64,000 nt of DNA from Nautiliaceae bacterium (GTDB taxonomy: Bacteria > Campylobacterota > Campylobacteria > Campylobacterales > Nautiliaceae), in NCBI GenBank assembly GCA_039831155.1, contig JBDONT010000043.1, forward strand, positions 192,001-256,000. The letters are read 5' to 3'. Below, piece after piece: positions 1 to 64,000 of the stretch (positions within the stretch are counted from its first letter, which is position 1; each line of letters begins with the position of its first letter). The notes beneath the pieces are model-generated. The model saw nothing but the letters and a program-made list of their open reading frames with translations, ran no database searches and was not told the origin of the DNA. The position numbers and the translations under genes were made by a program.

Positions 1-144
1 TTTTTTATCCAAAAGTCCTATAATATCGGATACCATTTTAATAGTATCTACCGCTTCTTGAGTTATTTTTTTAACTCTCTCATCTAAATATTGGTCTTGT
101 GCTTTTGAAACCTCTTTTGTTACTTCTTTGTTTTCTGTTGCCAT
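1..144 (-). CDS. hypothetical protein, 5' part only (runs off window)
   Basis: ATG at 144 preceded by AAGGAGG SD; reads MATENKEVTKEVSKAQDQYLDERVKK... Confidence 0.6.
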   Translation of the reverse strand, partial: MATENKEVTKEVSKAQDQYLDERVKKITQEAVDTIKMVSDIIGLLDKK

Positions 145-232
145 TTCACCCTCCTTAAAGTTTTTTTAAGCAATAGAATTATATATTATTTTAGCTAATC
201 CTGTCAAGATATTTTACATGAATTCACTCAAC

Positions 233-1132
233 TTATTTGATAAGCCTTTGTCTTAAGAAATTAACCTCCTCTATAATTCCCTCTTTATTAACTTTTCTTT
301 CTATAAAATTAAGCATTCTGTTTACGATATTGCAAAGTCCTCTTGATTCTTTAATTTTTTCTATCTCTTCGTCAATTCTTTCAAGTAAAGTTAAAACAAA
401 CAATATATTGTTGTTATTTATTTCTCTTTTCAATAAAATTTCCAAATTAGGATATTTCTCATTATAAATAAATTCATATTTTTTCTTCTGCTTATCAAGT
501 TCTTCTTGTTCGAAATCAACAATTTTTCTCTTATCCAAAGAATATTCAACATAATGTTTACTTCTAAAACTAGGTCTTTTTTTATACTCTTCAAAAATTT
601 TCATAGCTTCCACTATTTTAAATAAATCGTAATATTCCGACAAAAAAATCATTTTAAAAATATCCATTTCGTCAAATTCCCCCGTTTCCGGATTAAAATA
701 AGGAACTTTTTTTAAATTTCTAATATCTTTCATTTGAGCTTCGTTTAACAAACCTATTATTTTATTATCCTGTAATGTAAAAAAGGGAGAAATTTTATTT
801 ATTAAAAACCCCAAAACGAATTTTTGCCTATTTTCGTCGAAATCCGCATTTACTATAACCAAATATCCGTTTTGAATATTTTTAGCAATCTCTACAAAAC
901 TTTCAAACTTCAACGCGTTATTTTCATCATAAAAACTATCTTTAATACTTTTATGCTCCAATTTAGCAATCGTTTTTAAAAGTTTTAATTTAAAAATTTC
1001 TTTTTTACTTTTTTCTATCTTACAATGTTTAAAAAGCTCTAAAATTTCTTCTCTAACTTTTAAATCTTTTTCTTTTATTTTTTCAAGTTCGGCTTCCAAT
1101 TCTTTAATTTTTCGAAGCAGTAAATTAACCAT
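233..1132 (-). CDS. hypothetical protein (N-terminal coiled coil)
   Basis: 299-aa ORF overlapping the recN stop; no family recognised. Confidence 0.65.
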   Translation of the reverse strand: MVNLLLRKIKELEAELEKIKEKDLKVREEILELFKHCKIEKSKKEIFKLKLLKTIAKLEHKSIKDSFYDENNALKFESFVEIAKNIQNGYLVIVNADFDENRQKFVLGFLINKISPFFTLQDNKIIGLLNEAQMKDIRNLKKVPYFNPETGEFDEMDIFKMIFLSEYYDLFKIVEAMKIFEEYKKRPSFRSKHYVEYSLDKRKIVDFEQEELDKQKKKYEFIYNEKYPNLEILLKREINNNNILFVLTLLERIDEEIEKIKESRGLCNIVNRMLNFIERKVNKEGIIEEVNFLRQRLIK

Positions 1133-2675
1133 TCTTTTCCTTTAATAACTCTTTTGCATATTCTATAGCTTTGTCGGAAATCTCTTTTCCTCCTATAATT
1201 CTAGCTATCTCTTTGACTCTTTCATCTTTTGAGAGTTCTTTTACTATGCTTTTTCCATCTTTTTTGGTTACTAAAAAGTGCTTATCGGCTTTACTCGCCA
1301 GTTGAGGTTGGTGAGAAATGGCAAACACCTGATACCTGGTTGATAAATATTTCAAAACTTCAGCTACACTCATAGACTCTTCTCCACTTAAATTGGCATC
1401 AATTTCATCTAAAAAAAGAGTCTTTTCTTCATCCTCGTACTCTAATCTGCTAGCAAGCATAGCCACCCTTAGTCTGTTAAACTCTCCCGTTGAAATGGTG
1501 TCTATGTCTATATCGTTTACCACAATCTCCACATAATCAATCCCCAGTTCGTTTAATTCGTTTTCATAAAACACTATATCGGCATTCGGCATATAAAGTT
1601 TCAAGAGATAATAGTTTAATTTTTCTTTCAGTTTCAAAGAAGCTTCCCGTCTTTTTTGAGAAATGATTTTAGCTTTTTCTTTCAAAAACTCTTTTAAGGT
1701 TTTTATATCTTTTTGAATATGTTCTTTTTCAAATTCCAAATTTTCAAGTTCTAAGAGTTCTTTTTGTTTTTCTTTAGCATACTCCAACGCTTCCTCTATA
1801 GAACCGTATCTTCTAATCAATTCTTGAAGCATAGAGAGTCTTTGAAGAATCTCTTCAATATCCACCGTTTCAAGATATTCGGCTTTTTCATAAGCATTAT
1901 CTATAGCTATTCTAAGCTCGTTCATAGCGTTTGAAAAAAACTCACTCTCTTCCCCTATCATATCCAAAAACTCATAAACGCTATGTTCAAACTCAAAAAT
2001 CTTCTCAACTTCAAAAATTTTTTCTTTAAGCTTTTCTATTTTGCTTAAATCTTTTTTTATTTTCATAAGCTCTTCAAATTCCCCCTCTTTAGGAGAAATG
2101 TTTTCTATTTTTTCAAGTTCGAACTTTAAAAACTCCTTCTTCTCTTTAGCCTCTTTCTCCAAAGCCGTAAGCCTGTTAAGCTCTTTTTTTAGCTTTTCAT
2201 ATTTTTTAAACTCCTCTTTATACTCTTTTAGTAACTTTTTATAATCACTCTCTTCAATCATACTATCTAAAACCTTAATAACCTCTTCGTTTTCAAACTC
2301 TTTAATCTCCCTTAAAGACAAATAGCTAATAATTTTACTCGCTATCTCCCTTACCATTTTTTTACTTACGGCCTGGTTATTGATAAAAAACCTGTTTTTG
2401 GTCTTTTTTATCTGACGAAAAATAATTACATCCTCTTTATCCAGCCCGAACTCCTCTAAATCCAAATTAGAATCGACAACAGCCTCCCCCACTTTCGCAT
2501 TCAAATCAAAATACCCGAAAATCGATAAAATACCTCTCATTAAAACCGACTTCCCGGCACCACTAGGACCGGTAAAAACTATAAGCCCTTTGCTAAATTC
2601 AAGTTCAATTTCGCTAAACTCAAGCTCAACCTCATCAAACGTTACATACTCTTTTAAATAAACCCTCTCAATCAT
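1125..2675 (-). CDS. recN: DNA repair protein RecN
   Basis: Walker A GPSGAGKS, long coiled coil, STGE signature, Walker B LFLDEID, ISHQPQ; follows nadK. Confidence 0.92.
   Translation of the reverse strand: MIERVYLKEYVTFDEVELEFSEIELEFSKGLIVFTGPSGAGKSVLMRGILSIFGYFDLNAKVGEAVVDSNLDLEEFGLDKEDVIIFRQIKKTKNRFFINNQAVSKKMVREIASKIISYLSLREIKEFENEEVIKVLDSMIEESDYKKLLKEYKEEFKKYEKLKKELNRLTALEKEAKEKKEFLKFELEKIENISPKEGEFEELMKIKKDLSKIEKLKEKIFEVEKIFEFEHSVYEFLDMIGEESEFFSNAMNELRIAIDNAYEKAEYLETVDIEEILQRLSMLQELIRRYGSIEEALEYAKEKQKELLELENLEFEKEHIQKDIKTLKEFLKEKAKIISQKRREASLKLKEKLNYYLLKLYMPNADIVFYENELNELGIDYVEIVVNDIDIDTISTGEFNRLRVAMLASRLEYEDEEKTLFLDEIDANLSGEESMSVAEVLKYLSTRYQVFAISHQPQLASKADKHFLVTKKDGKSIVKELSKDERVKEIARIIGGKEISDKAIEYAKELLKEKNG
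2592..2633. repeat. imperfect in-frame 21-bp tandem duplication in recN 5' end
   Basis: gctaaattcaagttcaatttc / gctaaactcaagctcaacctc; encodes EVELEFS-EIELEFS. Confidence 0.85.
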
Positions 2676-3502
2676 TACCTAGCCTCTCCCCAGTTAAGTT
2701 TTTCCCTTAAAACCTCAAAATAGTTCCTCTCAAGTCTGTGAATGAGTTTTGCCGGGTTTTTTGCTTTTTTTATTTTAATTTTATCTTTTAAGTTAAAAAT
2801 CTCCTGCCCGTCTATTATAAGTTTTGCTATATTCTCTTCGACTTTAAGCTCAAGCTTAAAATGACTCGGCAACACAAGAGGTCTTTGAGTAAGAGAGTGA
2901 GGACATATTGGAGTTAAAATAAAACTCTCCGTTAACGGATAAACAACCGGACCTCCGGCACTTAAATTATAAGCAGTCGAACCGGTGGGAGTTGAGATAA
3001 TAAGCCCGTCTCCGTAATATCTGTTTAAATGAGATTCATTCGTATCCACATCTATATGAATCATTGAAGATATCGTATCTTTAGTAACTACAACGTCATT
3101 AAAAGCGTAAAGTTTAGTTGAATTGTATTCAATCTCTATTACCATTCTCTCATCGATTCTGTATTCGCCCTTTAAAAATTTATCCAAAAACTCATCTATA
3201 TTTTCCGGATTTATATCCGTCAAAAACCCAAGTTTCCCGGCATTTATACCAAGAATCGGCTTATCGTATTTATAACTTCTACGAGCCAAGGAAATTAACG
3301 TCCCGTCTCCACCAAGAGCGACTAAAAAATCGACACTCTTACACATCTGTTCAAAATCCATTCCCAAAATCCCTACAAGTTTGGCAGAAGTTACATCAAT
3401 ATAAACTTCAATACTCTCTTTTTCGAAAATCTTCTTTATTTTAAAAAAAAGCTCTTTTAATTTATCATCCACTATCGGTTTTAAAACAAAGCCGGCTTTC
3501 AC
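2675..3502 (-). CDS. nadK: NAD(+) kinase
   Basis: GGDGT, GINAGKLGFL, TPTGSTAYNLSAGG motifs. Confidence 0.95.
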   Translation of the reverse strand: MKAGFVLKPIVDDKLKELFFKIKKIFEKESIEVYIDVTSAKLVGILGMDFEQMCKSVDFLVALGGDGTLISLARRSYKYDKPILGINAGKLGFLTDINPENIDEFLDKFLKGEYRIDERMVIEIEYNSTKLYAFNDVVVTKDTISSMIHIDVDTNESHLNRYYGDGLIISTPTGSTAYNLSAGGPVVYPLTESFILTPICPHSLTQRPLVLPSHFKLELKVEENIAKLIIDGQEIFNLKDKIKIKKAKNPAKLIHRLERNYFEVLREKLNWGEAR

Positions 3503-3522
3503 TTTTTACCTTTTTTTTCATA

Positions 3523-3598
3523 ATTATACCAATTATTAAATATTAGTTTTTCTTATAAGAAACCCTCTCCTTACAAAATTAACGCTTTTTGGTATAAT
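3523..3598. promoter_or_regulatory. divergent extended -10 promoters for nadK and aspS
   Basis: TGGTATAAT on minus at 3523-3531 and on plus at 3590-3598. Confidence 0.7.
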
Positions 3599-3618
3599 TT
3601 CGACAAAAAAGGAAATTA

Positions 3619-5385
3619 ATGAGAACTCATTACTGTGCCGAAGTAAACGAAAACCTAGTAGGCCAAAAGGTTGAATTAGTAGGATGGGTTAACTCTCACA
3701 GAGACCACGGGGGAGTAATTTTTATAGATTTAAGAGACAGAAGTGGAATAGTTCAGATAGTTGCCGACCCGGCTGATAGCAAAAAAGCTCACAAAGTTGC
3801 AGAAGAGATAAAAGATGAGTATGTATTGAAAGTAAAAGGGTTAGTAAGATTCAGAGGCGAAGGGCTTGAAAACCCGAAACTAAAAACAGGTAAAATAGAA
3901 GTAGTTGCAGAAGAGATAACAATAGAAAACAAAAGCGAAGTTTTACCTTTTCAAATCGGAGATAAAAACGTAAACGAAGAATTAAGACTCAAATACAGAT
4001 ACTTAGACCTAAGAAGTCCAGATATGCTTGAAACTTTTGTTTTAAGAAGTAAAGTTACAAAAGCAATAAGAGACTATTTTGACAAAAACGGATTTATAGA
4101 TGTAGAAACTCCCGTACTTACAAAATCTACACCAGAAGGAGCAAGAGATTATTTAGTTCCAAGCAGGGTTCACCCTGGAGAATTTTATGCACTTCCTCAA
4201 TCACCTCAGCTTTTTAAACAAATCCTAATGGTAGCAGGATTTGACAAATACTATCAAATTGCAAAGTGTTTTAGAGACGAAGACCTAAGAGCAGAGAGAC
4301 AACCAGAGTTCACACAAGTTGATATTGAGATGAGTTTTGTTGAAGAAGACGATGTAATTGAAACAATTGAAGGAATGGTAAAAGAAGCGTTTAAAGTTGC
4401 AGGAATTGACGTAACTCTTCCAATTAAAAGAATGACTTATGCAGAAGCTATGGAGAAATACGGAAGCGATAAGCCAGATTTAAGATTTGATTTGGCAATG
4501 GTAGATGTAATTGATGAATTTGCAGATTCAAACAACGAAATTTTTAGTGCTATTGCAAAAGACAAAAAAAATAACAGATTCAAAGCCCTAAAAGTACCGG
4601 GTGGAGATAAGTTTTACAGCAGAAAAATGCTAAAAGAACTTGAAAATTTTGTTAGAAAATTCGGAGCAAAAGGTCTTGCATATATTCAAGTAAAAGAAGA
4701 AGGATTAAAAGGTCCTATTCTTAAATTTATGAGTGAAAATTCTTTAAATAGGCTAATTGAAAAAGTAAACCCACAAGTTGGAGATATCATCTTTTTTGGT
4801 GCGGGAGATAAAAAAACAGTTCTTGATTATATGGGAAGATTAAGAGTTAAAATTGCAAAAGATATGGGACTTATTAACGAAAATGAGTATAATTTCGTAT
4901 GGATTGTAGATTTTCCTATGTTTGAAAAAGACGACCAAGGCAATCCAACTCCACTTCATCACCCATTCACAATGCCGGATATGGAGACTTGGGATGAAGA
5001 AAACTTTGAAGATATTCAATCAATTGCATACGATTTAGTATGTAACGGATACGAAATCGGTGGTGGAAGTATCAGGATTCATAAAGAAGAGATTCAAGAA
5101 AAAGTATTTAAATTTCTTGGAATTGATGAGATGGAAGCAAGAGAAAAATTTGGATTTTTACTTGATGCATTAAAATTCGGTGCACCACCTCACGGTGGAT
5201 TTGCACTTGGACTTGATAGAGTTATTATGCTTATGAGAAAAACTGATAACATAAGAGATGTTATAGCATTCCCTAAAACTCAAAAAGCTCAGTGTCTATT
5301 AACAGGTGCACCAAGTGAAGTTGACAAATCCCAAATAAAAGAACTTCACATCAGAATCAAAAAACCAAAAGCGGATAATGAATAA
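3619..5385 (+). CDS. aspS: aspartate--tRNA ligase
   Basis: MRTHYC start, [36 protein letters not shown]. Confidence 0.97.
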
Positions 5386-5635
5386 ACAAGTTACGTTAAC
5401 GTTAGCTAATTTAAAAAAAAACGACGTTTTTAAAATTGTAGGATTTGATGAAAGTTGTGGAAATTTTAAACAAAGACTAAATGATTTGGGTTTAGCAAAA
5501 GGTCAAATCGGACAGATTATCAACAAATCTCTTTTCGGTCCGATTGAAATCGACATAGAGGGAAGAAAACTCGCCCTCGGAAGAGGTATGAGTAAAAAAA
5601 TAAAAGTAAAAAAATTTGAATGTCCAATACTATAA
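5378..5635 (+). CDS. feoA: FeoA-family protein
   Basis: 85 aa with RLNDLGL...GPI...LALGRGM pattern. Confidence 0.8.
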
Positions 5636-5646
5636 AAGGAGTCACG

Positions 5647-6225
5647 ATGAAAAAACTGTTTTTAATCATAGGAGCACCGGGAAGTGGAAAAACAACCGAC
5701 GCAGAGCTTATCGCAGAGAGAAACTCTGATAAAATAGTTCACTACTCAACCGGAGATTTACTAAGAGCAGAAGTTGCAAGTGGAAGTGAACTGGGTAAAA
5801 CTATCAAAAGCTACATAGACAACGGGAACTTAGTACCACTTGAAATTGTAATTAACACAATTAAAAGTGCAATTGAAAAAGCACCTAAAGATATCGTTTT
5901 AATTGACGGTTTTCCAAGAAGTGTAGAACAGATGAAAGCACTTGACGAAATGCTTAAAACCAGTGACGATATAGAACTTGTAAGCGTAATTGAAGTTGAG
6001 GTTAGCGAAGACGTAGCACGTGAGAGAGTTTTAGGACGTGCAAGAGGGGCTGATGATAATGAAGAAGTGTTTAATAACAGAATGAAAGTATTTTTAGAAC
6101 CCCTAAAAGATATCGAAGAGTTTTACACTGCCCAAAACAAACTAATTAAAATCAACGGTGAAAGAACTATAGAAGAGATTGTTGAAGAGATGGAAAAAAT
6201 TATTAAAGAAAAAGCAGGAATTTAA
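5647..6225 (+). CDS. adk: adenylate kinase
   Basis: [25 protein letters not shown] at 5647 after AAGGAG. Confidence 0.95.
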
Positions 6226-6944
6226 TGAAAATTTTTCAAGTTATAATCGGAACCGAAATATTAAACGGTAGAAGAGAAGATAAACATTTTCAATTTTTAA
6301 AAGAAACTTTATTAAAAAGAGGCTATGAACTTTTTGCCTCTTTTATAGTAAAAGACGATCCGAATCTACTTGAAAACATTTTTTCTATTATCAAAAACAC
6401 TCCCGAGTCTATGCTTTTTTGTTATGGTGGAATAGGAGCTACTCCGGATGACTTTACAAGAGAAACAGCCGCAAAAATATTTACAAACGGATTAATGGAA
6501 TATAATTCGGAATTTAAAAATCTCCTAGATAAAAAATTTCCAAATGAAGATAATACCAAAAAATATCTTTTAGCTTACTGGCCTAAAAATGCAAAACCTT
6601 TAAAAAACAATCCCGTAAACGATTATCCCGGATTTTATATAGAAAATAGATATTTTTTTATGCCCGGATTTCCTCAAATGGCACATCCTATGACAAAAGA
6701 AGCAATCGAAAAATTTCTACCTCAAAAAGAAATAAAAAAGCGTTACACCTTAATAGCATATGCTAAAGAATCGGAAATGTTGGATATTATGAAAAAAATA
6801 CCTAAAGAAATAGAATTCTCCACTCTTCCTAAATTAGATTATCAATCTGAAATTTCTTTTGCGGGAGAAAACGCCCTAAAAGCATATGAGTGGTTTAAAA
6901 AAGAACTTATATCTCATTCTATAAAATTTAAAGAGATAAAATGA
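6225..6944 (+). CDS. CinA-like molybdopterin-binding domain protein
   Basis: IIGTEILNG, GGIGATPDD, MPGFP motifs. Confidence 0.85.
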   Translation: MKIFQVIIGTEILNGRREDKHFQFLKETLLKRGYELFASFIVKDDPNLLENIFSIIKNTPESMLFCYGGIGATPDDFTRETAAKIFTNGLMEYNSEFKNLLDKKFPNEDNTKKYLLAYWPKNAKPLKNNPVNDYPGFYIENRYFFMPGFPQMAHPMTKEAIEKFLPQKEIKKRYTLIAYAKESEMLDIMKKIPKEIEFSTLPKLDYQSEISFAGENALKAYEWFKKELISHSIKFKEIK

Positions 6945-7393
6945 TATATTACATTATTTTATTAATATCTTTATCAATAATTTCCATAACCTTATATAAT
7001 TTCTTCAAAGCTTCAAAAGTTGAAAAAAATTTTGATAACTATCTGTTTTTAATAACCACGGAAAGAGGTTATTATATAGGTACTGTTCTTTTTTCTTTGA
7101 GTTTAATGACTATAGCAGCATTTCAAGCAATGCCGTTTGTATTTGATTTAAGAGTTTTTAGTATTATCTTTTTCTTTTTTTCAGTGTTTTTACTTTCATT
7201 GTCTCATCTTGTATATCATAACAGTATCAAAAAAAAGTGCAGTGATTATAAAGAGTTTTTTAAAGAGTTTGAAATAGACTTAAACAATAAATGTCAAAGA
7301 CTTATGCTAAAACATATCCATGATAAAGAAAAAGATTTAAATAAAGTAAAAGAGATTTTTAAAAGAAACAAACATCTTTGCAAAGAAGATTAA
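6941..7393 (+). CDS. hypothetical membrane protein
   Basis: three hydrophobic segments; ATGA-coupled to upstream gene. Confidence 0.6.
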   Translation: MIYYIILLISLSIISITLYNFFKASKVEKNFDNYLFLITTERGYYIGTVLFSLSLMTIAAFQAMPFVFDLRVFSIIFFFFSVFLLSLSHLVYHNSIKKKCSDYKEFFKEFEIDLNNKCQRLMLKHIHDKEKDLNKVKEIFKRNKHLCKED

Positions 7394-7812
7394 TTTTTTT
7401 CTATCTTCTTTACTTCGATAATCTCAACGTCAATAATTTCATCATCTCCGTAATGAGTATGATGATAATACTTGTGAGAGGGAAAAAGTTTTTTAGCAAA
7501 AAATCTAGCAACTCCTTCAAACATCAATAAAACACCTAAAATATCACTAAAAACCCCCGGTATAAAAAGAAGTATTCCTCCTATTAACCTAAACAACCCT
7601 ATGGACAAAAACTCCTCTTCACTCATTTCTCTTCTTAAAACTCTTTGCATACTTTCAGCCAAAGAAAAATTCAAACTTCTAATTACACTTATACCTATAA
7701 TAGCAGTTAATAAAACTTCCAAAAAAAGCCCAAAAGGCGTAAAAACTTTTGCGAACTCATAAGAAAAAATAATTTCCAAAAACAGATACGCTAAAAAATA
7801 AATTAGTCCCAT
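7390..7812 (-). CDS. fxsA: FxsA-family membrane protein
   Basis: GGILLFIPGVFSDILG and C-terminal IIDVE. Confidence 0.85.
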   Translation of the reverse strand: MGLIYFLAYLFLEIIFSYEFAKVFTPFGLFLEVLLTAIIGISVIRSLNFSLAESMQRVLRREMSEEEFLSIGLFRLIGGILLFIPGVFSDILGVLLMFEGVARFFAKKLFPSHKYYHHTHYGDDEIIDVEIIEVKKIEKN

Positions 7813-7817
7813 AATTT

Positions 7818-8213
7818 TTACCTTTTTAGAAGAACTAAATCCTCAACTTTTTTAAATCCGGATTTTTCATAAAAACCTATCATTTCATCTTTACAGTAAA
7901 GCTCGAATGTTTTTACGTTTTTTAGTTCTTTATGATTTAATATTTCATTCATAAGTATTTTAGCATAACCTTTGTTTCTAAAATCCTCTTTAACTATAAC
8001 ATCAAAAATAAAAGCTTTATAAACCCTGTCGCTTAAAACCCTGCTAAAAGCAACAAGTTCATCATTTTCAACAATTCCAAAAACTAAAGTGGTGTTTTGA
8101 AGCATTTTAATAACTTCTTCCTTGCTTCTATTTTTAGTCCACCACTCGTTTTTGTAAAGATTCATTAAATCATCAATGTAATTATCCGCGTTATATACTA
8201 TTTCCATTTCCAC
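7818..8213 (-). CDS. GNAT-family acetyltransferase
   Basis: DVIVKEDFRNKGYA acetyl-CoA motif, FYEKSGF. Confidence 0.88.
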   Translation of the reverse strand: MEMEIVYNADNYIDDLMNLYKNEWWTKNRSKEEVIKMLQNTTLVFGIVENDELVAFSRVLSDRVYKAFIFDVIVKEDFRNKGYAKILMNEILNHKELKNVKTFELYCKDEMIGFYEKSGFKKVEDLVLLKR

Positions 8214-8217
8214 TTTT

Positions 8218-8244
8218 CGCTAAAAAATCCAAAGATTTTTTAGT
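8218..8244 (-). terminator. hairpin after proS
   Basis: ctaaaaaatc-caaa-gattttttag inverted repeat directly after the proS stop. Confidence 0.55.
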
Positions 8245-8247
8245 GTA

Positions 8248-9972
8248 TTATTTGTTTATTAATTCCATAATTTTCTCAAGAGCCATATCTTTATCAACTT
8301 CAAACTTATCACCCGTTTTTCTGTCCCTAATTTCAACTTTACCACTTTTAAGTTTTTTACCCACAATCACCCCAATAGGAAAACCAACAAGCTCAAAATC
8401 TGCAATTTTTGGACCAAATCTTTCACTTCTATCATCAAGAATAGTTTTAACTCCCGCTTTTTTAAGCTCTTCATATAAATTTGTAGCAAAATCTAATTGC
8501 TCTTCTTTTTTAACATCTCCTACAATTATATCAACCACAAAAGGTGCTATCTCTTTTGGCCAAATTATCCCTTTATCATCGTGATTTTGCTCAATTGCCG
8601 CAGCAATAAGTCTTGATACCCCAATTCCATAACATCCCATAATAAAAGGCTTAGCTTTTCCATTCTCATCAAGAAAAGTTGCATTCATAGGTTCAGAGTA
8701 AACCGTACCAAGCTTAAAGATATGTCCAACTTCAATTCCTTTTGTAATTTTTAAAGGCTTCCCACATTTTGGACACAAATCCCCCTCTTTCACAGCTGCA
8801 ATATCTCTATAAATCGTTAAATTCCCAAGTAGATTTGCATCAAGAAGTCCTGCTCCTTTTATATGATAATCTTTTTTATTTGCTCCACAAACTAACTCTT
8901 CTGCCATTCTTAAATCATCATCAATTACATACTTAATATTGCTTGGAAGTCCAAAAGGTCCAATAAATCCAGGCACAAGTCCCACTTTTTCAAGCTCATC
9001 TTCACTTGCATCAACAAGCTCCAAGGCTCCAACTGCATTTTTTGCTTTTGTCTCTTCTAATGTATCAGTTCCCCTTACAAAAAATACAACTATCTCCTCT
9101 TCTCCATTATCATAAATAGCCTTTTTAGCAACAGCTTTAATACTAAAATAAGGGTCAATTCCTAAAAACTCACAAACTTCTTCTATACTCTTTTTATCCG
9201 GAGTATACACTTCTTCGATTATTTCTGTTTTAATTGGATTTTCTCTTTTTTCGTTTTTTCTTTTTGCAACTTCAATATTTGCCGCATAATTACACTCACT
9301 GCAAACTACTATATCATCTTCTCCTGTATCAGCTAAAACCATAAACTCTTTACTACCTTTTCCACCAATAGCACCGCTATCAGCCTCAACTACTCTAAAA
9401 TCAAGCCCCATTCTTTTAAAAATTTCACTATAAGTCTCTTCCATTAAGTTAAATTCTCTATCCAAATCCTCTTTTGTAGCGTGAAAAGAGTAAGCGTCTT
9501 TCATTATAAATTCACGCCCTCTAAGAAGCCCAAATCTCGGTCTTGCTTCATCTCTAAATTTAAGATTTATTTGATATAAATTAACCGGAAGCTGTTTATA
9601 ACTTTTAATAGTCCCTCTTACTAAATCAACTACACTTTCTTCATTTGTAGGTGAAAGTACAAACTTTTGCCCTTTTCTATCTTCAATTCTTAAAAGCTCA
9701 TCACCATATTTTTTAGCCCTTCCTGTCTCTTCCCATAATTCATATGGAGTAACAAAACTTAGCATCACTTCCTGAGCCCCTGCTTTATCCATCTCTTCTT
9801 TAATTATTGCTCTTATATTATCAAGCACCATCTTCCCAAGAGGTGCAAAATCGTATATTCCGGCTGCGACTTGTTTTATATATCCACCTCTAACTAAATA
9901 TTTATGACTCGGCGTTACTGCATCTTTTGGTGCTTCTTTTAATGTATAAGCAAAAAATCTAGACCATCTCAT
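8248..9972 (-). CDS. proS: proline--tRNA ligase
   Basis: FRDEARPRFGLLRGREF, GIEVGHIFKLG, MGCYGIGVSR; ATG at 9972 after AAGGAG. Confidence 0.97.
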   Translation of the reverse strand: MRWSRFFAYTLKEAPKDAVTPSHKYLVRGGYIKQVAAGIYDFAPLGKMVLDNIRAIIKEEMDKAGAQEVMLSFVTPYELWEETGRAKKYGDELLRIEDRKGQKFVLSPTNEESVVDLVRGTIKSYKQLPVNLYQINLKFRDEARPRFGLLRGREFIMKDAYSFHATKEDLDREFNLMEETYSEIFKRMGLDFRVVEADSGAIGGKGSKEFMVLADTGEDDIVVCSECNYAANIEVAKRKNEKRENPIKTEIIEEVYTPDKKSIEEVCEFLGIDPYFSIKAVAKKAIYDNGEEEIVVFFVRGTDTLEETKAKNAVGALELVDASEDELEKVGLVPGFIGPFGLPSNIKYVIDDDLRMAEELVCGANKKDYHIKGAGLLDANLLGNLTIYRDIAAVKEGDLCPKCGKPLKITKGIEVGHIFKLGTVYSEPMNATFLDENGKAKPFIMGCYGIGVSRLIAAAIEQNHDDKGIIWPKEIAPFVVDIIVGDVKKEEQLDFATNLYEELKKAGVKTILDDRSERFGPKIADFELVGFPIGVIVGKKLKSGKVEIRDRKTGDKFEVDKDMALEKIMELINK

Positions 9973-9985
9973 CAAATCTCCTTTA
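9971..9985. repeat. 15-bp direct repeat, left copy (target-site duplication)
   Basis: ATCAAATCTCCTTTA, identical to 13781-13795. Confidence 0.92.
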
Positions 9986-12017
9986 AATTAATTTCTAATT
10001 CATCACTTAAAAATTCTTTATATTCTTCAAAATCATATCCAAAATAATCACAATATGTTTTTAAAACTTCTTTATCTTCAAAGTTTTCTAAAATATTTAC
10101 ATTACCATCATAAACCTCCCTAGATATTTCCTCTGCTTTTTTTGTAAAATCTTCTTTTAAGTCTCTTTTTTTTAAATATAAAATTACAGTAGTTGTGCCT
10201 GTTTTTCCAAATGTGTTTGTTGGAAGCTTTACAATAGCTTTTATTTCAAAATATTTTAATAAAAGCTCTCTTGTTTTAATAAATAAAGCTGAATTTGTCT
10301 TATCTAAAATGGAAATTGGCAAAATTATAGCAGCTAAACCTTTATCTTTTAATATATGTTTCGTTTTTTCAACAAAAAAACACTCTATTGAATTATTAGT
10401 AGAATATTGTTTAACATCTACAAATTTTGAAAGCTCAAATTTTTCTGTATCTTCTTTTTTTAACGTTTCTAAAAACCCTTTAACACTATAAGGAGGATTT
10501 GAAATTAATACTTCAAATTCATCCTTAACTACATCTTTTTTTAAAGCGTCATCATAAATTATCTCAACTTCATTTCCATACATAAATGAACTTACCTTTG
10601 CCACTTTACTTAATCTATACTCTTTTTCAATACCTACTACTTTTGCTTGTTTATGATTTTTTGCAAATTCATTTAAAAAATGCCCCGCCCCACAAGCATA
10701 ATCTATCATAGACTTATACTCTTTTTTAGGAAGAGATGAGACAATAAACTTAACTATCGGCATTGGTGTAAAAAATTGCCCTTCGTTTTGTTTGATACCC
10801 TGGTCTAAAAAGCCCTCAAACAAATCCCCTAAAAATTGATTTTCTTCGGAATTTGTTAGATAAATATCTTGAAAAAGCAAAACAATTTTTCTTAACACCT
10901 CAAAATTTTGATAAAAAAGCTTTTCATTATGAACTTCAATAAAAGCAAAATCGTTTGTAGTAAAAAATTTTAGTTTTTTAATAGCTTCTTTTACTTTTTC
11001 TTTTATCGTTTCAATCTCAAAAGATTTAAAATATTTTTCTATATCTTGATTATCTATATAGGTAATATCTTCATTCAAAAACTCTTTCATACCCTCTTTA
11101 TAAAGCTTTTGTAATCTATCCTGAAACGAAAACGGGTCATCTATTGCAAAACCTCTCCAAAAAAATTGTAAATTATCAGGATTTTCTTTTTCATCTACTA
11201 TTTTACACAACAAAAGATTTACAAGCTTATCAAACGCATTTTCCCTACCACTTACATTATGAGCTCTTAAAACAGTAGCGAATTTATGATAAATTCCACT
11301 TATATCTTCCTCTTTTACAATTTTTAAATCTTTTAAGGAAAAAACACTCTTTTCAAGTTCATAAGCCCTAAATTCATCATCAAAAAGCCCTCTAATACCC
11401 TCTTTTTTATAAACTTCACTCCAAACTTCAAACAAAGCTTTTGCAATATCTCCAAGCTCTCCTTTTCTAGCTTTTTCATAATTTTTCTCTTTATCTAAAT
11501 TTTCCTCAACATCAATAAGCTTTATTAAAAAATATTTATAATCTAAATTTTCATTACTCGTATAAAGACTTATATATTTAGCACCACTATTAGCAGCATA
11601 AGAGAAAATCTGTCCCCCATCAAGTTGAGTTAATTTCAAAGCTTTTTCATATTCAGCTCCCCATGTCTTACATTCAATAATTACTAACGTTTTATCTTCA
11701 TTATCCTTTATAGCAATATCAGCTTTTCCACTTTTATCAAGGTGCCCTAATCTCCATTCCGGTTCAAGTTCAATATGTTTTGGTAAATACCCTTTATTAA
11801 GCAATCTATAAACGCACTCAAACACTACAAAATTTTCCGGTTTTGAAAAATTTGAGGTGGTTAAGTCATTTACTTTCAATTCATTCGGATAAATAAGCTT
11901 TTCATTGTTAAAATCTGCTTTTAACTCAAAATCTCCAAACTTTTTTATAAAAACATTATCTTTTTCTTCAAAATTAAGTTTTCTTAATACATTTTTAAAA
12001 TTTTCTTTTGTTATCAT
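9972..12017 (-). CDS. N-terminal (endonuclease + m6A methyltransferase) half of a type IIG/IIB R-M-S enzyme
   Basis: PD-(D/E)xK-like ADIAI...IIECK, GQFFTP, motif I DYACGAGHF, motif IV NPPY; resembles the Campylobacter Cj1051c N-terminal region (recalled). Confidence 0.88.
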   Translation of the reverse strand: MITKENFKNVLRKLNFEEKDNVFIKKFGDFELKADFNNEKLIYPNELKVNDLTTSNFSKPENFVVFECVYRLLNKGYLPKHIELEPEWRLGHLDKSGKADIAIKDNEDKTLVIIECKTWGAEYEKALKLTQLDGGQIFSYAANSGAKYISLYTSNENLDYKYFLIKLIDVEENLDKEKNYEKARKGELGDIAKALFEVWSEVYKKEGIRGLFDDEFRAYELEKSVFSLKDLKIVKEEDISGIYHKFATVLRAHNVSGRENAFDKLVNLLLCKIVDEKENPDNLQFFWRGFAIDDPFSFQDRLQKLYKEGMKEFLNEDITYIDNQDIEKYFKSFEIETIKEKVKEAIKKLKFFTTNDFAFIEVHNEKLFYQNFEVLRKIVLLFQDIYLTNSEENQFLGDLFEGFLDQGIKQNEGQFFTPMPIVKFIVSSLPKKEYKSMIDYACGAGHFLNEFAKNHKQAKVVGIEKEYRLSKVAKVSSFMYGNEVEIIYDDALKKDVVKDEFEVLISNPPYSVKGFLETLKKEDTEKFELSKFVDVKQYSTNNSIECFFVEKTKHILKDKGLAAIILPISILDKTNSALFIKTRELLLKYFEIKAIVKLPTNTFGKTGTTTVILYLKKRDLKEDFTKKAEEISREVYDGNVNILENFEDKEVLKTYCDYFGYDFEEYKEFLSDELEINLKEI

Positions 12018-12026
12018 TTAAAGCCT

Positions 12027-13781
12027 TTATAAGTATTTCCTTAAAATCTCTTCTTTTTGAGTTTTAGCAGAATTTATAATCTCTTCATTAGCCCTAATTC
12101 TTTTTTCAAGTTTTTCAATCTGTTTTACTATTTCTTGTTGAACTTCAATAGGTGGAAGAGGGATTTTTAGGTTTTCATAAAAATTTATTGGTACTCTTTT
12201 ATGACCACTTGCACCAGTCATAACCTGTTGAGCTTGTTTGCGTATTTGTTCTCTATTTAGAAAATAAAACAAATATCCATTATCCAAATCATTATCTTTT
12301 ACTCTAAAAACATGAAACTCGCTACTTCCAAAAGCTATATTGTTTTTTAAATTTCTAGCAATGGCACATTTTCCATTTTCCATAGAGGGAGTAATTTTTG
12401 CAATAATTATGTCGTTTTCTCTAAAATATGTATAACTTCCCTTTTTTAATTCTTTTAATTTTTTAATATCTTGCTTTTTTATATATCCATTTTCACTAAC
12501 ATATTCCATCGGTATAAAAGAAACTTCTAAATTCTCATCTAAATTAGCTATCTCTTTTTTAGAAGGATTAAATAATACTAAATCTTTTAATAAAACACTT
12601 TTTTCTTTTACATTATTTATTATTTCTTCAATTTCTCTTTTTAATTTAACATTTTCTTCTTTTAACTTTTCAACTTTTTCATCGATTTCACTGCACTCTT
12701 TTACTATATTTTCTTGGATTTTTCTTTCTACTAAAGGTATTTGAATATTCAAATAATCATCCATCTGCAAATTTTTTATATTACTCATACCTGTTTGCAT
12801 ATCAAAAGTAAATCCTTGATTGTAAACATAATCTAAAAGCAAAAACAAAAATTTACTCTTAAATCTATTATTTTTTAGTCTCAGTCTAACCATAAAGTTT
12901 GAAAATGTATATCCCTTCTCTTTTAAATCAAAATACATTACCCTACCAACTGCCTGATGAGAGCTACCACCTGACTTTTCTAAAATAATATCACCCTCTT
13001 TTAACTCCCTATTTCTAAACTGCTTTTCTTCTACTTGCAACCCTTTTACATCTGAAAAATCTATATTATTAGAAGTATCTCCAAAATTGGTATTTCTTAA
13101 AACTTTTGCCTTAATAAAAGGAGGCTTTTTACCTTCCCATAATCCTCCTATTGTATCTACAATATTACCAAGCTTTATATTTTGATATTTTTCGCTTAAT
13201 TTAACTACAACTTTTGGTTTTAACCTAATAACCTTATTAAATTCACTCTCTTTAATATCAAGCATATCGGTTAGATTATAAACTTTTACAAATTTTTGCA
13301 AATCTTCACTAATTCTAAACTCTTTATCTTCTAAAAAGTTCCTGATTATTACGTTTAATTTATTCTCATCATCTAAATTTTTCGGATTATATAGAGGAGT
13401 TTGGATATTGTTTATACTTTTTATATTTTGAAGGGTTCTTTTCTCATCTTCATCAAGTTCTTCTTTAATCTCTACGTTAGAGATATATTTTATTCCCTCA
13501 TTTCCCTTCGCACTACTCCACTCATACCCTAAAAATTTTTTTATCTCATTTGTTTTATTAGGTGAATTTATTACTAATGTTTTTTGATTGTAAGTTAATA
13601 AAAAGTATAAAAATTTTTCTCTTTCTCTCTCTTTTACAAACTTCCTAAACTCTTTATTTTCTATTTTTTCTTGCTCTTCTTTACTTAGTTCTTTATATTT
13701 TTTTCTACTTCTTCTATCTTTTGTAGATTTTAAATTTTCAAATTTTTTTTTATACTCCTTCAACATATCTTTAAAACCCAA
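12027..13781 (-). CDS. C-terminal half of the same enzyme: MTase tail plus HsdS-like specificity region (two TRDs)
   Basis: KKFLGYEWS segment, then two TRDs each ending in a conserved helix (IPLVERKIQENIV; IPLPPIEVQQEIV); TTG start 6 nt after AAGGAG. Confidence 0.88.
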   Translation of the reverse strand: MGFKDMLKEYKKKFENLKSTKDRRSRKKYKELSKEEQEKIENKEFRKFVKEREREKFLYFLLTYNQKTLVINSPNKTNEIKKFLGYEWSSAKGNEGIKYISNVEIKEELDEDEKRTLQNIKSINNIQTPLYNPKNLDDENKLNVIIRNFLEDKEFRISEDLQKFVKVYNLTDMLDIKESEFNKVIRLKPKVVVKLSEKYQNIKLGNIVDTIGGLWEGKKPPFIKAKVLRNTNFGDTSNNIDFSDVKGLQVEEKQFRNRELKEGDIILEKSGGSSHQAVGRVMYFDLKEKGYTFSNFMVRLRLKNNRFKSKFLFLLLDYVYNQGFTFDMQTGMSNIKNLQMDDYLNIQIPLVERKIQENIVKECSEIDEKVEKLKEENVKLKREIEEIINNVKEKSVLLKDLVLFNPSKKEIANLDENLEVSFIPMEYVSENGYIKKQDIKKLKELKKGSYTYFRENDIIIAKITPSMENGKCAIARNLKNNIAFGSSEFHVFRVKDNDLDNGYLFYFLNREQIRKQAQQVMTGASGHKRVPINFYENLKIPLPPIEVQQEIVKQIEKLEKRIRANEEIINSAKTQKEEILRKYL

Positions 13782-13795
13782 TCAAATCTCCTTTA
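13781..13795. repeat. 15-bp direct repeat, right copy
   Basis: ATCAAATCTCCTTTA; on minus includes the end of the S4-domain gene (AAG GAG ATT TGA). Confidence 0.92.
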
Positions 13796-14033
13796 CGTAT
13801 TCTGTTTTTCTACTCTTTGGAATAGTCTTAGTCTCCGGTATTCGCAATACTTCGTATTTTTTAACGCCGCTTAAATAGTGAATTTCTATTATATCACCTA
13901 CTTTTACATCTTTAGCCGGTTTTGCTTTTTTTCCATTTATAAAAACAACGCCCTCTTTACACATCTCATCGGCTATTGAGCGTCTTTTTACGATATTAAC
14001 CGCATTTAAAAACTTATCTATCCTCAAACTCAT
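13782..14033 (-). CDS. S4-domain RNA-binding protein (YabO/RqcP/Hsp15-like)
   Basis: LRIDKFL...KRRSIA...INGKKAKPAKDVKVGD. Confidence 0.88.
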   Translation of the reverse strand: MSLRIDKFLNAVNIVKRRSIADEMCKEGVVFINGKKAKPAKDVKVGDIIEIHYLSGVKKYEVLRIPETKTIPKSRKTEYVKEI

Positions 14034-14044
14034 CCTTTTTTAGA

Positions 14045-14068
14045 AATTATATCAAATTTGATATAATT
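14045..14068. promoter_or_regulatory. perfect 24-bp palindrome comprising two back-to-back extended -10 boxes
   Basis: AATTATATCAAATTTGATATAATT; TGATATAAT on both strands between divergent genes. Confidence 0.75.
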
Positions 14069-14085
14069 AAATAGAAAGGTTTTTT

Positions 14086-14625
14086 ATGTGTGCAATTGAA
14101 TATTACACTTATGAGGATTATAAAAAGTGGGAGGGGGATTGGGAGTTAATTGATGGTATCCCTCTTGCAATGGCACCAGCACATCTTCCTACTCATCAAT
14201 TTATAACATTTCAAATATCACATCAACTAAACTCTCAATTAGAAGAGTATTTAGAGTGTGCAGTTTTAGGAGAAGTTGACTATAAAATAGATGAAGAGAA
14301 TGTCCTAAGACCAGATTTAGTTTTAACTTGCGAAAAATTAAATAAACCTTACCTGTCACTTGCACCAGAAATAGTATTTGAAATAGTTTCCCCATCAACT
14401 GCTAGAAGAGATGAAAAGTTTAAATTTGAATTATATGAAAAAGAAAAAGTTAAATATTATGTTTTGGTATACCCAAACGATAAAAAAGCAAAAGTTTATA
14501 AACTCAATAACTCCAAATATGAAAAAGAGGGAGACATCATAACAAAGTATGAATTTAAAGAAACAAAGTGTAAAGTTAGTGTAGATTTTGAGAAAATCTT
14601 TAAAAGACTTAGTATAATTACATAA
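14086..14625 (+). CDS. Uma2/DUF820-family PD-(D/E)xK nuclease-like protein
   Basis: [29 protein letters not shown]...V.YY. Confidence 0.88.
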
Positions 14626-14638
14626 AAAAAGGACTAAG

Positions 14639-15841
14639 ATGAAAGTAGTATTAGCTTACTCCGGAGGACTTGATACGAGTATTATTCTTAAATGGTTACA
14701 AGATACTTACAATGCGGAAGTTGTAACATTTACAGCCGATATAGGTCAAGGTGAAGAGGTTGAAGAAGCAAGAGAAAAAGCATTAAAACTTGGAGTAAAA
14801 CCAGAAAATATATTTATTGAAGATCTGAAAGAAGAATTTGTAAGAGATTACGTATTCCCGATGTTTAGAGCAAACGCTATTTATGAAGGGGAATACCTGC
14901 TTGGTACATCAATTGCAAGACCTCTAATTGCAAAAAGACAAATTGAAATAGCTAGACTTGTAGGAGCTGAGGCAGTAGCACACGGAGCAACCGGTAAAGG
15001 AAACGACCAGGTAAGATTTGAACTTGGATATTATGCTCTAAAACCGGATATTAAAGTAATTGCCCCTTGGAGAGAGTGGGATTTAAATAGTAGAGAAAAA
15101 CTTCTTGCATATGCAGAAAAACACGGAATTCCAATCAACAGACACGGAAAAAAATCTCCTTACTCAATGGATGCAAATCTTTTACACATCTCATATGAAG
15201 GTGGAATATTAGAAGACCCTTGGGCAGAACCTGAAGAAGATATGTGGAGATGGACGGTAGCTCCTGAAAAAGCTCCTGATAAACCTGAATATATCGAAAT
15301 TGAGTTTGAAAAAGGAGATGCCGTAGCAATTAACGGTAGCAAAATGACACCTGCTCAAATTCTTGAAACTTTAAACGAATACGGGAAAAAACACGGAATC
15401 GGTAGACTTGATATAGTAGAAAACAGATTTGTTGGAATGAAAAGTAGAGGTTGTTATGAAACACCAGGTGGAACAATTTTACTAAAAGCACACAGAGCAA
15501 TTGAATCCATTACACTTGATAAAGGTGAAGCTCATCTTAAAGATGAAATAATGCCAAAATATGCTGAACTAATCTATAACGGATTTTGGTTTGCACCGGA
15601 AAGAGAAGCATTACAAGCATTAATTGATAAAACTCAAGAAAACTGCGAAGGAACGGTAAGACTTAAACTTTACAAAGGAAACGTAACGGTTGTGGGAAGA
15701 AAATCTCCAAAATCTCTATTTAGTCCGGAATTTGCAACATTTGAGGAAGATAGTGTATATAACCAAAAAGATGCAGAAGGATTTATTAAACTAAATGCCC
15801 TAAGATTTATAATCGAAGGGTATGTAAGAGGAAAAAAATAA
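14639..15841 (+). CDS. argG: argininosuccinate synthase
   Basis: [33 protein letters not shown]. Confidence 0.97.
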
Positions 15842-15853
15842 CCCTCTTACGTA
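15821..15853. terminator. hairpin between convergent argG and oxygenase gene
   Basis: gtaagagg (15824-15831) / cctcttac (15843-15850). Confidence 0.5.
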
Positions 15854-16503
15854 CAATTCCACCATTTTACAACTGCGAAACGATTATTTCCAAATACCGG
15901 CTTTACCTCGTGTGCAAAAAGTCCATGACTTGGAAAGACTATCATCTCCCCTGCTTTTGGTTTATGAACAACTCTTTTTCCGTCTGAAAATCTTAAATGA
16001 CAAAATTCAACTTCTCCACCTTCATACTCATCATTTAAAAATAAAAGTGTTGTTAGTTTTCTCTCGGGCTTTACGACTTTGTATCCTGCTAATTTGCCAT
16101 TTTTTACAATCTCACTCGCATTATCGGAATGACATTTGTAAAATCCACCCTCTTTATACTCAAGCACTTGAAGTTCAGTTCCTTTAATAAAACTAACGCC
16201 ATAAAATTTTTCAATTTTATCTTTTACATTATAAAAAGCCTTTTCAAAAATTTCTCTTATCTTTGATGTTGGAGAGTGAATAATAGTTTTTCTAATATCT
16301 TCATTAACTCCACCACCAACAAGCCCGGCTTTATAATCACACTTTCCAAGAGATAAAATAGCTTCTTTACACTCCTCTTTTGAGAGCAAATTTTCAAAAA
16401 CCCAAAAAGGATACTCATTATAAAAACTTGCCATTGGATATTTTTCAAAATCCATCTCCCAAATTTCATCTAAAGCATAAATTTTTTGACTAATAGGCAC
16501 CAT
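15847..16503 (-). CDS. 2-oxoglutarate/Fe(II)-dependent oxygenase (prolyl-4-hydroxylase-like)
   Basis: YKCHSD...LFLNDEYEGGE...FPS...HEV..V....R motif set. Confidence 0.88.
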   Translation of the reverse strand: MVPISQKIYALDEIWEMDFEKYPMASFYNEYPFWVFENLLSKEECKEAILSLGKCDYKAGLVGGGVNEDIRKTIIHSPTSKIREIFEKAFYNVKDKIEKFYGVSFIKGTELQVLEYKEGGFYKCHSDNASEIVKNGKLAGYKVVKPERKLTTLLFLNDEYEGGEVEFCHLRFSDGKRVVHKPKAGEMIVFPSHGLFAHEVKPVFGNNRFAVVKWWNCT

Positions 16504-16516
16504 TGCCCCTCCTTAG

Positions 16517-18151
16517 TCAAATCTCATAGTAAGCATTTTTCCCTTTTGCTTTTAAAACTTTATTTATCTCACTTCCACCTTTTGCAAATATTATATCTTT
16601 TGGCAAACTAAAATCATATTTTATCACTTTTTCATCAAAATTTCTTTTTATCCAATTTAACATAATAATATTACTCCCAGGATTTATATAAATACTCTCA
16701 TCCCTTATAAATTGAGAATTAAGAGCGTTTTGATGTTTTGCTGTTACTATCTCAAACTCTTTTTCTTCTCTTTCAAACCTCTCGGCTAAAAATTTAAATT
16801 TCTTATTATTTGTAAAAAAACCTTCACTATATGGAGGCTTTTTAAAAACTTTTTTTATATATAAAGAATCATTTACCCTCTCAACCTCATCTCCTAAAAT
16901 CTCATCAATATACTCACTTTCACTTCTAAGATTATCAAATCCAAACTCATCCATTAAATACTTAGTCAGTTCATATTCACTTATACCCTCACACTTCTTT
17001 ACTTCTTTATTTACCATTACATATTCATTAAAATAGCTCCCCCTTATATTCTTTTTACAATAAAAATCTTTTGTAGGAATAAAAAGAGTAGCTATTTTTG
17101 CTGTTTCATCCATATACTTACCAAAAACGATTGTAGTTTTTTCTCTTAACTTCTCCCACTCCCTTCCAACAAAACTAACAAGAGGATTTGCCCCTTGAAT
17201 AAAAACAACATCAAATTCATCTAAATTCACATCAAAAAGAGGAACTTGATTTTTATGATTAAAACTAAAAGGATTATTAAGCCCATACCCGCTACTTCCA
17301 AGAAAAGCTACTCCTCTATCACTCTTACCAAAATAATCAAGCATATAAAAAAGAGAATCAATCGCCCAGGTAGTTTTATAGCACTCCTTGCATTTTGCAA
17401 TCCCAAGTCCCGTTAGTACAACTGCTCCTTCTTTTATTATTTCAAATAGTTTCATTGAATTTTCATTACTAAGACCACATTTCTTCATTAAATATTCTTT
17501 ATTGTAAGAAAACACAAACTTTTTAAACTCTTCAAAATTATCACTTGTTTTATAACTACCATTTTCAATTACCATTTGAGAAAGCAGTATTGCCAAATAA
17601 TAATCACTATTTGGTTTTACCTGAATAAAAATGTTTGAATTTTTAGCTGTTTTTGTTTTAATTACATCAATTGTAGCAACATATTTATTTTTTATAAGAG
17701 GCAAAAGATTAGTGTTTGTAACATATGGATTTCTGCCCCAAATTAATACATTTTTAGCATTTTTTATTATCCAGGTTGGAAGTATAAGAGATTTTCCTCT
17801 TGCTTTCTTTATTCCTTTCTCACCAATTCCATCACAAGTAGAACCAACTGCAAAAGTAGCACCAAAACGTTCAAAAAAGAGTTTTGTTACATTTTGCATA
17901 ATTCCCATATTTCCAGAGCCTTTTATAAATAACACTCTTTTGGGATTAGTGTTTTTTAAGATGTAGGTCAGTTTTTTAAGAGCTTCATTTAACATAATAT
18001 TATTACCATTAAATTTAGCAGATATCTTCCGAGGAAAATTAAAATAATTATTCAATTTCCAGCAAAGATAAGGAGTTGGCTCTAAGCCTATAAATTTATT
18101 TTCTACTAATTGCAGATTACAACTATCCCAACAATCAAGAGGGCAAAACAT
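16517..18151 (-). CDS. molybdopterin-dependent oxidoreductase family protein (short)
   Basis: N-terminal CPLDCWDSC...LC Fe-S motif, IWGRNP, QVKPNSD, GANP, DETA, LNSQF. Confidence 0.75.
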   Translation of the reverse strand: MFCPLDCWDSCNLQLVENKFIGLEPTPYLCWKLNNYFNFPRKISAKFNGNNIMLNEALKKLTYILKNTNPKRVLFIKGSGNMGIMQNVTKLFFERFGATFAVGSTCDGIGEKGIKKARGKSLILPTWIIKNAKNVLIWGRNPYVTNTNLLPLIKNKYVATIDVIKTKTAKNSNIFIQVKPNSDYYLAILLSQMVIENGSYKTSDNFEEFKKFVFSYNKEYLMKKCGLSNENSMKLFEIIKEGAVVLTGLGIAKCKECYKTTWAIDSLFYMLDYFGKSDRGVAFLGSSGYGLNNPFSFNHKNQVPLFDVNLDEFDVVFIQGANPLVSFVGREWEKLREKTTIVFGKYMDETAKIATLFIPTKDFYCKKNIRGSYFNEYVMVNKEVKKCEGISEYELTKYLMDEFGFDNLRSESEYIDEILGDEVERVNDSLYIKKVFKKPPYSEGFFTNNKKFKFLAERFEREEKEFEIVTAKHQNALNSQFIRDESIYINPGSNIIMLNWIKRNFDEKVIKYDFSLPKDIIFAKGGSEINKVLKAKGKNAYYEI

Positions 18152-18153
18152 AC

Positions 18154-18186
18154 AATCTCCCTTAAAATATTTGGGAGATTATAACA
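18154..18186 (-). promoter_or_regulatory. extended -10 plus inverted repeat covering the SD
   Basis: TGTTATAAT (18186-18178); AATCTCCC-N11-GGGAGATT (18154-18180). Confidence 0.55.
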
Positions 18187-18191
18187 GATTT

Positions 18192-18596
18192 TTATTTTTT
18201 ATCAACAAATTTAACTGCCACCCCTTCTACACAAGCTTTTTTTGTCCAAGGTCCAAGTCCTGGCAAAATATATAAAGCAAACCAACCCCATTGCTCTTCA
18301 CAAGTAGGAGTCAAAACTTTACCATCATCTGTATACCAAGAAACCTTAATAACTCCATCTCCACCCAATATTTTAGCTTTTTCATTTAATCTAACTAAAG
18401 CTTTATCGACTAATTGAGCACAATCCGTCCAAATAAATCCAGAAACGCAAACCTTTACTGGCCCTATCTCTTTATACTCTCTATTTCCTCCTAAATTTTG
18501 AGAATAAACATTATAATCACTATACTTTACTGTTGCAGTTTTGTATGTACATCCTGTCAATATAAGTAGTGATATTAAAAAAAACCATTTTTTCAC
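18192..18596 (-). CDS. putative lipoprotein (YbjQ/heavy-metal-binding-like fold possible)
   Basis: GTG at 18596 after AGGAG; signal peptide with lipobox LTGC; AKILGGDGVI. Confidence 0.65.
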   Translation of the reverse strand: MKKWFFLISLLILTGCTYKTATVKYSDYNVYSQNLGGNREYKEIGPVKVCVSGFIWTDCAQLVDKALVRLNEKAKILGGDGVIKVSWYTDDGKVLTPTCEEQWGWFALYILPGLGPWTKKACVEGVAVKFVDKK

Positions 18597-18718
18597 AATC
18601 TCTCCTATAAAAAAATTATAGAAAAAATTATACTCTCTCTCTTTGCATGTCAAGATTAAATTAATATTAATTATTTTTTTTGCTTATTTTGATATAATAA
18701 AAACAAAAAGACTTTTTG

Positions 18719-18994
18719 ATGAGATTATCAAAAAAAGAAGTTGAATTTATTAAAAACACTATAAAAAACATATTAAAGACGCAAAGATTTATCTCTTTGG
18801 CAGTATTTTAAAAGATGAAATAAAAGGTGGAGACCGTTGATATTTACATCATTACCTCACAAAAGATAGATTTCTCTACAAAAGCTTTAATTAAATTTAA
18901 ACTTCAAAACTATCTCTATCGTGTAAATTTAGTATTTCATAAAGACTTCAATTTAGATATAGAAAAAGAAGTAAAAAAAGGAATTAAGATTTAA
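18719..18994 (+). pseudogene. minimal nucleotidyltransferase (MNT) pseudogene
   Basis: MRLSKKEVEFIK / KIYLFGSILKDEIKGGD / VDIYII...EVKKGIKI* recovered across two frameshifts (about 18763-18768 and 18835); TGATATAAT upstream at 18690-18698. Confidence 0.8.
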
Positions 18995-19817
18995 TCTTAA
19001 CTACCCCGTTTTCTTGAATAATTTTTTCTTCTTTAATAAGTTCGTTAATAGCTGATTTAAATGCTTTTTTACTTACTTTGAAATATTTTTTAATTTCATC
19101 GGGAGATGATTTCGTAGTTATATTAATTTTCCCCCACTCTTTAATTGTTTTATAAACTTTTTCTTTAACATCATCACGAGAGCCGACTTTTTGTAAGCTC
19201 AAATCAAGTTTTCCATCACTTCTTACATTTTTAATATACGCTTTTTTAATATCCCCTACTTTTATATTCTCAAAAATTTCATTATCAAAAAGCATTCCCT
19301 CATACATATTATCAACAATACATTTATATCCAAGAGGAGTTTTTGCAATTATAAGAACTTTTACTTCATCGTTTATTTCATAGTTTTTAGCTTTTTTAAG
19401 ATTACGCGATAGTTTTGCATCCAAAAGAAGCCTATCGCTTTTTTCATCATAAACGATTTTACCAATAACTTTATCACCGATTTTTAGGTTTTTGTTTGTA
19501 TTTCCAAAAGGCAAAAACAAGTCTTTTTCCATTCCAAAATCAACAAAATATCCAAAATCGGTCTTTCCTATTACCTCAAAAATTCCAAACTCTCCATATT
19601 CATATTTTGGCTTTTTAGTAGTTGCTACATATCTATCTTCCGAATCATTTACAATAAAAACTTCTATCTCATCCCCAATTTTCATATTATCTTCTACATA
19701 CCTATTCGGAAGTAAAACCATATCCCCATCAAGAGCCTCAAGATATAATCCTTGAGGAGTTTTTTTTGATATTTTTAATCTATTTAAAGAACCAAGCTTT
19801 AAATACTCTTCAATCAT
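18984..19817 (-). CDS. cvfB: CvfB/YitL-family S1 RNA-binding protein
   Basis: repeated S1 domains, EKDLFLPF, C-terminal winged helix SPDEIK..F.VSKKAFK. Confidence 0.88.
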   Translation of the reverse strand: MIEEYLKLGSLNRLKISKKTPQGLYLEALDGDMVLLPNRYVEDNMKIGDEIEVFIVNDSEDRYVATTKKPKYEYGEFGIFEVIGKTDFGYFVDFGMEKDLFLPFGNTNKNLKIGDKVIGKIVYDEKSDRLLLDAKLSRNLKKAKNYEINDEVKVLIIAKTPLGYKCIVDNMYEGMLFDNEIFENIKVGDIKKAYIKNVRSDGKLDLSLQKVGSRDDVKEKVYKTIKEWGKINITTKSSPDEIKKYFKVSKKAFKSAINELIKEEKIIQENGVVKIKS

Positions 19818-20908
19818 ACATTAAACCTAAAATGCATAATATCTCCATCTTGCACTACATAATCTTTACCTTCAAGCCTCATCTTACCAGCCTCTTTTGC
19901 ACCCTGTTCTCCTCCATACTTGATAAAATCATCATAACTTATCACCTCAGCTCTAATAAACCCTTTTTCAAAATCTGTATGAATAACCCCGGCAGCCTGA
20001 GGAGCCTTTGTGCCTTTTTTAATAGTCCAGCTTCTAACTTCAATTTTTCCAGCAGTAAAATAGCTTATTAAATCAAGCTTTTCATACGCTTTTTTAATAA
20101 TTTGGTCTAGTCCACTCTCACTTGCCCCCATACTCTCTAAAAACTCTTTTCTCTCTTCATCACTCATATCTACCATCTCTTCTTCAATCTTAGCACATAG
20201 CTTAATTACTTCTCTTCCGTGTTTTTTTGCATACTCTTTTAAGGCTTTTACATACTCATTATCTTCAGCCAATCCCTCTTCATCAACATTTGCCCCATAA
20301 AAAATCTCTTTATTCGTAAGAAAATTAAGCTCTCTTTCAAGCACTTTAAAAGTTTCTTCATCCTTTTTTGGAAAAGTTCTAACAGGATTTCCATCAGCCA
20401 GCCACTCCATAAGCTCATTTGCAAGTTCAAGCTGAGCTTTTGCTTCTTTAGAGCCTTTTGCTTGTTTAGTTAGTTTTGCAATTCTTTTTTCAAGAGTTTG
20501 CATATCTGCATATAAAAGTTCTTGCTCAATTATCTCAACATCTCTTATCGGGTCAACACTATTTTCAACGTGAATAACATTTGGGTCATCAAAACATCTT
20601 ACCATATGTAAAATTATATCCGTCTCTCTAATATTTGCCAAAAACTGATTTCCAAGCCCTTCACCTTTACTTGCACCTTTTACAAGCCCTGCAATATCAA
20701 CAAACTCAATTGTTGAGTATTGAATTCTCTCAGGATTTACAATCTTAGCAAGCTCCTCTATTCTCTCATCCGGAACCGGTACAACCGCTTTATTGGGCTC
20801 AATCGTACAAAACGGAAAGTTTGCAGCCTCTGCATTTTGAGTTTTAGTTAAAGCGTTAAATGTAGTAGATTTTCCAACATTTGGAAGTCCGACAATACCA
20901 ACTTTCAT
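19814..20908 (-). CDS. ychF: redox-regulated ATPase YchF
   Basis: GIVGLPNVGKST, FCTIEPN, DIAGLV, TGS domain. Confidence 0.97.
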   Translation of the reverse strand: MKVGIVGLPNVGKSTTFNALTKTQNAEAANFPFCTIEPNKAVVPVPDERIEELAKIVNPERIQYSTIEFVDIAGLVKGASKGEGLGNQFLANIRETDIILHMVRCFDDPNVIHVENSVDPIRDVEIIEQELLYADMQTLEKRIAKLTKQAKGSKEAKAQLELANELMEWLADGNPVRTFPKKDEETFKVLERELNFLTNKEIFYGANVDEEGLAEDNEYVKALKEYAKKHGREVIKLCAKIEEEMVDMSDEERKEFLESMGASESGLDQIIKKAYEKLDLISYFTAGKIEVRSWTIKKGTKAPQAAGVIHTDFEKGFIRAEVISYDDFIKYGGEQGAKEAGKMRLEGKDYVVQDGDIMHFRFNV

Positions 20909-21042
20909 TTTATTTTTCTCCTTATTTTCGGGATTTTCTCAATTTTGGTTACAAGTTTGTGGTTGCAATTTAAACGAAAAAACTACGAAACATAACCAAA
21001 AAAGAGAATTCGTTATTTTATATACAATATAAATTATGTGGA

Positions 21043-21051
21043 ATTATACCT
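21043..21051 (-). promoter_or_regulatory. probable -10 box for ychF
   Basis: AGGTATAAT about 135 nt upstream of the ychF ATG. Confidence 0.5.
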
Positions 21052-21124
21052 TAAAACTATTAGTTTTTATTTTTACAACCGGAGTAATAAAAATTTTATA
21101 CTAAAAACAACTTCGATAAACTTC

Positions 21125-21994
21125 TTATTTGAATTTATCCATATAACCAAATATCAATAACGGTTTAATCTTAAATTGCAATGATGTAGGGTCCGGTGTA
21201 CCTCCTTTTCTTTGCATTACTATACCATTACTAAGCTGTAGACTTGCTTTCCTTTTTTTAGTTAATTTCACGTCTCCTATTTGAAAGCAATCCAAAGCCG
21301 TATTAATATTTGTTAAAACCCATTTCGTTTCATTTTTATCCGGGTCGTATCTTACCACCATTAACCATTCTGCAGCTAAAGCTCCTCGCCCTTTTATAAT
21401 ATCAAGTAAAATTTGAAACTTTTTTTCGCTAAAAAATTTAATTATTTTTTCTAAATATTTTGGCTTTAAATAATTTAGATAAATTCTTCTACAATCTTCA
21501 AGTTCTTCCGCTGTCATCCCACAATATTTACATAGTAAGTCAGGGTGTTTTACCGGTTCTATTTCTCCGGTAAATAATTTTAATATCGTCGCAATTTCGT
21601 CATCAAACTTCCATATTTTTTGATACCTGTCTACTTTTCTCTTGTCTACTTGATTATAATTTGCATTTTTATTTGCTTTCTTAACAGAAATATTTTCTCT
21701 TTTTATAACCCCATTACTTAAAATAACCGTAATTTGAACCTGTAAGTCTGCTTTTTTAAATTGCAAATCTTCATCGTTTTCCAATCCGAGACTTCTTGCA
21801 AATTCTTTGTTTATTTGTGGTGGAATCCCAATTGCCCTTACCTCTTTAATATCTTCTAATCTACAACCGAGTATTTTTAACCAAACCTGTGCTTCTTTAT
21901 CGTTTTTCCAATTATTAAATTTCTCAACCACTTTGTCTTCAGATGCGAAACCTCCTTTTGCCGTTGAAGAACCAAATTCAAAATCATACGCCAT
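21125..21994 (-). CDS. type II restriction endonuclease, HinP1I-like
   Basis: GSSTAKGGFASE, NYNQVDK, WKFDD, LFTGE, GRGALAAEW, QRKGG, LQFKI match HinP1I as recalled. Confidence 0.82.
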   Translation of the reverse strand: MAYDFEFGSSTAKGGFASEDKVVEKFNNWKNDKEAQVWLKILGCRLEDIKEVRAIGIPPQINKEFARSLGLENDEDLQFKKADLQVQITVILSNGVIKRENISVKKANKNANYNQVDKRKVDRYQKIWKFDDEIATILKLFTGEIEPVKHPDLLCKYCGMTAEELEDCRRIYLNYLKPKYLEKIIKFFSEKKFQILLDIIKGRGALAAEWLMVVRYDPDKNETKWVLTNINTALDCFQIGDVKLTKKRKASLQLSNGIVMQRKGGTPDPTSLQFKIKPLLIFGYMDKFK

Positions 21995-22024
21995 TTTAAA
22001 ACTCCTTATAAAACATCAAATAAA

Positions 22025-22048
22025 ACCGATTGTTCTACCGATTGTTCT
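22025..22048. repeat. perfect 12-bp tandem repeat in the M-R spacer
   Basis: ACCGATTGTTCT x2, followed by CTAT iterations. Confidence 0.9.
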
Positions 22049-22060
22049 ATCTATCTATTT

Positions 22061-23023
22061 TTATTTAAAAATATTTTTAAATATAGGATTTATTACGGCT
22101 TTAACAACGTTTACAGGAACGCTGTTTCCAAATAAAGAAATAGCTTTATTATAAGACACATCTTTTATTTCATAAGAATCAGGAAACCCGAAAAGCTTTT
22201 TAACTTCGTTTACGGTTAATTTTCGGATTCCTTCCGGAGTTTTATAAGCCCCTGTTTTTGAAAACACTCCCCCTGTACTATGGGAAATAGTTACCGAAGT
22301 TCCTTTAATACTATAAATTCTCTCTCCTTGTCTTCCTTTTTTAACTTTAGCTATTTGATAAGGTCCGTGGATTCTTTTGTCGGTTTCTTCTTTTATTATT
22401 TCATAATCTCCATCATAAAATAAAGTTGCGTCAACTTCTTTTTCAATAATATCTTCAAGAACAACTACATTGCAATTCTTTTTTGCGTCTTCTTTTAATT
22501 TTTTAAAATCGTAAGTAAAATCATAATCTTTATGAATAGCGACTATAAAAACTCTTTCTCTACTTTGTGCTAAATTAAAAAATTTAGAATTTAAAATATC
22601 CGCATAAACATTATAGTCAAGTTCTTCAAGTAATCTTTTTACCGTGATAAAAGTATTTCCACTATCATGAGTTAAAAAATTTCTAACATTCTCCAACACC
22701 AACACCGGAGGTCTTTTAACTTCTACAATATCCCTAATATAAAAAAATAAATTTCCGTTTTTTTCGTCTTCAAAACCTTTCCTCTTTCCCGCTACGCTAA
22801 AAGGCTGACAAGGAAATCCGGCAAACAAAATATCAAAATCAGGAATATCTTCTGGGTTGATTTTTGTTATATCGGGATAAGGCTCATCTTTAAAATTATC
22901 TTTGTATACCTTTTTGGCGTTTTTTTCTATTTCACAACTAAAAACGCAGTCTCCTCCTAATTCTTCAGCAGCAATTCTAAATCCTCCGATTCCGGCAAAC
23001 AAATCAACAAACTTAACACTCAT
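22061..23023 (-). CDS. C5-cytosine DNA methyltransferase, M.HhaI-like
   Basis: DLFAGIGG, GFPCQ, LENV, QSRERV, GNSV; TRD QGERIYS.KG..T....GG.F.KTG.Y. Confidence 0.92.
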   Translation of the reverse strand: MSVKFVDLFAGIGGFRIAAEELGGDCVFSCEIEKNAKKVYKDNFKDEPYPDITKINPEDIPDFDILFAGFPCQPFSVAGKRKGFEDEKNGNLFFYIRDIVEVKRPPVLVLENVRNFLTHDSGNTFITVKRLLEELDYNVYADILNSKFFNLAQSRERVFIVAIHKDYDFTYDFKKLKEDAKKNCNVVVLEDIIEKEVDATLFYDGDYEIIKEETDKRIHGPYQIAKVKKGRQGERIYSIKGTSVTISHSTGGVFSKTGAYKTPEGIRKLTVNEVKKLFGFPDSYEIKDVSYNKAISLFGNSVPVNVVKAVINPIFKNIFK

Positions 23024-23043
23024 AAAAAAACTTAAAAAAAGAG

Positions 23044-24411
23044 TTACCCTTGAAGAAGAGAAACTATCGTATCAACTCCAAATCCACTAGCTCCATAAGG
23101 GTTATAGCCCCACTCTTTTTCCACAAACGCCGGCCCGGCTATATCAAAATGAGTCCATTTATCCAAATTCTCTTCTTCTATAAAGTTACTAAGGAAAAGT
23201 CCGGCAGTCAACGCTCCTCCATATCTGCTTGAAGCAATGTTACAAATATCTGCTACATTACTTTTTAAAAGTTTTGGTAAGTATTTATTAAATGGAAGAT
23301 ATGCAAAGTTTTCACCTCTTTTCTCTCCTACTTCAATAGCTCTATTTATCGTATTTTTATTGTATCCCATAACACCTGCCGTATATTCTCCAAGCCCAAC
23401 TACACAAGCTCCCGTTAAAGTTGCAAAATCCATTATATAATCAAAATCTTTTATATTCTCTTGAGCGTAACATAAAGAGTCTGCCAAAACAAGTCTACCT
23501 TCAGCATCTGTATTTCTCACTTCAATTGTTTTTCCGTTTTTTACTTTTAGTACGTCATCCGGCTTATAAGCGTTACCTCCTATCATATTCTCAGCCGCAC
23601 CTAATATTGCGTGAACCTCAACATCAAGTTTTAGTTCGCTTATAGCTTTTATAATTCCAAGTACCGTTACGGCTCCTGATTTATCACTTTTCATAGTTAC
23701 CATAAAGTCACTTGGTTTTAAACTAAGTCCTCCACTATCATATGTAAGACCTTTACCTACAAGCACCACTTTTTTCTTAGCGTTTTTCGGTTTATAAGCT
23801 AGATGAATAAGTCTTGGAGGATTGGCACTCGCTTTTCCTACTGCATAAAACGCCCCGTATCCGTTTTCTCTTAGCCACTCTTCATTATAAACTTTACATT
23901 CAAGCTTATTCTCTTTTGCAATTTCTTCAGCAATTGCCGCAAGTTTTGCAGGTGTGATTTCATCCGGCATTGAATTTATTATATCTCTTACGAAATTTAT
24001 TGCATTTGCTCTAATTTTAGCTTCTTTTATAATTTCGTCAAAATCTCTTTTTGAGTTAATAGCAATAGTTTTAATAGGATGTTTCGCTTTTTCACTTTTA
24101 TATTTGTCAAACTCATAATCCCCTAATATAAACCCTTCAAAAAAACTTAAAAGCAAATCTTTATCTTTTGTATTAGGTGGAGTAATTTCGACACTTTCGA
24201 ACTTATATTTTTTAAGTGCTTTAATAATCGTAGCAGTTGCCGTTTTTAAATTTTCGCTGTTTATTTCATCAATTCCCACATAAACTCTTTTCTTCTCCGG
24301 TAATACCAAAACTTCTCTATCTTTTCCACTAAATCCGTATTCTTCGAATTTTTTAGCCCCGTTTACAATAATTTCTGCTTTAACTTGACCTTTACATTTA
24401 ATAAACTTCAT
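23044..24411 (-). CDS. pepA: leucyl aminopeptidase
   Basis: VGKGLTYDSGG, MKSDKSG, NTDAEGRL, ATLTGA. Confidence 0.95.
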   Translation of the reverse strand: MKFIKCKGQVKAEIIVNGAKKFEEYGFSGKDREVLVLPEKKRVYVGIDEINSENLKTATATIIKALKKYKFESVEITPPNTKDKDLLLSFFEGFILGDYEFDKYKSEKAKHPIKTIAINSKRDFDEIIKEAKIRANAINFVRDIINSMPDEITPAKLAAIAEEIAKENKLECKVYNEEWLRENGYGAFYAVGKASANPPRLIHLAYKPKNAKKKVVLVGKGLTYDSGGLSLKPSDFMVTMKSDKSGAVTVLGIIKAISELKLDVEVHAILGAAENMIGGNAYKPDDVLKVKNGKTIEVRNTDAEGRLVLADSLCYAQENIKDFDYIMDFATLTGACVVGLGEYTAGVMGYNKNTINRAIEVGEKRGENFAYLPFNKYLPKLLKSNVADICNIASSRYGGALTAGLFLSNFIEEENLDKWTHFDIAGPAFVEKEWGYNPYGASGFGVDTIVSLLQG

Positions 24412-24420
24412 AAATCCTCC

Positions 24421-25059
24421 TTAACTTTCTTCTTTTTTATTTATATACCACAAAACACCCCACAAAAACAACACAAACAAAATCCCCACATACCAATGGG
24501 CTTTTAACCATTTTAAAATATTTAACAACTCTTCTCCGAAATAATAAGCCGGAATTATAGTAACGGATGCCCAAATAAAAGCAGAAATTAAATTTATCAA
24601 AGCATATTTTCTAGGGTCATATCCACTAACACCTATAGCCATCGGAATAATAGTTCTCATTCCGTAAATAAATCTTTGAATAAATATAACCCATCCCCCG
24701 TATTTTCTAAGAAGAAGTCTTGCTTTTGCAAACTTACGCCTATGGGCGTCAAGTTCTTTTAAAAGCCACGTTTTATTAATTCTACCTAAATAAAAATATA
24801 TCTGATCTCCGATAAAGCCTCCAAGAGCAGCCACCAAAATGGCAAGCCACAAATTCATATCTCCGGTATGAGACAAAATCCCGGCCATTATAAGGCCGGT
24901 TTCCCCCTCAAAAATAGACCAGACAAATAAAATTATATATCCGTACTCTTTTAAAAGATTAACTAAATTATCTTCGTTAAAAAATTCTTTAAACGAGCTA
25001 AAATCAAACCAGTACAAAAAACTTACAAATAAAACTGCTAATATTACCCACTTTTTCAT
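24421..25059 (-). CDS. DedA-family membrane protein
   Basis: EGE, GDQ..F.LGR, RFIYGMR. Confidence 0.9.
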   Translation of the reverse strand: MKKWVILAVLFVSFLYWFDFSSFKEFFNEDNLVNLLKEYGYIILFVWSIFEGETGLIMAGILSHTGDMNLWLAILVAALGGFIGDQIYFYLGRINKTWLLKELDAHRRKFAKARLLLRKYGGWVIFIQRFIYGMRTIIPMAIGVSGYDPRKYALINLISAFIWASVTIIPAYYFGEELLNILKWLKAHWYVGILFVLFLWGVLWYINKKEES

Positions 25060-25068
25060 ATCTACTCT

Positions 25069-25650
25069 TTAAAATTCAAATTTTGAACCTATTTTTATCA
25101 TAAACGAATCAAAATCCCAATTGGCGTTTTCACTAACACTTTTACTTACAGAGTCTTTTACCGAGTGCATTTCATAACCAAAAGATATATCATAACTAAC
25201 TTTAGGATAATTAACCAAATACATACTCTCTCCTACAAAAGCTCCCAAATAAAGACCCTCTTTAGATTCATCGTATTTACCACTCCCTAGAGAATTCATT
25301 TTATCATACCCTAAACATAAATCAACAAAAAAGTCCATCTTAGCAACTTTATAAACTTTAGAAGCAAAAACTCCCAAATAACCGGCACCAAAAACATTAT
25401 AATTATGAATATCCATATTTTCAGTTTTGGGATTTATTTGACCCCTTTGGTAAAATATATAATATTTTCCGTTTTGAATATAAATTTTAGCTCCATAACT
25501 AGCTATATCGTTCGAATCCTCAAAAGGACTTGTTTCATAAGAAGAGTCTTTAATTTTAACATCACCTTTTATACCTCCCATTAATTGAATACCTACATAA
25601 CTCTTAGCAAATAACAAACTTCCAAAAATCAAAAAAAACAGTTTTTTCAA
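25069..25650 (-). CDS. putative outer-membrane beta-barrel protein
   Basis: signal peptide (KKLFFLIFGSLLFA), amphipathic strands, C-terminal Phe; TTG start inferred. Confidence 0.55.
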   Translation of the reverse strand: MKKLFFLIFGSLLFAKSYVGIQLMGGIKGDVKIKDSSYETSPFEDSNDIASYGAKIYIQNGKYYIFYQRGQINPKTENMDIHNYNVFGAGYLGVFASKVYKVAKMDFFVDLCLGYDKMNSLGSGKYDESKEGLYLGAFVGESMYLVNYPKVSYDISFGYEMHSVKDSVSKSVSENANWDFDSFMIKIGSKFEF

Positions 25651-25660
25651 CTTATTCCCT

Positions 25661-26857
25661 TTAACTAAAATCAAGCAAGTTTTTAGCTTGCATCATATCC
25701 TTATCTCCACGTCCGGAAAGGTTTACTATTACAAGTTTGTTTTCGATACCTTTTAATTTTCTAAGATACGCTACTGCATGTGAACTTTCAAACGCAGGAA
25801 TTATTCCCTCTTTTTGACTTAGCCATACAAATGCTTCAAGTGCTTCTTTGTCGGTTATATAATCATACTTGACGTTTCCTTTTTCAAAATGAAAAGCGTG
25901 TTCCGGTCCAATACCCGGATAATCAAGCCCGGCACTGATACTATGAGCTTCAAGAATTTGACCGTCTTCATCTTGAAGCAAATAACTCATTTGTCCGTGA
26001 AGCACCCCGGGGCTTCCGGCATTAAGACTAGCTCCGTGTTTTCCACTCTCAATCCCAAGTCCCCCAGCTTCAATTCCTATACACTCTACACTCTCTTCTT
26101 CTAAAAAGTGAGAAAAAATCCCCATTGCGTTACTTCCACCACCGATACATGCTATCACGTAATCCGGGAGACGATTTTCTTTTTTAAGTATTTGAGCTTT
26201 CGCTTCATATCCTATTATCGCTTGAAAATCTCTTACCATCATAGGATAAGGATGAGGTCCGGCAACCGTTCCTATCACATAAAAAGTATCCCTTGCATTA
26301 GTTACCCAATATCTTATCGCTTCATTCATAGCATCTTTAAGCGTTCTACTCCCACTTTTTACCGGATGAACTTTTGCTCCTAAAAGCTTCATTCTAAATA
26401 CGTTAAGCTCTTGTCTTTTTACGTCTTTTTCACCCATAAATATCTCACACTCAAGCCCAAGAAGTGCCGCGGCCGTTGCCGTCGCAACCCCGTGTTGACC
26501 GGCTCCCGTTTCTGCGATTACTCTTTTTTTACCCATCTTTTTGGCAAGTAAAACTTGACCTATTGTATTATTTACTTTATGAGCACCCGTGTGATTTAAA
26601 TCTTCTCTTTTTAAGTAAATTTTTGCATTAAGTTCTTTGCTTAAATTAGGAGCAAAATAAAGCCCCGTCGGGCGACCTATGTACTCTTTATAATAATAAT
26701 CCATCTCACGCCAAAATTCCTCGCTAAAACGAACGTTTTTATAAAATTCTTCCAATTCAAGTAAAACCGGCATAAGAGTTTCGGGTACGTATCTTCCCCC
26801 GAATTTATCAAAATGTCCTCTCTCATCCGGGTCAAAAATCGGTTTTGGTATATACAT
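25661..26857 (-). CDS. trpB: tryptophan synthase beta chain
   Basis: [29 protein letters not shown]. Confidence 0.97.
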
Positions 26858-26866
26858 CATATTCCT

Positions 26867-27397
26867 TTAATATTCAACTAAACTATCAACTTTTACGCCT
26901 AGTTTTTCAAGTTTTTCTTTTCCGTCAAGAAACTCAAGCTCAATCAAAAACAAAGCGGCTTTAACATCTGCTCCCAATTTTTGAATAAGCTTAACGGCAG
27001 CTTCAGCCGTCCCACCGGTTGCTATCAAATCATCTACAAGCAAAACTTTTGGATTTTTTTTGTTATTAAAAGCGTCTATATGAATTTCGATTTCATCAAA
27101 GCCGTACTCAAGTGCATATCTTTCGGCAACGGTAGTATAAGGAAGTTTACCTTTTTTTCTTATAGGCACAAACCCTTTTTTTATCTTAGATGCTATAGCC
27201 GAAGCAAATATAAAACCGCGAGATTCTATTCCACACACAAAATCTACATCTTTATATTTTTCGCTCCAAAAATCAATTACCTCACTAAAAAGTTCTCCGT
27301 TATTTAAAAAAGTGGTAATATCCTTAAAAACAATACCTTTTTGAGGAAAGTCCGGAATATCGCGAATAGCAAATTTTACTCTTGTAGCTAGGTCCAT
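26867..27397 (-). CDS. apt: adenine phosphoribosyltransferase
   Basis: [28 protein letters not shown]. Confidence 0.96.
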
Positions 27398-27400
27398 TTT

Positions 27401-27425
27401 ATCTCCTTAAAAATAAAAAGGAGAT
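27401..27425 (-). promoter_or_regulatory. hairpin pairing an anti-SD with the apt SD
   Basis: minus ATCTCCTT-N9-AAGGAGAT then AAA ATG. Confidence 0.55.
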
Positions 27426-27988
27426 TATTTAACTTTTTCTAAATAATCTCCAGTTCTTGTATCCACTTTGATTTTATCCCCTTCAAGTATATGACACGGC
27501 ACGGTTACAACGGCACCGGTTTCAAGCTTAGCCGGTTTTCTACAAGCCCCACTTCTATCTCTGTTACTTACCGGTTGAGTTTCAACAACCTCAAGTTCTA
27601 CTGTTAAAGGAAGTTCAACTCCTATTACTTTTCCGTTATGGAAAAGTACGTCAACATTCATACCTTCAAGTAAAAATCCTTTTGATTCTTCAAAAATCTT
27701 AACGTCAATAGGAATCATCTCAAACGTTTCGTTATCCATAAAATAGTAAATATCCCCCTCATTATAAGAGTATTGATATTTACGTCTTTCAAGATTCGGC
27801 TCATCTGCTTTATCACCGGCATGGAATGTTTTTTCAATTACTCTTCCGTCGATTAAGTTTTTAAGTTTTGTTCTAACAAACGCCGCACCTTTTCCCGGTT
27901 TTACGTGATGATATTCAACAATTTTATATGGAATTCCGTCAAGTTCAATATTTAGATATTTTTTTAAATCACTCATACTATATGCCAT
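27425..27988 (-). CDS. efp: elongation factor P
   Basis: HVKPGKGAAFVR, FMDNETFE, KPAKLETG, VDTRTG. Confidence 0.95.
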   Translation of the reverse strand: MAYSMSDLKKYLNIELDGIPYKIVEYHHVKPGKGAAFVRTKLKNLIDGRVIEKTFHAGDKADEPNLERRKYQYSYNEGDIYYFMDNETFEMIPIDVKIFEESKGFLLEGMNVDVLFHNGKVIGVELPLTVELEVVETQPVSNRDRSGACRKPAKLETGAVVTVPCHILEGDKIKVDTRTGDYLEKVK

Positions 27989-28002
27989 AATTTCTCCTTC
28001 AA

Positions 28003-29571
28003 TTAAATTTCTGCATACCCTACACTTAGGGCTGCTTTTAGGTGTCTTAATTCGTTTAGTACGTTTTCGTTTACATCGTTATCTACAATAATAACAGCCA
28101 TTGCCTGATTTTCTTTATTTCTACCAAGTCTAAAGTCTGCTATATTGATATTATGTTTTGCAAGAGTCATACCAACTTCTCCGATAACTCCCGGTACATC
28201 AGTGTTTTTAAAGAAAATCATTTTCCCTTTAGGTTCGAATTCCAAATCAAACCCTTTAAACTCAACGATTCTAGGATGATTTTCAAGCATTGTCCCACTT
28301 ATTGAATACTCTCCCTCATCCGTAATCACTTTAATATTTACAAGGTTTTTATAAGTTTCGTTTTTAATCTCTTTCGTTTCGGTAACGATACCTTTTTCGG
28401 TAGCTAAAAACTCTGCATTTACGTAATTTACGTTATCTGTGATATTTTTAAGAAGCCCTACCAAACTAAACGTAAGAACAGATTTGTTTTCTTTGCTGAT
28501 ATCTCCACTAAGAGCTACTTTTACTTTTTTAATAGGTTTATTGATAATCTGACTCAAAATATATCCCATTTTTTGAGAAAGTTCTAAATATTTAATTACC
28601 CATTCAGGGGTATTTGCAGTGTTTATCGGAAGATTTAAAGCATTCGGATAACTACTTCCTCTTAGTGCTTCAATAATAGCTTCAGCAGCTTGAATAGCTA
28701 TTCTCTCTTGAGATTCGCGAGTATTAGCTCCTATATGAGGTGTAACGGAAGTGTTTTCAAGCTCAAAGAAAGGATGTTCCGTTAAAGGTTCTTTATTAAA
28801 TACATCTATACCAAGCCACGCTATTTTTCCGGATTTAAGCCCTTCTGCTACGTCTTCTTCGTTATAAAGCCCACCTCTTGCACAGTTAATTAAAACAACA
28901 CCGTCTTTCATTTTTTCAATCTCTTTTTTTGTAATCATATTGATAGTTTCTGGTGTTTTAGGAGTGTGGATTGTAATAAAATCACATTTTAAAATCTCTT
29001 CAAAATCCGTCGTATATTTACACCCAAGGTCAGTGGCTTTGCTAGGGTCAATGTACGGGTCGTATGCAATTACGTCCATTTCAAGTGCTTTAGCTCTAAT
29101 CCCTACACGGCTACCGATATTACCAAACCCTATAATCCCCAGTTTTTTACCGGCAAGTTCGATTCCAAGCCATTTTTCCCTATTCCATTCGTGTTCTTTT
29201 TTAAGATTCCATACGGCATTAGTAAAACTTCTCGCAGCCGTAAGTAAATGAGCCATAGTAAGTTCCACTGCCGCTAAAGTATTGGCAGTAGGTACGTTCA
29301 TTACAATTACCCCTCTTTTACTTGCAGCTTCCATATCTACATTATCAACACCGACTCCGGCTCTTACCACGGCTTTTAGTCTTTTAGCGTGAGATAGGAA
29401 TTTTTCATCTACAGGAGTAGGACTTCTTGTAATTACCCCGTCTGCATCTTCGATAACTTTTAATAACTCGTCTTTTGGAGTTCTGCTTGCGTCTACAAGT
29501 TCTATATCTTTAGCTTTTTTTAAAATTTCAAATCCAGCTTCGTGAATCGGGTCACATACTACTATTTTCAT
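28003..29571 (-). CDS. serA: D-3-phosphoglycerate dehydrogenase
   Basis: RAGVGVDN, GFGNIG, NCARGG, TPHIGANT, C-terminal ACT domain. Confidence 0.96.
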   Translation of the reverse strand: MKIVVCDPIHEAGFEILKKAKDIELVDASRTPKDELLKVIEDADGVITRSPTPVDEKFLSHAKRLKAVVRAGVGVDNVDMEAASKRGVIVMNVPTANTLAAVELTMAHLLTAARSFTNAVWNLKKEHEWNREKWLGIELAGKKLGIIGFGNIGSRVGIRAKALEMDVIAYDPYIDPSKATDLGCKYTTDFEEILKCDFITIHTPKTPETINMITKKEIEKMKDGVVLINCARGGLYNEEDVAEGLKSGKIAWLGIDVFNKEPLTEHPFFELENTSVTPHIGANTRESQERIAIQAAEAIIEALRGSSYPNALNLPINTANTPEWVIKYLELSQKMGYILSQIINKPIKKVKVALSGDISKENKSVLTFSLVGLLKNITDNVNYVNAEFLATEKGIVTETKEIKNETYKNLVNIKVITDEGEYSISGTMLENHPRIVEFKGFDLEFEPKGKMIFFKNTDVPGVIGEVGMTLAKHNINIADFRLGRNKENQAMAVIIVDNDVNENVLNELRHLKAALSVGYAEI

Positions 29572-30006
29572 TTAAATCCTTTTTACTATTTTTTCTATTT
29601 TTACGTTAAAACGATAACTTTTAAAAAGTTTAATAATCCTATCAGCTTGTGAAAGTGATTTAAACAATATAAAAACTTCTGCCTCTTTATTCTCAATTAA
29701 AGAATACGGAATATTCTCATTTTCCAAAATCGATTTAATGTTAAACAAAGCAAATTTATCGTTTGCTTTTATTACTATTTTATAAAGGATAACGTTTTTA
29801 TACTCTCTAAAATCAATTTTAATAAATAATTCTCTTGCCGGAAAATTAAAAGTTTTAAAAGAGAGCTTAAACCCTTCTTTTTTTGTTTCCGATGAAAAAT
29901 TCATCTCTTTTTTTACAACCGGAAAATCCGGTTGCGAAATTTTATCATAAGTAATAACCATTGCTGCAATAATAATTAAAATAAAAAACGAAATTAATAT
30001 TTTCAT
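29572..30006 (-). CDS. hypothetical periplasmic/membrane-anchored protein
   Basis: N-terminal hydrophobic segment, FPAREL; lies between rpsA and serA. Confidence 0.65.
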   Translation of the reverse strand: MKILISFFILIIIAAMVITYDKISQPDFPVVKKEMNFSSETKKEGFKLSFKTFNFPARELFIKIDFREYKNVILYKIVIKANDKFALFNIKSILENENIPYSLIENKEAEVFILFKSLSQADRIIKLFKSYRFNVKIEKIVKRI

Positions 30007-31163
30007 TCAGCAAGTTTTACTCTCTCTCCGTTAATTTCTATAATCTTACCTTTAAAAACATCCCCTATATTGTATTCGTTTTCAAAATCTTCTTTTCTAA
30101 CAAGTGCTTCAATATCCCCAAGGTCTATAAACATCCCGAAATCCGTTACATACTTCACTTTACCTTCCACTTCGTCCCCTACGTTATGAGTTTGAGCAAA
30201 ACTGTCGTAAGGATTCGGCATAGCGTCTTTCCTTGAAACTATAACTTTATTTTCTTCAGGAGAAATAGTAATAATCTTAAATTGCAGTCTATCTCCTATA
30301 TTAAATACGTCGCTGGCTTTTTCTCCTTTTTTATAAGAAGCGAATTTATTAGGTAAAAGTGTACTAATTCCGTCAATTTCCACAAACGCCCCTACATTTA
30401 TAAATTTCGTAATAACACCTTCAACCACATCCCCGACTTCGTGAGTTTGAGCAAAAATTACAGCAGGTTTAGTTAAAAGATTCTTTCTGCTAACTCTAAG
30501 TTTTTCTTCTTCCGGATTAATCTCAACAATCTCCACCTCAATTTCATCTCCAAGCGTCAAGTCGTTAATCCCGTCCCAGTTAATTTCACTAATATGTAAA
30601 AATCCTTCAACTCCGTTTCCTAAATCCACAAACGCTCCGTAATCGGTAATATGGGATACGCTTACCTTTACAACATCACCGATATTAAGTTCTTTTACTT
30701 CATCCCAAGGATTAGGAAGCGTCTTTTTAATAGAAAAAATTCTTCTAACAGGGTCTATTAATTTTACTTGAACTTCATCACCTTCGCTTATATATTGACG
30801 ATGGTCTATCTTTTTATAAAAAATTTCATCTTTAGGAACAAATCCACTGATACCGTCAACATCAATAACCAAACCTTTAGGTTTCACCTTTGTTACCACA
30901 GCCGTTAAAACTTCATCGGCTTTACTTTCCAATTTCTCTTTTACTTCGTTTAAATAAGCTTTTCTGTCAACCACCACAGAGTTTTGTTTAAACTCTTTTA
31001 CTTTTGCTTTAACAACTTTACCTATTACGCTTTCATCTTCTTTCAATCCACTTAAACTTTTAGGCAAGAAAATCTCTTGCCCGTCAACATAACCGACAAA
31101 ACCACCTTTGATTAATTTGTCGATTTTAAACTCAACCACATCACCTATTTTTAATTCACTCAT
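30003..31163 (-). CDS. rpsA: 30S ribosomal protein S1 (short, about five S1 domains)
   Basis: YGAFVDLG..EGFLHISEI and related repeats; directly downstream of ispH. Confidence 0.85.
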   Translation of the reverse strand: MSELKIGDVVEFKIDKLIKGGFVGYVDGQEIFLPKSLSGLKEDESVIGKVVKAKVKEFKQNSVVVDRKAYLNEVKEKLESKADEVLTAVVTKVKPKGLVIDVDGISGFVPKDEIFYKKIDHRQYISEGDEVQVKLIDPVRRIFSIKKTLPNPWDEVKELNIGDVVKVSVSHITDYGAFVDLGNGVEGFLHISEINWDGINDLTLGDEIEVEIVEINPEEEKLRVSRKNLLTKPAVIFAQTHEVGDVVEGVITKFINVGAFVEIDGISTLLPNKFASYKKGEKASDVFNIGDRLQFKIITISPEENKVIVSRKDAMPNPYDSFAQTHNVGDEVEGKVKYVTDFGMFIDLGDIEALVRKEDFENEYNIGDVFKGKIIEINGERVKLAE

Positions 31164-31990
31164 GCTAATTCCTTTATCTTTGAGATTATTTTTTTAACCA
31201 ACCATTCAGGCGTGGATGCACCGGCACTTATACCACAGTGCTTTTTACCTTCGAACCACTCTTTTTTCAACTCTTCTTCACTCTCTACCAAATAAGCCTC
31301 GCTATATTCGCTTGCTATATTATACAACTGTTTTGTATTTGATGAGTTTTTACCACCTATTATTATCATAATATCGGCTCTTTTAGCCAATTCCCTTACT
31401 GCGTCTTGATTTTCAAAAGTAGCGTTACATATAGTATTAAATACTCTCACTTCTTTATGGTTTCTGATAAGATAATCGGTTATTTTTAAATAATCGTTTA
31501 TTTTTCTAGTGGTTTGAGCTACGGTCGCTATTTTTTCTTTTAATTTTATATTTTTAAGCTCTTCTTCACTTAAAACAACATAAACCCTATTATGAACGGA
31601 ATAACTCATAACCCCTTTTATTTCCGGATGGTTTTTATCACCGAAAATAACAATATCATACCCCAAAGAACTCATCTCCTCTACAATCTCTTGAGGTTTT
31701 TTTACAAAAGGACAGGTAGCATCTATTATTTCTATACTTTTGGATTTAAGCTTTTCTAGCTTATCTTTTGGAATACCGTGAGTTCTTACTATCACTCTTT
31801 TTACGTTTTCGTCTATATCTTCCAGAGAATCCACATATTTAACATTATAATTTTCAGCCAAACGGTTAATCTCAAGAGGATTATGAATAAGAGGACCGAG
31901 AGTTACGGCGTTTTTGGAGTTTTCTGCAATTTCAACGGCTCTTTTTACCCCAAAACAAAATCCGTAACTCTTAGCTTTTTCAATTATCAT
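31160..31990 (-). CDS. ispH: 4-hydroxy-3-methylbut-2-enyl diphosphate reductase
   Basis: GFCFGV, DATCPFV, TICNAT, NSSNT, AGASTP. Confidence 0.96.
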
Positions 31991-33272
31991 CACTTATCCT
32001 AAAATCAGCAATTTTTTCAAAAAGTTTAAAAAAGTTAGGAAAAGAGGTGTTAATACTTTCTGCTTTTTTTATTTTCATTCCACATAAAAGCCCAAGCACT
32101 GCAAAGCTCATAGCAATTCTATGGTCTCCGTGAGAATCGATTACAGCCTTTTTAGGAATTCCTCCTACAATCTCATACCCGTCTTCAAACTCTTTAGCTT
32201 CGATTCCACACTCTTTAAGAGAATTTACAACGGTAGAAATTCTATCGGACTCTTTTACTCTAAGTTCTTTAGCGTTTTTAACACTACTTTTACCTTCGGC
32301 AACTGCCATAGCCATAGCAAGAGCCGGCAATTCGTCTATTAGCCAAGGTATATTGCTATCTACCTCCACACCTTTTAATCTAGCTCCCGTTACTATTATA
32401 TCTCCAATAGGTTCATATTTGTTTTCTTTTAAAACATACTCTATTTCAGCTCCCATTTTTTCCAAAACTTTATAAGCCTCTATTCTTGTAGGATTTAAAG
32501 TTACGTTTTTAATAATCGCTTTTGAATCAGTAATAGCGGCAGCCACTGCAAAGAAAAACGCACTGCTAGGGTCGTTTGGAACTTCAATTTCAAGAGGGGA
32601 GAGTCTTTCTTTTAAAGGATGTATTGTAATTTTACAACCCTTATCCACACTACTCTCTATATTAGCCCCCATACCTCTTAACATTCTTTCGGTATGGTCG
32701 CGACTAAGCATAGGTTCTTCATAGTAAGACTCTTTATCGGCATTTAAAGCGGCTAAAATCATAGCCGATTTTACTTGAGCCGATGCGATTTTACTTTTAT
32801 AATCAAAAGAAGAAAGCTTACCACCCCTTACAGCCAAAGGAGCAAGCTCTCCGTTTTTTCTTCCGTCAATCTTCGCCCCTATGCTTCTTAAAGGGTCGGC
32901 AACCCTTCTCATAGGACGTCTTCTTAAATATTCATCTCCCGTTAAAACGTAAAATCCGTCTATTCCGGCCAAAAGCCCCATATAAATTCTAATAGTGGTT
33001 CCCGAATTCCCACAATAAAGCACATCTTCAGCTTCTTTAAACTCACTAGGAGCTTCAATCGTTATAACGCCGTCTTTATCTTCAACCTTAGCCCCCAAAG
33101 CTTTTGCAATTTCCAAAGAATTTAAAGTATCTTCGGCTCTTAAATAGTTTTTTATAACGTTTTTTCCACTTGTTAAAAGAGAAAAAATAGCACATCTATG
33201 CGAAATAGACTTATCTGCATCAACCAAAAACTCTTCTTCAAACTTTCTACCACCTACTACTTCCAGTATCAT
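31980..33272 (-). CDS. aroA: EPSP synthase
   Basis: DKSISHR, GNSGTT, SAQVKS, RDHTE, KESDR, DHRIAM. Confidence 0.96.
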
Positions 33273-35515
33273 CTAAGTTTTATTCCTTTTTCGTTTAATG
33301 CTTTTAAAATTTTATCCATTATAGCATTTATTTCTTCATCCGTTAATGTTTTTTGGCCTTGAATTACAAATCTGATAGTAATTGAGTTACTCTCTCCCAA
33401 ATCATAAATATCTATCGGATAAAATTCCACCAACTCGTTTAATTCCAACTTATTAATAATATCAAAAATTTCCCTATAAGAGATAGCCTTATCCACTACT
33501 AAACTTAAATCCCTTGTTACTTTTGGAAACTTATTAATATCTTTTGCCAGTTTTTTACTCTCTTTTGGAGCAATTTCTATTTCGGCAAAATAAGTATCGT
33601 CTATATCAAAATCTTTTGCGACTTTCGGATGAAGTTTTGCAAGCACTCCTATAATTTTCCCGTCTTTTACTATTTTCGCATTTTGATAAGGATGTGCTAT
33701 AGGATGAGAATCGTTTTCAACAAGCTCGAACTCCCCTATAATTTGAGAAAGTTTATCCACCAACGTTTTAAAAGAAACTTTTTGAGGTTTTCCATGATTT
33801 ATAGGGTTTTCATAATCCTCAAATCCGTTTAAAACAAACGCAAGTTTTGTTTTTTCGTTTCTTTCTCTGTCATAAACTCTTCCTATTGTAAATAGGAAAA
33901 CTCTTTTATATCCGTTTGCTTTATTTCTTGAGATATCTTCTAAAAGCTGCAATAAAAGAGTGGTCCTTAACGTATCAAGCTCTTTTACGATAGGGTTTAT
34001 TAAATCCAAATTCTCATCCACTACCTCAAAACCGTACTTTTTAAGTCTCTCTTTATCGTCAAATACAAAATGAATAACCTCATAAAACCCGTTCGCAACG
34101 GCTTTTAATCTTAAAGAGTTTAAAATTTCGTGAGCTATTATGTTATCGTTTATTCTATTTTTCTCTTCAAATTCCAAAGGTTTTGAAGGAACTTCGTCAA
34201 TTCCGTAAACCCTTAAAACCTCTTCTGCAATATCCTGAATGTTTTTTATATCACTTCTGAATTCCGGAACTTTTACTCTTAAAACATCCTCACTTAAAAC
34301 TTCAATTTCAAATTTAAGTTTTTTTAATATCTCCACTACTGCTTTTTCGGCAATATCATAGCCTATTATGTCTCTTAATTCTTTTATGCTTATTTTTATA
34401 AACTTAGGCTCAAATTCTTTACTTAAATCAATCTCTCCGGCATAAACAAGCAGTTTCGCTTCATTTAAGAAATAATTCATTCCGAATTTTAAATCCGGAT
34501 TACTTCCACGACTAGCCCTAAAGAAATATTCATCCGTTTTTAATCCGTTAATAAATACTATTTCGCTTACATATTCCGGGTCTATGTAGTTTGCGTTAAT
34601 AATAAAACTATCGCCTTCTTCAAGTTTAATTGAATTCTTAATACCTACCAAATACTCTCCCGAAACGGTTTTATAAATATCAACTCCCTTTTCGTATTCA
34701 AAAGAAATTTCACCTAAATTACTAAGAACTAATAAAACTCCCGTTGCATGAGTCGCGTATTTTAGTAATTTATCACTGTCGTTTTTTGCTTCTACATCGC
34801 ATAAAGCCAGTCTTAAATCTATTTTAACGTTTGAATTAAACGTCCCTTTTAACCCTCTTAAAAGATGAGAAGAGTGTTTTAGTTCGCTTTTTGAAATATT
34901 TACAACTCTTCCTATACCTTCTTGAAGTTCGTTATAAAAATACTCTTTTTCCTGTAAGTCGATATTTAATCCGGCACTAAGTTCTCTGGCAATTCCGTAA
35001 ATACTAAAACAATCTCCCCTATTTGCCGTAACTCCAAGTTCTATCACTTCGTCATTTAAATACTCTCCGGCCCACTTTCCTATCTCAATCTTACCTAAAG
35101 ATTCATCCATTATTAAAATACCGTCATGAAAATCCGGAAGTCCTATTTCTCTTGCGGCACATATCATTCCGTAACTCTCAACACCTCTAAGTTTGGCTTT
35201 TTTTATTTTAAAATTCCCCGGAAGCACTGCACCGATTTTCGCCACAACCACATATTCTGCATTTACAACGTTACTAGCACCACAAACTATTTGTAAAACC
35301 TCATCTCCAACATCCACTTTACATACGTTCAATTTATCTGCATTCGAATGTTTTTGACACTCAATCACTTTTCCTATAACTACATTTTGAGGAATGTCAT
35401 ATTTCGTATAACCTTCTACCTCTTGTCCTATTCTGTTTAAAGTTTCTATAATCGTTTCGGTAGAAATTCCATCTAAATTAATAAACTCCTCTAGCCATTT
35501 TCTCGTTACTATCAT
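33269..35515 (-). CDS. pheT: phenylalanine--tRNA ligase beta subunit
   Basis: [26 protein letters not shown]. Confidence 0.95.
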
Positions 35516-36495
35516 TTAAACTGCTCCATTAGTCTGATATCTCCTTCATACATACTTCTAAGGTCGTTAATTCTATTTAGAAGCATAGCAAACCTTTCAA
35601 CTCCAAGTCCAAAAGCGTATCCACTTACGTTTTCATATCCTACGGCTTTGAATACATTCGGGTCTACAACACCACATCCCAACACTTCAAGCCATCCGGT
35701 ATGCGAACACACCCTACACCCTTTACCTTCACAGAAAATACAACTAATATCCACTTCTGCACTAGGCTCGGTAAAAGGGAAAAAACTAGGTCTGAATCTA
35801 ACCTTAACATCCCCGAACATATGCACTAAAAAGCTCTCAAGAATAAATTTTAAATTAGCAAAACTTACTTTCCCGGCTTCATCTACGACAAGTCCTTCAA
35901 CCTGATGAAACATAGGAGTGTGGGTTAAATCGTAATCTCTCCTAAAAACAGCCCCCGGGCTTATCATTCTAATAGGAGGCTTTTGTTTTAGCATAGTTCT
36001 AATCTGTACGGGAGAAGTATGGGTTCTAAGTAAACTTCCGTCTTTGAAATAAAAAGTATCCTGCATATCGCGTGCCGGGTGGTATTTAGGAAGGTTTAAA
36101 GCTTCAAAGTTATGAAAATCGTCTTCAACCAAAGGTCCCGTTTCTACGGAAAAATTTAATTTCGTAAAAAAGTCTATAATTTTATTCATAGTATCTGTTA
36201 TAGGATGAACTGCTCCGGTGGTTTTAGGTACGAAGCTGGTTACGTCTATTTTTTCTTTTCTTAACTGTTCTTCTAAAAGTTTCTCTTCAAGCTCAAGTTT
36301 TTTTTCCAAAATTAACTGCTGGGCTTTTTCTTTTAATTCATTAAGCTCTTTTGCTACCTTTTTTCTCTCTTCTGCACTGTAATTTTTAAGCTCTTTAAAT
36401 TTTTGAGTGATAATTCCGTTTTTACCAAGAAGCTTGACTCTTATTTTTTCAAGCTCGTCTAAATTTAAAACTTTACTAATTTCTGATAAATCCAC
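35512..36495 (-). CDS. pheS: phenylalanine--tRNA ligase alpha subunit
   Basis: [29 protein letters not shown]; start approximate (GTG 36495 or TTG 36498). Confidence 0.95.
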
Positions 36496-36552
36496 CAAAT
36501 TAGTCCTTTTATTTTTTAGGTATAATACTACCAAAAAAAAAGGAGCCTTTCA

Positions 36553-36888
36553 ATGGAATGCATATTTTGTAAAATAGTAAAAGGTGAAATTCCAAGCAAA
36601 AAAGTTTTAGAAAACGATAAATTTTTAGCTTTTCACGATATAAACCCTTCAGCACCGATTCACGTGTTAATCATCCCCAAAGAACATTACGAAAACTTTG
36701 CAACCACTCCTAGCGAAACATTTAAAGAAATAGCAGAATTTATAAAAGAAGTTGCAAAAAAACTGGATATTGAAGATTACAGACTAATTACCAACAACGG
36801 TAAAAACGCCGGTCAAGAGATTTTCCACACTCACATACATCTTCTATCAAATCCAAACGGCAAATTAAAGTGGCCTAAACTCGTTTAA
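36553..36888 (+). CDS. HIT-family protein
   Basis: CIFCKI and HTHIHL. Confidence 0.92.
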   Translation: MECIFCKIVKGEIPSKKVLENDKFLAFHDINPSAPIHVLIIPKEHYENFATTPSETFKEIAEFIKEVAKKLDIEDYRLITNNGKNAGQEIFHTHIHLLSNPNGKLKWPKLV

Positions 36889-36897
36889 AGGATATTA

Positions 36898-37743
36898 ATG
36901 AAATTTGTAGGAGCACACGTCAGTGCAAGTGGTGGTGTGGAAAATGCCGTAAAAAATGCAGTAGAAATAGGGGCAAACGGATTTGCCCTTTTTACCAAAA
37001 ACCAAAGACAATGGAAAGCAAAACCCCTTAGTGAAAAAAACATCTCAAAATTTAAAAAATTTATGCAAGAACACGGTTTTACAAAAGATATGGTTTTGCC
37101 TCACGACAGTTATTTAATAAACCTGGGACATCCGGAAATAGAAAAAAGAGAAAAGTCCCTAGAAGCTTTTATAGACGAAGCAAAAAGAGTGGAAATATTA
37201 GGATTAAAATATTTAAACTTTCATCCGGGAAGCCATTTAAAAAAAATTTCGGAAGAAGAGTGTCTTGATTTAATAAGCGAAAACGTCAATAAAGCCATAA
37301 AAGAGACCGAATCTTGCGTATTCGTACTGGAAACAACAGCAGGACAAGGAAGTAATTTAGGTTATAAATTCGAACATCTGGCATACATTATAGACAAAAT
37401 AGAAGATAAAAGCAGAATCGGTGTATGTATAGACACGGCTCATATATTTGCAGCCGGATACGATATAAGAACAAAAGAGGCTTACGAAGAGACAATGAAA
37501 AAATTTGAAGAAACTATAGGATTTAAATATTTAAAAGGTATGCATATAAACGACTCTAAAGCCAAATTCGCATCCCGTGTGGACAGACATCACTCTTTAG
37601 GAAAAGGTGAAATAGGACTTGAGACTTTTAAATTTATTATGCAAGATGAGAGAATAGATAATATTCCTTTGATTTTAGAAACAATTGAACCTCAAATCTG
37701 GCCGGATGAAATAAAACTTCTTAAAAGCTTTGAAAATGTATAA
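36898..37743 (+). CDS. nfo: endonuclease IV
   Basis: GAHVS, HDSYLIN, FHPGS, CIDTAH, HINDSK, DRHH. Confidence 0.95.
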
Positions 37744-39007
37744 ATATCTAAACATAAAACAGGTAGACAATCTAAAAGGCTCGATTAAAATAAGTGGAGC
37801 TAAAAACGCGGCTTTACCGGTTATAGCTTCCACTATATTATCGGATAACGAAGTTACTTTAACAAACGTCCCGGAAGTTGCGGACGTCAAAACGTTATTA
37901 AAACTTTTCAATCTACTTGGAAGCGAATACTCTTTTAAAGACAATATTCTAAAAATAAACACAAAACCTATTCACAACACCACAGCAGTTTACGAAATAG
38001 TAAAAACTATGAGAGCTTCAATTTTGGTTTTAGGCCCTCTTCTAAGCAGGTTTGGAGAGTGTAAAGTAAGCTTACCAGGTGGATGTGCCATAGGTGCAAG
38101 ACCGGTTGATTTGCATTTAAAAGCCCTAAATTTAATGGGGACAGATATAAAAATAGAAGCCGGTTACATCCACGCCAAAGGAAAATTAAAAGGGTGTGAT
38201 ATTATATTTGACAAAATAACCGTAACCGGAACGGAAAACATAGTAATGGCAGCGGCACTTGCAAAAGGTAAAACAAGAATTATAAATGCTGCCAAAGAAC
38301 CGGAAGTAATACAACTTTGCGAATTTTTAAAAAAAGGCGGTGTTGATATTGAAGGAATAGGTACAAACGAAATTATTATAACCGGAACTGACGGAGAGCT
38401 TTTAAAATTAAAAGAAGAAAAAATTATCCCCGATAGAATAGAAGCCGGTACCTATTTAGCCGCCGGAGCTATTACAAACTCTCAAATAACCATAAAAGAA
38501 GTAATACCGTCCCATTTAGAGAGCGTTCTTGTAAAATTTAGCGAAATGGGCTTTAAAATAGAAACCACAAAAAACGAAATAACAATCCATTCTGCAAAAA
38601 AAATCAACCCGACAAACATTTCAACTACGGAATTTCCGGGCTTTCCTACCGATATGCAAGCTCAATTTATGGCAATAGCCACCCAGGCTGAAGGAGTAAG
38701 TATTATTGAAGAGAGACTTTTTGAAAACAGATTTATGCACGTAGCGGAATTAAACCGTTTAGGGGCTAACATAAAAATCCAACAAAGCAAAATAGCAACC
38801 GTTTACGGTCCGACTCCACTAATAGGTGCCGATGTAATGGCTACCGATTTGAGAGCTTCTTCGGCTTTAGTGTTAGCAGGACTCATAGCCAAAGGAGAAA
38901 CAAACGTTCATAGAATCTATCATCTTTTTAGAGGTTATGAAAAATTAATCGATAAATTCAAAGCCTTAGGAGCTCAAATGGAGCTAAGAGAAGAAACCTC
39001 ACCTTAA
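37736..39007 (+). CDS. murA: UDP-N-acetylglucosamine 1-carboxyvinyltransferase
   Basis: [28 protein letters not shown]. Confidence 0.97.
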
Positions 39008-39766
39008 AATTTCAAAGTAGTAATTCGCTACTTTTTTTCTATTTAGTTTTTTATTCAAAAACAGCTCCATTGCCAAAACCCCTTGATACACAAGCATATC
39101 AATACCACTTTTTGTAATAAGATTATACTCTTTGGCCAATTTTAAAAAAGGAGTACCTCTGCCGTAAATCACATCCACTGCATATTTAGCGTTACTAAAA
39201 AGTTTTTCCAAAATCTCTTTAGGTGCCGGTAAATTATTATCATTAAGGCCGGCAGAAGTGGTATTTATAATTAAATCGTAATTAAAATTATTAAACTCAT
39301 CCCAAGTAAAAGTTTTTTTGCCTTTTAATTTAAAATACTCCAATCTTTTTGAAGAACGGTTTAGAATATCGGCATTTGGTAACACCAAACTTAAAGCTTT
39401 AGCAGTACCTCCGGCACCTATTATTAAAACATTTTTATAATCAAACTCTTTTATAGCCTCTAAAAATCCAGGAGCATCGGTATTATATCCTATAACTTTA
39501 TCGCCTTCTAAAACAAGAGTATTTACAGCCCCTATTTCTCTAGCAATTCCTCTGACTTCATCGGCTAACCTAAAAGCAGCCTCTTTATGAGGTACCGTTA
39601 CATTGGCTCCTTTTATTTTAAGTGCTTTAAACTTCTCAATAATTTTATCCCCGTTTTCTAAACAAAACCTCCCGTAACACTCATTGATATTCTCTTTTTT
39701 AAAAAAATAGTTATGCATAAGAGGAGATTTTGAGTGACTAACCGGATTTCCGAAAATCAAAAACAT
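38999..39766 (-). CDS. aroE: shikimate dehydrogenase
   Basis: HSKSP, NVTVPHK, GAVNT, NTD, GAGG. Confidence 0.95.
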
Positions 39767-39770
39767 CTTT

Positions 39771-41147
39771 TCACCTTGTCAAATAAAAATAGAATTCTTC
39801 ATCATCAAAATAAAACTTAACTTCAATAGCCTTTTTTTCAGCTACCAAACTCTTTAAACTCTCAAGCTCGTCAAACACTTTAGGAAGAGTCATATGAATT
39901 TGCGTATCGTGCTTTGCAAATTCCGTTTTGGTATTACCCACTATTATATTTGCAAATTCAGAGACAATATCGTGGAGTTCTTCTTTGTCTTTCGGTTTTT
40001 CCCCTAAAAGAATTTCGGCAATTTTTTCAGTCAATTTTTCACTAAAAATTAAAACCACCATTCCATCTATATCACCGTAAAACCCAAGACCGCTTGCCAC
40101 ATACTTAGTCGATTCCAAATCAAGCTGGATTTTTGTAAGTTCGGGTTTTTCTTTTTTAGCTTTAATTCCCGTCATCATCTCTATAGTATCAATAGTGGAA
40201 TTGATAAAATAAGGCAATAAATTAACTAAATCTTTTGTAATTCTTTTTTGTTTTTTATAGATAACATCCATATTTCCAATAGCTTCTTTTAAAGCGTCCG
40301 AATTTAAAAGCTCTTCTTCGTGTGCAAAAAATAAAAACCCGACATCCTCTAAATCCTGCAACATTCTTTTTTGAATGTTTTTTGCACTAAGTCCTACAAT
40401 AGCCATTAAGGCCCCATACTCTGCACTTTCAACTCCAAGTTTTGAGAGAAAATTAACGGCGTGAATGTTTAAACCTTTAACGTTTGACATATCAAAAATA
40501 AAAACTTTAAACCCTATGCTAAGACTTCTTCTAAAATACTCCATATCAAATTTGTGAGAAACGCTGGTATCTAAAAAGCCGTCAAAATAGAAATAAATCA
40601 TATTGTTTTTTACAACGGCACTAACTCTATCTGCAAATTTGGAAATTAAACTATCTTTTATAATAACTGCTTTGCTTTTATCTTTAATAGCATCCAAAGA
40701 ATCTACAATTACCGGAAAATAACCCTTTTTTACCAGATTATAAATAATTAAATTTTTATTTTCGTCATTATTCATACAACAAAGATAAATGTTTTTTTCC
40801 ACCAGCTCTTCACTGGTAAAAACCTTCTCAACCTCTTCCGATTCATAAACGTTAAAATATCTGTTCTCAAGTTTTGAGACCAAATTAAAAACGTTTTTAT
40901 TAAGATTAAAAAAACAGCACTCTATATCTTTTTTATACAAAGTCTCAAAAATATCGTTTAAAAATCTTATTGCGTTAATATTCGCACTTATAACTTTTTT
41001 AAAGTCTATACTGACGTATTTTATGTTTTTTTTGACTAGATTATTAATATCGTTTGGAGTGATAATCAAAGAAGCGTTACTTGCATCCAAAAAACCTTGA
41101 GGTCTATAGTAGACCTTTTTACCTATAAAACTTTTAACAACCCCCAT
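39771..41147 (-). CDS. STAS-like repeats fused to a CheX/CheC-family phosphatase domain
   Basis: two G-FLD...D STAS-like segments; C-terminal GFYGDIDG...SEFANIIVG...LP. Confidence 0.7.
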   Translation of the reverse strand: MGVVKSFIGKKVYYRPQGFLDASNASLIITPNDINNLVKKNIKYVSIDFKKVISANINAIRFLNDIFETLYKKDIECCFFNLNKNVFNLVSKLENRYFNVYESEEVEKVFTSEELVEKNIYLCCMNNDENKNLIIYNLVKKGYFPVIVDSLDAIKDKSKAVIIKDSLISKFADRVSAVVKNNMIYFYFDGFLDTSVSHKFDMEYFRRSLSIGFKVFIFDMSNVKGLNIHAVNFLSKLGVESAEYGALMAIVGLSAKNIQKRMLQDLEDVGFLFFAHEEELLNSDALKEAIGNMDVIYKKQKRITKDLVNLLPYFINSTIDTIEMMTGIKAKKEKPELTKIQLDLESTKYVASGLGFYGDIDGMVVLIFSEKLTEKIAEILLGEKPKDKEELHDIVSEFANIIVGNTKTEFAKHDTQIHMTLPKVFDELESLKSLVAEKKAIEVKFYFDDEEFYFYLTR

Positions 41148-42550
41148 TACTCTTCCAGTTCCTTTAGTGTCGTTACAAGAGCCTGAAGTTTGTTTTTAAC
41201 CTCTTTATACTCAAATTTCTCTTTAGAATCGGCTACAACTCCGGCACCTGCTTGGAAAATAATCTCATCTCCTTTAATCAGTGCCGTTCTTATGGTAATA
41301 GCCGTATCCATATTGCCGTCAAACCCAAAATACCCGATACTTCCGGCATAATAGCCTCTTTTTAATCCTTCATATTTTGCAATAAGCTCCATTGCTTTAA
41401 TTTTTGGAGCTCCGGTCATCGTTCCTGCCGTAAAAGTCGCTTTAAATAAATCAAACATATCGTATTTATCATCAAGTTCTCCTACAACATCACTTACCAT
41501 ATGCATAACGTGAGAATATCTCTCAACTCTCATAAGTTCCTCAACCTTTACACTTCCGGCTTTACTTACACGCCCTACGTCGTTTCTTCCCAAATCTACA
41601 AGCATAATGTGTTCTGCCACTTCTTTTGGGTCATTAATCATCTCTTCTTCAAGTTCCAAATCTCTTTTTAAATTCTCTCCTCTTTTTCTAGTCCCGGCAA
41701 TCGGTCTTAAAAGAATCATATTATCGTTTAATCTAACCATAACTTCCGGAGAACTTCCAATAATTGCAAAACCGTCAATATCTAAAAAGTAAAGATAAGG
41801 AGAAGGATTTTTACTTCTAAGTTTTCTATAAAACGAAAACCTATCTACAATCGCTTTTACTTTTAATCTATTAGATAAAACTATCTGAAAAATATCTCCG
41901 TTTTTTATATGTTCTTTCGCAACTCTTACCATTTCAAAAAATTTCTCTTGAGAAAAAACAAATTTAGGTTCTTTTAAAATTTTGGCTTTTTTTAACGGCA
42001 GATGTTTATAAGAAGAGTTAATCACATCCTTTATAATATAAAGATAGTCTTTATAGCTTTCATCATTAATAATAACCGTTAATTCCGATGATTTATGAGA
42101 AAAACCCAAAACGATTTTAGGTCTTATCATATAAAAATCAGGTATATCGGTTTCGTCTTTTAAATTATCCATTACATTTTTTAAAACCGGCTCAAACACT
42201 TTTACCATATCATAACCGATATACCCTACAAATCCGTCTACAAAGCCTATTTTTAATTTTTTTGCAATCTCTTTGTAAGAATTAAAATCAATTTTTTTAT
42301 AATACTCTTTCATAAAAGAAAAAGGGTCTGTATTAAAAACTTTCTCTTCTTTTCCGTCAAAATAATATGTCTTTTCATCTTTGTATTTAATTCTTTCTCT
42401 CTCTCCTACAAACAAAAACGTATAATTTCCGTCACTGTTATTAATAACGCTTTCAAATAAAAAAAGTCTCTCATTTTTAAAAAGAGTTTTTATTTGGTTG
42501 TAAATGGTAATCGGAAAAAATTCATCCACTAAAAACTTATCGTAAACCAT
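41147..42550 (-). CDS. trpE: anthranilate synthase component I
   Basis: NPSPY, GSSPE, PIAGT, EHIMLVDLGRND, TGAPK. Confidence 0.92.
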   Translation of the reverse strand: MVYDKFLVDEFFPITIYNQIKTLFKNERLFLFESVINNSDGNYTFLFVGERERIKYKDEKTYYFDGKEEKVFNTDPFSFMKEYYKKIDFNSYKEIAKKLKIGFVDGFVGYIGYDMVKVFEPVLKNVMDNLKDETDIPDFYMIRPKIVLGFSHKSSELTVIINDESYKDYLYIIKDVINSSYKHLPLKKAKILKEPKFVFSQEKFFEMVRVAKEHIKNGDIFQIVLSNRLKVKAIVDRFSFYRKLRSKNPSPYLYFLDIDGFAIIGSSPEVMVRLNDNMILLRPIAGTRKRGENLKRDLELEEEMINDPKEVAEHIMLVDLGRNDVGRVSKAGSVKVEELMRVERYSHVMHMVSDVVGELDDKYDMFDLFKATFTAGTMTGAPKIKAMELIAKYEGLKRGYYAGSIGYFGFDGNMDTAITIRTALIKGDEIIFQAGAGVVADSKEKFEYKEVKNKLQALVTTLKELEE

Positions 42551-43215
42551 TATTTTACCTTATAAATAAAAGCGTTTTGAGTAATAGTGTCTTTTACTTT
42601 CTTAAGCTCTTTTTTTACTTCATCTTTTGTAAAAGGACCTATTAAAACTTTTACTATTTCTATTTTCTTACCGTCTTTTACATAATAAGTGTGATAAAGT
42701 TTATAATCAAATCCCTCTTTTTTTATAAGCTCTAAAAATCTTTTATTCGGTTTTTTATGTTTAATAAGAGCAGCCACTTGAATATAATAGTTTGCTTTAG
42801 GGGTTTGTTTTTTAACTTCTTTTACCTCTTCAACTTTAGGTTTTTCTTCTTTAACCTGCTTTTCTTTCGGTTGAGTTTCTTTTACTTGAGGCTCTGGTTG
42901 CTGGATAGGCAAAGTTTTTTCTTTTTTCTCTTCATTTGCTATTAATTTATCGGCCAATGTAGTATCATTCTTTTCTTCTACATTGGTATCCGTATCAATC
43001 GGTACGTCTTTAAACATATCATCGTTATTTTTTTGTTGATTTTCTTCAATTTGAGGTGGAAGTACCACGTTTTCGTTTTTAGAAGTCGGATTAAAAAGAG
43101 CGAACACCACTACCCCTATAATAAATACAAACAGCCCGGCAGCTCCGTAAATTAAAGGCTTTTTTAAGTTTTTTTTACCGTTTTCATCTAAATTCAAAAA
43201 ATCATCTCCTGCCAT
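42550..43215 (-). CDS. SPOR-domain membrane-anchored protein
   Basis: TM helix, low-complexity linker, YYIQVAA...KVLIGPF. Confidence 0.82.
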   Translation of the reverse strand: MAGDDFLNLDENGKKNLKKPLIYGAAGLFVFIIGVVVFALFNPTSKNENVVLPPQIEENQQKNNDDMFKDVPIDTDTNVEEKNDTTLADKLIANEEKKEKTLPIQQPEPQVKETQPKEKQVKEEKPKVEEVKEVKKQTPKANYYIQVAALIKHKKPNKRFLELIKKEGFDYKLYHTYYVKDGKKIEIVKVLIGPFTKDEVKKELKKVKDTITQNAFIYKVK

Positions 43216-43227
43216 TTTATCTCCTTT

Positions 43228-43776
43228 TTACATATGACGAGCCCAAGAAGCCCCTCTTTCTTTTTTATAAAGCCCATAAGGCAAATTTAAAATATTAAAT
43301 TCACTAGGCAATTCATCCGTTGGAAACACTCTCCACTGTTTTGGAAGCTTTGTAGCAAGTTTCATTGAAAGTGCTTTTCCAAGCTGAATAGCTTCATTAA
43401 GCGTAGTATGCCCCTTATGAATATAAAGGTGCAAATGTCCCGGTGTTTTTGAATTATATGCTGTAAAATTTAAAAATCCTTCTTCTCTTAAAAGTAAACT
43501 AGCCCTATTCCAAAATCTCTCCGGGTCTCTTCCGTTATAATCAAATACGATATTTTCAACTATATTTCTATCTCTGTTGATTAAATCGTGAGCAACTATT
43601 ATTTTTCTCTCTATATGCTCGTTTATTACCTGAAAAGTCAAAGGTTTTTCAATTTTTTCATATTTATCAAAAAACATCCTACCTTTATAAACAATCTTAT
43701 TGACAATTGTACCTTTATATTCATAATAGTAACGTTTATTCATTTTAATAAGCGAAATATCAACCGTATAAGCCAC
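43228..43776 (-). CDS. DUF1882-family protein
   Basis: IVFDYNGR, SKTPGHLHLY, KERGASW; downstream of glyA as in Campylobacterota. Confidence 0.8.
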   Translation of the reverse strand: MAYTVDISLIKMNKRYYYEYKGTIVNKIVYKGRMFFDKYEKIEKPLTFQVINEHIERKIIVAHDLINRDRNIVENIVFDYNGRDPERFWNRASLLLREEGFLNFTAYNSKTPGHLHLYIHKGHTTLNEAIQLGKALSMKLATKLPKQWRVFPTDELPSEFNILNLPYGLYKKERGASWARHM

Positions 43777-43794
43777 TTTTTCTCCTTTTGTAAC

Positions 43795-43813
43795 TAGGAG
43801 GAAAAACCTCCTA
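43795..43813 (-). terminator. hairpin after glyA
   Basis: TAGGAGG-N5-CCTCCTA; no U-tract follows on the minus strand. Confidence 0.5.
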
Positions 43814-43818
43814 AAAAT

Positions 43819-45069
43819 TTAATAAGTCGGTCTGTCGTAAATTACGAATTTGCTTGCAAGTTCTTTAAGTTCTGCCGCTACTTTTTCTTGAAGTTCAAGA
43901 TTATAAATATCATCAAGAACGTCTGCTATTCTTGTAGCTATAAGTCTGAATTCATCCTCTTTCATACCTCTAGCAGTAAGTGCCGGGCTTCCGATTCTAA
44001 TACCAGAAGTAACAAAAGGACTTCTTTTTTCACCAGGAACTGTGTTTTTATTTACGGTAATTCCGGCTCTTCCTAATGCTTCTTCCGCTTCTTTTCCACT
44101 AAATTCTTTATTTAGGAAACTTACAAGCACTAAGTGATTGTCAGTACCTCCACTTACGATATCATAGCCTCTCTCAAGAAGTACTTCTGCAAGTACTTTT
44201 GCGTTTTTCTTAACTTGTTTAGCATAATCCTTCCAACTATCTTCAAGGTTCATTTTAAACCCTACTGCTTTTGCGGCAATTACGTGTACAAGTGGTCCTC
44301 CTTGGATTCCAGGGAATATTGCACTGTTGATTTTTTTAGCGTATTCTTCGTTGTTTGTAAGGATAAGCCCTCCTCTTGGACCTCTTAGAGTTTTGTGAGT
44401 TGTAGTTGTTACTACATCACAATGAGGGAACGGATTCGGATGTTCGCCTGCTACTACAAGCCCAGCAATATGAGCGATATCTGCCATTAAAATAGCACCT
44501 ATTTCATCGGCGATTTCTCTAAATTTTACAAAGTCAATCTCTCTTGGATATGCACTCGCACCGCAAACAATCATTTTCGGTTTAGTAATTTTTGCAATAT
44601 CTCTTACTCTATCGTAATCGATTCTTCCTGTTTTTTCATCAATTCCGTAAGAGAAACTATGATAATGTTTACCGGAAAAGTTAACTTTAGCACCGTGAGT
44701 TAAATGTCCTCCGTTGCTTAAATCCATTCCAAGTAATTTATCAAGCGGTTTTAAAAGTGCAACATACACGGCTCCATTTGCTTGAGAACCACTATGTGGC
44801 TGAACGTTTGCATATTCACATCCGAATAGTTTTTTTGCTCTGTCAATTGCAAGTTGTTCTATTAAATCCGCATACTCACAACCACCGTAATATCTTTTAT
44901 TAGGATAACCTTCGGCATATTTATTAGTAAACACACTCCCCATAGCTTCCATAACTTCCGGAAGAGTAAAGTTTTCACTCGCTATCATTTCAAGATGGTC
45001 CGTTTGTCTTTTTAACTCTTTTTCCAAAATCGAATAAACATCTTGGTCGTAATTTTTAAGTAAACTCAT
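43819..45069 (-). CDS. glyA: serine hydroxymethyltransferase
   Basis: [32 protein letters not shown]. Confidence 0.98.
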
Positions 45070-45120
45070 TATATCTCCTTTTTTAAATTTAATAAAAACA
45101 TTTTAACAAAAAACATCTGA

Positions 45121-46629
45121 TTAATGAATATCATCTCTGTCTTTTATCTCTTTTTTCGGTTTCATTGTCGGGAATAAGATTACGTCTTTAATAGAATGTG
45201 CGTTAGTTAAAAGCATTACAAGTCTGTCAATTCCTATTCCCTCCCCTGCAGTAGGAGGCATTCCGTATTGAAGTGCACGGATATAGTCATAATCCATATC
45301 CATTCCCTCTTCATCACCTTTGGCTTTTGCTTCAAGTTGTGCTTTAAATCTTTCATACTGGTCAACCGGGTCATTTAGTTCGTTAAATCCGTTTGCAATT
45401 TCGCGTCCGGCAATAAACAGTTCAAATCTCTCTGCAATCTCCGGATTTTCGTCACTTCTTCTGGCAAGTGGTGAAATATCAATAGGAAAATCAGTTACAA
45501 AAGTAGGATTTATAAGTTTATCTTCAACAAACTCATCAAAAAGTTCGGCCCAAAGCTTACCTTTGCTATCGATATGTTCTTCTAATTCAACTCCGTTTTC
45601 TTTTAAATATTTTTTCATAGCTTCAACATCTTCAAGAATGTTTTCCGGGACTTTTCCTATCTCAACCAAAGCGTCACGGTAAGATACGGTTTTCCAGTCG
45701 TCAAAATCAATCACCATATCCCCGTAAGGAAGTTTTTTAGGTAGGTTAAGTTTTTCAAACAGATAATCAAAAAGCTCTTTTGTAATTTTCATTAAATCTT
45801 CTTTGGTATGATAAGCCCAGTAAAACTCTATCATCGTAAATTCCGGATTATGGGTGTGGTCTATTCCTTCGTTTCTAAAGTTTCTGTTTATCTCAAAAAC
45901 AGCTTCAAATCCACCTACGATTAATCTTTTTAAAAACAGCTCCGGTGCGATTCTAAGGTTCATATCGATATCAAGAGCGTTATGATGAGTCATAAAAGGT
46001 CTTGCGTTAGCCCCACCCACAACCGTATGAAGCATAGGGGTCTCAACTTCAAGAAAACCTTTACTTAAGAAAAACTCCCTTACAAGACTTACGATTTGAC
46101 TTCTTAACTTAAATCTGTCACGCGTTTCTTTATTCATAATCATATCAAGGTATCTTTGACGATACTTAGTTTCAATATCCTGAAGACCGTGGAATTTTTC
46201 CGGCAGCGGATGGATAGCTTTTGTAAGGATTTTTACATCATCCGCGTGAATAGAAAGTTCACCCGTTTTAGTAACGAAAGGGTACCCCGTTACTTCTACG
46301 ATATCCCCAACTTCTAAATTTTTCTTTAAGATATTAAACTTATCGCCCAAGTCGTTTTTTGACATATAAACTTGTAAAATTCCGTTCATATCTTCAATTT
46401 TAAAAAATGCGGCTTTTCCCATAAGTCTTAAAAACTTAACACGTCCTGCCACCGTAAATTTACGAGATTCGTCTCTTCTGTTTTCAAGTTCCAAAACATC
46501 TTTGTTTTTTTCCAAAAACTCTGTAACGGTTGTATTTCTTTGAGAATTATGCCCGTAAGGATTGATTCCCAGCTCTTTTAAAGTTTGAGCTTTTTGCATT
46601 CTTTGTTTTACGTATTCATTACTAAACAT
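45121..46629 (-). CDS. lysS: lysine--tRNA ligase
   Basis: [33 protein letters not shown]. Confidence 0.97.
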
Positions 46630-46651
46630 CTACATCCTTTAGATTTTTTAA

Positions 46652-47170
46652 TTATGTAATTTTAACATTTTTAGTGATTTTTTCTAAATCTTGAGGTGTT
46701 ATATTAATAACTTTTTTCCCCGTCTTTACCAAAATAGGAAAAATCATACTATTAGAAATATACGGCTTCAACTTTTCATTAATAAAAGCCACTTGAGAAA
46801 GCATTGCGACTATTACACTTACAAGCAAAAAAAACTTAGCCCCGGCAAATAAAAATCCTAAGCTCTTATCAAGCCACCCTAAAGCACTGATTTTTAATAT
46901 TTTCCCAAGTAAATATCCTATAAAAACACTCACAACCCAAAATCCGAAAAAAACCGCTATAAAACCAACTAGAGAAATCGCAGATTTATTAGGGATTTGA
47001 AAAAGATTTTCGTTGATGTAAACTCCGGCCTGGGAATAAAACTTAGAAGCTAAAATCAAACCTCCTATAATCCCTACAAGCCCGGCTATCTCCTTTACAA
47101 CTCCGTTAAAAAAACCTCTTATCGCCAAAAGTAACGTAATAACAATAATAATCGCATCAAAATAGTTCAT
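46652..47170 (-). CDS. CvpA-family membrane protein
   Basis: MNYFD...RGF..G..KE, LDK.LG..F. Confidence 0.85.
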   Translation of the reverse strand: MNYFDAIIIVITLLLAIRGFFNGVVKEIAGLVGIIGGLILASKFYSQAGVYINENLFQIPNKSAISLVGFIAVFFGFWVVSVFIGYLLGKILKISALGWLDKSLGFLFAGAKFFLLVSVIVAMLSQVAFINEKLKPYISNSMIFPILVKTGKKVINITPQDLEKITKNVKIT

Positions 47171-47171
47171 T

Positions 47172-48045
47172 TTATTCCTTTACAACAAAAGTATTTTTAG
47201 TTTTTTTTAGCTTCTCTTAAAGCTTCATCCGCTTTTTGAAGAAAGCTATCCGCATCATATCCTTTTTTACATACCGTCATACCACCGGATAAAGACAATT
47301 TTATAAAATCTTCTTTATACTTAAAAGAAGTTTTATTTATCTTTTCTAAAGTATTTTTCATTACTTTTTTTGCATCGTTTATTGATGTACAATTAAAAAT
47401 TATAACAAATTCATTCCCTCCGTATCTACAAACAATTTCTCCTTTTTTCAAAAAATTTTTTAAAATTTCCGCTATTTTAATCAAAACGAAATCTCCCACC
47501 AAATGACCGTAAATTTCATTTACTTTTTTGAACTCATCCAAATCCACAATAGCCAATATAAAATTCGAATCGTTTATTTTTTCATTTAAAAATTTTCTTA
47601 AGGCTTTGGAATTATAAACTCTTGTTAAAGGGTCTATTAAAAGCTCTTTATAAGCTTTGTTTAACTCTTTTTCAAGTTCGCATATAGTGTGCTCTAATTT
47701 ATTGATTTTATCAATCAAAGAACCGCTAAATTTTAAAATTAAAGCTTTAATTTCATCAACTTCAATAGGTTCTATTTTTTCGACAAACTCTTTTGAATGT
47801 TCTTTTATCTCTTTTGAAATGGTTGAAATTTCTTTAATATTTAAAGCGGTTTTATTTAAAAACTCTTCATTAAATTCATCAATACACATAAGTTTAGGAT
47901 TCAGTTCATCAAAAATCCCCTCCTTTTTTGCAAGCTCTACAAACACGTTTCTATAATAAAAAGAATAAAAAGGATACGGGGCTTTGTGAGCCTTTTTCAA
48001 TTCTTCAAGCACTTTTTGAGAAATTTTTAAAATAATTTCTTCCAT
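47172..48045 (-). pseudogene. degenerate GGDEF-domain protein with a 3' frameshift
   Basis: DPLT, DLDEFKKVN.YGH..GD, RYGGNEF; ORF stops at 47197 after an A8 run, whereas A7 would extend it (KTKNTFVVKE*) to 47172. Confidence 0.65.
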
Positions 48046-48110
48046 TATTTAGCCTTTTTTGTTACTATAAATCAAAATTTTTCGAATTATACAAAAATAA
48101 AGGAGATATA

Positions 48111-49157
48111 TTGAGATTAACCAAACAAGAAGCCATAGACTTACTTAAAAACGAAGATTTAATAACCCTTGGAAAAATGGCTTTGGCAAAAAAAAGAGAA
48201 CTCCACCCTAAAAAAATAACCACTTTTATAGTAGACAGAAACATAAACTATACCAATATCTGCTGGGTGGATTGTAAATTCTGTGCATTTTACAGACACA
48301 AAAAAGATAAAGAGGCTTATATTTTAAGTTTTAAAGAGATTGACAAAAAAATAGAAGAGTTAATCGAAATAGGAGGTACTCAAATTCTATTTCAAGGAGG
48401 GGTTCATCCTAATTTAAAAATAGATTTTTACGAAAATTTAGTAGAACATATCCACAAAAAATATCCTCAAATAACAATTCACGGATTTTCAGCCCCGGAG
48501 ATTGATTACATATCAAAAATTTCAAGAATTTCCGTTAAAGAAGTTCTTGAGAGATTAAAAGAAAAAGGTCTAAGCTCAATCCCAGGAGCCGGAGCCGAAA
48601 TTTTAAGTGACAGAGTAAGAAATATAATAGCCCCTAAAAAAATAAGCTCCGATAGATGGCTTGAAATTCACAAAACAGCCCATAAAATCGGAATGAAAAC
48701 CACTGCCACTATGATGTTCGGAACGGTTGAGACGATAGAAGAAGTGGTGGAACACTGGGAAAAAATAAGAAATCTTCAAGATGAAACGGGAGGATTTAGG
48801 GCTTTTATTATGTGGTCTTTCCAACCGAAAAACACAGCCCTTTACAAAGAAGGAATAGTAAAACATAAAACATCATCAAACAGATATTTAAGATATTTAG
48901 CGGTTAGCAGACTCTTTCTTGATAACTTCAAAAACATCCAAAGCTCCTGGGTTACTCAAGGAAGTTACATAGGTCAACTGGCCCTAAAATACGGAGCAAA
49001 CGATTTAGGCTCTACAATGATGGAAGAGAATGTGGTAAGAAGTGCCGGTGCTCAAAATCAAATGAACCAAAAAGAGATGATAGAACTAATAAAAGACGTA
49101 GGGGAAATTCCGGCAAAAAGAAACACGGCTTATGAAATACTTGAGATTTTTAATTAA
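48111..49157 (+). CDS. mqnC: dehypoxanthine futalosine cyclase (radical SAM)
   Basis: DRNINYTNICWVDCKFCAF, QGGVHP, PGAGAEIL, MMEENVV. Confidence 0.9.
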   Translation: MRLTKQEAIDLLKNEDLITLGKMALAKKRELHPKKITTFIVDRNINYTNICWVDCKFCAFYRHKKDKEAYILSFKEIDKKIEELIEIGGTQILFQGGVHPNLKIDFYENLVEHIHKKYPQITIHGFSAPEIDYISKISRISVKEVLERLKEKGLSSIPGAGAEILSDRVRNIIAPKKISSDRWLEIHKTAHKIGMKTTATMMFGTVETIEEVVEHWEKIRNLQDETGGFRAFIMWSFQPKNTALYKEGIVKHKTSSNRYLRYLAVSRLFLDNFKNIQSSWVTQGSYIGQLALKYGANDLGSTMMEENVVRSAGAQNQMNQKEMIELIKDVGEIPAKRNTAYEILEIFN

Positions 49158-49926
49158 ATTCAATCTCTTTTGAGAGTTTAAAAAACTTCCACTCTCTTCT
49201 TGAATCTTTAATAAACTCTTTATCGATATAGCTTATTAATAGTTCTTCTTTTGAGCCTAGAGAATTTACCAAATTTCCATCAGAATCGACTATAAAACTT
49301 TTACCGTAAAACTCCCACTCTTTCCAACTACCGACTCTATTAACCCTGGCTACGTATATATTTTTTATAAATGCAAAACTCTTTAACATCTCATACCATC
49401 TTTTATGAGAATTAAAAGTCCCCACACTGCAAATTACAGCCAAATCAACTCTTTTTTGAAAGAAATAATCCCAAAACTGTGTAAAATGAGACTCAAATCC
49501 GAACATAGCCCCGACTCTTATTTTACCTATGCTAAAAACAAGAGGTTTATTTTCTTTTGTATCAAAAAAAGCCGCTTCATTCCAGTGAGAATAAGGCATT
49601 AAAACGTTTTGATAATAATACCTTGCTTTTCCGTTGTGAAATTTAACCAACGCTTTATATTTTTTGTTTCCTTTAATTACAACTAAAGGAGCCAAAATTA
49701 CTATATTATAAGCAAGAGAGAGTTTTTTCAAAAGTTTCGTTTGATGTTTTGTCTGGTCTTTTATAAAATTAATAGGAGTCGTTTCTAAATCCTTAAAAAA
49801 TCTATTAAGTACATATTCCGGCAAGACGAACAGTTTTGCGTTTTCTCTTTTTGCAATATTTAAATAGTAATTAAGCTTAGCTTTATCAAACGGAAGTTCG
49901 GCACTTTGTAAAAGAGCTATTTTCAT
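49150..49926 (-). CDS. carbon-nitrogen hydrolase family protein
   Basis: LPEY, GFESHF, VNRVG, FYGKS. Confidence 0.82.
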   Translation of the reverse strand: MKIALLQSAELPFDKAKLNYYLNIAKRENAKLFVLPEYVLNRFFKDLETTPINFIKDQTKHQTKLLKKLSLAYNIVILAPLVVIKGNKKYKALVKFHNGKARYYYQNVLMPYSHWNEAAFFDTKENKPLVFSIGKIRVGAMFGFESHFTQFWDYFFQKRVDLAVICSVGTFNSHKRWYEMLKSFAFIKNIYVARVNRVGSWKEWEFYGKSFIVDSDGNLVNSLGSKEELLISYIDKEFIKDSRREWKFFKLSKEIEFN

Positions 49927-50096
49927 TTTATTTCTTCAAATTCAAGTTTTGCCTCTTCTATCATTCTTGTAGCTTCTTCTAAAAGTTTTATTCCTTTTTT
50001 ATAATACTGCATCGCTTCATAAAGAGTAATTTCCGGGTCGTTTAGCTTATCCAAAAGTTCTTTCGCCTCTTTTAGTTTTTTTTCGAAATCTTCCAT
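49923..50096 (-). CDS. xseB: exodeoxyribonuclease VII small subunit (57 aa, below ORF-track cutoff)
   Basis: MEDFEKKLKEAKELLDKLNDPEITLYEAMQLYKKGIKLLEEA...; fills the gap between metX and the hydrolase with ATGA overlap. Confidence 0.88.
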   Translation of the reverse strand: MEDFEKKLKEAKELLDKLNDPEITLYEAMQYYKKGIKLLEEATRMIEEAKLEFEEIK

Positions 50097-50097
50097 T

Positions 50098-51198
50098 TTA
50101 GTCCTTTAAAATATCTTTAATAATAAAATCGAATTTATCAAGCTCAACCAAAAAACTATCGTGTCCGTAATCACTCTCTATTTCGTAATAATTACAATCT
50201 CCCCCCACTTTATCCATATAAACCTTTATATCCCTCATCTCTTGAGGAAAAAACAGAGTATCCCCACTAAACGATATTAAATGCATTTTATCGGTAATTT
50301 GAGAAAAAGCGTCCTCTAAAGAGTTAAATCCTCTGCTTATATCAAAAAGAGAGATAGCTTTTAATATGTAAATATAACTCAAAGGGTCAAACCATTTAGG
50401 AAACATAGCCCCGTTATATTCTAAATAACTCTCAACCTGAAAACGCCCGAAAAGCTCAAACATTCCGTCAGTTTTTACGTATTCTCTTCCAAATTTTCTC
50501 TCAAACGTTTTTGGCGAAATATAGTTTAAATACCCTATCATCCTAGCGGCTGCCAAACCTTTTAAACCTTTTCTTTTAATCTCATCCGAGTCATAATTTC
50601 CGTTTTTAAATTCACAATCCGCCCTAATAGCCTCTATCATCGATTTATTAATAGCTATTACGTAAGGTTTTGTTTGATAAGTAGTCGCTATAGGCACTAT
50701 GTTTTCGCAAAATCCCGGAAAATCAACGGCAAACCTTAAAGCCTGCATTCCCCCCATACTACCGCCTATAACGGCTTTTATGTGTCTTATACCAAGAGAA
50801 TCTAATAAAATTTTTTGAGCTTTTACCATATCTTTTATAGTAATTACCGGGAATTTCAATCTGTATCTCTCACTGCTTCCCGGATACATAGGAGACATAG
50901 GAGAAGTTGACCCGAAACAACTCCCTATTACGTTTGTGGAAATTACAAAATATTTAGTAGTATCAATAGCTTTTCCATCTCCTATAAGCCCGTCCCACCA
51001 TCCCGGTTTTCTATCACCTTCATACATCCCGGCTGCGTGATGAGACCCTGAAAGGGCGTGGGTAATTAATACTACGTTGTTCTTTTTTTCATTAAGCTCC
51101 CCATATGTTTCATATATAATCTGCCACGGCTCTAATATTCTACCACTCTCAAGATACAAGGGTTTAGTAAAACGAGCTATTTTTGTTTCAAGTTTCAT
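50098..51198 (-). CDS. metX: homoserine O-acetyltransferase
   Basis: HALSG, GWWD, GGSMGG, GHDSFL. Confidence 0.95.
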   Translation of the reverse strand: MKLETKIARFTKPLYLESGRILEPWQIIYETYGELNEKKNNVVLITHALSGSHHAAGMYEGDRKPGWWDGLIGDGKAIDTTKYFVISTNVIGSCFGSTSPMSPMYPGSSERYRLKFPVITIKDMVKAQKILLDSLGIRHIKAVIGGSMGGMQALRFAVDFPGFCENIVPIATTYQTKPYVIAINKSMIEAIRADCEFKNGNYDSDEIKRKGLKGLAAARMIGYLNYISPKTFERKFGREYVKTDGMFELFGRFQVESYLEYNGAMFPKWFDPLSYIYILKAISLFDISRGFNSLEDAFSQITDKMHLISFSGDTLFFPQEMRDIKVYMDKVGGDCNYYEIESDYGHDSFLVELDKFDFIIKDILKD

Positions 51199-53425
51199 AG
51201 TTTCCTTTTTTTAATGCAATTTTATCAAAAGGTAGAGGTTTACAAAAATAATAACCCTGAAAATAATCAACCCCCACTTCTTTTAGTTTATTTAAAATCT
51301 CTTCATTTTCTACAAATTCCGCAATCGTTTTTATATTGAATTTTTTAGAAAAAGTGCAGATAAGTTTGATTATTTCAAAATATTCCTCTTTATCTATATT
51401 TTTAACAAGCGTCCCGTCAATTTTTACATAATCCGGTTCAAGTGCCAAAACGTTAATAAAGTTGGAATATCCACTTCCAAAATCGTCAATAGCTATTTCA
51501 GCCCCAAACTGTTTAACATCCTTTATAAATTTTTTAATTTCTTCAAAGTTTTGAATACTCTCACTCTCTAAAATCTCAAATGTAATTCTATCTCCTACAA
51601 AAAAACTTCTTAAAAGATTTAAAATAAGCGTTCTTGTCTCTTTATTGGCAATATCTATAAAAGATAGGTTAATCGAAACTTTGTCTATTTTTTGAGTAAC
51701 TAAGTGAGAAAAAACTTTTTTTATCATTATATTTGAAAATTCTTCATAAAGTCTTGCTTCTTTTATTAAATCCATAAACACAAAAGGAGAAAGAATCTCA
51801 CTTTTATATTTAAGCCTCATTAAAGATTCGTATTTGAGCAATTTACCGCTTTTATCAACAATACATTGATAATAAGGCTCTATATCTTCATTGTGAAGAA
51901 TGGTTTTTAATTTTTGAAGGAGTTTTACTTTATGAAGCTGTTCTTCTTTAAATTTTTTATCGTAAAGAAGATATTTTATATTTTTCTTTCTGGCGGTTTT
52001 TAAAGCGTTTTCGGCAGTAATATATAAATCTTTAATATTACTAGCCCCTATCGTAAACATAAGTTCAAACCCTTCACATTTAAGCTCAAGAGACGAAAAC
52101 TCTTTTAAAAACTCCTCTTTTATCTCCTCTTTAAAAGGAATTCCAAACTCATCATCCCCTATTTTATAAACCTTATCAAAATTCTCTTTTAATGTAGTCG
52201 CCACACAATTTAATATATAATTCCCGAATTTAAATCCGTAAAGATTATTAATATTCGCAAAATCGTCAATATCTATAATAATAAGACTTTTATATTCTTT
52301 CAAATCTTCCAAAAGTTTAAACTTATTAGGAAGTTTGGTAACTCTGTCAAAATAAACTTTTTCATATAAAAGAGCTTTTGATTTTTCATAATTATTTTTT
52401 AATTTTTCATAATCCTCAACTATTCTTTTCATTATTTTTTGGGATATCAAATAAGCCACAAAAAAACTAAAAGCTCCAAAAATAATCATTATAATAATAG
52501 TTCCGATAAATACCTTTTTGGCTTCTTTTTCTATTTGAGATTTTATAGAGTTAATATCTTTTGTAATATCAGAAAAATAGTACCCTTTCATAAAAGTTAA
52601 ATTATAAGGCCTATAAATTGTAAAATAACTAATTTTCTTTTCAACTTTACCAGTTAAAGGATTTTTATAAAAATATTCTAAAAAACAACTGTCTTTTACT
52701 TTTAAACAGTTAAAATATTTTTTTCTAAAATAATTTCCCTTTATGTCCGGTTTATTTAACAAAAGTGGTTTACCGATAATAGATTTTATAGGATGATAAA
52801 CAACTTTTCCGAAAACATCTCCTTTAGGGTTCCAATCGGTTACCATTCCTACAGCTATGTAAGAGCGAGGATTATTTACATTTTCTAAATATCTAAACAT
52901 ATTGCGTTTAATAAAATCATCAACTATGGAAAGCTTAAACGCTATACCTATAATAGTACCGTCTCTCAAACGTTTCTCTACCGCTAAGTATTTAACATTG
53001 TTTTTAATAACAATTAGATGTTTAATATGCCTGACTTTTATATAAGTTCTTTTTAATTTAGGATATATAATATTCTCAGACTCTATATAAAAAAACAAAT
53101 CTTTATTTTGATGGTTTTTAAAAAACTTCACAAATCCTTTCGAATAATATTTATAATTATGAAGAACAACATCCAACAAAGCTTGAAGATTTCTTTCAGT
53201 CAAAAGATAATTACTCAATCTTATCTCTTCTATAGCTTTTATTATAGAATCAAGTTCTATTTTTAAATAGTTTTTTTTATTTTGAATCACTATATCTTTG
53301 GCTTTTGTTAATTCTTTTTGGGTTATCTCGTTGATAAAAAAGAAATAATAAACACCAAACGACACAAACGTAAAAAAGAAAAATAAAAAAGGAATGATAA
53401 AAATTTGATTAATTAAACGCTTCAT
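51188..53425 (-). CDS. membrane Cache-GGDEF(degenerate)-EAL protein, probable c-di-GMP phosphodiesterase
   Basis: two TM segments, DIKG.YF Cache motif, IGDDEF, YESLMR, DDFGSGYS, KIDG, AEFVE, QGYY. Confidence 0.85.
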   Translation of the reverse strand: MKRLINQIFIIPFLFFFFTFVSFGVYYFFFINEITQKELTKAKDIVIQNKKNYLKIELDSIIKAIEEIRLSNYLLTERNLQALLDVVLHNYKYYSKGFVKFFKNHQNKDLFFYIESENIIYPKLKRTYIKVRHIKHLIVIKNNVKYLAVEKRLRDGTIIGIAFKLSIVDDFIKRNMFRYLENVNNPRSYIAVGMVTDWNPKGDVFGKVVYHPIKSIIGKPLLLNKPDIKGNYFRKKYFNCLKVKDSCFLEYFYKNPLTGKVEKKISYFTIYRPYNLTFMKGYYFSDITKDINSIKSQIEKEAKKVFIGTIIIMIIFGAFSFFVAYLISQKIMKRIVEDYEKLKNNYEKSKALLYEKVYFDRVTKLPNKFKLLEDLKEYKSLIIIDIDDFANINNLYGFKFGNYILNCVATTLKENFDKVYKIGDDEFGIPFKEEIKEEFLKEFSSLELKCEGFELMFTIGASNIKDLYITAENALKTARKKNIKYLLYDKKFKEEQLHKVKLLQKLKTILHNEDIEPYYQCIVDKSGKLLKYESLMRLKYKSEILSPFVFMDLIKEARLYEEFSNIMIKKVFSHLVTQKIDKVSINLSFIDIANKETRTLILNLLRSFFVGDRITFEILESESIQNFEEIKKFIKDVKQFGAEIAIDDFGSGYSNFINVLALEPDYVKIDGTLVKNIDKEEYFEIIKLICTFSKKFNIKTIAEFVENEEILNKLKEVGVDYFQGYYFCKPLPFDKIALKKGNYET

Positions 53426-54662
53426 TTAAATCCTTAATCAAATCTTCCACATCCTCAAGTCCTATACTAAGCCTAATAAGCCCCTCTGCCACTCCGGCTT
53501 CTATCAGTTCACTAGGACTCAACTGCTGATGAGTGGTACTTGCCGGATGGGTTACAAGAGACTTGCTATCTCCTATATTCGTTACCAAAGAGAAAATTTT
53601 AAGTTTACTTACAAACTCTTTAGCTTCTTCGTAACTTCCCAGTTCAAAACTGATAATTCCACCTGCATATTTTAAATATTTTTTTGCTTTTTCATAATTT
53701 TTATCCCCCTCTAATAACGGATAATTTACGTTTTTCACTTTAGGATGCGATTTTAAAAATCCGGCTATTTCAAGTGCAGAAGTCGAATGTTGCTTAATTC
53801 TTAAATGTAAATGTTCAAGCCCCTGCAATAAAAGCCAGGAGTTAAAAGGAGAAATAACGGCTCCGTAATCCCTTAAAAGGGCAAGTCTTGCCCTTGTTAT
53901 AAAAGGAGAATCAAATTTTTCATTATAAATAAGTCCGTGATAACTCTCATCCGGTTCATTAAATTGAGGATATCTGTTTGATTTTAGTTTCTCTTTTGCA
54001 AAAGGAGCCTCAATAATACACCCGGCAATGGCACTCCCGTTTCCCGCTATATACTTACTTGCACTATGAACCACTATATCGACTCCAAGCTTAATTGGTT
54101 TTACCCCGTAAGGAGTCGCTATTGTATTGTCACACGCAACAATAACCCCGTATTTATCGGCAATTTTTACAATTTCTTCAAAATCGGCTACATTAAGTGC
54201 CGGATTGGCGATACTCTCTATTAAAATAAGTTTTGTCTTTTCGTCTATTACATCTTCTAAAGTAAGAGGATTGTCTATATCAAAATATCTGCTTTTTATC
54301 CCAAACTGTTTAAGAGTTTGGGTTGATAAAGTAATACTGCCTCCGTAAAGCTTATTTGAAATAACTATATTATCGCCTTTTTCCACCAAATTGGAAATAG
54401 TATAAAAAATAGCGGCCATTCCACTAGCCGTAGCCAAAGCGTCAATTCCCCTCTCAAGGGCTGCTATTCTTTTTTCAAATACTCTTGTTGTAGGATTTCC
54501 TATACGCGTATAGATATTACCCTCTTCTTCTAAATCGAAAAGTCTGGCTGCGTGGTCGGTATCTTCATATTCATAAGCCGTAGTCATATAAATAGGTATT
54601 TGCATACTTTTTTGAGAGTCCTTTTCATATCCTGCATGGATAGCTAACGTAGCGTCTTTCAT
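53409..54662 (-). CDS. metY: O-acetylhomoserine sulfhydrylase
   Basis: YTRIGNPT, ASGMAA, HSASKY, NIGDSKSL, HPASTTH; ATG at 54662. Confidence 0.9.
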   Translation of the reverse strand: MKDATLAIHAGYEKDSQKSMQIPIYMTTAYEYEDTDHAARLFDLEEEGNIYTRIGNPTTRVFEKRIAALERGIDALATASGMAAIFYTISNLVEKGDNIVISNKLYGGSITLSTQTLKQFGIKSRYFDIDNPLTLEDVIDEKTKLILIESIANPALNVADFEEIVKIADKYGVIVACDNTIATPYGVKPIKLGVDIVVHSASKYIAGNGSAIAGCIIEAPFAKEKLKSNRYPQFNEPDESYHGLIYNEKFDSPFITRARLALLRDYGAVISPFNSWLLLQGLEHLHLRIKQHSTSALEIAGFLKSHPKVKNVNYPLLEGDKNYEKAKKYLKYAGGIISFELGSYEEAKEFVSKLKIFSLVTNIGDSKSLVTHPASTTHQQLSPSELIEAGVAEGLIRLSIGLEDVEDLIKDLNEAFN

Positions 54663-54676
54663 AAAAATAACCTTTA

Positions 54677-54704
54677 TGATAAAATTTCTTAAGTAATTAT
54701 ACCA
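54677..54704. promoter_or_regulatory. interleaved divergent -10 boxes for cmoA and metY
   Basis: TGATAAAAT plus (54677-54685); TGGTATAAT minus (54704-54696). Confidence 0.55.
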
Positions 54705-54714
54705 AAGGATAAAA

Positions 54715-55425
54715 GTGGAAGACAAAGTTTTTAATAAACCTATCAAAAAACAGTTCGAATTTGACGAAGAAGTGGCAAGTGTTTTTGACGATATGCTAAA
54801 TAGAAGCGTTCCTTTTTACAAAGAAAACCTAAACTTACAAATAGACATCCTAAAAAATTTCTTAAATCCAAACGACAAAGTAGTGGATTTGGGAAGTTCT
54901 ACCGGTACGTTTCTTATAGAATTAGCCAAAAAATTTACTTCCGAACTTAAACTAATAGGTATAGACAATTCCCCTGCTATGATTAAACGAGCCAAAAACA
55001 AAGCCAAAGCCTTTGGAGTAAATATAAAATTTATAGAGGATGACTTTTTAAATTACGATTTCTCAAACTCAAAAGCCGTTATAGCAAACTACACCATTCA
55101 GTTTATAAGACCTTTAAAAAGAGAGAAGCTAATTAAAAAGATATTCAATTCCTTAACAAGCGACGGGATATTTTTGATGAGTGAAAAATTAATAACAGAA
55201 AATAAAAAGCTAAATAAAATTATGATAGATATCTACTATGAATACAAAAAGAAAATGGGGTATAGCGAATTTGAAATAGCTCAAAAAAGAGAAGCCTTAG
55301 AAAACGTCTTAATTCCTTATACTATGAACGAAAACATAGAAATGCTAAAAAACGCCGGTTTTATGGAAATAGAAGTAATTTTTAGATGGAACAATTTTGC
55401 AACGTTTATAGCTTTTAAGAATTAA
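54715..55425 (+). CDS. cmoA: carboxy-S-adenosyl-L-methionine synthase
   Basis: [34 protein letters not shown]. Confidence 0.93.
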
Positions 55426-57610
55426 AGTTAATACTTATACTTCCAAGCACTTCAAATTTAGCGTTCGGATCTATTTCGGCGTGAGACAATACCACAACAT
55501 CCACTCCGAATCTCTCAAGTATTTCGGCAAGCGGTTTTCTTATAAGAGGGTCTACTATCAATACAACCGGAGCAATTCCTTTATTTACAATTTCGGCAGC
55601 CGCGTTACTAATCTCCTCTACAAGTTTATTCATTTCGGCAACCGTTAAAAGAAACTGCTTTTGTTCTCCTTGTTTTTGGAGTTTATTCATAAGATACTGC
55701 TCCGTCGCAGAGTCAAACGTAATTAATTTAAGAGTTCCGTCTTCACTCTCATAAAGTTTCGTAATAACACGGCTTAAAGCACTTCTTACGTGTTCTACAA
55801 TCACATCAATATTTTTGGTATATTCGGCCACATCCGCAACGGTCTCAAGAATGGTTATCATATCTTTAATAGGTATTTTTTCGTGAAGAAGAGACTTAAG
55901 CACTCTTTGAATAAGCCCGATACTTGCAACTTTAAGAGCATCTTCCACAATAGCCGGAAAGTCTTTTTTAACTCTATCAAGCAGAGCTTGAACATCTTGA
56001 CGGGTAAGAAGTTCTTCTGCGTATTTTTTAATTATTTCGCTAATATGCGTAACTATTACGGTAGAAGCGTCAACAACAGTATATCCGTTCATCAAAGCCT
56101 CTTCTTTCTTATCTTCGTCAATCCATATAGCGTCTATTCCAAAAGCCGGTTCTTTTACCTTTATCCCTTCAATCTCCTCTATCACCATAGGCGTTGACAT
56201 AGCAAGATATTTATCCGGATAAATCTCCCCTCTTGCAACCTCAACACCTTTTAATAAAATCTGATACTCATTAGGATTTAAATGCAAATTATCCTTAATT
56301 CTGATTTGAGGTACTAAAAACCCAAAGTCTTGAGCTATTTTCTTTCTCATAGTTTTTATCCTATCAAGCAAATCCCCTCCCTGATTAGGGTCGGCTATTT
56401 TAATTAACTGATACCCTATATTAAGTTCTAAAAGCTCAACCTTTAATATATCCTCAAGAACTTTTTCTTCTTCTTTTGCAAGTTCTTCCGGAGATTTTTT
56501 CGGTTTTTGAGCCTCTTTTTTAACACCGTCAGATTTTTTGGCTTGAGTCGAATCTTTTTTAGGAGAAGTGGAAGGTGTTTTTTTTCTAAATTTAGACAGC
56601 AATTCTCCTATAGGGTCAACACCTTTCTCACTCTCCATCATTAAATATCCAGTTACCAAAAACACAAACCCCACAAAAAGCATACTTCCCGTAGGAAACC
56701 CCGGAATAAACGCCATAAAAATCAATATAGTCCCCACTATCAAAACAACTTTATAATCTCTTATTAACTGCTTGATAACACCTTCTGCAAAGTTTGTTTC
56801 GTCTTTTGTGGCTCTTGTGATAATAATACCCGTTGCCGTAGATATCATAAGAGCTGGAATCTGCCCTACAAGTCCGTCTCCTACGGTCAATATCGTATAC
56901 GTAGAAGCCGCCTGGGATAAGCTAAGATCGTGTTGAAAAACACCTATCAAAAACCCGGCTATTATATTTACAAGCGTAATAATAATCCCGGCAACCGCGT
57001 CACCTTTTACAAACTTACTAGCCCCATCCATAGCCCCGTAGAAGTTCGCTTCTTTTATAAGCTCGGCCCTTCTTCTTTTGGCTTCCTCTTCATCAATAAG
57101 CCCGGCATTTAAATCGGCGTCAATAGCCATCTGTTTCCCGGGCATTGCATCAAGCGTAAATCTTGCGGCAACTTCTGCAACCCTTGTAGAACCTTGAGTA
57201 ATCACCATAAAGTTAATAACAACCAAAATAATAAAAACAATTATTCCTATTACGTAGTTTCCTCCAATTACGAAATTCCCAAAAGCCGTAATAATTTCAC
57301 TGACAGACTGTGGACCTTCGTTACCTTTGCTTAGAATCATTCTGGTTGTGGCTACGTTTAAAGAGAGTCTATATAAAGTAACAATCAAAATAATAGTAGG
57401 AAAAGTGGTAAAATCGGTAGGCTTTGGAATATATAAACTTAAAAGCAAAATCAAAACCCCAACCGATAAAGAAATGGTAAGAAAAAAATCGAGTATTCCA
57501 CTTGGAAGAGGAACGATAATAATTAAAAGTATCGCAAAAACAAAGGCGACAACACCTAAATCAGTAATCTCACTAAAAAACCTTAGTGACTTTTTAACCT
57601 TATTTACCAG
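55415..57610 (-). CDS. flhA: flagellar export gate protein FlhA (start extended to probable CTG)
   Basis: [33 protein letters not shown]; frame stays open upstream of 57454 through [12 protein letters not shown] to CTG at 57610. Confidence 0.93.
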
Positions 57611-58016
57611 ATTTCATCCTTATTACGTCTTCTAAAGTATAATTTTTAATAATATCCAAAAACTTCTCTTCCAAAAATGAAAAAAAAGGTCTTATAGAAC
57701 ATACACTAGACCTACCTCTTACGCAATCTTCTGCATCGTTTGAGCAATAAAATACCAAAGAGTTTTTATCCTCCATAACTTTAAAAATTTCTAAAATTTT
57801 AATCTCTTTTGGAGGTTTTGACAATATAAAACCTCCGTGAATTCCTTTATAAGATTTTACAAAACCCTTTTTTGAGAGAGTCTGCAAAAGCTTAGCCAAA
57901 AAAGGTCTTGGCAAATCGGTAATTTCCGCCAAATGACTAACATCCACCGGTTTATCGAATTTAGACAGTTCAACTAAAGCGTGTAGAGTATAAACCGTCG
58001 ATTTGGTAAATAACAA
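57600..58016 (-). CDS. Rrf2-family transcriptional regulator
   Basis: FLAKLLQTL...G.VKS.KG..GGF.L, three Cys. Confidence 0.9.
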   Translation of the reverse strand: MLFTKSTVYTLHALVELSKFDKPVDVSHLAEITDLPRPFLAKLLQTLSKKGFVKSYKGIHGGFILSKPPKEIKILEIFKVMEDKNSLVFYCSNDAEDCVRGRSSVCSIRPFFSFLEEKFLDIIKNYTLEDVIRMKSGK

Positions 58017-58047
58017 TTTATATCCTTTTTATCAAATTATACCTAAA

Positions 58048-59897
58048 TTATCCTTTTTTATTAAATCTGATATAAGAAACAACACCGTTTTGGGTGTTTT
58101 TTATATCAAGTGAGGCATTAAAATATTTCTCAATAATGATTTTTGACATATAAAGACCTATACCCGTACCTTCTCCTTCATCTTTTGTCGTAAAGTAAGG
58201 CTCAAAAACTTTATCCAAAATCTCCTCTTTTATACCACCCCCGTTATCTTCAACGGCTATCTCTTTTGAATCGGAATCGATATAAATTTTTATTTTTCCT
58301 TCTTCTTTTCTTTCGATTATGGCATCTTTAGAGTTACTCAAAAGATTAAGTATCACTTGTTGAAATTGATTTTTGTTTCCATAAACTTCAAAATCATCCC
58401 CTATTATCTCTATTTCTATGTTATGGGCTTTAAATTGAGCGTTAATTAATCTTAATGTAAACTCAATAGCTTCCCTTACACTAAAAAGCTTTTTTTACTG
58501 TTATCTTTAAAAAAGTTTCTAAAATCATCTATCGTATTACTCATAAAAAATATAGTCTGCATATTTTTTGCAACAAACGAATCAATAACCTCCTCTTTAC
58601 AGCCGTTTTCTTCTATTAATTCCGGTAAAGACTGAATATTAATAGCCAAAGAGTTCAAAGGCTGTCTCCATTGATGAGCAATTGCCCCTATCATCTCCCC
58701 CATTGCGGCAAGCTTTGCCTGGTTTGCAAGAATTTTATCTTTTTGGGTAATCTCTTCTACCGTTTTTTTAACTTTTAGTTCAAGAGAATCGTTTATTTTT
58801 TTTATCTCTTCATTATATTTGCTAAGCATTCTGTTTCTAATAGCAAGTAAAATCAAAACCATAACAACAAAAACCACAACCACCAAAAACATAACAATCC
58901 ACTTTTTATAAACTTCAAAAAAAGAAGTCGGTTTATTTATATATATAGCGTTTTTATAACCAAGTTCATAAGCGTTTATTCCGAATTTTTGAAGATTTTT
59001 TACGTTTAAATACATTTTATTCGCTTTTTCGAACGTAAAAGGAATATCTTTTATATCTTTTCCGTTTAAAAATTCCTTTACTTTTTTAGCAACCTCCACA
59101 CCTTGAGAAAAGCCGTCAGTCACTTTTCCACCCATAATATTGGTATTTAGAATATCTACTAACATATCGCAGTGGACTATCATAGGATTATTGTACTCTT
59201 TGGATAAAAGCTGGGCTACTTTTATATAACTTATATGTTTATCTTTATATCTAAAGCTAAAAGGGGTCAAAAAAAACATTACCGAATTTTTATCGCTTTT
59301 TCTTAAAGCACTTAAAATATCGGATAAATTTGAATCGTTCAAATAAACAAAATTTATGTTTTTTACGTGGGAAAGTGATTTTTTATATAAATTTAAAACC
59401 CCTTTTGCAGAGGTGGAATTATCCAGCACCAAATAAACCATTTTTAAATTTCTTTTAATCTTTTTTGCAAAACGAAGGTTTGCTAAAGGTTCTTTTTTTT
59501 CAAAAACACCGGTATATTCGTTTTTATCCAAAACATCGGCCAAAGAAAGATTATTCACACCACAAAAAAAGACTTTTGCATTTTTAAAAAGAGGAGTGCT
59601 TTTATAACGTCTTATAAAATTTAAGGCATTATCATCGGTTGTAATAATAATATCTATTTTCATATTGCCGTATTTTGAATACAGATAATCAACAAAAGCA
59701 CTTATTCTAGCCGGAGTTGGTCTAAAAACTTTCGTATTCATAAATTCAACGTAAATTTTATTGCTGTTTTTTAAAGTTTTTAAAATTCCCTCCAATTCTT
59801 TTTTAGTCCAGCCCATTGTTATTGAATATGAGTTGATAATCAATATATTTTTTGCAAAAGCACTTACAAACAAAAGTATAAAAGCTATATATCTCAT
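58048..59897 (-). pseudogene. sensor histidine kinase split by a frameshift
   Basis: periplasmic domain, TM and H-box AHQWRQPL in 58476-59897; N/G boxes (NSKDA, DNGGG, GTGIGL) in another frame; adding one A to the A7 run at 58490-58496 rejoins them. Confidence 0.85.
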
Positions 59898-60012
59898 AGC
59901 ATTCCTTCAAAGCTTTTGATTATTTTACAATAATTTGCTTTTTTTTCCAAAACCGTGTATACTTTCAGTTCAATTCAAAGAAATTTGAAAATTTACCAAT
60001 CAGGAGGCTAAG

Positions 60013-60288
60013 ATGGCTTTAGATTCGGCGAAAAAAAGAGAAATTATCGCTAAATTCGGGAATGACGAAAAAGATACTGGAAGTCCAGCTGTGCAAATCG
60101 CACTTTTAACTGAAAGAATCAACGAAATCAACGAACATCTTAAAACACACAAACACGACCATTCAAGCAGACTAGGTTTACTTAAATTAGTTGGACAAAG
60201 AAAAAGACTTATGAGATATTTAAAAAGAAAAGACCACGATAAATATCTTGAAGTTATCGCAGCTCTTAACTTAAGAGATAGAGTTTAA
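60013..60288 (+). CDS. rpsO: 30S ribosomal protein S15
   Basis: [20 protein letters not shown]. Confidence 0.97.
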
Positions 60289-60297
60289 TCTCTTCTC

Positions 60298-60720
60298 TTA
60301 TTTATTTAAAGCATCTTTTTCCAGCTCATCCAAAATCTTTGTAAATTCTATATTTTTAGGCAGAATACTTCCGTGAAAATAATCAAAAAGTTTTTTATTT
60401 CTGTTTTTATGGGTAAGTACCTTTTTAAAAAACTCCAAAGAAACCTTTTGATTACTTTTAACATCAAACTTTTGATTATAAAGCATTAAAGCACTAAGCA
60501 AATCGTTTGCGTTTGATTTAGGATTGGAAGCTATATCTAATAAATCCTGCAACGTTATCTCTTTTTTGGTCTCTTTTTTGGAAGACGAAAACTTTCTTTT
60601 AAGCCAAAAAATCAACATCACACAAAAAAGAGTAAACACAAAAAGATAAATCAAAAAAGCAAAAGGAGTATTTGGAGTAATATCCAAAATCCTTTCGCTT
60701 ATAAAAGAGAAAAACTTCAA
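60298..60720 (-). CDS. hypothetical membrane-anchored protein
   Basis: one TM segment; abuts the hisD stop. Confidence 0.6.
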   Translation of the reverse strand: MKFFSFISERILDITPNTPFAFLIYLFVFTLFCVMLIFWLKRKFSSSKKETKKEITLQDLLDIASNPKSNANDLLSALMLYNQKFDVKSNQKVSLEFFKKVLTHKNRNKKLFDYFHGSILPKNIEFTKILDELEKDALNK

Positions 60721-62010
60721 TTACTTAAGTCTCTCAAGAACCGATTTTTCGTGAGCCGTAAGCCCTTCCGTATGGGCTAAAATCGCACACTCTTTACCCA
60801 TTTGTAAAATAGCTTCTTTTGAAAACGAAATAATAGAAGATTTTTTCATAAAAACCTCAACACTAAGAGGGGAATAAAATTTAGCCGTACCACCCGTTGG
60901 GAGCGTATGATTCGGTCCTGCTATATAATCCCCTATAGGTTCCGGGGTATTTTCTCCAAGGAAAATAGCCCCTGCGTTTTTTATTTTCGGTAAAAGCTCA
61001 AAAGGATTTGAAGTTACTATCTCCAAATGCTCCGGTGCTATCTGATTCATAAGATTAACAGCCTCTTGAATATCCTTTGATACGATAATAGCACCTCTAT
61101 CTTCTATAGATTTTTGAGCTATCTCTTTTCTCTCAAGCTCGTTTAAAAATCTATAAACCTCATCTTTTACCCTGCTAGCCAAATCCTCGTCATCGGTAAT
61201 TAAAATGGAACTCGCCATCTCATCGTGTTCGGCTTGAGAGAGTAAATCGATTGCAAGATAGTTGGCTTTCGCACTTTTATCGGCAATAATACCGATTTCA
61301 CTAGGACCTGCTATCATATCTATATTTACTTCTCCGTATACAAGTTTTTTGGCAGTTGCCACGAATATATTCCCAGGACCCGTAATTACGCCGACTTTAG
61401 GTATTGTTTGAGTCCCATACGCCATAGCGGCAACAGCACTGGCTCCCCCTACTTTAAAAGTCCTAGGACATCCACAAATATATAAAGCCCCCAGTAAAAG
61501 CTCATTAGGTCTGTTTTCAATAACCGGAGTGGTTACTACAATATCTTTAACCCCTGCCACAATAGCCGGAATTACGTTCATTAAAAGAGAACTCGGATAA
61601 AACGCCTTACCTCCCGGTACATACACCCCGGCTTTTTCAACCGATGTTACTTTCTGTCCTAAAATAGTTCCGTTTTCTTCAAAGTCAAGCCAAGATTTAG
61701 GAAGCTGCTTTTCGTGATACGCTTTTATTCTATCAAACGCCAAATGAAGTGCTTTTTTTAACTCTTCGTCTAAATTTTCATAAGCTTTTTTCATTTCATC
61801 TTTGGAGATTTCCAAATCCTCATCCGTTTTCGGCTCCCACTTGTCAAATTTGGCTATATGTCTAAAAAGTGCTTTATTTCCTTCACTTCTTACTTCATTA
61901 ATAATACCTTTCACAATCCCCTCAACATTTTCAATATCCATTTTACCACGGGCTAAAATTTCGTTAAACTCTTTTTCAAATTTAAAAGAAGTGGTTTTGA
62001 TTATTTTCAT
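60721..62010 (-). CDS. hisD: histidinol dehydrogenase
   Basis: [32 protein letters not shown]. Confidence 0.96.
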
Positions 62011-62081
62011 AACTTCCCTTTTTTTAAGAAATTGTATCAAAATTAACCCATAAATGTTAAAATTCCGAAAAAAGGAGAGTA

Positions 62082-62801
62082 ATGCAGTTTAATTTAATAA
62101 CCTTTAGTTTTATTTTAGTTTTAATTCCGTTAATTATTTCATACAAACACAAAATAGGAATAGAAAAAGAGCTTTTTTTTAATTCGATAAGGGCGTTTTT
62201 ACAATTAACCGTTTTAGGGTTTGTACTGGGGTTTGTTTTTAAAATAAAAAACCCTCTTTTTTATATTCCCATAATTTTTCTAATGCTTCTCTACTCTTCG
62301 TATATAGCCCAAAAAAGAACTAATTTTTATTTTAAAGCAGCTTTTTACTCTTTAAGTTTAAGTACTACGATTATTCTTTTAATTTTAATAGTTTTTAAAA
62401 TTATTTCTCTAAAACCTCATGAATTTATACCTATTGCAGGAATGATTATAGGAAATTCGCTAAATACCTACACCCTTACGATTGAGAGAATAAAAAGAGA
62501 ACTCGAACTTCAAAAAGAACTGATAGAAGCCTTTATAGCAATAGGTGCCAATATAAAAGAAGCGTTTAAAATTATGCAACGTCAAGCTATAAAAGCCGCT
62601 TTAATTCCCGTTAACAATATGCTCCAGACAATAGGTGTAGTGGCGATCCCGGGAATTACTACGGGTATGCTTTTAGCCGGTGCCTCTCCTTTAAAAGCAG
62701 TAAGTTATCAGATAGTTATTATTTATATGCTGGTAAGTATTAATCTATTTAGTGCGTTATTTGGGAGTTTCTTTTTTATAAAAAACAAATATTCAGATTA
62801 A
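62082..62801 (+). CDS. FetB/YbbM (UPF0014) permease
   Basis: RAFLQL, IPIAGMIIGNS, IPGITTGMLLAG..P. Confidence 0.85.
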   Translation: MQFNLITFSFILVLIPLIISYKHKIGIEKELFFNSIRAFLQLTVLGFVLGFVFKIKNPLFYIPIIFLMLLYSSYIAQKRTNFYFKAAFYSLSLSTTIILLILIVFKIISLKPHEFIPIAGMIIGNSLNTYTLTIERIKRELELQKELIEAFIAIGANIKEAFKIMQRQAIKAALIPVNNMLQTIGVVAIPGITTGMLLAGASPLKAVSYQIVIIYMLVSINLFSALFGSFFFIKNKYSD

Positions 62802-62817
62802 GGAGAAAGTCTCCTTA
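62799..62817. terminator. hairpin formed between two convergent stop codons
   Basis: TAAGGAGA-AAG-TCTCCTTA. Confidence 0.55.
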
Positions 62818-63504
62818 GTCTATATTGTATACGTTTTTGATATGAAGAGCTTCGTCAAACTCATATACTCTAGGAACTCCTGTAGCTATTTCAAATTTCG
62901 GAATATCTTCGTCACTAATTCCGTCAAGTTCTTTTACCATACCTCTAATAGTATTTCCGTGAGCTGTAATAAGTACGTCTTTTCCTTCTACAAGTAAAGG
63001 TGCCACTCTTTCGTGAAACGCAGCCATCGCTCTTATTTGATTATCTTTTAAACTTTCGGTACTTGGTAGTAAATCTTGAGGGAAGTTTTTATAATGAGGG
63101 TCGAATCTCGGATGTCTTTTATCGTCAAGACTCAAAGGTGGAGGTGGTACGTCATAACTTCTTCTATAAAGTAAAAACTTCTCTTCTCCAACTTCCGCTT
63201 TTACTTCGTCTTTATTAAGCCCGGTTAAAGCCCCGTAATGTCTTTCGTTAAATCTCCAGTCTTTTAAATGGTCGATATAAAGCAAATCAAGTTCTTCTAA
63301 AATTATAATTCCCGTTTTAATCGCTCTTTTAAGATATGAAGAAAAACATATATCAAAACTAAATCCGGCTTCTTTTAATTTTTGCCCGGCTTTTTTCGCT
63401 TCTTCAACTCCTTCCGGTGCCAAATCAACATCCACCCATCCTGTGAATCTATTTTGTTTGTTCCATTCGCTTTTTCCGTGTCTAACAAGTACAAGTTTTG
63501 CCAT
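62815..63504 (-). CDS. gpmA: 2,3-bisphosphoglycerate-dependent phosphoglycerate mutase
   Basis: LVRHGKSEWN, FTGW, NERHYG, RRSYD, AHGN. Confidence 0.95.
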   Translation of the reverse strand: MAKLVLVRHGKSEWNKQNRFTGWVDVDLAPEGVEEAKKAGQKLKEAGFSFDICFSSYLKRAIKTGIIILEELDLLYIDHLKDWRFNERHYGALTGLNKDEVKAEVGEEKFLLYRRSYDVPPPPLSLDDKRHPRFDPHYKNFPQDLLPSTESLKDNQIRAMAAFHERVAPLLVEGKDVLITAHGNTIRGMVKELDGISDEDIPKFEIATGVPRVYEFDEALHIKNVYNID

Positions 63505-63521
63505 TTAATCTCCTTTTTAAT

Positions 63522-64000
63522 TTAATAGTGAAATTTTAACAAAATTTTAATTCCTGCTCTATTTTTCCATTCTGCAAGTTTTACTAAAGCCAAATTCACA
63601 TCATACTCTTTACTTATCATAGGGAAAATAACCTCCCCTTTTATCGCAATAAAAAACATATCGCTAAACTCTTTTTTATCTTTTCTTTGGAGAATTAAAT
63701 AAGTAAGAGAATTATCTAAAATTCTGGGAACAGATTTATCTATACAAACGCCTATCTGTTCTCTCATAAACGTATTTAAAGCCTTCATATAATTTAAAAC
63801 CACATCCTCCCAGCTAAGCTCCTCTTTTAAAGAGTTAAATATCCTAACTTCGGTTAGTTTAAGTCTGTTTTTATCTTCCACCCAAACCCCTACGTCATAA
63901 ACCGGCAATTTTTCTTTAAACTTTTCAAAATCCTCCTCTACATCAGCTAAATAAAAAGGGTAATTTGATAAAATTTTAATATTAATATCGTCTCTTAGAT
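63522..64000 (-). CDS. hypothetical protein, 3' part (frame open to window end)
   Basis: frame of the 128-aa ORF continues upstream without a stop to 63998. Confidence 0.6.
   Translation of the reverse strand, partial: LRDDINIKILSNYPFYLADVEEDFEKFKEKLPVYDVGVWVEDKNRLKLTEVRIFNSLKEELSWEDVVLNYMKALNTFMREQIGVCIDKSVPRILDNSLTYLILQRKDKKEFSDMFFIAIKGEVIFPMISKEYDVNLALVKLAEWKNRAGIKILLKFHY

Follow-up and report, generated by a model that had tools for sequence, protein, structure and literature searches.

Single-chain R-M-S enzymes of type IIB, which cut a bipartite site on either side and methylate it, include AloI, CjeI and Cj1051c. Where restriction-modification units insert into a genome, the target duplications that are called 'long' measure tens to hundreds of bp. 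Tandem duplication, or fission and re-fusion, is the usual explanation for circular permutation of proteins, including DNA methyltransferases, and both models are inferred from end states. An 'RMS fusion' group of single-chain type IIB enzymes is modelled in the available text of the BsaXI cryo-EM paper (PMC11997821), according to which the RM subunit of BsaXI bears the whole methylase fold, knob and paddle. BsaXI (PDB 8w0p) and BcgI are two-subunit type IIB enzymes, composed of an RM fusion protein and a separate specificity protein. As far as the main text available of Furuta, Abe and Kobayashi 2010 (PMC2853133) goes, restriction-modification units without a mobility gene insert in epsilonproteobacteria between direct repeats that span a translation stop/start in an operon-like target, with an empty site in relatives; that text makes no mention of permuted cargo.

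The locus analysed here lies in a window of 64,000 nucleotides, the whole stretch of Nautiliaceae DNA under analysis. It shares with the R-M-S fusions of PMC11997821, in the text available of that paper, the domain set and the sequence family: a PD-(D/E)xK nuclease, a gamma-type N6-adenine methylase with its knob, and a TRD1-CR1-TRD2-CR2 specificity part, with an identity of at most 72% in the RM part. Unlike these fusions, it encodes two polypeptides, the S part comes first, and the chain is broken inside the knob. It resembles BsaXI and BcgI in having a separate RM fusion protein and specificity protein, but, unlike in BsaXI, alignment and modelling suggest that the S-part protein would contribute one knob half plus a strand of the methylase sheet, the split resulting from rotation of a fused gene. 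All the features of the insertions in the available text of PMC2853133 named above recur at this locus. The cargo, however, is a rotated single gene of exactly unit length, implying a ring, and the duplication has only 15 bp. The features, from upstream to downstream on the minus strand, are as follows.

13782..14033, minus strand: S4-domain gene (83 aa), target-site gene upstream of the insert
13781..13795, minus strand: 15-bp direct repeat, left copy, minus-strand reading TAAAGGAGATTTGAT
9986..13780, minus strand: insert of 3,795 bp (3 x 1,265), read as one rotated gene unit
12027..13781, minus strand: ORF A (P0001, 584 aa plus stop, TTG start), methylase "knob" tail and two target-recognition domains
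13182..13781, minus strand: ORF A residues 1-200, knob part (C-terminal half), beta-strand at about residues 66-75, linker
12030..13181, minus strand: ORF A residues 201-584, two HsdS-like target-recognition domains with conserved helices
12015..12029, minus strand: internal junction TAAAGGCTTTAAATG, with the stop codon of ORF A, 9 nt of spacer and the ATG of ORF B
9972..12017, minus strand: ORF B (P0002, 681 aa plus stop), comprising nuclease, helical connector and the core of the N6-adenine methylase, followed by the knob's N-terminal half
11571..11810, minus strand: PD-(D/E)xK nuclease region, ORF B residues 70-149 (PF13588)
10044..10841, minus strand: N6_Mtase domain, ORF B residues 393-658 (PF02384, E 7.3e-31)
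9971..9985, minus strand: 15-bp direct repeat, right copy
8248..9975, minus strand: proS (575 aa), second target-site gene, downstream of the insert

The sequence-only reading of this DNA had reported an exact 15-mer flanking a segment of 3,795 bp. Indeed, ATCAAATCTCCTTTA is found at 9971-9985 and 13781-13795, and its reverse complement occurs at just those two positions in the whole 1,530,382-bp genome, while a reversed control gave 0 matches. The left copy contains the final codons and TGA of the S4-domain gene, together with the Shine-Dalgarno sequence now used by ORF A. The right copy ends ORF B with three codons (KEI) and TGA, and contains the ribosome-binding site of proS. Between them, the insert is accounted for by 1,261 codons (678 + 583), a TAA stop and the 9-nt spacer, and its GC content is 24.5-27.8%, versus 30-35% in the flanks. 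In-silico removal of the insert plus one repeat copy yields the same junction as in relatives. The native-looking S4/proS junction expected from such a removal exists uninterrupted in the relative G011 (locus L007), where S4 tail, 15-mer and proS start are letter-identical and the S4 TGA overlaps the proS ATG. Empty sites, which had been predicted in relatives, are present at 9 of the 14 relatives' loci with both genes, S4 and proS being adjacent or overlapping there.

None of the 25 longest of 160 inverted pairs connects the two ends of the insert as terminal inverted repeats, and no microhomology longer than 1 nt was seen at its junctions. Past the 15-mer the flanks are weakly alike (11 of 20 positions). 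No recombinase was identified, and none is encoded in the insert; the earlier statement that no integrase is present agrees with a profile scan of the window's contig (C20) for Phage_integrase, Cas1, Y1 transposase and rve, in which these four families gave no match.

The insert holds two long minus-strand ORFs in one shared frame. In transcription order, the C-terminal half (ORF A, 13781..12027) precedes the N-terminal half (ORF B, 12017..9972), as first described. The TTG start of ORF A straddles the repeat boundary, taking one base from the repeat and two from the insert, and AGGAG lies 6 nt ahead of it. Between ORF A and ORF B only TAA, two sense codons and TAA are read in frame, so that the pair is two stop codons short of a circularly permuted single chain. 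In ORF A, PF01420 matches two stretches (E 1.6e-22) and HsdS structures are also matched, while the counterpart of residues 1-200 sits directly after the methylase core in homologs. The best PDB sequence match of ORF B is BsaXI (8w0p, E 4.1e-25), with which its nuclease region also aligns. PF13588 matches ORF B 70-149 with E 2.5e-5 and 24.8 bits, just under the cut-off of 25, and D100, E115 and K117 are invariant in 54 aligned sequences. In the NPPY motif (residues 507-510), N507, P508 and P509 are invariant and Y510 nearly so. All family-invariant columns, these included, are retained in the split enzyme. ORF B ends about 55 residues into the knob, its residue 623 being aligned to BsaXI residue 626 (by alignment only). 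By alignment and model, the break is inside a domain, the methylase knob, and not between domains.

The proposed join was tested by aligning ORF A and ORF B separately to full-length homologs and counting the gap at the join in BLASTP alignments, 52 homologs having alignments that reach it. In 47 of these 52 the two ORFs meet without any gap. In one homolog of 1,260 aa, B 1-675 aligns to residues 1-691 and A 4-584 to residues 697-1260, and other homologs are alike. The insert is therefore exactly one gene unit, rotated. This agrees with what had been inferred from the letters alone, namely that a gene-sized circle was opened once in its own coding sequence with no bases lost or gained. Once rejoined, the two halves run collinear with single-chain homologs, which measure about 1,250 aa. 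Nor is the S-then-RM order the norm of the family: A lies upstream of B in 0 of 80 homologous loci on genome contigs, and in 76 of them A begins immediately after the end of B without a change of frame. Moreover, 18 matches within the bacterial order sit in unbroken frames of 1,232-1,517 aa.

We found 454 fused proteins of at least 1,023 aa. The closest full-length relatives are 68-72% identical to B but at most 55% identical to the head of A, and no unpermuted close donor was found among the 454. When the tail of ORF B was searched, only the window's protein and that of the metagenome contig L155 reached at least 90% identity among 205 matches. Apart from the window's own locus and that of G005, a genome of the same genus, none of 122 homolog loci adjoins S4 or proS, and no flanking repeats were seen around full-length homologs at the 11 loci inspected. 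A previous residence site was sought through the internal 15-mer TAAAGGCTTTAAATG, which gave 30 matches in 28 of 400 other genomes of the order, none of them at S4/proS. These matches are unrelated ribosome-site/ATG junctions; the reversed control had 0 matches.

Both junctions are shared with two other lineages, one represented by L155 and the other by the contig L156 plus G005. L155 has both outer junctions and the same internal junction, with an S part that is frameshifted and has lost TRD2. L156 and G005 keep a decayed deletion remnant of the insert with the same part order. The TTG start and the ribosome-binding site of ORF A are kept in L155 and mutated in the remnant. Misassembly is excluded, because the junctions recur in the independent assemblies L155, L156 and G005. 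The insertion is thus an old event, neither private to the window's genome nor recent but common to at least three lineages, and the insert is decaying in two of them. At neutral sites, the insert has diverged half as much (0.25-0.27) as the flanks (0.49-0.54). Insert and flanks give one and the same three-taxon topology, the L155 branch being halved in the insert; the insert may have descended vertically or have been transferred later between lineages.

Read mining used Logan contigs of metagenomes, the best run containing 0.28 of the words. In runs X2 and X3, contigs span position 9985|9986, and no ring junction is among the joints shown. One contig each of X2 and X4 has a joint 10000->13781, skipping 3,780 bases; as a near-complete deletion or excision product it was rejected as too weak, since its shorter side has 29 letters with 88% likeness.

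The comparison of the window with L155 bears on whether the split enzyme works. Their dN/dS is 0.070 for A (residues 1-331) and 0.069 for B, against 0.050 for S4 and 0.055 for proS; synonymous divergence between these two copies with intact B is 0.39-0.50, and 1,265 codons are still open in AT-rich insert DNA. As judged from codon substitutions, these values show both halves under purifying selection, and the product would probably be a working split enzyme and not a wreck. A low dN/dS averages the whole history of both copies and is no proof of present-day activity. Selection has not been universal either, because the S part of L155 is frameshifted and the inserts of L156 and G005 are wrecked.

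Prediction of a complex between B 380-681 and A 1-200 reached a score of 0.89, the best of 3 controls having 0.00. In the calibration, 58 of 80 solved complexes attain this mark, as do 2 of 110 mismatched pairs; since own alignments were used here, these counts apply approximately. The prediction runs share at least 77% of contacts, partner pLDDT is at least 71, and the tightest predicted contacts are between B 592-596 and A 68-71. The predicted pairing may reflect likeness to the solved relative BsaXI rather than binding by these copies. We lean towards the view, which rests on the model, that the two proteins reassemble, with A completing the knob, adding a beta-strand to B's methylase sheet and carrying the DNA-recognition domains.

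Taking as given the target duplication, the empty site, the order of parts, the seamless join, the short closure of stop plus 9 nt, the recurring junctions and the dN/dS values, we think it likely that a single-chain type IIB-like R-M-S gene entered the S4/proS overlap as exactly one rotated unit. The incoming DNA would have been a non-replicating ring of 3,795 bp, or a unit-length cut of a head-to-tail concatemer, closed 9 nt past the stop codon at TAAAGGCTTTAAATG. The ring would then have been broken once, with flush ends, inside the knob, and joined to a target break staggered by 15 nt, giving rise to the 15-bp target duplication; the joining enzyme would be encoded outside the insert. The join is seamless and in frame, the cut falling after the first base of a Leu codon. 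From the duplicated target, the S-part protein would obtain its ribosome-binding site and one base of its TTG start, the other two bases coming from the insert, and the RM-part protein would obtain three codons and a stop; all ancestral residues would be retained. Once reassembled, the A and B pair would act like a two-subunit type IIB enzyme. Neither a ring, nor a donor, nor an unpermuted close relative was found in the searches. The interpretation made from the letters alone is supported by every testable prediction, with four amendments: the event is shared by at least three lineages, the break is intra-domain, both halves show, by their dN/dS, purifying selection, and the lack of an integrase holds for the four families scanned.

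Other histories have to be weighed against this entry of one rotated unit. Tandem copies of the gene, here or in a donor, could have been trimmed, copy 1 at its front and copy 2 at its back. Such permutation by duplication is the classical model for permuted methyltransferases in the available texts of PMC3320104 and PMC2853133, and a tight tandem duplication would yield a head-to-tail junction of stop, 9 nt and ATG as seen. We nevertheless regard it as highly improbable. Exactly one period is left, with a zero gap at the join in most homologs, and two deletions independent of each other would have had to stop at one shared codon position and precisely at the edges of the repeats. In addition, no leftover partial copy is seen in the insert, the homologs are single frames, and no tandem copy turned up at the 122 homolog loci, whose neighbours were scanned for S4 and proS. 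At several positions the internal junction departs from the outer repeats, which match each other at 15/15, so it was not derived from them in situ. A further proposal is that a 3,810-bp ring already carried the 15-mer between its RM and S parts, and that short homology, or a site-specific enzyme acting in trans, joined it to the chromosomal 15-mer, the repeats being att-like. The S4/proS junction sequence is conserved across the family, differing cargoes occur at the same junction between similar repeats, and the lower neutral divergence of the insert than of its flanks would fit re-integration of an excised ring in other lineages. Yet homologs lack 15 extra bases at this place and the join is gapless without a repeat copy. 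The 15-mer would then be an earlier insertion into the gene, which moves the original event merely one step further back. Moreover, 15 bp of homology is very short for RecA-type recombination, and we find this proposal quite improbable.

The insert could also be a dead relic, an enzyme destroyed on arrival whose ORFs are open because too little time has passed. The break inside a folded domain and the broken copies in two of three lineages would agree with this. It seems unlikely to us, given a dN/dS of 0.07 in both halves, near that of the essential flanking genes, at the synonymous divergence reported above; the codons that stay open in AT-rich DNA, the family-invariant residues that are all kept, and the TTG start and ribosome-binding site conserved in L155 and mutated in the remnant argue against it as well. 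Next to no weight is left for an assembly artefact or a natural two-gene family with S-then-RM order, since the junctions are identical in four assemblies and the S part is upstream in none of the 80 loci. No evidence in favour of either was found. Some short database proteins do start or end near the break (P0026, P0061 and P0247), those starting near it being P0026, P0060, P0061 and P0038. Just two clusters at least 90% identical to B exist among the 205 matches. P0061 was discarded as a natural half-protein: it clusters at 90% identity with a protein of 1,247 aa and is a fragment of a full-length gene.

If a rotated unit entered S4/proS as we think, one event split the gene of a fused R-M-S enzyme in two and exchanged the order of the halves, with no residue lost. 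Unlike permutations inferred from end states, this one preserves both junctions, the target duplication and the empty site, and its halves are not re-fused. The DNA event itself thus provides direct evidence for a ring (or unit-length) intermediate, and points to a ring, not to tandem duplication as in duplication-derived permutation. In the fission-and-fusion model, two independent halves in swapped order are the intermediate state that the model requires. Given the purifying selection, the enzyme may still work although it is severed within a folded domain; in that case, nature would have done a split-protein experiment with a type IIB enzyme here. The locus also adds a precise case and a hotspot to the problem of the mobility of restriction-modification and toxin-antitoxin modules that lack a recombinase of their own.

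It is tempting to propose a general, so far undescribed route without element-encoded recombinase, of which the permuted gene would be a trace, although we hold it to be doubtful as yet. ORF-sized selfish cassettes (restriction-modification, toxin-antitoxin) would hop between stop/start gene junctions as rings that are closed at a 'stop, ribosome-site, ATG' scar, each entry into a new junction duplicating about 15 bp of the target. The S4/proS overlap would be a hotspot, and the present cassette one that opened mid-gene. If this route were true, the mid-gene opening would prove the ring and create a new two-subunit enzyme architecture in one step. Generalising the repeat-flanked cassette through the PIN module of the genome G020 was tried and found without support. 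The sole family relative of that module, in G003 (43% identity), lies between gyrB and queF, and its two ends share only 6 nt.

The segment between positions 9986 and 13780 of the window is flanked by an exact 15-mer (9971-9985 and 13781-13795; minus-strand reading TAAAGGAGATTTGAT), as the sequence-only reading had pointed out, and these are its only two copies in the 1.53-Mb genome (reversed control, 0 matches). The 15-mer holds the final codons and TGA of an S4-domain gene, plus the Shine-Dalgarno sequence of proS. Three near-matches with up to two mismatches occur in the window (41262-41276, 47055-47069 and 47303-47317; 0.72 expected) and are probably other ribosome-site/start contexts. Since such near-matches are common, the weight rests on the exact repeats only. 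The segment measures 3,795 bp, divisible by three, and ORF A (the S part), ORF B (the RM part) and the S4 frame share the same phase, with 9 nt between the ORF A stop and the ORF B ATG.

Genes at the locus, in gene order
14033..13782, minus strand: S4-domain gene, first of the four
13781..12027, minus strand: ORF A, 584 aa
12017..9972, minus strand: ORF B, 681 aa
9975..8248, minus strand: proS, last of the four

ORF B combines a PD-(D/E)xK nuclease region with an N6-adenine methylase carrying NPPY, and among solved structures it best matches the RM subunit of BsaXI, a type IIB enzyme (E 4.1e-25). ORF A contains two HsdS-type recognition domains; its N-terminal ~200 residues, ahead of these domains, matched no family model. 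Within the same taxonomic order, homologs of ORF B are single open frames, with 18 matches in unbroken frames of 1,232-1,517 aa, including a 41%-identical paralog in the window's own genome. This paralog lies outside the window (G000:C35:66150-68156) and is an ordinary fused gene with a 1,232-aa open frame. A long-protein search returned 454 fused relatives. In one homolog of 1,260 aa, residues 1-675 of B align with residues 1-691 and residues 4-584 of A with residues 697-1260, and further full-length homologs show the same pattern. A scan of species genomes found the head of A directly downstream of B's tail, in the same frame, at 76 of 80 loci; the four exceptions are two Gracilibacteria contigs broken under table 11, one broken gene and one contig-end cut. 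The S part was upstream of the RM part at none of the 80, which contradicts the alternative that S-then-RM is simply the norm of this family.

The join was examined by aligning each ORF separately to homologs rather than by assembling the rejoined sequence. Both alignments reach the join in 52 of the 53 full-length database proteins compared, and the extrapolated gap is exactly zero in 47 of these 52 (-14, -14, -12, -4 and +8 in the other five), as predicted for rejoined halves that are collinear with single-chain homologs. Given these alignments and the B-then-A order of the homologs, the segment is one rotated unit, made of a 1,261-codon gene, its stop and 9 nt. The cut separates the first base of a Leu codon from the other two, and the codon is restored on both sides (TTA in B, TTG start in A), and the repeat supplies ORF B with three extra residues and a stop.

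The S4 protein was present in 37 of the 41 genomes searched, and 14 relatives' loci in which S4 and the proS start occur together were compared. S4 and proS abut or overlap, uninterrupted, in nine of them, and the junction of one related genome (G011) is letter-identical to the native junction predicted by removing the insert and one repeat copy. The remaining five loci, plus that of G001, carry other DNA at this place. Within the same genus, G004 has an empty site and G001 a different insert of 7.7 kb. The S4/proS overlap is an insertion hotspot in the family.

Other DNA at the S4/proS junction of relatives
G013 (locus L012), 1012-1501: RelE/ParE-type module (pair), exact 14-bp repeats
G020 (locus L008), 299-903: PIN-type module (pair), 17-bp repeats with one mismatch
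G001 (loci L010, L178), 7.7-kb block: RadC, type I hsdM and more, imperfect repeats
Metagenome contig L156 (10526-10620) and G005: extra 80-bp mini-ORF

The final inserted ORF extends into the duplicated S4 tail and terminates at its stop in three cases: the window, G013 and G020. A relative of the G020 PIN module at another junction showed no clear repeat.

A misassembly is contradicted by related DNA from other sources. A 10-kb metagenome contig (L155), reached through a 92%-identical protein with an identical start residue, shows the gene order S4, A, B, proS, with both outer junctions, one base different in the right repeat copy, and the same internal junction. In L155 (4870-6108 and ~7440-7510), a 7-bp tandem duplication shifts the frame of ORF A, which has also lost TRD2; a 72-bp tandem duplication in ORF B keeps the frame and repeats the SAM-binding motif region; and a DUF3800 gene (318 aa), together with a hairpin-like inverted repeat, lies precisely between the A stop and the B ribosome site. 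L156 and the same-genus genome G005 keep a remnant of ~800 bp (L156 9813-10620; L074 of G005), consisting of five pieces in the original order with four internal deletions. Adjacent alignments share 8-9 nt across three of the deletion joints and 2 nt across the fourth, which suggests that the deletions arose between short repeats. Moreover, Logan contigs of two metagenome runs span position 9985|9986. The permuted insertion is therefore neither an assembly artefact nor private to the window's genome. In the G005 assembly, the proS start appears twice, once on each side of a 100-N gap. One short metagenome contig from run X2 and one from X4 join position 10000 to 13781, skipping 3,780 bases and placing the final 15 nt of the insert directly against the left repeat copy; support for this joint is weak (shorter side 29 letters, 88% likeness).

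A target duplication, a rotated cargo of unit length and zero base loss are observed at this locus. The incoming DNA was probably a ring, or one unit length out of a concatemer, that was opened once and then joined to a target break with a 15-nt stagger. If a tandem array had been broken twice independently, exactly one period would result with a chance of only about 1 in the unit length. No terminal inverted repeats were found at the insert and no microhomology above 1 nt at its junctions; the sequences next to the repeats are weakly alike (11/20). The claim that no recombinase is encoded holds, on the window's contig, for integrase, Cas1, Y1 transposase and rve genes; four tyrosine recombinases, two Cas1 genes and one Y1 transposase lie elsewhere in the genome. 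At 12015-12029, the internal junction itself forms a "stop, ribosome-site, ATG" sequence of 15 nt, the expected leftover of excision between repeats at an earlier such junction. Searching 400 other genomes of the order with this 15-mer for a prior residence site gave no result: it occurs at 30 places in 28 genomes (reversed control, 0), mostly immediately ahead of ATG starts, and is a common ribosome-site context in the order.

Cj1051c, AloI and CjeI are single-chain R-M-S type IIB enzymes, and the target duplications described earlier for R-M insertions are long. PMC2853133 describes R-M gene insertion with target duplication, including in Campylobacter, with operon-like structures as targets and repeats spanning starts and stops. 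The present case shares the target duplication but differs in its cargo, a rotated unit-length gene. Both RM + S and fused RMS forms of type IIB enzymes are on record (PMC11997821), and permutation is conventionally modelled as duplication or as fission-fusion (PMC3320104). A non-exhaustive literature search, supplements excluded, turned up no account of a rotated gene of unit length that had entered with a target duplication. The DNA event is well supported, and both the observation and the core of the sequence-only reading, a circularly permuted R-M gene with a 15-bp target duplication, stand; a working split enzyme is probable.

Divergence between the window and L155 was estimated by the Nei-Gojobori method.

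Divergence and constraint, window vs L155
A (residues 1-331): dS 0.50, dN/dS 0.070
B: dS 0.39, dN/dS 0.069
S4: dS 1.42, dN/dS 0.050
proS: dS 1.20, dN/dS 0.055

Because the permuted layout is common to both, the constraint on A and B acted after the permutation. Nucleotide identity is 91-95% within the insert versus 78-87% in the flanks, and fourfold-site differences are 0.25-0.27 versus 0.49-0.54 at similar GC3. In a three-taxon comparison, insert and flanks agree in topology, and within the insert the L155 branch is half as long. A single old insertion, with or without later allele movement between lineages, fits these data.

Residue 623 of B aligns with residue 626 of BsaXI, the start of a multi-helical knob that interrupts the methylase fold between its final two strands (PMC11997821). 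By this alignment, B would end ~55 residues into the knob, and A would open with the remaining knob, followed by a strand. Modelled as a complex, B 380-681 and A 1-200 scored 0.89 (best of three controls, 0.00); 58 of 80 solved complexes attained that mark, against 2 of 110 mismatched pairs, and our own alignments were used here. Contact agreement between runs was at least 77%, partner pLDDT at least 71, and the closest contacts joined B 592-596 with A 68-71. As both partners come from a single gene that has a relative of known structure, this predicted complex indicates likeness to that relative and is not proof of binding. Family-invariant residues are retained in the ORF A/ORF B copy, and the TTG start with its ribosome site is conserved in L155 and lost in the remnant. 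Based on the dN/dS values, the retained residues, the start site kept in L155 and the complex model, we consider it fairly likely that A and B form a working two-subunit enzyme. The 42%-identical RM-part protein P0247 (691 aa, from a 3,220-bp contig) has an end that aligns with the break point, which may reflect truncation at the contig end or another split at this point.

Follow-up and report, generated by a model that had tools for sequence, protein, structure and literature searches.

Between the gene of a small S4-domain RNA-binding protein and proS, the gene of prolyl-tRNA synthetase, the 64,000-nucleotide stretch of DNA analysed here (the window) carries two open reading frames that look like the two parts of one restriction-modification enzyme standing in reversed order. 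How could such an arrangement have been generated, and have the two parts been kept since? The reading we favour, with a probability of roughly 70%, is that a single-chain restriction-modification-specificity (R-M-S) gene was inserted as a one-gene circle opened within the gene, that 15 bp of the target were duplicated on insertion, and that the gene now persists as two selected ORFs.

Organisation of the locus

On the minus strand the order is S4 gene, left repeat copy, C-half, nine nucleotides, N-half, right repeat copy, and proS. The features are:

13782..14033, minus strand: S4-domain RNA-binding protein gene, 83 aa (Pfam S4, E 3.4e-11), first in the run
13781..13795, minus strand: left copy of the 15-bp target duplication, comprising the final S4 codons with their TGA, AAGGAG, and the initial T of the C-half TTG
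12027..13781, minus strand: C-half ORF, 584 aa, TTG start; putative second part of the knob, predicted strand 67-71, linker module, TRD1-CR1-TRD2-CR2 (HsdS-like)
12018..12026, minus strand: spacer AGGCTTTAA, 9 nt, separating the TAA stop of the C-half from the ATG of the N-half
9972..12017, minus strand: N-half ORF, 681 aa, ATG start; PD-(D/E)xK nuclease, helical connector, gamma-type N6-adenine methyltransferase (motifs I and IV), putative first part of the knob
9971..9985, minus strand: right copy of the 15-bp target duplication, with the end and stop of the N-half, the AAGGAG of proS, and the 'AT' of the proS ATG
9986..13780, minus strand: inserted element proper, 3795 bp, consisting of one gene and the 9-nt spacer
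8248..9972, minus strand: proS (prolyl-tRNA synthetase), ATG at 9972..9970, overlapping the N-half stop by one base

The window contains two exact copies of the repeat (TAAAGGAGATTTGAT on the minus strand), at 13795..13781 and 9985..9971, and has no further match even at one mismatch. The chance expectation is 0.07, and none of 100 shuffled sequences contained two or more matches. The repeat comprises exactly 15 bp, and the bases flanking the two copies differ. Microhomology at the break is limited to a single base (T) common to element and target at each junction. The element has a foreign composition, with a GC content of 26.1% compared to 32.1% for the window, and does not contain a recombinase or transposase.

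Because the target is itself an overlap of a stop, a ribosome site, and a start, its copies supply these signals to the C-half, the N-half, and proS. The S4 protein ends in VKEI* inside the left copy (stop at 13784..13782), where the sequence is gta aag gag att tga ttg ggt ttt. Here, AAGGAG at 13793..13788 is followed by six nucleotides (ATTTGA) and by the TTG at 13781..13779, which is in frame with the 584-aa ORF and whose T is the final base of the left copy. At the proS side the text is ...gaa att aat tta aag gag att tga tg, and the N-half frame ends in ...EINLKEI* with its stop at 9974..9972. The codon of Leu-678 takes its first base from the element and the remainder from the right copy, which also provides K, E, I, and the stop. 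ProS retains its own ribosome site, AAGGAG at 9983..9978, five nucleotides upstream of its ATG. The first-pass annotation had claimed a repeat at these two places, a right copy giving the N-half its last codons and stop, a left copy giving the C-half AAGGAG and the first T of an in-frame TTG six nucleotides downstream, and a proS with its own ribosome site; the junctions bear out every one of these elements.

Evidence for a single-chain ancestor

The N-half has at least 120 longer relatives, which are 1206-1302 aa long among the matches listed and contain both kinds of domains in each case. The best longer relative among the matches listed (P0005) shows 72% identity over 99% of the N-half. The N-half aligns to residues 1-678 of this protein and the C-half from residue 687 to its end. 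Thus, the upstream ORF corresponds to the C-terminal half and the downstream ORF to the N-terminal half. A named and characterised enzyme was not among the homology matches.

The exactness of the break can be judged from two invariant tyrosines on either side of it, Y666 of the N-half and Y10 of the C-half. Their spacing in 46 single-chain relatives is 20 residues in 44 cases, 21 in one, and 28 in one. In the window, 11 element-encoded residues follow Y666 (to ...ELEIN) and nine precede Y10 (LGFKDMLKE), which again gives 20, the L codon at the rejoined break taking its first base from the element end next to the right copy and its other two from the end next to the left copy. If 12017..9986 is joined in silico to 13780..12027, with one copy removed, a frame of 1261 codons without internal stop results, which BLASTP aligns over its whole length (residues 1-1261) with residues 1-1245 of P0005 as one segment. 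Counting the 15 bp as part of the gene would add five codons, including a stop, to this frame. The exact break and the restored spacing argue that the repeat is a true target duplication and that no gene sequence was lost. The length of the relatives, the spacing, and the rejoined frame likewise support a probable single-chain R-M-S enzyme as ancestor, as had been proposed at first pass. In the locus itself, the single polypeptide by which the R-M-S family is defined is replaced by two ORFs in reversed order.

Empty sites and related lineages

The S4-domain gene is present in 37 of 41 related genomes. At 16 related loci with a readable S4 gene end, nine have a single motif in which the S4 stop overlaps the proS ATG, one has a short spacer, and six, including the window, carry an insert. 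The proposal that the repeat is a duplicated chromosomal target therefore holds, the motif being single in the empty sites of nine related genomes. Contigs from two RNA-library runs of one sample also contain the empty-site joint, from 9970 to 13781, skipping 3810 bases with 15 shared letters, and a co-occurring relative is thus represented there in its empty-site form. One of the DNA runs contains a joint that goes back from 13544 to 10189, as expected for a fused, unpermuted relative, and a DNA-run contig with 0 differences spans the spacer between C-half stop and N-half start.

The same event is found in a sister species. A genome of the same genus (G005) and an independent metagenome contig (L029) share both junctions and the insertion site with the window. 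Together with the DNA contig bridging the spacer, these common junctions exclude an assembly artefact. The insert in G005 and L029 is decayed to about 0.75 kb in five collinear pieces, three from the C-half followed by two from the N-half, with four deletions between them. Identity to the window is 87-95% for the pieces, 86% for the S4 gene, and 91% for proS. A third lineage is known from two proteins alone, for both of which the longest contig on record has 10,052 bp. One (P0126, 92% identical) starts with LSFKDI and stops after 335 aa; the other (P0206, 92-94% identical) ends in ...ISLKEI and has an internal duplication of 23 aa at motif I. The putative TTG start is kept in this third lineage (codon 6 of P0126 is not Met), and the decayed copy has TTA. 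Two of the three lineages with the permuted arrangement are thus decayed, which would count against a stable new system.

The arrangement is rare. A metagenome scan with the C-half recovered the decayed G005-like locus L029 alone and not the 10-kb contig of the third lineage. Among 30 genomes of the family, matches were found only in G000 and as one fused copy in G010. A fused paralog lies on contig C35. In the order, 38 of 401 genomes have a match, at 41 places, 24 of which lie in open frames of at least 1200 aa; a stop-free end at the break is seen in this locus only. Of 80 GTDB loci 67 have a frame with NPPYS, and none of these 67 contains a stop 150-200 aa after NPPY. Short direct repeats flank one of 41 fused relatives (L039, 13 bp) compared to three of 2000 mismatched controls at 13 bp or more, so that there is no general enrichment.

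Domains and the position of the cut

Both halves are stop-free and have retained their motifs, as described at first pass (ADI..ECK, DYACGAG, NPPY, and two TRDs); Pfam recognises two Methylase_S stretches in the C-half. The nuclease of the N-half has the pattern GKADI...IIECK, in which D100, E115, and K117 fall on columns invariant in 52 aligned relatives; its Pfam match to HSDR_N_2 is just below the cut-off of 25 (24.8 bits, E 2.5e-05). The methyltransferase is recognised as N6_Mtase (E 7.3e-31), and its DYACGAGHF and NPPY (N507-Y510) motifs are invariant in the same alignment. In fact, the N-half keeps all columns that are invariant across the 52 relatives. The model of the C-half matches HsdS (1yf2_A, E 3.6e-17) and S.BsaXI (8w0p_C, E 6.4e-14) in Foldseek, with long helices at 353-389 and 545-583 in an HsdS-like TRD1-CR1-TRD2-CR2 order. 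About 190 residues precede TRD1 and are modelled as helices 2-15, 18-25, 27-30, and 34-64, a strand 67-71, and about 120 more residues. With the whole C-half model, HsdS chains dominate the Foldseek results and residues 1-190 do not obtain a separate match; a sequence search of residues 1-200 against solved structures gave matches at chance level only (E of at least 0.6).

According to the excerpted text of PMC11997821, RM.BsaXI (916 aa) consists of a methyltransferase at 363-625, a multi-helical knob at 626-742 between strands b18 and b19, and a paddle thereafter; the modelled single-chain RMS enzymes described there all have the knob. Residues 483-623 of the N-half align to 498-626 of RM.BsaXI (8w0p_A, E 4.1e-25), and the N-half has just 58 residues beyond the equivalent of BsaXI-626. 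The cut thus probably falls inside the knob equivalent, within the methyltransferase fold, an assignment for which we combine this alignment and the complex model with the domain limits published for BsaXI, and in which the knob is equated by deduction rather than by alignment. A cut within a folded element and not in a free linker could cripple folding.

A complex of the two halves had been suggested as a check, and we modelled a 1:1 pair of N-half residues 380-681 with the whole C-half (886 residues). The prediction scored 0.87, compared to 0.00 for the best of three controls, a mark that is reached by 116 of 157 solved complexes and by two of 215 mismatched pairs. At least 88% of the contacts recur between runs, and the partner has a pLDDT of 83 or more. 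In the model, C-half residues 1-190 contact N-half 418-431 and 591-602, and C-half 68-71 pairs with N-half 592-597, so that the C-half would supply a strand returning to the methyltransferase sheet. However, the alignments were built from fused relatives and within-chain covariation feeds the score. Because such a pass is expected for the halves of one protein and from the likeness to solved BsaXI, the score points to continuity of the predicted fold and not to binding in the cell. With the cut in the knob and a C-half strand in the methyltransferase sheet, methylation and cutting should both need both chains.

The first-pass annotation had regarded the pair as an RM plus S system of BcgI-like organisation, and this stands only in part. 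As in the (RM)2S enzymes BsaXI and BcgI, there are two polypeptides, one with nuclease and methyltransferase and the other with the two TRDs. In the solved BsaXI, however, the RM subunit comprises the whole methyltransferase with the knob and S is TRD-CR only (PMC11997821, as excerpted), whereas here the N-half would end before the knob is complete, the C-half has the additional N-terminal residues that in the model dock on the methyltransferase and include one of its strands, and the S-like half comes first.

Selection and expression after the split

Both junctions are common to the window and the G005-like remnant, and therefore the differences between these two postdate the event. They can be compared over 241 codons in five pieces, none of which is in the nuclease domain. 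With one of the two copies now a pseudogene, dS is 0.243 and dN 0.064, a ratio of 0.26 (about 0.25 in the C pieces and 0.31 in the N pieces); the controls proS and S4 gene have ratios of 0.077 and 0.024. For the excess of synonymous changes, Fisher's test gives p-values of 4e-6 with all pieces taken together, 4e-5 with the C pieces, and 0.008 with the N pieces. The first-pass reading was to be given up if selection had been relaxed on both halves, which is not what these values indicate. Since the compared copies already share the junctions, the ratio shows that pieces of both halves have been under purifying selection after the split. The timing of this selection is uncertain because the dS of the remnant (0.24) is below that of proS (0.43).

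Neutral change was simulated with indels ignored. When 3% of sites were changed, both ORFs stayed free of stops in two of 2000 runs, and at 6%, 12%, and 20% this was the case in none of 2000.

A promoter scan of 8000..14300 found 26 sites compared to 28.6 in shuffled sequences, which is chance level, and the minus strand within the insert does not contain a terminator-like site. Contigs from two RNA-library runs of one sample match parts of both halves with 0 differences, with carry-over of DNA being possible; such contigs cannot show translation starts or rank expression levels. We infer that both chains are probably made and reassemble in the cell and that the enzyme probably still methylates and cuts in this genome.

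Origin of the arrangement

The anatomy of the locus, the empty site, the exact break, the foreign composition, the same event in a sister species, and the purifying selection on pieces of both halves since then are what the data show, and our reading extends them as follows. A single-chain R-M-S gene of Type IIB-like make-up (nuclease, connector, N6-adenine methyltransferase, knob, and two TRDs) would have entered at the overlap of the S4 stop and the proS start. The incoming DNA would have been a circle of 3795 bp with this gene alone, opened inside the stretch encoding the knob, and the target would have been duplicated by 15 bp on entry. The spacer AGGCTTTAA would then mark the point where the circle had been closed. 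The left copy would have placed AAGGAG and a new TTG ahead of the C-half, and the right copy would have closed the N-half with KEI*, leaving proS with its ribosome site and with an upstream frame that stops on its ATG. Finally, the C-half would provide the second part of the knob and the methyltransferase strand in trans. A circular intermediate is probable because a unit-length but phase-shifted copy of a single gene is just what a circle opened once would leave behind.

It is less probable, although it deserves serious consideration, that the insertion killed the enzyme and left two relic ORFs, whose frames would still be open simply because too little time has passed in this lineage since the event or since function was lost. 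The decay in two of the three lineages, the position of the break inside the knob and the methyltransferase fold, and a translation that is no more than predicted from the ORFs would all agree with this. However, relics should hardly show the low dN/dS between copies that already share the permuted junctions, nor have both frames survived the simulated neutral change, nor does the N-half look like one with all its invariant columns in place. Much less probable is another origin, namely that unequal exchange between the copies flanking a gene inserted in phase produced a tandem duplicate, from which the N part of the first unit and the C part of the second were then lost. A duplication/deletion model for permutation was reportedly put forward by Jeltsch in 1999. 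In-phase insertions with such duplications do exist at this site in relatives, and the spacer between C-half stop and N-half start, TAAAGGCTTTAAATG, loosely resembles the target plus ATG. But the resemblance extends to about 12 of 16 positions (stop, AGG, ATG) and is not above the level of such signals in general. Moreover, this route needs two independent deletions, with inner ends that coincide at one base of the gene and with an intact 15-bp copy spared at either outer end, and the break is exact to the base.

Least of all do we believe in a native two-gene S plus RM system that has never been fused, with the single-chain forms being derived and the repeat just two similar ribosome sites. 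Two-subunit Type IIB enzymes such as BsaXI exist (PMC9159934 and PMC11997821, both as excerpted), and RM-only relatives of 680-690 aa as well as S-like relatives of 539-574 aa starting near the break are on record. For one of the former (P0228), the nearest locus in the GTDB scan (L030, 95% identity, on a short contig) reads through the P0228 stop and its frame is broken elsewhere. Two similar ribosome sites would not be expected to be identical at 15 of 15 positions including the spacing and to match the empty site of relatives, nor would their removal restore the spacing of 44 of 46 single-chain enzymes. In addition, the closest relatives among the matches listed (68-72% identity) are all single-chain, and the last codons of the N-half are the last codons of the S4 gene. 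Campbell-type integration via a 15-bp copy inside the gene was also considered and was rejected, as it would add KEI, a stop, and in total five extra codons to the ancestral frame.

The S4/proS junction in related genomes

The same junction has received other DNA in related genomes: a small ORF with a PIN_2 toxin (E 4.2e-27) in G020, a small ORF with a RelE/ParE toxin (E 4.5e-10) in G013, RadC and a Type I restriction-modification system (HsdM, E 4.7e-121, and HsdR) in G001, and a stretch of 344 nt in G021. Each of these lies between near-identical copies of the stop/ribosome-site/start signal. The last inserted ORF ends in the duplicated tail in G020 (LKEL*) and G013 (KKEL*), as does the N-half, but not in G001. 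Selection may keep an upstream frame that ends on the proS ATG.

It is tempting to go further and to regard the S4/proS overlap as a recurrent landing site for promoterless modules of the addiction type. The R-M-S gene would then have moved as a one-gene circle, excised via the flanking copies of an earlier in-phase insertion, with the spacer as a worn copy of the target, and would have re-entered out of phase. We consider this extended scenario speculative and rather doubtful. If it were true, each module would be hard-wired into the translation of an essential gene, and the two halves would represent a natural, still-selected pair of protein fragments, with fission and permutation of restriction-modification enzymes accomplished in one step.

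Relation to known systems

The rejoined gene comes closest to the single-chain R-M-S Type IIB enzymes of the kind of AloI, CjeI, PpiI, and TstI. It has the same order of nuclease, connector, gamma N6-methyltransferase, knob, and TRD1-CR1-TRD2-CR2, and its 1261 aa are within the range of the relatives listed, but in the window the gene is cut in two and its parts are reversed. An 'RMS fusion group' of Type IIB enzymes has been modelled, and both fused RMS and split RM plus S forms are known (PMC11997821 and PMC9159934, in the excerpted sections).

The permuted DNA methyltransferases resemble the locus in the rearranged order of the parts of a restriction-modification protein gene. Their circular permutation, by duplication or by fission and fusion, is said to have been treated by Jeltsch in 1999 and by Bujnicki in 2002, to both of whom PMC2853133 refers. 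There, however, permutation was deduced from motif order in distant families and results in a permuted single chain, whereas here the event can be read base by base and leaves two chains. To our knowledge, nothing but the end states is on record for permuted methyltransferases and for the fused and split Type IIB forms.

Insertion of restriction-modification genes with a long target duplication was reportedly noted by Nobusato in 2000. Furuta et al. 2010 (PMC2853133, as excerpted) describe such insertions in competent epsilon-proteobacteria, with target duplication and without mobility genes, and also note a gene fusion made during such an insertion. Those cases and ours have in common the lack of a mobility gene and flanking direct repeats of which the empty site has just one copy. 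However, the repeats there are by definition longer than 30 bp and enclose whole genes, whereas the repeat here has 15 bp and a single gene entered out of phase and was thereby split and permuted. A naturally split and permuted restriction-modification gene made by target duplication was not among the papers that the literature searches listed.

Implications

The locus preserves a single event, readable base by base, in which a gene was cut without loss and its parts were swapped. The 15-bp duplication happens to carry all signals for translating both parts and the essential downstream gene. Since then, purifying selection has acted on the split parts. Gene fission and permutation are thereby given a concrete route that can be put to the test. 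The natural split point, which probably lies inside the Type IIB knob, could be used in an engineering trial. More generally, the locus and its counterparts point to gene overlaps within operons as landing sites that make selfish defence and toxin-antitoxin modules hard to lose.

Inserts at the overlap of the S4-domain gene and proS

The overlap between the S4-domain gene and proS is occupied in several relatives, and the inserts differ between genomes:

L023 279-930 (genome G020): PIN_2 toxin pair
L024 5030-5566 (genome G013): RelE/ParE toxin pair
L025 252-620 (genome G021): 344-nt stretch
L022 2340-10061 (genome G001): RadC and a Type I R-M system

Each of these inserts has near-identical copies of the signal, AAGGAG followed by a spacer and the stop/start, on both sides, and the spacer co-varies within each genome (e.g. 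CTTTG/CTTTG in G013). The empty-site contig of the co-occurring relative (X5 record 26) does not differ at all from the window on the proS side (window 9810-9970), and there are 18 differences in 201 positions on the S4 side (window 13781-13981). This contig is a mosaic, and its boundary falls at the junction.

In the decayed copy of the insert (metagenome locus L029, 6574-6652, and identically in L021) about 80 additional bases are found between the end of the N-half and proS. A possible ORF of 25 codons stands at their start, and a third signal copy, AAAAAGGAGATTTTATG, now worn, bounds them. These bases may be the relic of another insertion at the same site.

Relatives of the split gene

The genome with the split gene (G000) also encodes a further family member that is unsplit (L028, contig C35:66150-68156), a 1232-aa open frame with 41% identity to the N-half. 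Another fused relative of 1260 aa, located in a MAG titled Sulfurimonas crateris (L039), is flanked by the 13-bp direct repeat AAATAAAAAAGGT, which spans the stop/ribosome-site region before the gene's own ATG and before the ATG of the next gene. The fused gene appears to have been inserted in phase, duplicating a short target.

The N-half of the third lineage (P0206) contains a 23-residue in-frame duplication adjoining the SAM-binding motif I, which repeats ...QSMIDYACGAG.... In two MAGs titled Candidatus Gracilibacteria (L052, L053), the frame of the relatives "stops" seven residues past NPPY under translation table 11, as would be expected if these bacteria read TGA as a residue.

Other proteins end or start close to the point where the N-half ends and the C-half begins. 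Five RM-only relatives of 680-690 aa and about 52% identity (P0214, P0228, P0229, P0236, and P0248) stop at most one to two residues from this break, their C-terminal ends reading ...EYEEI or ...KYETI, and three S-like proteins of 539-574 aa (P0148, P0183, and P0182) start right after it. These RM-only and S-like relatives could represent independent splits at the same spot.
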